In this document: positions 1 through 4,404 of the stretch, piece by piece
How the letters are laid out: the number at the start of each line of letters is the position of its first letter
Position numbering within the stretch: the stretch's first letter is position 1
Origin: a virus
Lineage: Duplodnaviria > Heunggongvirae > Uroviricota > Caudoviricetes
Reading direction: 5' to 3' (one strand)
IMG/VR virus record: IMGVR_UViG_2690316231_000014
Length of the DNA stretch: 4,404 nt
Position numbers and translations under genes: made by a program
Notes under the pieces: generated by a model
What the model was told of the DNA's origin: nothing
What the model saw: only the letters and a program-made list of their open reading frames with translations
Databases searched by the model: none

Positions 1-834
1 CCACGGCACATCTGCAGCACTGCCACCATGGCACTGCGCGTTAAACACGGAGAGGTCAGCACGAAACTGTGTCAGCATGGCTGTAAACAGCGCAGGTTGC
101 TGTGCGTGGGTGGCGGCGCTCATGTCAAACTCACCCTGCATCCAGCAGACGGCCAGCAGAACGTTTTTGGGATTTTTCTGCAATGCCGCTTTTGTGCGGG
201 AAATCAGATCCTGATATAACGGCTTGCCCACCCCCCAGCGTGCCGAATCCTGACTGGCCCCCGTGGACTCGCTGAATGTCCCCTCCGCGCCCTGGGTAAA
301 TGCCGAACCACCACGACAGCATGGTACCAGCAGGATCCCCGCGTTATTCGGGATATACGGGAGCAGTTTTTTGGCAATATGTAAACCCTGACCGACACAG
401 CCGTACTGCCCTTTGCTCAGGTCAGCCCTCGGATGATTCAGCGTACTCATATCCTGCACATCATGCAGACAGTGGTCAGCCGGAATAATATCGTTATATC
501 TGCAGGCAGCCCCGCCCGGCGTCACTGTACTGCGGCGCGCCAGCTGTTTAATGCGCGGATCCGGAGCATCGTATGAATCCGGCAGCGGAAGCCCTTCACC
601 GTAAGCCATGGCATTGGACTGCCCGGCCAGTACGATGACGTAGTACCAATCCGGCTCAGATGAAGGGCCGACCTGTGGCTCTCCTTCAATAGCCACCGCC
701 TGCATCAGTGTGTACGGCGTAATGGCAACCGGTCCGCCGTATGGCTGCCAGCCCTCTTTCAGTTTGTGTGTCAGCTTTTCCGCAAGGTCTGACGGCGACG
801 CCGCCCTGACAACATCGTAATGTTTAATCGACAT
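1..834 (-). CDS. Partial CDS (N-terminal 278 codons; continues beyond position 1): prophage NanS-p-like sialate O-acetylesterase, SGNH/SASA-family hydrolase with a DUF1737-like N-terminus
   Basis: Hand translation of the minus strand from ATG at 834..832 is open for 278 codons to the window edge, which is why it is missing from the ORF track. It begins MSIKHYDVVRAASPSDLAEKLTHKLKEGWQPYGGPVAITPYTLMQAVAIEGEPQVGPSSEPDWYYVIVLAGQSNAMAYGEGLPLPDSYDAP. A GGGAG Shine-Dalgarno (forward 842-846) sits 7 nt upstream of the ATG. GQSNAMAYG is the block-I catalytic-serine motif of SASA/SGNH sialate O-acetylesterases. From memory, the N-terminus and overall architecture match the esterases encoded downstream of stx in Stx-converting phages. 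The four short ORFs in the track over 28-488 are in other frames. Confidence 0.75.
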   Translation of the reverse strand, partial: MSIKHYDVVRAASPSDLAEKLTHKLKEGWQPYGGPVAITPYTLMQAVAIEGEPQVGPSSEPDWYYVIVLAGQSNAMAYGEGLPLPDSYDAPDPRIKQLARRSTVTPGGAACRYNDIIPADHCLHDVQDMSTLNHPRADLSKGQYGCVGQGLHIAKKLLPYIPNNAGILLVPCCRGGSAFTQGAEGTFSESTGASQDSARWGVGKPLYQDLISRTKAALQKNPKNVLLAVCWMQGEFDMSAATHAQQPALFTAMLTQFRADLSVFNAQCHGGSAADVPW

Positions 835-920
835 CGAATTTCTCCCGTGTAGAGGAACAGAGTTAAAAAGCCGGAAGCGGAATCAAATCACAGGATGACC
901 ATCTGCCAGTGGCAGGTCAT

Positions 921-947
921 AAAAAAAAGGCTGCGCAATGCGCAGCC
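921..947 (-). terminator. Rho-independent terminator for minus-strand transcription (8-bp GC-rich stem, 3-nt loop, U8 tract)
   Basis: Forward 929-947 is GGCTGCGCAATGCGCAGCC, a perfect 8-bp stem (GGCTGCGC/GCGCAGCC) with a 3-nt loop. On the minus strand it is followed immediately by eight T (forward A8 at 921-928). There is no T-run after the hairpin on the plus strand, so it is unidirectional. Confidence 0.7.
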
Positions 948-1376
948 AGAACTCACAAGGAAAATGATAAAAGGAATAACACTAGTGATGTACGCATGGC
1001 GCCTCCCGCTAAGTTCTGCAATGATCAAACAGAACTCGCTACGTGCCCTTAAAACTCGATCATTTAGCCCCTCCAAGGAGGATTCACCATGCGGTTGATT
1101 TTTTAATAAACAGTAAACAAAAAAGTCAAGAATTATTCATTCTGTTCTTTCATCATCGGCCACAGCAATACCACAATGCCGCAGACCAGAGCGCCATCAG
1201 TCAGTACCAACATTATCCTGCTGGTGAAATCCATCATCACCATCACTAAAAGCAGGATCACAACAGCAAGCAGACACAGTTTATAAAACAATGTTCAGAA
1301 AACGCATTCAGCATGCCTAAGGTTCTATTCCTACGAATAGCCAACTTGCAACTTAAAATATTATTTATGCAGCCAA

Positions 1377-2135
1377 TTAAATTCTGGTCCTTACAATATC
1401 AACCTGAAGATTCTTATCTTGTGCTGATTGATAAATGACAAACCTTTTACTACCTGCATTGAAAGAAGTAGACAAAACCAGACAATTATCATAACGAGCA
1501 AGAACATAATACCAACCATCATTATAATTAATCATTTCATATTCTTTCTTAAACTGTGGTTTGTAATATCCTGTCAGAAATGAAAAAAGCCAAAAATATG
1601 CCACAAAAGCAATCATCACAATCTCAAAAAAATGTTTTTTTATAAATGGCTTATCATAGAAGCATGATACCGATAAAAATCGCCCATAAGATCTTATCGA
1701 AATTGTAACCGCCAGCGCAATCGCTGCTGACAGTAGCAAAAGAGGTACCTGAATCTTCTGTCTCAATATAGAAAACTCAATAATTGCCGGCACAAACAAT
1801 AATTCCACAGCAAAATAAAGGCGAAATACATTTAGCTCTTGCATAGAATGTTTTCTTTTCACTGCGAAAAAGAATACAACACCAATACCCCAACCGATAA
1901 GAAATATAGCAATGACGATAACTGCAAAAAATAAACTTCTGGCAACATCATCAACACCTGCACCTACAATCCACCATGGGAAGCCGTAGTAAAAAGAAGT
2001 ACCCCATCCATAGAAATAAGCACTCCCCCATCCAAGGCATCCCATGTAGGCAATAAAAAGTGAAGAACTCCTGAGCAGCGCACCATCCTTCATAACCACC
2101 CCAATACAAGATGATAACATTGGCTTACAACTCAT
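1377..2135 (-). CDS. Hypothetical multi-pass inner-membrane protein with a ~60-aa hydrophilic C-terminal domain; AT-rich cargo (moron) gene of unrecognised family. Start uncertain: ATG 2135, or ATG 2093 preceded by GGGGTGG
   Basis: A 252-codon ORF on the same strand as Q, about 160 nt downstream of the pR'-like promoter. No competing ORF of 60 aa or more is reported on either strand across this 759 bp despite its AT-richness. By eye there are 5-6 hydrophobic segments (GWGSAYFYGWGTSFYYGFPWW, LFFAVIVIAIFLIGWGIGVVFFFAV, VFRLYFAVELLFVPAIIEF, VPLLLLSAAIALAVTISI, FFEIVMIAFVAYFWLFSFLTGYY) and then a polar C-terminal tail. Hand-counted G+C in sampled 60-nt blocks is 25-37%, against about 50% in Q. 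The first ATG has no Shine-Dalgarno. Confidence 0.6.
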   Translation of the reverse strand: MSCKPMLSSCIGVVMKDGALLRSSSLFIAYMGCLGWGSAYFYGWGTSFYYGFPWWIVGAGVDDVARSLFFAVIVIAIFLIGWGIGVVFFFAVKRKHSMQELNVFRLYFAVELLFVPAIIEFSILRQKIQVPLLLLSAAIALAVTISIRSYGRFLSVSCFYDKPFIKKHFFEIVMIAFVAYFWLFSFLTGYYKPQFKKEYEMINYNDGWYYVLARYDNCLVLSTSFNAGSKRFVIYQSAQDKNLQVDIVRTRI

Positions 2136-2279
2136 AACAAAAGCAATTCAATGCCGTCAAGAGGTTACAGGCTAAAAAAACTCTATTACATTGCAGTCAG
2201 CATGTTTACTACACAAATACAATTCAGAGCATAAAAACTACTCGGCGGCAGGTTATTGAGACTCATCAATGACATGTAA

Positions 2280-2335
2280 AAAACGCCCATTATTGGTGTC
2301 AAGTTTCCCCAAAGTTATTCAAAAAGTCAATATTA
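2280..2335 (-). promoter_or_regulatory. Lambda-like late promoter pR' with Q-utilisation (qut) region
   Basis: Directly after the Q stop the minus strand reads GATTGCCACGGATGGCAACATATTAACGGCATAATATTGACTTTTTGAATAACTTTGGGGAAACTTGACACCAATAATGGGCG. From memory this aligns with lambda pR'/qut. The -35 TTGACT is at forward 2330..2325, the spacer is 17 bp, and the -10 position reads GAAACT (2307..2302) where lambda has TAAATT. A -10-like AATAAT lies in the initial transcribed region, as in the lambda pause-inducing element. Confidence 0.55.
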
Positions 2336-2372
2336 TGCCGTTAATATGTTGCCATCCGTGGCAATCATGGCG

Positions 2373-2996
2373 CTAACGTGTGATCGCATTCAAAATGTTG
2401 TCTGCGATTGACTCTTCCTTGTGGCATTGCACAACCAGAGCGTCATACAGCGGCTTAACAGTGCGTGACCAGGTGGGTTGGGTAAGGTTTGGGATTAGCA
2501 TCGTCACAGCGCGATATGCGGCGCTTGCTGGCATTCTTGAATAACCGACGCCTTTACATCTTCCGCACTCTTTCTCAGCAACTATCCCCCACTGCTCTGT
2601 TTTGGCTATATCAACCGCACGGCCTGTACCGTGGCAATCTCGGCATCTTGCGCCCGGCGTAGCGGCACTACGGCAATAATCCGCATAAGCGAATGTTGCG
2701 AGCACTTGCAGTACCTTTGCCTTAGTATTTCCTTCAAGCTTTGCCACGCCACGGTATTTCCCCGATACCTTGTGTGCAAATTGCATCAGATAGTTGATAG
2801 CCTTTTGTTTGTCGTTCTGGCTGAGTTCGTGCTTACCACAGAATACAGCCATTCCGAATCCGGCTTGTGATTGCGCCATCCCCATAGCAGCCATCACATC
2901 AGTACCGGAAAGAGAGTCAGAAGCCGTGGCCCGTGGTGAGTCGCTCATCATCGGGCTTTTTGGCGAATGAAATTTAGCTATGCTTTCGAGTCTCAT
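2373..2996 (-). CDS. Q: Late-gene antiterminator Q (lambda type)
   Basis: Complete 207-codon ORF, ATG 2996..2994 to TAG 2375..2373. The translation ([44 protein letters not shown] ... [18 protein letters not shown]) is, as recalled, near-identical to phage lambda Q. It carries the paired Cys cluster CRDCHG ... CGRCKG. The start overlaps the upstream stop (ATGA) and it is followed by pR'/qut. Confidence 0.95.
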
Positions 2997-3658
2997 GCGC
3001 CTTCTCCCTGTACCTGAATCAATGTGAGGTTTCCGCAGAACACTGCGCCAGTATCGATATACATCTGGTTGGCAAATTTGAGTGGTTTCACTGCTGGCGT
3101 ATGACCAAAGATGAACGTGTCCGCGCCTTTGATTTCTTTCACGATCCCGTCTTGTGAGTTGCTGATTCGTTCGCGGTTCCAGATTACCTGCTGATGATCA
3201 ACTGGCTTTCCAAACTCGTATTTATCACAAGGATAATCGGCGTGGCAGATGACATATTTTTTTCCTTTACTCACCAGTTCGATGATTAACGGAAGTTCAT
3301 CTGCTTTATGGGCAAGAGCTTTAGCCAGAATTTCTTTGTCGTAATCGAGATTAAAGAACCAGCCACCGCCATTAAGCAGCCAGTGATTGACGTTTCCACG
3401 CTCTGATAAGCCATCAATCATCATGTGCTCATGGTTTCCACGTACAGCTCTGAACCAGGGGAATGTGATTAATTCCAGGCATTCTACGTTCTCTGTACCG
3501 CGATCAACCAAATCGCCCACCGAGATAAGCAGGTCTTTTTTGGTGTCGAATCCTATCGTCTCCAGTTTTTTCATCAGGTTCGTGTAGCATCCGTGCAGAT
3601 CGCCAACTACCCAAATATTTCGGTATTTGCTGCCATCAATTCTTTCGTAGATATTCAT
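2993..3658 (-). CDS. Serine/threonine protein phosphatase, PPP-family metallophosphatase (lambda orf221/NinI-like)
   Basis: Complete 221-codon ORF. The PPP-family signature motifs are read directly: GDLHG, GDLVDRG, RGNHE. Most of the protein ([18 protein letters not shown] ... [26 protein letters not shown]) matches lambda protein phosphatase as I recall it, with a divergent first few residues. ATGA overlaps occur at both ends (with ninG at 3655-3658 and with Q at 2993-2996). Confidence 0.95.
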
Positions 3659-4258
3659 GCAACCTCACTTCTGCTGTTTCGCAGTTTTTTAAGTTTCTGT
3701 TGATACTCCGCCTTGATGGCCCTGCACTCTTCGACAGTCCAGCGATAGCGGTTATGGTTTGATTCGATTTCCTCTACTGCTTCCTGCCCGATGCGGCTAA
3801 TCAGTTCGACGCGATACGGAACGAGATTTCCGCTTTTGTGCTGGTTGCACACCACGCATTGCTTGTGAATATTGCGTTCATCAAATCGGAGTTGAGGCGC
3901 CGCAGCAGTTGTCCGGTAATGTCCGGCATCCCACTGAGCAGACGTGAGCGTTCCGCACGAGATACATGGTAAGTCGCGGTCTCTTTCTCTGATGAAGGCG
4001 TTTACGGCTTGTTGGGCTTGTTTAATCCAGTAACTGCGGGGCTTTAAGGCGAGTTTTCGAATCTTAAGTTTATCTTTCTGTTTCTGCTCCTCTCGTCGTC
4101 GTTTCTTCTCTGCTGCCTTTTCCGCTTTTTCGCGTTCTTTGCTTCGTCGTTCGAGTGCTATCTTGGTTCCACACTCTGGAGAGCACCACCACTGATTGGC
4201 GAATGCAGGGTGAAACCATTCCCGACATTCATCGTTTTTACATCGTCTTCGCGCTGGT

Positions 4259-4266
<8 letters not shown>
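3655..4266 (-). CDS. ninG: NinG / Rap recombination-associated endonuclease (lambda NinG-like)
   Basis: Complete 203-codon ORF, ATG 4266..4264 to TGA 3657..3655. The translation ([105 protein letters not shown] ... CVVCNQHK) is, as recalled, closely similar to lambda NinG (Rap) and shows its characteristic Cys clusters. The start overlaps the stop of the ninF-like frame (ATGGCTAA). Confidence 0.92.

Positions 4267-4404
<138 letters not shown>

Follow-up and report, generated by a model that had tools for sequence, protein, structure and literature searches.

What does a NanS-p-type esterase gene tell us about the phage that carries it, and in particular, does its position behind an antiterminator gene and a stretch of cargo identify a Stx-converting phage that has exchanged its toxin for something else? 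The question is raised by the window analyzed here, a stretch of 4,404 nucleotides from the viral record IMGVR_UViG_2690316231_000014. An earlier note on this DNA, made from the sequence alone, had read the esterase as the mark of an Stx-phage-type late region in which the toxin position is occupied by a membrane-protein gene, and had proposed cargo swapping at a conserved hotspot. All genes of the window lie on the minus strand, in the lambdoid order ninG, ninI, Q, membrane protein, DUF3927/TciB and esterase. We consider it very probable that positions 834 to 1 (minus strand) encode the first 278 residues of a three-domain NanS-p sialate O-acetylesterase in the late operon of a lambda/434-like, non-Stx Escherichia coli lambdoid prophage, acting and expressed by the mechanism proposed below. 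The window is an ordinary late region of a kind already described, and offers no evidence for an Stx-type phage with a swapped toxin.

The esterase gene and its active site

The features of the esterase gene are as follows.

1..834, minus strand: N-terminal fragment of the esterase, 278 codons, an open reading frame that passes the left window edge (identical relatives are 616 aa long)
842..846, minus strand: Shine-Dalgarno sequence GGGAG of the esterase gene, read from the sequence
688..825, minus strand: DUF1737 domain (Pfam PF08410), residues 4-49, with the loop variant PVAITPYTLMQ and Tyr41
1..639, minus strand: SASA / SGNH type II esterase domain (PF03629 and 3PT5), residues 66-278, cut by the window edge
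616..621, minus strand: Gln72-Ser73 codons of the GQSN motif, from the 3PT5 alignment

Translation shows the reading frame to be uninterrupted from its ATG at 834-832, and 278 of 616 codons (about 45%, with the length taken from the identical relatives) lie inside the window. That the gene is NanS-p-like, as the earlier note had claimed, is borne out by several searches. Pfam assigns residues 4-49 to DUF1737 (E 8e-16, with 58 bits where the cutoff is 24) and residues 66-262 to SASA (E 1e-13, with 52 bits where the cutoff is 24.8); a PDB sequence search aligns residues 60-278 with residues 17-233 of the NanS/YjhS chain 3PT5 (E 5e-92); and BLASTP against L0105 of phage 933W, the comparison that the note had suggested, gives 201 identities in 292 positions (69%, E 5e-146), which excludes the outcome of no similarity. 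As measures of sequence likeness, these scores are far beyond chance. When the fragment was compared by tblastn with a phage collection, it proved 100% identical at the amino acid level to CPT_434_71 of phage 434, 93% identical to the yjhS product of several Stx1a phages, and 67-78% identical to its homologues in most Stx2 phages. The third domain, a predicted lectin-like jelly-roll at the C terminus, would be encoded past the window edge; in the full-length relative from phage 434 this part matches the NanS-p structure 6YP6 (E 1e-29), and a full-length relative matches 3PT5 with E 1e-122, the whole catalytic domain being homologous. A position in the late region of a lambdoid prophage, which is a further trait of NanS-p, is also present: Q stands upstream in the window, and holin and endolysin genes follow the esterase in every close relative examined.

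The claimed catalytic motif GQSNAMAYG is found within LAGQSNAMAYGEG, at residues 69-81 of the translation. In the 3PT5 alignment the GQSN serine falls on chain residue 30, which is Ser19 of NanS after an 11-residue tag, so that Ser73 is the counterpart of the nucleophile Ser19, and Gln72 that of Gln18 in the oxyanion hole. Catalysis by NanS relies on Ser19 and His301, with Gln18 in the oxyanion hole and without a catalytic Asp (PMC9063846); because of this, the Ser/His/Asp triad that the note had named in its refuting conditions is unfit as a criterion for this esterase family. The counterpart of His301 would lie beyond the window, and its PTHFSS context is kept in the proteins of phage 434 and of the chromosome CP148423, both identical to the fragment over its 278 residues. 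Every NanS-p allele tested from EDL933 and O104:H4 proved to be an active esterase and allowed growth on Neu5,9Ac2 (PMC8065619). By homology, the window esterase is most likely a Neu5,9Ac2 de-O-acetylase: Ser73, with Gln72 in the oxyanion hole and the His beyond the window, would strip 9-O-acetyl groups from Neu5,9Ac2 and from mucin sialoglycans, and the sialic acid would thereby be made usable by E. coli.

Among characterized relatives, chromosomal NanS (YjhS, 3PT5) shares Ser19 and Gln18 with the window protein and His301 with its full-length relatives, and neither has a catalytic Asp; NanS, however, belongs to the nan regulon and consists of a single domain, whereas the window protein adds DUF1737 and is encoded in a prophage late operon, and its relatives add the lectin-like C-terminal domain. 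The NanS-p proteins of Stx phages, namely 933W L0105/z1466 and phi24B gp84 (vb_24B_21), have the three-domain architecture of the full-length relatives, share the GQSN motif, and are likewise encoded between Q and the holin gene. The window esterase differs from these in its shorter DUF1737 loop and linker (GQSN begins at residue 71 rather than 85), and its surroundings differ as well, with a Q and pR' of lambda type instead of 933W type and with neither stx nor tRNA genes upstream.

A lambda-type backbone and the interval between Q and the esterase

The part of the window upstream of the cargo, together with its right edge, contains the following features.

3655..4266, minus strand: NinG/Rap, a Pfam-level match, abutting ninI directly
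2993..3658, minus strand: NinI Ser/Thr phosphatase, from domain searches
2373..2996, minus strand: lambda-type antiterminator Q, 207 aa (PF03589, E 4e-58)
2286..2330, minus strand: lambda-type late promoter pR' with qut, from alignment to lambda; function predicted from lambda pR'
4259-4340, minus strand: 3' remnant of ninF, adjoining the IS100 end
4341..4404, minus strand: terminal 64 nt of IS100 (IS21 family) in ninF, 64/64 identity to the IS100 end by istA, then divergence

Q is identical to lambda Q at 201 of 207 amino acids, and Q of 933W finds no significant match in the window. Megablast homology to lambda runs from ninG through Q at about 96% and ends at window position 2298, just after qut; ninH is absent between ninG and ninI, the same as in phage 434. 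The promoter consists of a -35 element TTGACT (2330-2325), a 17-nt spacer and a -10 element GAAACT (2307-2302; TAAATT in lambda), and is followed by a -10-like pause element, AATAAT with GGG (2294-2286; AACGAT with GGG in lambda). Since the lambda homology continues through Q and pR'/qut and ends thereafter, Q and qut have travelled together. The known specificity of Q proteins agrees with the two moving as a pair. On this sequence evidence the backbone is of lambda/434 type, and not specifically of Stx-phage type.

The left boundary of the lambda-like part is matched by a second one close by. Homology to phage 434 starts at 2254, and from there to position 1 the cargo and esterase DNA is 99.3% identical to that of phage 434 (100% for the esterase fragment at the protein level) and 99.2% identical to that of prophage PP2 of the enteropathogenic (EPEC) strain E2348/69 (its esterase being E2348C_0688). 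In phage 434 and PP2 the block is driven from a Q82-like antiterminator, and their lambda Q is truncated and followed by an LpxR/YlcG insertion, whereas in the window lambda Q is intact and a lambda-type pR' is joined to the shared block at 2254-2298. In comparison with the late region of lambda itself (Q - pR' - 6S RNA/tR' - S), the window shares the -35 element, the Q-binding region and the pause-inducing element; lambda, however, has neither esterase nor cargo between pR' and S, and in the window some 2.3 kb of foreign DNA, AT-rich in part, come after qut. Related arrangements are found elsewhere: phage 2B8 is 97.4% identical to the window, and a non-Stx prophage of ATCC 43894 (EDL933 lineage) combines a lambda-type Q with TciB, this same membrane protein and an esterase that is 92% identical. 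The whole window is present over at least 80% of its length in 425 of 5426 complete E. coli genomes, and the block of cargo and esterase, by the same measure, in 606.

The insertion sequence in ninF bears on the state of the prophage. Given this IS100 end, the source prophage may be defective, and pR-driven expression of Q may be impaired by the insertion. One could go further and suppose that the esterase gene itself is an inactive remnant here, truncated or interrupted beyond the window, or unexpressed; the best-matching chromosome, CP148423, holds a degraded prophage (partial integrase, IS3, truncated ninB), and the phage 2B8 homologue is cut by an insertion sequence after about 323 codons, both of which, like the IS100 end at the right window edge, point that way. 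All 278 of the 278 codons in the window are intact, however, the protein is 100% identical to that of the functional phage 434, and the full 1851-nt reading frame is present in the best-matching chromosomes, so that we regard decay of the esterase gene as unlikely.

On the other side of the cargo, homology to the Stx1a phage Stx1_499 starts at 847, just 13 nt ahead of the esterase ATG, and extends from there at 91.5% identity. With its upstream boundary at 2298 and its downstream boundary at 847, the interval between Q and the esterase is a recombination slot for cargo in general. In Stx phages, this slot holds tRNA genes and stx. The order Q - pR' - cargo - esterase described in the earlier note is real, and so is the absence of the toxin: tblastn with Stx1A and Stx2A gives only chance matches in the window (E > 4), and ARAGORN finds 0 tRNA genes there.

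In order to see what usually occupies the slot, we typed the DNA upstream of the closest esterase relatives at 65 IMG/VR loci whose upstream sequence extends for 2.5 kb or more, with the following result.

TciB-like gene only: 30 of 65 loci
Membrane protein and TciB: 13 of 65 loci
Other content: 21 of 65 loci
stx1: 1 of 65 loci

At least four Q types stand ahead of this content among the typed loci. Could the window nevertheless derive from what was once an Stx phage, its stx and tRNA genes having given way to the membrane-protein cargo, with the esterase left as a relic of the Stx lineage? In an Stx1a phage, stx1AB is indeed followed directly by an esterase whose matching fragment is 93% identical, and among the names listed for 352 esterase records in the phage collection, more than 200 are of the form 'Stx...-converting'; this count, however, is skewed toward Stx phages by sequencing and gives no direction of exchange. 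A preprint proposes that the Pas sRNAs originated in Stx phages and that stx was lost repeatedly, but it also reports that of the PasA loci on chromosomes, which lie next to the esterase, under 3% adjoin stx (bioRxiv 10.64898/2026.05.13.724894). Against such a derivation, Q, pR' and the nin genes are of lambda type and not of 933W or H-19B type; no remnants of stx or tRNA genes were found in the window, where similarity to the Stx1a phage sets in just 13 nt ahead of the ATG; phage 434, a 1950s isolate with the capsid and terminase of lambda, has the identical fragment and 99%-identical cargo; and stx occurs at just one of the 65 closest loci. We therefore judge an origin from an Stx phage to be very unlikely.

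The preferred reading remains a lambda/434-like, non-Stx late region, and the idea that the esterase marks an Stx-phage-type region has to be given up in view of the lambda Q, the identical esterase and cargo in the non-Stx phage 434, and the rarity of stx at the typed loci. The impression that it does so arises because the sequenced phage collections are rich in Stx phages. Of the proposed cargo swapping, the slot itself stands, with its two boundaries, but for this allele a toxin is its rare content, and the phenomenon had already been published: both the presence of nanS-p in non-Stx prophages and the variation of the cargo have been noted before (PMC10462455).

The cargo block and a model of its transcription

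It is likewise correct that cargo occupies the toxin position; it is not the single membrane-protein gene of the earlier note, but comprises three elements, the last of which ends in a terminator.

1377..2135, minus strand: AT-rich membrane-protein gene (PF27470), likely start at ATG 2093
1133..1291, minus strand: DUF3927 / TciB-like two-helix membrane peptide of 52 aa (PF13064, E 3e-14; phrog_1470)
921..1092, minus strand: gene for PasD2, an Hfq-dependent sRNA of 172 nt with the seed UGUGAG, by identity to E2348/69 PP2
929..947, minus strand: intrinsic terminator hairpin of PasD2, GGCTGCGCATTGCGCAGCC followed by T8, with 8 pairs, 7 of them G-C

The membrane-protein gene has a GC content of 29-41%, and its product has about five transmembrane helices and a small C-terminal beta domain. 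Searches of this product against local Pfam, NCBIfam and PADLOC return nothing, and PHROGs returns only families of unknown function. A large homologue search yields 108 hypothetical proteins, nearly all from Enterobacteriaceae and related enterics and all tagged PF27470; some PF27470 alleles carry the name 'STM1630 family'. An AlphaFold2 model built from an alignment of 31 sequences reaches a pLDDT of 59.

PasD2 has been mapped in E2348/69 at NC_011601 741157-741328, where it is Northern-verified and Hfq-dependent (PMC8550237, Table S6 and supplements). The stretch between the TciB stop and the start of the esterase, window 1132..820, is identical to E2348/69 PP2 at 313 of 313 positions, seed and terminator included, and the sRNA can therefore be placed at 1092..921. 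A full-length match of the region to STnc100 of Rfam remains below threshold (41.4 bits against a gathering score of 47), and none of the families in the Rfam scan attains its gathering score; a 2026 preprint relates PasD to STnc100, and describes the order pasD-esterase-holin with phage 2B8 as an example (bioRxiv 10.64898/2026.05.13.724894). A 62-aa reading frame at 1076..888, listed as a membrane protein in the phage 434 record, was set aside: no family matches it, and PasD2 together with its 3' flank covers it, and for these reasons the sRNA is treated as the product of this segment.

The hairpin at 947..929 is the only strong intrinsic terminator on the minus strand between pR' and the esterase, and lies 87 nt upstream of the esterase start. 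Taken together with the backbone, this suggests the following model. RNA polymerase would initiate at the lambda-type pR', and in the lysogen transcription would mainly halt at this strong terminator of PasD2, ahead of the esterase. Upon induction, the lambda-type Q, loaded at qut, would render the polymerase terminator-resistant, so that the esterase would be made together with holin and endolysin, and it would be freed at lysis. The last step is proposed because the esterase fragment, by direct reading, has no signal peptide.

Expression data from the closely related loci are in keeping with this model. RNA-seq data published for uninduced EPEC, which carries the 99.2%-identical PP2 block, give DESeq2 base means of 11017 for pasD2, 226 for the membrane protein, 37 for TciB, 102 for the esterase and 3.5 for the holin, which fits efficient termination before the esterase with the cargo expressed in the lysogen. 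Expression of nanS-p, on the other hand, goes up under phage-inducing conditions (PMC10462455), and from the two observations together we infer a Q-dependent read-through of the PasD2 terminator.

The promoter region departs from that of lambda in several respects. No lambda-like tR' was found between pR' and the cargo, where no stable fold is seen in the leader of 162 nt (z = 0.02), and alignment shows that the counterpart of the phage 434 tR' hairpin is weakened in the window. The -10 element of pR' (GAAACT) is weak and, like the leader and the weakened tR', is counted against a simple model driven by pR'. PasD2 may have a promoter of its own, for which TTGACT at 1129-1124 is a candidate -35 element.

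DUF1737 variants and head modules

A different role for the esterase is raised by its N-terminal domain. A 2026 preprint, using cryo-EM and proteomics, identifies the DUF1737 of phi24B gp84 (NanS-p) as a hexameric capsid-decoration domain, situated at the hexon centers and anchored by Tyr42. The window DUF1737 keeps the conserved residues 4-33, and its loop is three residues shorter, with Tyr41. We compared the loop variants of DUF1737 with the type of the downstream large terminase (TerL), taken as a proxy for the capsid protein, at 50 viral loci.

Variant A (PVAITPYTLMQ, that of the window): lambda-family TerL 21, 2851/Stx1_499-type 10, Stx2d-type 1, 933W-type 0
Variant B (that of 933W): 933W-type TerL 9, 2851/Stx1_499-type 1 (of 10 loci)
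Variant C (a third variant): Stx2d-type TerL 8 of 8

In the sample typed, the head modules found with the window variant are siphovirus types and never of 933W type. Mutual information with TerL type amounts to 1.14 bits for DUF1737, 0.74 for SASA and 0.51 for the C-terminal domain (50 linked, non-independent loci), and the observed value was reached in 0 of 20000 permutations. SASA and the C-terminal domain lie nearer to TerL than DUF1737 does, yet have the lower mutual information. A strict one-to-one correspondence between variant and head type was rejected, as the window variant occurs with lambda-family and 2851-type terminases, and once with one of Stx2d type. The phage 434 capsid protein is 100% identical to lambda gpE, and its terminase is 99.7% identical to that of lambda.

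These observations allow the reading that the esterase is primarily a virion component, and not only an enzyme of lysogen nutrition, with DUF1737 docking hexamers onto hexons in the manner of phi24B gp84. The placement of the phi24B domain at hexon centers with its Tyr42 anchor, the conserved residues 4-33 and Tyr41 of the window protein, the tracking of the terminase/head module by the loop variant at the 50 loci, and a mutual information exceeding that of the other two domains all speak for it. Variant A is found with two unrelated head modules, however, so that the fit is not one-to-one; the loci are phylogenetically non-independent and physically linked (5-8 kb), with TerL standing in for the capsid protein as a mere proxy; capsids of lambda type have T=7 and carry gpD, as against the T=9 capsid of phi24B; and the SSP motif that has been proposed to serve self-processing is not kept in the first linker of the window protein (GPSSEP). 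Weighing both sides, we think a primarily virion-borne esterase possible but somewhat improbable. The wider proposal would be that DUF1737 is a capsid-docking module for siphovirus heads of lambda and 2851/Stx1_499 type, and that NanS-p would be displayed on virions as a mucus-modifying enzyme in ordinary non-Stx lambda-like phages, including phage 434, besides the T=9 podovirus phi24B; this we put forward tentatively, as the slightly less probable of the two. The association of DUF1737 with the head module is accordingly offered as a lead and not as a result.

The occurrence of NanS-p in non-Stx prophages, the variable cargo slot between Q and the lysis genes and the order pasD-esterase-holin have all been published, and the identical block is present in EPEC E2348/69 and in phage 434, which came from Paris sewage in the late 1950s. 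What the locus means for this group of phages is, first, that nanS-p is unfit as a proxy for Stx phages, being widespread in non-Stx lambdoid prophages, and second, that the slot between Q and the esterase holds a toxin less often than it holds cargo expressed in the lysogen, here a membrane protein and an sRNA of high abundance. If docking proved true, the association of loop variant and head module would be the footprint of capsid fit, and phage 434 would be a simple and safe model for the virion display of a sialate esterase.

The late promoter, its junction and the PasD2 gene

From the late promoter to the NanS-p-type sialate O-acetylesterase gene, the window carries the following elements:

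2286-2330, minus strand: lambda-type pR'
2227-2254, minus strand: counterpart of the phage 434 tR' hairpin, weakened
1124-1129, minus strand: TTGACT, a -35-like hexamer directly 3' of the TciB stop
921-1092, minus strand: pasD2, a gene for an Hfq-dependent sRNA, with 100% identity to E2348/69 PP2 (an EPEC prophage)

In the window's pR' the -10 (GAAACT) is weaker, but the -10-like pause element (AATAAT) is better. The lambda-type pR' meets the 434-type cargo block within the 434 tR' hairpin, of which a weakened stem of 4 bp is left, and therefore the PasD2 terminator may serve as the effective tR'. The pasD2 copy holds both this terminator (947..929) and the seed UGUGAG; the TTGACT hexamer precedes the mapped 5' end of PasD2 by about 32 nt and is a candidate for the sRNA promoter, with a poor -10.

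The seemingly "intergenic" DNA upstream of the esterase is the pasD2 gene itself. In Rfam it gives only a sub-threshold match to STnc100, and the same stretch is annotated as a 62-aa membrane protein in the phage 434 record and as an antisense pseudogene in RefSeq.

The AT-rich membrane-protein gene

1377-2135, minus strand: membrane-protein gene (29-41% GC, about five TM helices, PF27470)

Homologues of this PF27470 protein are found nearly exclusively in enteric bacteria and are without exception hypothetical proteins; some alleles carry the name 'STM1630 family'. The gene is transcribed in uninduced EPEC lysogens, with a base mean of 147-226 versus 3-6 for the adjacent lysis genes. The AlphaFold2 model of the protein (pLDDT 59) is of insufficient quality for use.

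The nin region and the IS100 end

4341-4404: terminal 64 nt of IS100 (IS21 family), inserted in ninF
4259-4340: 3' remnant of ninF

The source prophage is likely to be defective; transcription from pR to Q may be interrupted. As in phage 434, ninH is missing from the window, whereas it is present in lambda and in the best-matching E. coli chromosome, CP148423; ninG and ninI overlap directly (3655-3658).

Esterase variants and module origins

688-825: DUF1737 domain of the esterase

In a comparison of DUF1737 variants and head modules covering loci L016-L176, the loop variants of the NanS-p DUF1737 domain follow the downstream terminase/head-module type more closely than do the SASA or C-terminal domains, and none of the 32 typed loci with the window's variant has a 933W-type head. 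A sharp step in GC content separates the esterase (54-59%, window 1-900) from the neighbouring cargo (29-41%, 1200-2100), an indication that the two modules differ in origin.

Follow-up and report, generated by a model that had tools for sequence, protein, structure and literature searches.

An annotated DUF3927 (TciB-like) small-protein gene, uncoupled from tciA, beside the PasD small RNA of a lambdoid prophage

The DNA analysed in this study, called the window, is a stretch of 4,404 nucleotides from the IMG/VR virus record IMGVR_UViG_2690316231_000014 (Caudoviricetes). The genes of interest are on the minus strand and are described in their order of transcription. The late antiterminator gene Q (2373..2996, minus strand, 207 aa) lies upstream of a cargo module, and the equivalent 207-aa gene in a related locus (L106) matches PF03589. 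The cargo gene (1377..2120, minus strand; PHROG 1521, 36% GC), which is annotated in relatives, encodes a polytopic membrane protein of 247 aa, and the alternative ATG at 2135 would yield 252 aa. We refer to this protein as TfpB-like, a label that comes only from precomputed Pfam PF27470 matches on orthologues of identical length. An AT-rich spacer of 85 nt (1292..1376, minus strand, 36.5% GC), which contains a TGA at 1297-1295 and no Shine-Dalgarno (SD) sequence, separates the TfpB-like gene from the TTG start of a DUF3927 (TciB-like) coding sequence of 52 aa (1133..1291, minus strand). Downstream of this coding sequence are a PasD/STnc100-family small RNA (921..1092, minus strand) with its terminator, and then the 5' part of a SASA-family (NanS-like) carbohydrate esterase gene (1..834, minus strand), which is annotated in relatives and runs off the window.

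The DUF3927 coding sequence extends from a TTG start (1291-1289) to a TAA stop (1135-1133), as given by the list of open reading frames, the matches to PF13064 and PHROG 1470, and the existing annotations, and its product is MFYKLCLLAVVILLLVMVMMDFTSRIMLVLTDGALVCGIVVLLWPMMKEQNE. The initial annotation of this DNA had started the same frame at ATG 1243 (1133..1243, minus strand). The 36-aa translation it gave from ATG 1243 to TAA 1133, MVMMDFTSRIMLVLTDGALVCGIVVLLWPMMKEQNE, agrees with both the sequence and the list of open reading frames, but the boundaries are wrong. The minus-strand frame stays open for 48 nt (16 codons) upstream of ATG 1243, as far as TTG 1291, and the in-frame TGA (1297-1295) is found one codon upstream of that TTG. 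The 36-aa frame is the C-terminal 36 codons of the annotated 52-aa gene and begins at the internal Met17. The overlap with a plus-strand frame, which had been listed as a weakness, was confirmed for two frames, 1043..1249 (68 aa) and 1176..1286 (36 aa); the 68-aa frame, the only plus-strand frame scanned, had no family match in Pfam. Because the window contains 76 open reading frames of at least 20 aa, the size of the 52-aa frame alone is not beyond chance, and it is the PF13064 match that lifts it above chance. The flagged frame is part of a genuine but ordinary gene, already annotated, whose product is probably a small membrane protein, and the gene model is corrected from 36 aa with one hydrophobic segment to 52 aa with two.

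The 52-aa product matched Pfam PF13064 (DUF3927) with 53.0 bits (cut-off 25, E = 3.4e-14), above the threshold of the family profile, and PHROG 1470 ('TciB-like') with E = 2.5e-17. The 36-aa part alone scored 51 bits (E = 1e-13) against PF13064 and spanned positions 17-49 of the 53 in the profile. The product is identical to RefSeq WP_000499454.1, 'DUF3927 family protein'. Between positions 900 and 1400, the window is 100% identical in DNA to both phage 434 and E. coli E2865, and the interval 1133-1291 is annotated exactly, as 'TciB' CPT_434_69 in phage 434 and as WP_000499454.1 in E. coli E2865 and E2348/69. [quoted passage not shown] RefSeq, Pfam, PHROGs and the curated record of phage 434 already contain the gene, its family and its precise protein sequence, so the finding is of little weight as a discovery; any phenotype would be new, and none is predicted here.

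Among 5,426 complete E. coli genomes, 690 contained similar DNA, at a median of 5 places each, which amounts to roughly 3,100 copies. DUF3927 proteins are encoded by about 13% of these genomes, frequently more than once in the same genome. A phmmer search against 1.84 billion representative sequences returned only 24 clusters. Judged by this search, DUF3927 is a small family confined to Enterobacterales and their phages, and the matches gave no functional lead. A literature search for WP_000499454 found nothing, and DUF3927 is rarely named in the literature.

Homologues of 49-55 aa were found in phage P1, in the N4-like phage Pollock, in the lambdoid phages LMessi and Evi, in Klebsiella phage 5, and in prophages of Pseudescherichia, Enterobacter and Pantoea, and their alignment with the window protein starts at residue 1. 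Across 8 aligned sequences, M1, K4, L14, V18, D21, F22, T23, S24, L30, L35, W44, P45 and K48 are invariant. In an alignment of 17 sequences, which reached 31-45% identity, D21 and D32 never vary; V18, F22, S24, S28, G33, L35 and P45 are nearly invariant. The conservation upstream of ATG 1243 includes M1, K4 and L14 across the family, which indicates that the 16 residues missing from the 36-aa frame belong to the conserved protein. The window protein shows the family pattern, namely about 50-60 aa with two hydrophobic segments around D-F-T-S, followed by D-G and W-P-x-x-K, in the residues D21 F22 T23 S24, D32 G33, W44 P45 and K48. The family-typical R6 (a K-x-R start) and the nearly invariant S28 are absent and are replaced by C6 and L28; these two positions are outside any formal definition of the family and mark the window allele as atypical.

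The hydrophobic segments comprise residues ~2-20 and ~26-45, with hydropathy peaks at ~5-20 and ~33-45. The polar motif DFTS(R/K) lies between them, D32 lies inside the second, and basic residues lie near both ends. The initial annotation had described a single 22-residue hydrophobic helix with charged ends; this describes part of the protein, and the 16 omitted residues form the other hydrophobic segment. Its broader claim, a gene for a small hydrophobic protein that is probably located in the membrane, is supported. These features fit a small inner-membrane protein; under the positive-inside rule, it would most simply be a hairpin whose two termini face the cytoplasm. AlphaFold2, run on an alignment of 18 sequences, predicted one continuous helix over residues 2-51 without a hairpin (pLDDT 79.6), a model that neither confirms nor excludes the hairpin. 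In this predicted single helix, D21, S24, S28 and D32 would share one helical face. A profile search of the PDB sequences with the DUF3927 protein gave no match at E up to 1.

The sRNA downstream of the gene is an Hfq-binding RNA of 172 nt, a homologue of EHEC EcOnc13, and was assigned by Rfam and by its identity to the RNA of E2348/69. The Rfam STnc100 model (RF02076) matched in full length at 918-1122 on the minus strand with 41.4 bits (E = 1e-7), below the gathering score of 47. Positions 1092-921 of the window are identical to E2348/69 PasD2 (741157-741328) at 168 of 172 positions, including the UGUGAG seed and the terminator, and the seed and its flanks agree with Fig. S5 of PMC8550237. 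This near identity places the window RNA with the verified PasD of E2348/69. PasD2 is bound by Hfq and has been verified by Northern blot and RIL-seq (PMC8550237). Zhu, Shabalina and Storz (bioRxiv 2026) place PasD beside Q, LpxR and an esterase and treat it as a structural relative of STnc100 that stands outside it by sequence. Two coding sequences called in public records overlap the PasD sRNA and are probably spurious.

By eye, a putative sigma-70 promoter for the sRNA can be read at 1100..1129 (minus strand), with the -35 element TTGACT at 1129-1124, a spacer of 18 nt and the -10-like TAAAAA at 1105-1100. The -35 element begins 4 nt after the stop codon of the DUF3927 gene, and TAAAAA lies 7 nt before the 5' end of PasD (window position 1092, from Table S6 of PMC8550237). 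The consensus promoter scan did not call the site 1100..1129. The DUF3927 gene abuts the presumed promoter of PasD, a well-expressed, virulence-associated sRNA. A strong intrinsic terminator at 921..947 (minus strand), which is annotated in phage 434, consists of an 8-bp GC-rich stem (947-929) and a U-tract. The initial annotation had put the small frame upstream of this terminator, in one transcriptional unit with the cargo gene. The terminator exists, but it does not simply close the cargo operon: it serves a distinct sRNA gene located between the DUF3927 gene and the esterase gene, and both the sRNA transcript and unmodified transcripts that read through from the DUF3927 gene would stop there. 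In sister loci, a bona fide STnc100 RNA (101-120 bits) begins 5-8 nt after the DUF3927 stop codon. From these positions, the pairing of tciB with a downstream sRNA of the STnc100/PasD family is fixed in these E. coli prophages.

The promoter scan found no promoter-like site ahead of the DUF3927 gene, the spacer 1292..1376 included. In the RNA-seq data of EPEC E2348/69 under the activating condition (PMC8550237, Table S2), the baseMean values were 69 for Q, 226 for the TfpB-like gene and 36.7 for the DUF3927 gene, and the same table gives 11,017 for pasD2, 102 for the esterase gene and 3.5 for the holin gene. Our division of these E2348/69 values by gene length gave ~0.23 per nt for the DUF3927 gene, ~0.31 for the TfpB-like gene, 0.10 for Q and 0.017 for holin. 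The initial annotation had assigned the small gene to the same transcriptional unit as the upstream membrane gene, and the similar read density in EPEC fits this assignment; the data fit a low level of co-transcription of the two genes in lysogens. The uncoupled gene would depend entirely on transcription that reads through from the TfpB-like gene; this would be low in lysogens and presumably strong under Q antitermination.

The initial annotation had also remarked that no clear Shine-Dalgarno sequence precedes the candidate starts, and the energies of the anti-SD duplex bear this out. The energies were +0.4 kcal/mol for TTG 1291, +0.6 for ATG 1243, -3.9 for ATG 1234 and -3.4 for ATG 1213, compared with -5.9 to -8.6 kcal/mol for Q, NinI and NinG elsewhere in the window and with a background mean of -2.4 +/- 2.6. 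The esterase gene has a strong SD (-7.4 kcal/mol) and the TfpB-like gene a weak one (-2.2 kcal/mol). Because the start would be an SD-less TTG, the translation output of the DUF3927 gene is probably low. We found no Ribo-seq support for this frame in the literature; the EHEC study PMC5331693 tabulates copies of STnc100 and not this frame.

In the relatives of the window gene, a different arrangement was found. The DUF3927 start overlaps or abuts the stop codon of an upstream gene in 12 of the 12 loci inspected outside the window type, in the forms GTGA, TGATG and TAATG, or, in Pollock, as TAA followed directly by ATG. The upstream frame has 140-200 aa in 9 of these loci and in the annotated records of P1, Pollock and LMessi. 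For L097, L101 and L103, which are prophage loci of E. coli, the gene calls show only a 48-aa remnant of tciA or no gene at this place. A scan of genome contigs, made with a narrow search pattern, yielded 9 loci. All 4 upstream proteins tested passed the Pfam cut-off for TerB, and the name 'tci' was given in P1 by the homology of TciA to TerB. A stop and a start that overlap tightly, with no SD, are typical of translational coupling, and this suggests that the two products are made together. From this coupling, we propose that TciB is a membrane partner of the soluble TerB-like TciA. In a genome-wide CRISPRi screen, P1 tciA, tciB and tciC were rated non-essential for lytic growth (PMC10695390). 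As the most likely role of TciB, we infer that it would partner or anchor TciA at the membrane, within an accessory module that is dispensable and is produced in the lytic phase.

The start of the window gene does not touch the stop of an upstream TerB-domain gene; this copy of tciB is an uncoupled orphan. DNA homology between window-type copies and tciA-linked copies starts at about codon 4 (AAACTG...), and the DNA upstream of this point is unrelated. The TfpB-like gene and the spacer have a GC content of 36%, compared with 43% for the DUF3927 gene and 51% for Q. The start of homology and the step in GC content indicate that a single recombination replaced tciA and the original start region; the junction would lie at about codons 3-4 of tciB, with tciA exchanged for the AT-rich TfpB-like gene. 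The same junction, with the TTG and the TGA one codon upstream, was found in every window-type copy, including those of E. albertii. The pairing of the TfpB-like gene with DUF3927 goes back to this one junction only and hence gives no independent backing for a functional link. PADLOC returned no match for the DUF3927 gene or the TfpB-like gene, and NCBIfam returned only noise below threshold. The uncoupled copy in the window is a clean natural test of whether an SD-less TTG can support the production of a small membrane protein.

We believe that the locus probably holds a working gene, that is, a real 52-aa DUF3927 gene of lambdoid-prophage origin that starts at TTG 1291, ends at TAA 1133 and is expressed at a low level. 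The main competitor, which we consider rather unlikely, is a decaying relic: after the loss of tciA, the orphan tciB would no longer be meaningfully translated, and its DNA would be kept only because it lies between a TfpB-like moron and the PasD sRNA, which are both under selection, and because the rearrangement is recent. The frame was intact and the TTG retained in each of the 133 window-type copies, which represent 12 haplotypes and include E. albertii, whereas 12 of the 83 sister-type copies (GTG start, tciA-linked) were truncated or frameshifted, 10 of these 12 where tciA is a 48-aa fragment; the copies were drawn from two overlapping IMG/VR locus sets that were not de-duplicated by contig, and the counts are of qualitative use only. 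According to the initial annotation, stops or frameshifts in homologous regions would speak against the gene; they were absent from the window type, in line with a working gene, and present in the sister type, where decay beside a reduced tciA is in line with a relic. The window-type copies are mostly near-identical, so their intactness is of little weight, although the TTG is retained even in the more diverged E. albertii.

The substitutions point in both directions. Over the N-terminal 20 codons, the window types of E. coli and E. albertii differ by 3 synonymous changes and 1 non-synonymous change, so changes in this segment within the window type are mostly synonymous, which speaks against a relic. 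The excess of non-synonymous changes among close window-type variants speaks for it: the closest variant differs by 1 synonymous and 6 non-synonymous changes, including L5P and S24R, and another copy carries W44R. Estimates of dN/dS (Nei-Gojobori) were 0.45-0.65 between clades and, where the two start types were compared over the N-terminus, ~1; they lend the working gene weak support and are underpowered, as they come from 52 codons of a recombination mosaic in which the C-terminal tail has been swapped by a 2-nt indel. The two atypical residues, C6 in place of the usual R and L28 in place of the nearly invariant S, also favour a relic; against this, D21 and D32 are kept, together with W44 and most of the nearly invariant positions V18, F22, S24, G33, L35 and P45. 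The missing SD and the weak TTG start, 85 nt from the preceding gene, would suit a gene that is no longer translated, but the TfpB-like gene has a weak SD as well, so initiation with a poor SD may be normal in this AT-rich module. If the orphan TciB is still made from the SD-less TTG, it may have been re-used as a partner of the TfpB-like protein or of TciA supplied in trans by other prophages of the same genome. D21 and D32, on one helical face with S24 and S28, would then make up a site within the membrane that binds ions or a partner and changes envelope physiology, for example phage or colicin exclusion, in EPEC/EHEC lysogens. We regard this re-use as a speculative and rather improbable extension.

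Two further readings concern the nature of the product. That translation begins at the internal ATG at 1243, 1237 or 1234 and gives a single-helix product of only 33-36 aa is very unlikely in our judgement. In its favour, ATG generally initiates better than TTG, the SD-like match GGUGA at ATG 1234 (-3.9 kcal/mol) is the best among the candidate starts although still weak, and the 36-aa part holds 51 of the 53 Pfam bits. However, phages at 40-45% identity conserve the length and hydrophobicity of the N-terminal 16-20 residues as well as K4, and this segment is also conserved within the window type; Met17 is Val in many relatives, and ATG 1243 has no SD. The internal ATG cluster also lies inside a predicted local hairpin of -18 to -21 kcal/mol, and both PGAP and the curators of phage 434 call the 52-aa form. 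The suggestion of the initial annotation that the peptide resembles a type I toxin, that is, a membrane-damaging peptide silenced by an antisense RNA, has hardly any credibility left. The product is indeed small, hydrophobic and prophage-borne, with poor translation signals, and it is encoded near an abundant sRNA. Hok, Ldr, Ibs, TisB and ShoB are like it in size, hydrophobicity and frequent prophage location. But the PasD sRNA is co-directional and does not overlap the gene, and so is not an antisense RNA. An Rfam E-value scan of both strands found only the co-directional STnc100/PasD-like RNA and none of the Sok, Sib, IstR or Rdl type, and no plus-strand promoter-like site was seen over 1100-1300. 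Pfam, NCBIfam and PADLOC gave no match to Hok/Gef, Ldr, Ibs, TisB, ShoB or another toxin family, and TciB has no sequence relationship to these toxins. TciB also differs from them in its two hydrophobic segments, its conserved acidic residues and its ancestral form as the coupled second cistron behind the TerB-like tciA, and the gene has no promoter of its own.

The 52-aa DUF3927 gene can be compared with several known systems. The closest is the gene of phage 434 (CPT_434_69), which, like WP_000499454.1 and E2348C_0687, encodes the same protein between the same flanking genes as in the window; further upstream, the antiterminator of phage 434 has 229 aa, compared with 207 aa in the window. 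The tciA-linked copies of Stx-type and other lambdoid prophages of E. coli (for example phage Evi and the 'MTVKLRL...' proteins) are 60-67% identical to the window protein and share with it the slot between Q and holin and an STnc100-family sRNA, which in these copies begins 5-8 nt downstream. They differ in the GTG start that overlaps the tciA stop (GTGA), in another N-terminal allele and often in a KRNSLHNA C-terminal tail, and many of them are decaying along with tciA. TciB of P1 (P1_gp075, YP_006541.1), the founding member of DUF3927, belongs to the same PF13064 and PHROG 1470 families, has 54 aa compared with 52, and is 42% identical; the M-x-x-K start, DFTS, D32-G33 and W-P-x-x-K are common to both. 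The P1 tciB gene overlaps the stop of the TerB-like tciA in the C1-controlled ban operon region, whereas the window gene has lost tciA and lies, with an uncoupled TTG, behind the TfpB-like gene in a Q-dependent late region. KdpF, AcrZ and MgtS are peptides of about 50 aa or less that bind a larger partner encoded adjacent or elsewhere. They are related to TciB by analogy and not by homology, and they may serve as a guide to the working model in which TciB would bind TciA at the membrane.

The N-terminal, middle, and C-terminal blocks of the DUF3927 gene were found in several combinations, and this points to frequent recombination within the 160-nt gene. Two C-terminal tails exist in the family, …MMKEQNE and …VIKRNSLHNA, and the comparison of window positions 1133-1150 with the loci L097, L109, and L007 showed that they are separated by a 2-nt indel just 5' of the stop codon. 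The E. albertii proteins P0030, P0048, P0066, and P0071 (L110 1100-1273) carry in-frame repeats in the second hydrophobic segment, which are either tandem copies (one to three) of the 7-aa LEAGGWR (21 nt) or a CGIVGLWD repeat. Within the window ORF, an inverted repeat (GAUCCUGCU ... AGCAGGAU; 1215-1259, minus strand) is predicted to form a hairpin with a folding energy between -18 and -21 kcal/mol, which would enclose the internal ATG cluster (Met17, Met19, and Met20), where the 36-aa version of the initial annotation begins.

In GTG-type loci, the upstream TerB-like gene tciA was cut down to a 48-aa C-terminal fragment in L097 (2682-3004) and in about 39 others, as counted in overlapping, non-de-duplicated IMG/VR sets. 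The DUF3927 ORF is mostly still open beside this remnant. Of the 12 DUF3927 copies that are cut short or carry a frameshift (43, 45, and 53 aa), 10 are in loci with the fragment. The loci carrying the fragment comprise many STEC and other prophages.

The cargo gene upstream of the window ORF (1377-2120, minus strand) encodes a 247-aa membrane protein, and its orthologues have precomputed matches to Pfam PF27470 'TfpB'. The gene is much richer in AT than the sequence on either side of it (36% GC), and its Shine-Dalgarno sequence is weak. The name 'TfpB' recalls pilin accessory proteins of the TfpY/TfpZ/FimB type. This would place a pilin-accessory-like gene in the late region of a lambdoid prophage of E. 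coli. In EPEC, RIL-seq has placed the TfpB-like gene among the targets of PasA.

Directly 3' of the DUF3927 ORF lies a gene for an Hfq-binding sRNA of the PasD/STnc100 family (921-1092, minus strand), assigned by its near identity with PasD and a sub-threshold Rfam match. Its putative promoter (about 1100-1129, minus strand) has the -35 element TTGACT, which begins 4 nt past the ORF stop codon. Two public CDS calls overlap this sRNA and its terminator, namely CPT_434_70 of the phage 434 record, a 62-aa 'putative membrane protein' (888-1076, minus strand), and a RefSeq pseudo 'hypothetical protein' (about 811-1052, plus strand). Because the terminator hairpin falls inside the 62-aa frame of CPT_434_70 and no family match was found for that frame, both calls are probably spurious.

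Prophage PP4 of E2348/69 (L232 3801-4199) lacks the esterase gene, and the antisense 'CDS' E2348C_1013 is positioned over and after PasD1. E2348C_1013 was highly expressed (baseMean 2,064) and Hfq-dependent (log2 fold change of -2.9 in the hfq mutant), and its behaviour in RIL-seq was sRNA-like. The window sRNA matched Rfam STnc100 over its full length, yet below the threshold, and was identical to PasD of E2348/69 at 168 of 172 positions. The terminator stem is perfect in the window variant, whereas that of E2348/69 PasD contains one U-G wobble pair.

What the first reader, a model, noticed from the sequence alone, without database searches (positions are those of the whole stretch)
1377..2135. 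Unrecognised AT-rich multi-pass membrane protein gene in the stx-equivalent cargo slot downstream of Q/pR'
The interval between Q/pR' and the NanS-p-like esterase gene is where Stx phages carry stxAB, and it is a classic moron site. Here it holds a single 252-codon ORF on the late strand. Its product looks like 5-6 transmembrane helices, including a Gly/aromatic-rich segment GWGSAYFYGWGTSFYYGFPWW, followed by a ~60-residue polar C-terminal domain (KPQFKKEYEMINYNDGWYYVLARYDNCLVLSTSFNAGSKRFVIYQSAQDKNLQVDIVRTRI). I cannot assign it to any family. Its composition (about 25-37% G+C in sampled blocks against about 50% in the flanking phage genes) and F/Y/I/K-rich codon usage indicate foreign origin. 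Cargo at this position is typically lysogenic conversion or phage exclusion/defence, so this is a candidate single-gene membrane effector. Its placement behind pR' suggests expression coupled to Q, or constitutive expression if no tR' exists. The start is ambiguous: ATG 2135 has no Shine-Dalgarno, while ATG 2093 (codon 15) is preceded by GGGGTGG.
Basis: partly seen in the sequence, partly recalled or inferred. Interest (0 to 1): 0.8.

Follow-up and report, generated by a model that had tools for sequence, protein, structure and literature searches.

The report
Uncharacterised prophage membrane protein in stx slot
The ORF is a real, strongly conserved gene for a five-helix inner-membrane protein carried as cargo where Shiga-toxin phages carry stx, but it belongs to an already catalogued family of unknown function (Pfam PF27470 'TfpB'; identical in phage 434; Salmonella STM1630), so it is a known unknown, not a new discovery.

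Summary
The ORF (1377-2135, minus strand) is real. The true start is almost certainly ATG 2093 (238 aa, SD GGGGTGG), because the Met there is invariant across homologues. The gene is AT-rich (36% GC) and under strong purifying selection (dN/dS 0.05-0.08). It is predicted (AF2 pLDDT 84) to have five TM helices and a C-terminal five-stranded beta-domain, most likely N-in/C-out.

It is not unrecognised. It matches PHROG 1521 (E 2e-154), carries the precomputed Pfam family PF27470 'TfpB', is 100% identical to phage 434 gene 68, and matches DNA in about 24% of complete E. coli genomes. Relatives sit on the Shigella virulence plasmid and in Salmonella (STM1630, verified by a published primer), and as lone chromosomal genes in Pasteurellaceae and Neisseriaceae. 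No function is known; there is no PADLOC hit and no fold match.

It is a moron lying between lambda-type Q/pR' and a DUF3927 gene, an STnc100/PasD-like sRNA with a terminator, and the nanS-p esterase. Stx phages hold stxAB in this slot. The tR' hairpin that precedes the gene in phage 434 is broken here, so pR' may read into the gene without Q.

I favour a non-enzymatic, periplasm-facing envelope factor for lysogenic conversion or host adaptation. Phage exclusion remains a live rival.

The parts
1377..2093 (-). Coding sequence of the 238-aa inner-membrane protein (PF27470 'TfpB' / PHROG 1521 family); stop codon TAA at 1379..1377
   Evidence: ORF. Invariant Met at this start and 237-238-aa homologues. 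PHROG 1521 E 2e-154. dN/dS 0.05-0.08. AF2 model pLDDT 84.
2094..2135 (-). In-frame upstream extension (ATG 2135, ATG 2120), probably 5' UTR and not translated; contains the Shine-Dalgarno GGGGTGG at 2102..2096
   Evidence: The extension is absent from or unconserved in homologues. The sequence is read directly. PGAP and the 434 annotators used ATG 2120.
2111..2140 (-). Sigma-70-like site TTGTTA-18-TATCAT with TG upstream; a possible promoter of the gene's own (weak evidence)
   Evidence: Promoter scan, but the number of such sites in the region is no more than chance (3 found, 4.7 expected). The sequence is 100% conserved between the window and phage 434.
2229..2256 (-). Degenerate tR'-like hairpin, which also marks the left boundary of the cargo module shared with phage 434
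   Evidence: In the alignment with 434, homology begins here and the window lacks 4 nt of the stem. Fold energy is -4.6 kcal/mol (z -0.95) here against -13.3 (z -4.3) in 434. It is not called as a terminator.
2302..2330 (-). Late promoter pR' (-35 TTGACT at 2330..2325; -10 GAAACT at 2307..2302) with a lambda-type Q-binding region; start site near 2295
   Evidence: Near-identity to lambda from the end of Q through pR', ending about +10. The lambda -10 is TAAATT.
2373..2996 (-). Lambda-type antiterminator Q gene
   Evidence: Pfam Antiterm 4e-58. PGAP annotation.
1133..1291 (-). 52-aa DUF3927 / TciB-like small membrane protein gene, co-resident in the Escherichia module only
   Evidence: Pfam DUF3927 3.4e-14. 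PHROG 1470 2.5e-17. Absent next to the Salmonella, Shigella-plasmid, Neisseria and Avibacterium homologues.
918..1122 (-). STnc100/PasD-like sRNA element ending in a strong intrinsic terminator (947..929); overlaps the mechanical '62-aa ORF' at 1076..888
   Evidence: Rfam RF02076, 41.4 bits (gathering score 47), E 1e-6, full model length. Terminator called, -16.7 kcal/mol, z -4.6. PasD lies directly upstream of the esterase gene in phage 2B8.
1..834 (-). 5' part of the NanS-p-type sialate O-acetylesterase gene (right boundary of the slot)
   Evidence: Pfam DUF1737 + SASA. Homology to the Stx-phage yjhS gene begins at about window 827.

Best explanation
What it is (shown): a 238-codon gene (ATG 2093 to stop at 1377) encoding an inner-membrane protein of the small PF27470 'TfpB' / PHROG 1521 family. 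The protein has five transmembrane helices and a ~55-residue C-terminal beta-domain, most likely N-in/C-out.

Genetic status (shown): it is a moron, meaning AT-rich, horizontally mobile, single-gene cargo placed between the late promoter/terminator region of a lambdoid prophage and an STnc100/PasD-like sRNA plus the nanS-p esterase. This is the slot where Stx phages carry stxAB.

Expression (inferred): on induction it is transcribed by Q-modified RNA polymerase from pR' together with the lysis genes. In this lambda-Q variant the tR' hairpin upstream of the gene is broken, so constitutive pR' transcription can probably also read into it in the lysogen and stop at the strong terminator at 947..929. 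This is probably damped by H-NS, as shown for the Salmonella orthologue.

Function (inferred, moderate-to-low confidence): a non-enzymatic, periplasm-facing envelope protein that changes a property of the lysogen's cell envelope for the bacterium's benefit in an animal host (lysogenic conversion or host adaptation). I do not think it is a part of the phage life cycle or a dedicated anti-phage system. It would act by binding or gating through its conserved aromatic/Gly-rich TM1-loop-TM2 face and the adjoining beta-domain.
For: Identity:
- PHROG 1521 E 2e-154.
- PF27470 precomputed on all homologues and named TfpB.
- 100% identical in phage 434.
- Matching DNA in 1285 of 5426 complete E. coli genomes.

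Real gene: dN/dS 0.05-0.08.

Structure and topology:
- AF2 pLDDT 84, pTM 0.79.
- K+R count is 7.0 on the predicted inside against 3.1 outside, across 22 diverse members.

Non-enzymatic: across the whole family only G175 is invariant, and A15, A25, Y26, G37 and P102 are nearly invariant. No conserved His, Asp, Glu, Ser, Cys or Lys is present.

Moron status:
- GC 0.29-0.39 against about 0.5 in the flanks.
- The same module follows two unrelated Q genes.
- stx1AB occupies the slot in a Stx1a phage, and an STnc100/EcOnc27 sRNA lies just after stx2B.
- 434B lacks the gene yet forms plaques.

Function independent of phage:
- Lone gene among housekeeping genes in Neisseria, Avibacterium and Mannheimia.
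- Present on Shigella pINV.
- DUF3927 is not co-inherited.

Host link: the family is confined to animal-mucosa Enterobacteriaceae, Pasteurellaceae and Neisseriaceae. For Salmonella STM1630, shown to be the orthologue by primer match:
- it lies between steB and sseJ and is H-NS-bound;
- it is expressed in SPI-2-inducing medium and in macrophages;
- it clusters with SPI-2 co-regulated genes;
- mutants were attenuated in calf and chick;
- deletion in strain 4/74 raised intramacrophage replication.

Regulation.
Against: - No experiment addresses the E. coli or phage protein.
- The Salmonella phenotypes are modest and partly inconsistent: attenuated in calf and chick, but higher replication in macrophages. 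The hypermotility seen in a screen was re-tested in a follow-up study, which does not list STM1630 among its altered-motility mutants (and that paper's abstract).
- The topology is only a positive-inside inference, and the first helix is weakly hydrophobic.
- The pR' -10 here (GAAACT) is weaker than lambda's, so lysogen expression may be low.
- Rho-dependent termination or H-NS silencing could block read-through.
- Absence from PADLOC (version of 2023) does not exclude a new defence function.
- Prophage morons in lambdoid phages often are exclusion genes.
Confidence: 0.45

Rival explanations
1. Superinfection exclusion or anti-phage defence. The inner-membrane protein, through its periplasmic face, blocks genome entry of other phages (as T4 Imm, P22 SieA or HK97 gp15 do) or triggers membrane-level abortive infection.
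For: The position is a classic moron slot of a lambdoid prophage. It is a single-gene membrane protein with a periplasm-facing conserved surface. It is dispensable for the phage. There is high allelic diversity (39-97% identity) within E. coli, as expected of arms-race genes. Possible expression in the lysogen.
Against: No PADLOC hit even at E = 10, and no PHROG functional category. Homologues outside phages are stable lone genes among housekeeping genes in Pasteurellaceae and Neisseriaceae, or among virulence genes in Salmonella and Shigella, not in defence islands. Selection is strongly purifying, not diversifying. STM1630 is regulated with SPI-2, not with phage functions.
Confidence: 0.25
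2. Orphan immunity or resistance protein against a membrane-acting toxin (pore-forming colicin or microcin, CDI/T6SS membrane effector, or a host antimicrobial peptide), acting by intramembrane binding.
For: It is a small multi-pass inner-membrane protein without catalytic residues. It is AT-rich and mobile as a single gene on prophages and plasmids. The neighbouring gene belongs to a PHROG annotated 'TciB-like inhibition of cell division or resistance to colicin'. The family is restricted to dense mucosal communities.
Against: No Pfam, NCBIfam or PDB similarity to any colicin or microcin immunity family. No toxin gene is nearby in any context examined. At 238 aa with a folded beta-domain it is larger than known pore-former immunity proteins (my knowledge: about 80-180 aa).
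Confidence: 0.12
3. Accessory lysis function (holin, antiholin or lysis-timing factor) of the late operon.
For: It lies in the late transcription unit upstream of the lysis cassette and would be co-transcribed with it after Q action.
Against: A separate class II holin, an endolysin and spanins are present downstream. With five TM helices plus a beta-domain and 238 aa, it is unlike holins. Homologues occur where there is no phage or lysis cassette. 434B lyses without it.
Confidence: 0.05
4. Decaying or non-functional ORF kept only as AT-rich filler.
For: A few frameshifted copies exist (P0076, P0093, P0095, P0104). The Shigella plasmid copy carries changes in otherwise invariant motif positions. 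The STM1630 promoter is inactivated in ST313.
Against: dN/dS is 0.05-0.08 over dS 0.2-0.8. There are hundreds of intact 237-238-aa copies in several genera. The AF2 fold is confident.
Confidence: 0.02

Closest known systems
Phage 434 gene CPT_434_68 (UMO75332.1, 'putative membrane protein') and E. coli WP_001302581.1
   Same: 100% amino-acid identity. The downstream module is the same (DUF3927 gene, sRNA-like element with terminator, SASA esterase).
   Different: In 434 the gene follows a Q82-type Q and an intact tR' hairpin. Here it follows a lambda-type Q/pR' and the hairpin has lost 4 nt. The annotated start (M6) differs from the family-supported start (M15).
Salmonella Typhimurium STM1630 (SL1560), between steB and sseJ
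   Same: Same family and length (238 aa, 46% identity, same architecture). It is AT-rich and H-NS-bound. It is the only member with experimental data: SPI-2/macrophage expression, attenuation in calf and chick, and altered intramacrophage replication.
   Different: It is chromosomal, not in a prophage late operon, and has its own mapped promoter about 210 nt upstream. The upstream regions are not homologous. No DUF3927 neighbour.
Pfam PF27470 'TfpB' / PHROG 1521
   Same: The window protein is a full-length, high-scoring member.
   Different: Neither entry gives a function. PF27470 is newer than the Pfam copy I could scan, so I could not read its description. From memory, the name recalls the tfpB ORF of the Moraxella pilin inversion region. 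I could not verify that link, and no pilin or invertase genes neighbour the members I examined. The 'TfpB' in the Acinetobacter papers is a PilB-like ATPase and is unrelated.
Inner-membrane superinfection-exclusion morons (HK97 gp15, T4 Imm, P22 SieA) and lambda RexB
   Same: Prophage- or phage-encoded inner-membrane proteins that are dispensable for growth and act at the envelope. The genetic logic (moron) is similar.
   Different: No sequence, profile or fold similarity was detected. TM number and domain layout differ. This is a 'may work like' comparison, not membership.
stxAB cargo of Stx phages
   Same: Occupies the same slot: downstream of Q/pR'/tR' and upstream of an STnc100-family sRNA and nanS-p.
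   Different: The products are unrelated: a secreted AB5 toxin against an inner-membrane protein.

Membership tests
PF27470 'TfpB' / PHROG 1521 (uncharacterised membrane protein family) | Significant full-length profile match | tested here: met
   PHROG 1521 E 2.1e-154, profile positions 1-222 of 222. PF27470 is precomputed for the identical protein P0001 and all homologues. The local Pfam copy lacks this model.
PF27470 'TfpB' / PHROG 1521 (uncharacterised membrane protein family) | Shared architecture: about 235-250 aa, N-terminal AY..GWG.AY.YGWG..YYG.PWW motif, five helices, G175 junction, C-terminal beta-domain | tested here: met
   Alignments A1, A2 and A4. AF2 model. Distant members cover profile positions about 8-235.
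Known anti-phage defence systems (PADLOC-DB v2) | HMM match to any defence-system protein | tested here: not met
   0 families at E <= 10 for this protein and for the DUF3927 neighbour.
Known anti-phage defence systems (PADLOC-DB v2) | Location in defence islands or next to defence genes | tested here: not met
   Neighbours are phage late genes, virulence genes, IS elements or housekeeping genes. The sample is small.
Moron (Hendrix-type extra gene in a lambdoid genome) | Deviant base composition and presence/absence between otherwise syntenic phages | tested here: met
   GC 0.29-0.39 against about 0.5. Absent from lambda, where orf-64 occupies the space. Replaced by stx1AB in a Stx1a phage. 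The same module follows two different Q types.
Moron (Hendrix-type extra gene in a lambdoid genome) | Own promoter and terminator allowing expression from the repressed prophage | tested here: inconclusive
   A strong terminator lies downstream (929-947). Promoter-like sites are no more frequent than chance. Read-through from pR' is possible because the tR' hairpin is broken. No transcript data.
Moron (Hendrix-type extra gene in a lambdoid genome) | Dispensable for lytic growth | tested here: met
   The 434B replacement region (434 coordinates 41277-45846) includes the gene, and 434B forms plaques.
Holins / lysis proteins | Small (under about 150 aa), 1-4 TM, adjacent to the endolysin gene, no extra folded domain | tested here: not met
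   238 aa, five TM helices plus a beta-domain. A separate class II holin and a lysozyme lie beyond the esterase gene.
Superinfection-exclusion proteins (Imm, SieA, gp15) and RexB | Sequence or fold homology | tested here: not met
   No Pfam, PHROG-function, PDB or BFVD similarity.
Superinfection-exclusion proteins (Imm, SieA, gp15) and RexB | Blocks infection by other phages when expressed | not testable with these tools
   Needs plating assays.
Pore-forming colicin/microcin immunity proteins | Profile match to an immunity family, or a linked toxin gene | tested here: not met
   No Pfam or NCBIfam hit. No toxin genes in the neighbourhoods examined.

The most novel reading that the evidence does not exclude
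The protein is the founding example of a mechanistically new, single-gene, prophage-borne inner-membrane effector with a fold unlike any solved structure. It alternates with stx in the late-operon cargo slot of EHEC prophages. It would either exclude competing phages or remodel the envelope in the host, and it would be expressed in lysogens through a decayed tR'. The same family would then explain the orphan genes on the Shigella virulence plasmid and next to sseJ in Salmonella.
Probability: 0.3. Interest if true: 0.65.

Novelty: already known. Interest (0 to 1): 0.4.

Why it matters
The gene is carried by the classic phage 434, and matching DNA is found in roughly a quarter of complete E. coli genomes; O157:H7 strains can hold both forms of the gene's leader region. 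Relatives are on the Shigella invasion plasmid and in the Salmonella SPI-2 co-regulated set. It is under strong purifying selection and has no known function or fold relative.

It occupies the position that gives stx its induction-coupled expression. Here a broken tR' may uncouple expression from Q. Working out its function would fill a recurrent gap in the annotation of enteric pathogen mobile elements, and would show what non-Stx lambdoid prophages deliver from this slot.

As a sequence finding it is not new. The value lies in a well-defined, testable known unknown.

Tried and rejected
- Local Pfam-A, NCBIfam and PADLOC scans gave only noise or nothing. The Pfam miss occurs because PF27470 is newer than the local copy.
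- The first AF2 run, with 30 close homologues, was poor (pLDDT 58). The diverse alignment fixed this.
- Tracing the name 'TfpB': literature hits refer to chemistry, anaesthesia, type IVb pili, or the Acinetobacter PilB-like ATPase, all unrelated. A profile of the Neisseria/Pasteurellaceae subgroup found no named member. The Moraxella tfpB link, which I recall from memory, stays unverified.
- The search for related loci failed with the diverse alignment. With the closer alignment it returned only five loci. One was a Veillonella MAG contig with a 100% E. coli match, probably contamination.
- Homology of upstream regions between genera: none, so the mapped STM1630 promoter cannot be transferred to E. 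coli.
- A two-gene system with DUF3927: rejected, because the two genes co-occur only in the close Escherichia module.
- Lysis role and pseudogene status: rejected (see rivals).
- A promoter of the gene's own: the scan count is no more than chance, so this is left open.
- No tRNAs in the window.
Full report

Yes. The window is the late-regulatory region of a lambdoid prophage read on the minus strand:
- ninG (4266..3655)
- the ninI phosphatase (3658..2993)
- a lambda-type Q (2996..2373; Pfam Antiterm 4e-58)
- the ORF in question (2135..1377; 252 codons)
- a 52-aa DUF3927 ORF (1291..1133)
- the start of a DUF1737+SASA (NanS-p-type) esterase gene at 834

GC falls to 0.285-0.385 over the ORF, against 0.48-0.62 in the flanking genes. 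The CDS is 36% GC with GC3 of 30%. Hydropathy shows four strongly hydrophobic segments plus a Gly/aromatic-rich first helix.

**2. Where does the gene start?**

About 100 homologues were found, and nearly all full-length ones are 237-238 aa. In alignments the Met at codon 15 of the 252-aa ORF is invariant, while the 14 upstream codons have no counterpart. ATG 2093 is preceded by GGGGTGG (2102..2096). PGAP and the phage 434 annotators chose ATG 2120.

**3. Is it a working gene?**

Nei-Gojobori dN/dS is 0.057-0.084 among Escherichia alleles (dS 0.22-0.33) and 0.052-0.068 among Salmonella alleles (dS 0.60-0.77). A few frameshifted copies exist, but large clusters are intact: 545, 999, 2681, 441 and 281 member sequences.

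**4. What family is it?**

The local Pfam-A, NCBIfam and PADLOC scans gave nothing. PHROGs gave phrog_1521 (unknown function) at E 2e-154 over the whole profile. The big protein collection shows a precomputed Pfam family, PF27470, on every homologue, and the contig look-up names it 'TfpB'. That model is newer than the Pfam copy I could scan.

An exhaustive HMMER search of 1.84 billion representatives found only 72 clusters, 21 of them at E <= 1e-30, so the family is small. The named members come from:
- Enterobacteriaceae: E. coli, E. albertii, Shigella, Salmonella, Citrobacter, Cronobacter, Klebsiella, Enterobacter, Mangrovibacter, Yersinia
- Pasteurellaceae: Avibacterium, Gallibacterium, Mannheimia, Actinobacillus, Pasteurella
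- Neisseriaceae: N. dumasiana, N. arctica, N. animaloris, N. zoodegmatis, Conchiformibius, Uruburuella

Nearly all of these are bacteria of animal mucosae. No source gives a functional name. I could not trace the origin of the name 'TfpB'. The TfpB of the Acinetobacter papers is a PilB-like ATPase and is unrelated. A link to the tfpB ORF of the Moraxella pilin inversion region is only my recollection and was not verified.

**5. How common is it, and where?**

The DNA of 1300-2372 matches 1285 of 5426 complete E. coli genomes, 682 of them over at least 80% of its length. The protein is 100% identical to gene 68 of the classic phage 434 and 98% identical in phage 2B8. A 57%-identical copy is on the Shigella virulence plasmid, in 106 Shigella plasmid records including pWR501. 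A 39%-identical copy is on an IS-rich plasmid-like contig.

In Yersinia the gene again follows ninG and a Q gene of another family, Phage_antitermQ. In Salmonella it lies next to a 408-aa Sif+Lipase_GDSL gene, which is SseJ. In Neisseria arctica, N. animaloris, Avibacterium and Mannheimia it is a lone gene among housekeeping genes. No pilin, invertase or defence genes are nearby. The DUF3927 gene accompanies it only in the close Escherichia module. The membrane protein therefore works as a single-gene unit.

**6. The Salmonella orthologue has been studied.**

A published STM1630 deletion primer translates to NSSMLLAYLGGLGWG, which matches the Salmonella homologue. A published STM1630 promoter primer matches the locus exactly 210 nt upstream of the gene. 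STM1630 is a 717-bp 'putative membrane protein' gene next to sseJ.

According to Canals et al. 2019 (PMC6785131, S1 Text):
- the function of STM1630 is unknown, and it lies between steB and sseJ;
- it is absent from S. Typhi;
- it is H-NS-bound, which explains its apparent 'essentiality' in transposon libraries;
- it is expressed in SPI-2-inducing medium and inside macrophages in strain 4/74;
- it is silenced by two -10 SNPs in all ST313 strains tested;
- signature-tagged mutants were attenuated in calf and chick;
- a clean deletion in 4/74 increased intramacrophage fold replication.

It also appears in the gene set co-regulated with SPI-2 (PMC2639726). It was hypermotile in a deletion screen (swim 1.72x, swarm 1.62x). 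It was re-tested in a follow-up study, whose abstract does not list it among the mutants with altered motility.

**7. Structure.**

With a shallow alignment AF2 was poor (pLDDT 58). With 22 diverse family members it gave pLDDT 84.1 and pTM 0.79: helices 10-36, 47-79, 84-111, 116-137 and 149-181, then five beta-strands at 184-235.

Across those 22 sequences the loops predicted to be cytoplasmic in an N-in model carry 7.0 K+R on average, against 3.1 on the other side. That puts the conserved YYG(F)PWW loop and the C-terminal beta-domain in the periplasm.

Family-wide invariant or nearly invariant positions are only Gly, Ala, Tyr and Pro (G175; A15, A25, Y26, G37, P102). This argues against an enzyme and for a packing, binding or gating role.

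No solved or viral predicted structure matches:
- Foldseek against PDB has no hit at E <= 0.001, only weak SH3/Sm-like similarity for the beta-domain.
- BFVD gave nothing.

**8. The slot and its regulation.**

The window is nearly identical to lambda from the end of Q through pR'. The -35 is TTGACT at 2330..2325, and the -10 is GAAACT at 2307..2302 where lambda has TAAATT. Homology ends about 10 nt after the start site.

Phage 434 has an unrelated Q82-type Q. Its homology with the window begins exactly at a hairpin-plus-U-tract, annotated as a terminator in 434. From shortly after the hairpin it is 100% identical through the gene, the DUF3927 gene, a strong terminator and into the esterase gene.

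That hairpin folds at -13.3 kcal/mol (z -4.3) in 434. In the window a 4-nt loss leaves -4.6 kcal/mol (z -0.95), and no terminator is called between pR' and the gene. The next terminator is GGCTGCGCATTGCGCAGCC followed by eight T (T8), at 947..929 (-16.7 kcal/mol, z -4.6). Both leader variants are common, in 570 and about 630 genomes, and some O157:H7 strains hold both.

Inference: after induction the gene is transcribed by Q-modified polymerase with the lysis genes. In this variant it may also be transcribed from pR' in the lysogen, up to the terminator at 929.

A sigma-70-like site (TTGTTA-18-TATCAT) lies just upstream of ATG 2093, but such sites are no more frequent than chance. The 434B derivative lacks the whole region and is viable.

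**9. Equivalence to the stx slot.**

Homology of the esterase gene with Stx1a and Stx2a phages begins at about window 827. A Stx1a phage has stx1AB directly upstream of it.

The stretch 1122..918 gives a full-length, sub-threshold Rfam match to the sRNA STnc100 (41.4 bits against a gathering score of 47; E 1e-6) and ends in the strong terminator. Published work places an STnc100/EcOnc27 sRNA immediately after stx2B (PMC12711010). It also places PasD, a structural relative of STnc100, directly upstream of the esterase gene in phage 2B8 (PMC13192938).

The cargo slot is therefore bounded by tR' on one side and an STnc100-family sRNA plus nanS-p on the other. It holds either stxAB or this membrane protein gene with the DUF3927 gene.

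**10. Most likely function.**

Shown:
- it is a conserved inner-membrane protein;
- it is single-gene mobile cargo;
- it is dispensable for the phage;
- it is present outside phages.

Inferred:
- it has a periplasm-facing, non-enzymatic binding or gating role;
- it serves the bacterium in the animal host (lysogenic conversion or host adaptation), given the taxonomic range, the virulence-associated contexts in Shigella and Salmonella, and the STM1630 data.

Phage exclusion is the main rival. It fits the moron logic but has no positive evidence. An immunity-type role is a weaker rival. Lysis function and pseudogene status are rejected.

**11. Verdict.**

However, it is an already catalogued family member, identical to a phage 434 gene, and its function is still unknown. 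Interest is moderate (0.4).

Noticed in passing
window 918-1122 (minus strand), including terminator 929-947: The mechanical '62-aa ORF' (1076..888), annotated as a putative membrane protein in phage 434, overlaps a full-length sub-threshold match to the sRNA family STnc100 (41.4 bits, gathering score 47, E 1e-6) that ends in a strong terminator. It is probably a PasD/STnc100-family sRNA and not a protein gene. The same family lies just after stx2B in Stx2 phages.
   Followed up: partly
window 1133-1291 (minus strand): A 52-aa DUF3927 membrane protein (PHROG 1470, 'TciB-like inhibition of cell division or resistance to colicin'). It travels with the target gene only in the close Escherichia prophage module, is frameshifted in E. 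albertii L004 and is not detected in L005.
   Followed up: partly
window 2229-2256 and 2302-2330 (minus strand): The pR' -10 is GAAACT where lambda has TAAATT, and the tR'-type hairpin has lost 4 nt of its stem compared with phage 434. This exact leader is in 570 complete E. coli genomes and the intact-hairpin leader in about 630. Some O157:H7 strains carry both.
   Followed up: partly
L003 (JAIITD010000172.1, 'MAG: Veillonella sp.'): A 3-kb contig binned as Veillonella carries this E. coli prophage module at 100% protein identity. This is almost certainly a binning or contamination artefact.
   Followed up: no
L018 (Shigella flexneri pWR501, 135269-135985) and P0054: The Shigella virulence-plasmid copy (57% identity, 999-member cluster) has substitutions at two positions that are otherwise nearly invariant (GWG to GWV, AYFY to AYSY). 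This may indicate relaxed constraint or altered specificity.
   Followed up: no
L002 (phage 434) 2501-2590 and 2708-3667: Phage 434 keeps a 29-codon N-terminal fragment of a lambda-type Q, followed by an LpxR lipid A deacylase moron and then a Q82-type Q. This is a recombination scar next to the late-control region.
   Followed up: no
window 2993-2996 and 3655-3658: ninG/ninI and ninI/Q overlap by the 4-base ATGA motif (translational coupling), as in lambda.
   Followed up: no

Follow-up and report, generated by a model that had tools for sequence, protein, structure and literature searches.

Lysogens are reported to transcribe constitutively from the late promoter pR' of lambda, and in Stx phages, in which 258 nt separate pR' from the terminator tR', transcription of stx from the late promoter needs antitermination; stx1 has, in addition, a Fur-repressed promoter of its own (PMC7547250). 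In the phages that we examined, the distance from pR' to tR' is about 30-200 nt. A second described system that bears on the locus analyzed here is the prophage sRNA PasD, reported in PMC8550237 as an Hfq-dependent sRNA validated by Northern blot, and to which STnc100 is, according to a 2026 preprint, structurally related; the preprint also places PasD genes beside Q genes and beside a gene for a sialate esterase (bioRxiv 10.64898/2026.05.13.724894). The passages of PMC8550237 that a search for the term PasD retrieves do not link the sRNA to a late promoter, and in term searches of the preprint neither promoters nor transcription starts come up, and "antitermin" appears only where the adjacent Q gene is named. 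Literature on tciB, on the tellurite/colicin genes of phage 434, and on the 434 genome yielded nothing usable, and DUF3927 led to one unrelated paper. Q-lambda, qut, PasD, and the DUF3927/TciB-like gene are all known already, and well-studied strains carry the sequence. For one feature we found no description in the papers checked: a join without a terminator, in which the PasD terminator would stand in for tR'.

The window, by which we mean the whole stretch of 4,404 nt that was analyzed, carries all of its genes on the minus strand, for which all coordinates are given. NinG comes first in gene order (4266-3655) and is followed by the NinI phosphatase (3658-2993) and by a lambda-type antiterminator Q of 207 aa (2996-2373), which is identical to lambda Q at 201 of its 207 positions (~97%) and matches Pfam PF03589 at 4e-58. 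A non-coding stretch of ~280 nt separates Q from a gene for a membrane protein of 238 aa, counted from ATG 2093, which we call the cargo gene (2093-1377; phrog_1521, function unknown) and whose product has no match in Pfam or NCBIfam. Then come a gene for a small membrane protein of 52 aa, DUF3927/TciB-like (1291-1133; PF13064 at 3.4e-14; phrog_1470, "TciB-like"), the PasD sRNA gene (1092-921), and the 5' part of a gene for a DUF1737 and SASA carbohydrate (sialate O-acetyl) esterase (834-1; Pfam PF08410 and PF03629). The esterase gene runs past the end of the window, and in related loci the lysis genes come next. A tRNA scan of the window returned no tRNA gene; the window therefore has no tRNA block like that of Stx phages.

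The late promoter pR' and its putative Q-binding element (QBE), identified by alignment, occupy positions 2330-2302, which align column for column with the pR' regions of lambda, HK446, Emek, and HK542. The depositors' annotation of the aligned site is PR' in HK446 and HK542 and qut in HK542 and Emek. After the Q stop codon, the minus strand presents in order the -35 element TTGACT (2330-2325), identical to that of lambda, the 17-bp spacer with the QBE, TTTTGAATAACTTTGGG (2324-2308), which agrees with lambda at 14 of 17 positions, the -10 element GAAACT (2307-2302), TGACACC, a -10-like pause-inducing element AATAAT (2294-2289), which aligns with AACGAT of lambda, and then GGGCGTTTTTT. An earlier, sequence-only reading of this DNA had proposed a lambda-like pR'/qut with an intact TTGACT and 17-bp spacer and a -10 reading GAAACT, with G in first place, and had named alignment with the lambda pR' region as a check. 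With that alignment in hand, the description stands in each of these respects: all promoter elements are in register, and GAAACT falls exactly in the columns of the TAAATT shared by lambda, HK446, Emek, and HK542. Since the adjacent upstream gene encodes a protein nearly identical to lambda Q that also matches PF03589, the site is, as judged from sequence, the orthologue of the lambda pR'/qut, and a chance match is excluded. By analogy with lambda biology, from which both the start site and the pause function are carried over, transcription is predicted to start at ~2294. We considered AATAAT as an alternative -10 and rejected it by eye, as no acceptable -35 lies at 16-18 bp from it. Residues 135-140 of Q did not covary with the QBE variant, the GAAACT qut occurring together with both the ELWGRVV and the EQWGIVA forms of Q. 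Hence, the components expected of a lambda-type pR'/qut are present here, namely, a Q-lambda gene upstream, a sigma70 promoter with its QBE, and a pause element; the only one lacking is a promoter-proximal tR'.

GAAACT matches the lambda -10 at four of six positions and the consensus at three of six (four of six for the lambda -10 itself), and it retains A and T at positions 2 and 6, respectively, the two most critical bases of sigma70 promoters. The G at the first position (-12) had been read as the mark of a possibly weakened promoter, a claim that we do not support, since the lambda sequence has G at the same position in both pR (TTGACT-17-GATAAT) and pL (TTGACA-17-GATACT); on this comparison, G at -12 is no proof of a crippled promoter. 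The same leader occurs with the canonical TAAATT in four contigs, and GAAACT is therefore the derived state, reached by two substitutions (T-12G and T-8C) that both fall in the -10 hexamer. Relative to a sister lineage (L157), the window shows 8 differences over 279 nt, of which two lie in the hexamer (hypergeometric P of ~0.01, a post hoc value, as the site was picked for that reason), and this clustering may have arisen by chance or through selection acting on promoter strength. The two derived substitutions may lower pR' output, and an output moderately below that of lambda pR' is plausible. Overall, we infer that pR' is active with GAAACT as its -10.

Terminators were sought with a hairpin scan that allowed up to 90 nt; with a limit of 45 nt, lambda tR' was missed, the conclusion for the window being the same either way. 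As controls, the same scan gave -24.3 kcal/mol for lambda tR', -15.2 kcal/mol for the terminator of Emek/HK542, and, for phage 434 tR', -8.5 kcal/mol for the core stem and -13.7 kcal/mol with its A/U extension (z -3.45). In the window, a terminator at 947-929, downstream of both cargo genes, reached -14.7 to -17.7 kcal/mol (z -4.7), and it was the only one found by a consensus terminator scan of the minus strand from 800 to 2500. By folding, which detected every control terminator, no stable hairpin precedes any U-run in 2294-2094. The sequence-only reading was therefore right that the promoter and the membrane-protein gene are not separated by an intrinsic terminator and that the three U-runs at 2278-2283, 2233-2237, and 2174-2180 lack a stable stem: the coordinates are correct, the best hairpin reaches -7.3 kcal/mol, and RNA folding predicted no strong terminator in 2136-2290, where one would have spoken against that reading.

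Each of the three U-runs has its own context. The U6 run at 2283-2278 would cover roughly positions +12 to +17 of the transcript predicted from pR', where no hairpin is possible inside the transcript, and the sole fold abutting it requires sequence 5' of the start site. This run coincides with the place of the lambda sigma70-dependent pause (expected at +16/+17), and a run of five or six U at this site is kept in all three lineages of the leader and absent in lambda, HK446, Emek, and HK542. The U7 run (2180-2174) follows an AU-rich hairpin of 49 nt (2229-2181, -7.3 kcal/mol) closed by a 5-bp basal stem. That weak hairpin lacks conservation, as CCCUG in another sister lineage (L156) and in phage 434 disrupts the basal stem, CUCUG/UAGAG; from folding and comparison, the hairpin and U7 (2229-2174) are a marginal terminator candidate at best. 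More broadly, the leader segment 2296-2121 (176 nt) is not unusually structured (z -1.4), and the leader at 2094-2335 has no Rfam match at a permissive E-value. No Rho/rut-like region was seen in the 201 nt of leader from the predicted start, which contains 14% C, with G exceeding C in every 78-nt window (a heuristic only), and no window with C in excess of G exists between pR' and the terminator.

A non-canonical stop in the leader could nonetheless replace tR' and leave the cargo dependent on Q, as stx is, the candidates being U7 together with the 49-nt hairpin before it (2229-2174), the U-rich sigma-dependent pause, at which the transcript might be released (2283-2278), and Rho. The conservation of the U7 tract in all cargo leaders, the -7.3 kcal/mol hairpin abutting it, and the persistence of U6 in all three lineages at the expected +16/+17 pause would fit such a stop. 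We consider it unlikely, given that the hairpin, with its unconserved basal stem, is far weaker than every control terminator, that the leader is C-poor and has no C>G window, and that in uninduced enteropathogenic Escherichia coli (EPEC) the cargo of prophage PP4 stands 24-67x above Q, as detailed below.

The U-run at 2237-2233 has a recognizable ancestry. Window positions 2254-2233 align with the annotated terminator of phage 434, an annotation made by the depositor of the 434 record, the window reading AACCTGCCGCCGAGTAG followed by TTTTT where phage 434 reads AACCCGCTGCCGAGTGGGTT followed by TTTTTT. Written as an alignment, AACCCGCTGCCGAGTGGGTTTTTTTT of phage 434 stands opposite AACCTGCCGCCGAGTAG----TTTTT of the window, so that the loss of the hairpin in the window comprises substitutions plus a 4-nt deletion. 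The stem abutting the U-run is worth -1.2 kcal/mol in the window, against the -8.5 kcal/mol of 434, and the 48-nt segment folds at -4.7 kcal/mol (z +0.6), against -13.7 kcal/mol; no GC-rich stem-loop thus precedes the U-tract at this position, where the homologous sequence is present and its stem is lost. No hairpin exists at the corresponding position in two rarer sister lineages of the leader either. The homology between the window and 434 starts exactly at the 434 terminator, and because of this and of the alignment just given, the U-run at 2237-2233 is, by sequence homology, the tail of a decayed tR' of the 82/434 type, located at the recombination joint where a lambda-type Q/pR' module meets the cargo leader. 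From this point on, the leader of the cargo gene (2232-2094) is conserved and shared with phage 434.

A further copy of the 82-type tR' is present in Escherichia albertii (at about 2330-2360 of that locus), where it reads AAACCCGCCGCCGAGTGGTTTTTTTT and differs from 434 by a C for T in the left arm and by a missing G in the right arm; it folds through an alternative pairing only (-9.3 kcal/mol, z -2.1). Terminators of the 82/434 type seem to be prone to decay in other contexts too.

The promoter and leader occur in 572 of 5,426 complete E. coli genomes, i.e., about a tenth, and at an identity of at least 99% in 557 of them; many are O157:H7, and EPEC E2348/69 also carries the module. Among 76 loci that contain the cargo start, mostly IMG/VR contigs, two main arrangements are found, one with a Q82-like gene and an intact tR' and the other with Q-lambda, GAAACT, and the relic; wherever a GAAACT promoter was present in an informative IMG/VR stretch, it led into the same leader (66/66). 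The arrangement of the window recurs, with an intact holin and endolysin downstream, in the deposited phage 2B8 genome, and the variant is also present in apparently complete prophage late regions. A scan of genome contigs gave only three loci, and the module is absent from the interval 1.195-1.245 Mb of strain Sakai. In E. coli O157:H7 strain 86-24 (6500-13500 of that locus), the module consists of HNH, NinG, NinI, Q, the cargo, the esterase, and the holin and sits in a heavily degraded prophage with fragments of IS30, IS66, and IS1203 and without an early regulatory region; the part from Q to the cargo survives.

These data also bear on the idea that pR' is effectively dead, in which case the -10 mutations would mark a decaying prophage and the missing terminator would be without consequence. 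Both derived substitutions do lie inside the hexamer, and the prophage around the strain 86-24 module is indeed degraded, contains IS elements, and lacks an early region. Such an explanation is very improbable in our view: GAAACT keeps A2 and T6, its G1 is found in lambda pL and pR as well, the variant is conserved at 99% or more in 557 genomes, and it occurs in late regions that appear complete and in phage 2B8, with holin and endolysin intact downstream.

The terminator at 947-929 belongs to PasD. Window positions 1092-921 are identical to PasD2 (172/172) and 97.1% identical to PasD1 of EPEC E2348/69, seed and terminator included, when both EPEC loci are compared at the coordinates of Table S6 of PMC8550237, and Rfam STnc100 gives a full-length match over 1122-918 that is sub-threshold (41.4 bits versus a gathering score of 47). 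The stem at 947-929 is followed by U8 at 928-921, and we identify this hairpin, from its predicted fold and position, as the PasD terminator and as the first intrinsic terminator after pR', ~1.37 kb from the predicted start. A 62-aa ORF (888-1076, minus strand), which is called a "putative membrane protein" in 434, lies wholly inside the PasD sRNA, whose terminator it spans; as neither Pfam nor PHROGs nor NCBIfam gives a family match, it is probably not a gene. The motif TTGACT (1129-1124), 18 nt, TAAAAA ends 7 nt before the reported 5' end of PasD, and the sRNA therefore probably has its own promoter. Because PasD is 50-75x more abundant than the cargo mRNA in both PP4 and PP2 of EPEC and because its 5' end fits such a promoter, PasD is not mainly a product of pR'.

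We propose that a working lambda-type late control site (pR', QBE, and sigma70 pause element) was joined by recombination to the leader of a widespread cargo block composed of the membrane protein, the DUF3927/TciB-like protein, and the PasD sRNA, and that the 5' edge of an 82/434-type tR', whose hairpin would have been destroyed here, marks the joint. RNA polymerase leaving pR' without Q would then encounter no intrinsic terminator for ~1.37 kb, would cross both cargo genes, and would stop at the PasD terminator at 947-929; because unmodified polymerase would first stop there, the PasD terminator would replace tR', and Q-modified polymerase would read through it into the esterase and lysis genes. 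If GAAACT fires at all, read-through into the cargo is expected, because the sequence contains no stop signal before the PasD terminator. In this proposal, pR', as opposed to a promoter in the conserved leader, would supply a material share of the cargo transcripts. We assign a probability of about 0.5 to the reading that cargo expression is due in part to read-through from pR', probably alongside a promoter of the cargo, and that the PasD terminator acts as a Q-gated barrier for the esterase and lysis genes. A more far-reaching version strikes us as doubtful: the PasD terminator would have taken over the role of tR', so that the constitutive "short" pR' transcript, which is 6S RNA in lambda and StxS elsewhere, would here be a 1.37-kb mRNA encoding two small membrane proteins and ending with an Hfq-binding sRNA. 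Lysogenic conversion would then need no dedicated promoter, and selection would have favored T-12G and T-8C because they temper the constitutive expression and still allow Q-dependent late transcription.

Expression data from EPEC E2348/69 are instructive because this strain has both arrangements, a lambda-type Q in prophage PP4, whose leader from the Q stop codon to the ATG is identical to that of the window, and a 434-type locus with an intact tR' in PP2. The values considered here are DESeq2 BaseMean values from Table S2 of PMC8550237, obtained for virulence-activating and non-activating cultures, for which no phage-inducing treatment is mentioned. In PP4, the early genes E2348C_0997-1009 were all below 7 in the non-activating culture, and Q was at 6.0 in the activating and 1.35 in the non-activating culture, the membrane gene at 147 and 90, PasD1 at 8652 and 502, and the holin gene at 5.4 and 1.2. 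In these uninduced cultures, the signal thus rises 24-67x from Q to the cargo and drops by a similar factor after the PasD terminator, at the holin. In PP2, the activating culture gave 69 for the Q82-like gene, 226 for the membrane gene, 37 for the DUF3927 gene, 11017 for PasD2 (1476 in the non-activating culture), 102 for the esterase, and 3.5 for the holin; the cargo copies of PP2 and PP4 are 98.25% identical, so their reads are only partly separable.

Because the PP4 cargo stands so far above Q, with both Q and the holin low, these data support that the cargo is transcribed independently of Q in a lysogen that has the leader of the window. Two proposals of the sequence-only reading, that the cargo is expressed in the lysogen without Q and that the locus departs from the Q-dependent stx paradigm, are in this way borne out, the latter also by the lack of a tR' upstream of the cargo. 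Its third proposal, that the missing tR' causes the lysogenic expression, fares less well. The PP2 cargo, behind an intact tR', is expressed at an equal or higher level (226 versus 147), from which it follows that loss of tR' is not needed for cargo expression, and a cargo gene is also found without Q or pR' in the locus of Escherichia sp. MOD1-EC7003 described below. It is possible that the PP2 signal comes from read-through of tR'(82).

Does the cargo have a promoter of its own? Directly upstream of a Shine-Dalgarno sequence, GGGGTGG (2102-2096), and of ATG 2093 lies a match to the promoter consensus, TTGTTA (2140-2135), 18 nt, and TG-n-TATCAT (2116-2111). It agrees at 9 of 12 positions and has the TG in addition, and since shuffles of the region yield 4.8 such sites, it is not significant alone. 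In diverged copies, the -10 TATCAT is unchanged, and the -35 is TTGTTA in the MOD1-EC7003 locus and TTGTTG in L157. In-frame ATGs exist upstream at 2120 and at 2135, from which the longest ORF begins, and RefSeq and the 434 record place the start at ATG 2120; ATG 2135 is replaced by GTG in L157, and both L157 and the MOD1-EC7003 locus keep or improve the Shine-Dalgarno sequence and ATG 2093. On this comparison, ATG 2093 is probably the start codon. The 434 depositor recorded a pattern match to a CII site over the start codon, which we treat as a coincidence.

In Escherichia sp. MOD1-EC7003 (2390-3990 of that locus), a remnant of the cargo gene (94% aa identity) is found beside bioA, in surroundings that we take to be the neighbourhood of the lambda attachment site. 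Homology begins ~110 nt upstream of the cargo ATG, and the remnant also comprises the downstream small-gene region and a truncated N-terminus of the esterase, without Q, pR', or lysis genes.

From these observations comes an alternative to read-through that we regard as quite possible, though we do not favor it. The cargo would be a self-contained moron, transcribed in the lysogen mainly from a promoter in its own leader (e.g., 2140-2111, with a start at ~2104), with PasD produced from TTGACT at 1129-1124, read-through from pR' being minor and the decayed tR' a tolerated by-product of recombination. Of the features expected of a moron, the terminator is present (947-929); a candidate for the promoter is the match at 2140-2111, and the cargo persists without pR' in the MOD1-EC7003 locus. 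The similar cargo levels behind the intact (PP2, 226) and the decayed (PP4, 147) tR' point in this direction, as do the retention of the cargo next to bioA without Q or pR', with homology from ~110 nt 5' of the ATG, the promoter-like site placed directly 5' of the Shine-Dalgarno sequence and largely kept in diverged copies, and the PasD 5' end 7 nt past TTGACT-18-TAAAAA. Against this weigh the modest quality of the match, with 4.8 such sites in shuffles, the partly ambiguous assignment of reads between PP2 and PP4 copies that are 98.25% identical, and the fact that read-through of tR'(82) would explain the PP2 signal equally well; in addition, pR' transcripts meet no stop in the window before the PasD terminator, so that some contribution of pR' is hard to avoid if it fires. 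We therefore retain the reading in which pR' contributes, probably alongside a cargo promoter.

If pR' indeed runs into the cargo, the locus would illustrate a simple route to constitutive expression of conversion genes in lambdoid prophages, in which tR' is lost and the cargo's own terminator gates the late operon, a route not described in the papers checked. It would also tie PasD, an abundant and virulence-linked sRNA, and two uncharacterized membrane proteins to the Q antitermination switch. The case further cautions against taking all genes located between Q and the lysis cassette to be Q-dependent in the way stx2 is. If, in turn, the cargo has its own promoter, the finding shrinks to a decayed terminator at a recombination joint.

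Compared with the pR'-qut-tR' region of lambda, which produces 6S RNA, the window has a near-identical Q, the same -35, the same spacer length, a similar QBE, and a -10-like pause element early in the transcribed region, all at the same position after the Q stop codon. It differs in its -10 (GAAACT versus TAAATT) and in its pause element (AATAAT versus AACGAT). Furthermore, the lambda tR' hairpin abuts its U-run ~190 nt past the start implied by the alignment, whereas the first terminator of the window is ~1.37 kb away, and two protein genes and an sRNA gene, unlike in lambda, lie between pR' and that terminator.

Phage 434 and the 82-type loci share with the window the cargo block (99.4% identity) and, beginning at the terminator position, its leader, but in phage 434 the block is preceded by a Q of the Q82-like family with its own promoter and by an intact tR' hairpin directly 5' of the cargo leader, the hairpin that is decayed in the window. 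The PasD1/PasD2 family (EcOnc13; Rfam STnc100) matches the window both in the sRNA sequence, identical to PasD2 over 1092-921, and in the order of Q followed by the sialate esterase, the context given for PasD in the preprint (bioRxiv 10.64898/2026.05.13.724894). Finally, the window resembles the pR'-tR'-stx region of Stx phages, in which StxS is made from the terminated pR' transcript, in that cargo lies between Q/pR' and the lysis genes, that constitutive activity in lysogens is described for the late promoter, and that the first terminator also forms the 3' end of an Hfq-binding sRNA (PMC7547250). StxS and PasD differ in origin, the former coming from the terminated pR' transcript and the latter probably from a promoter of its own, and the two loci differ above all in where the cargo stands: stx is located downstream of tR', whereas in the window the first terminator comes only after the cargo, which is transcribed without Q.
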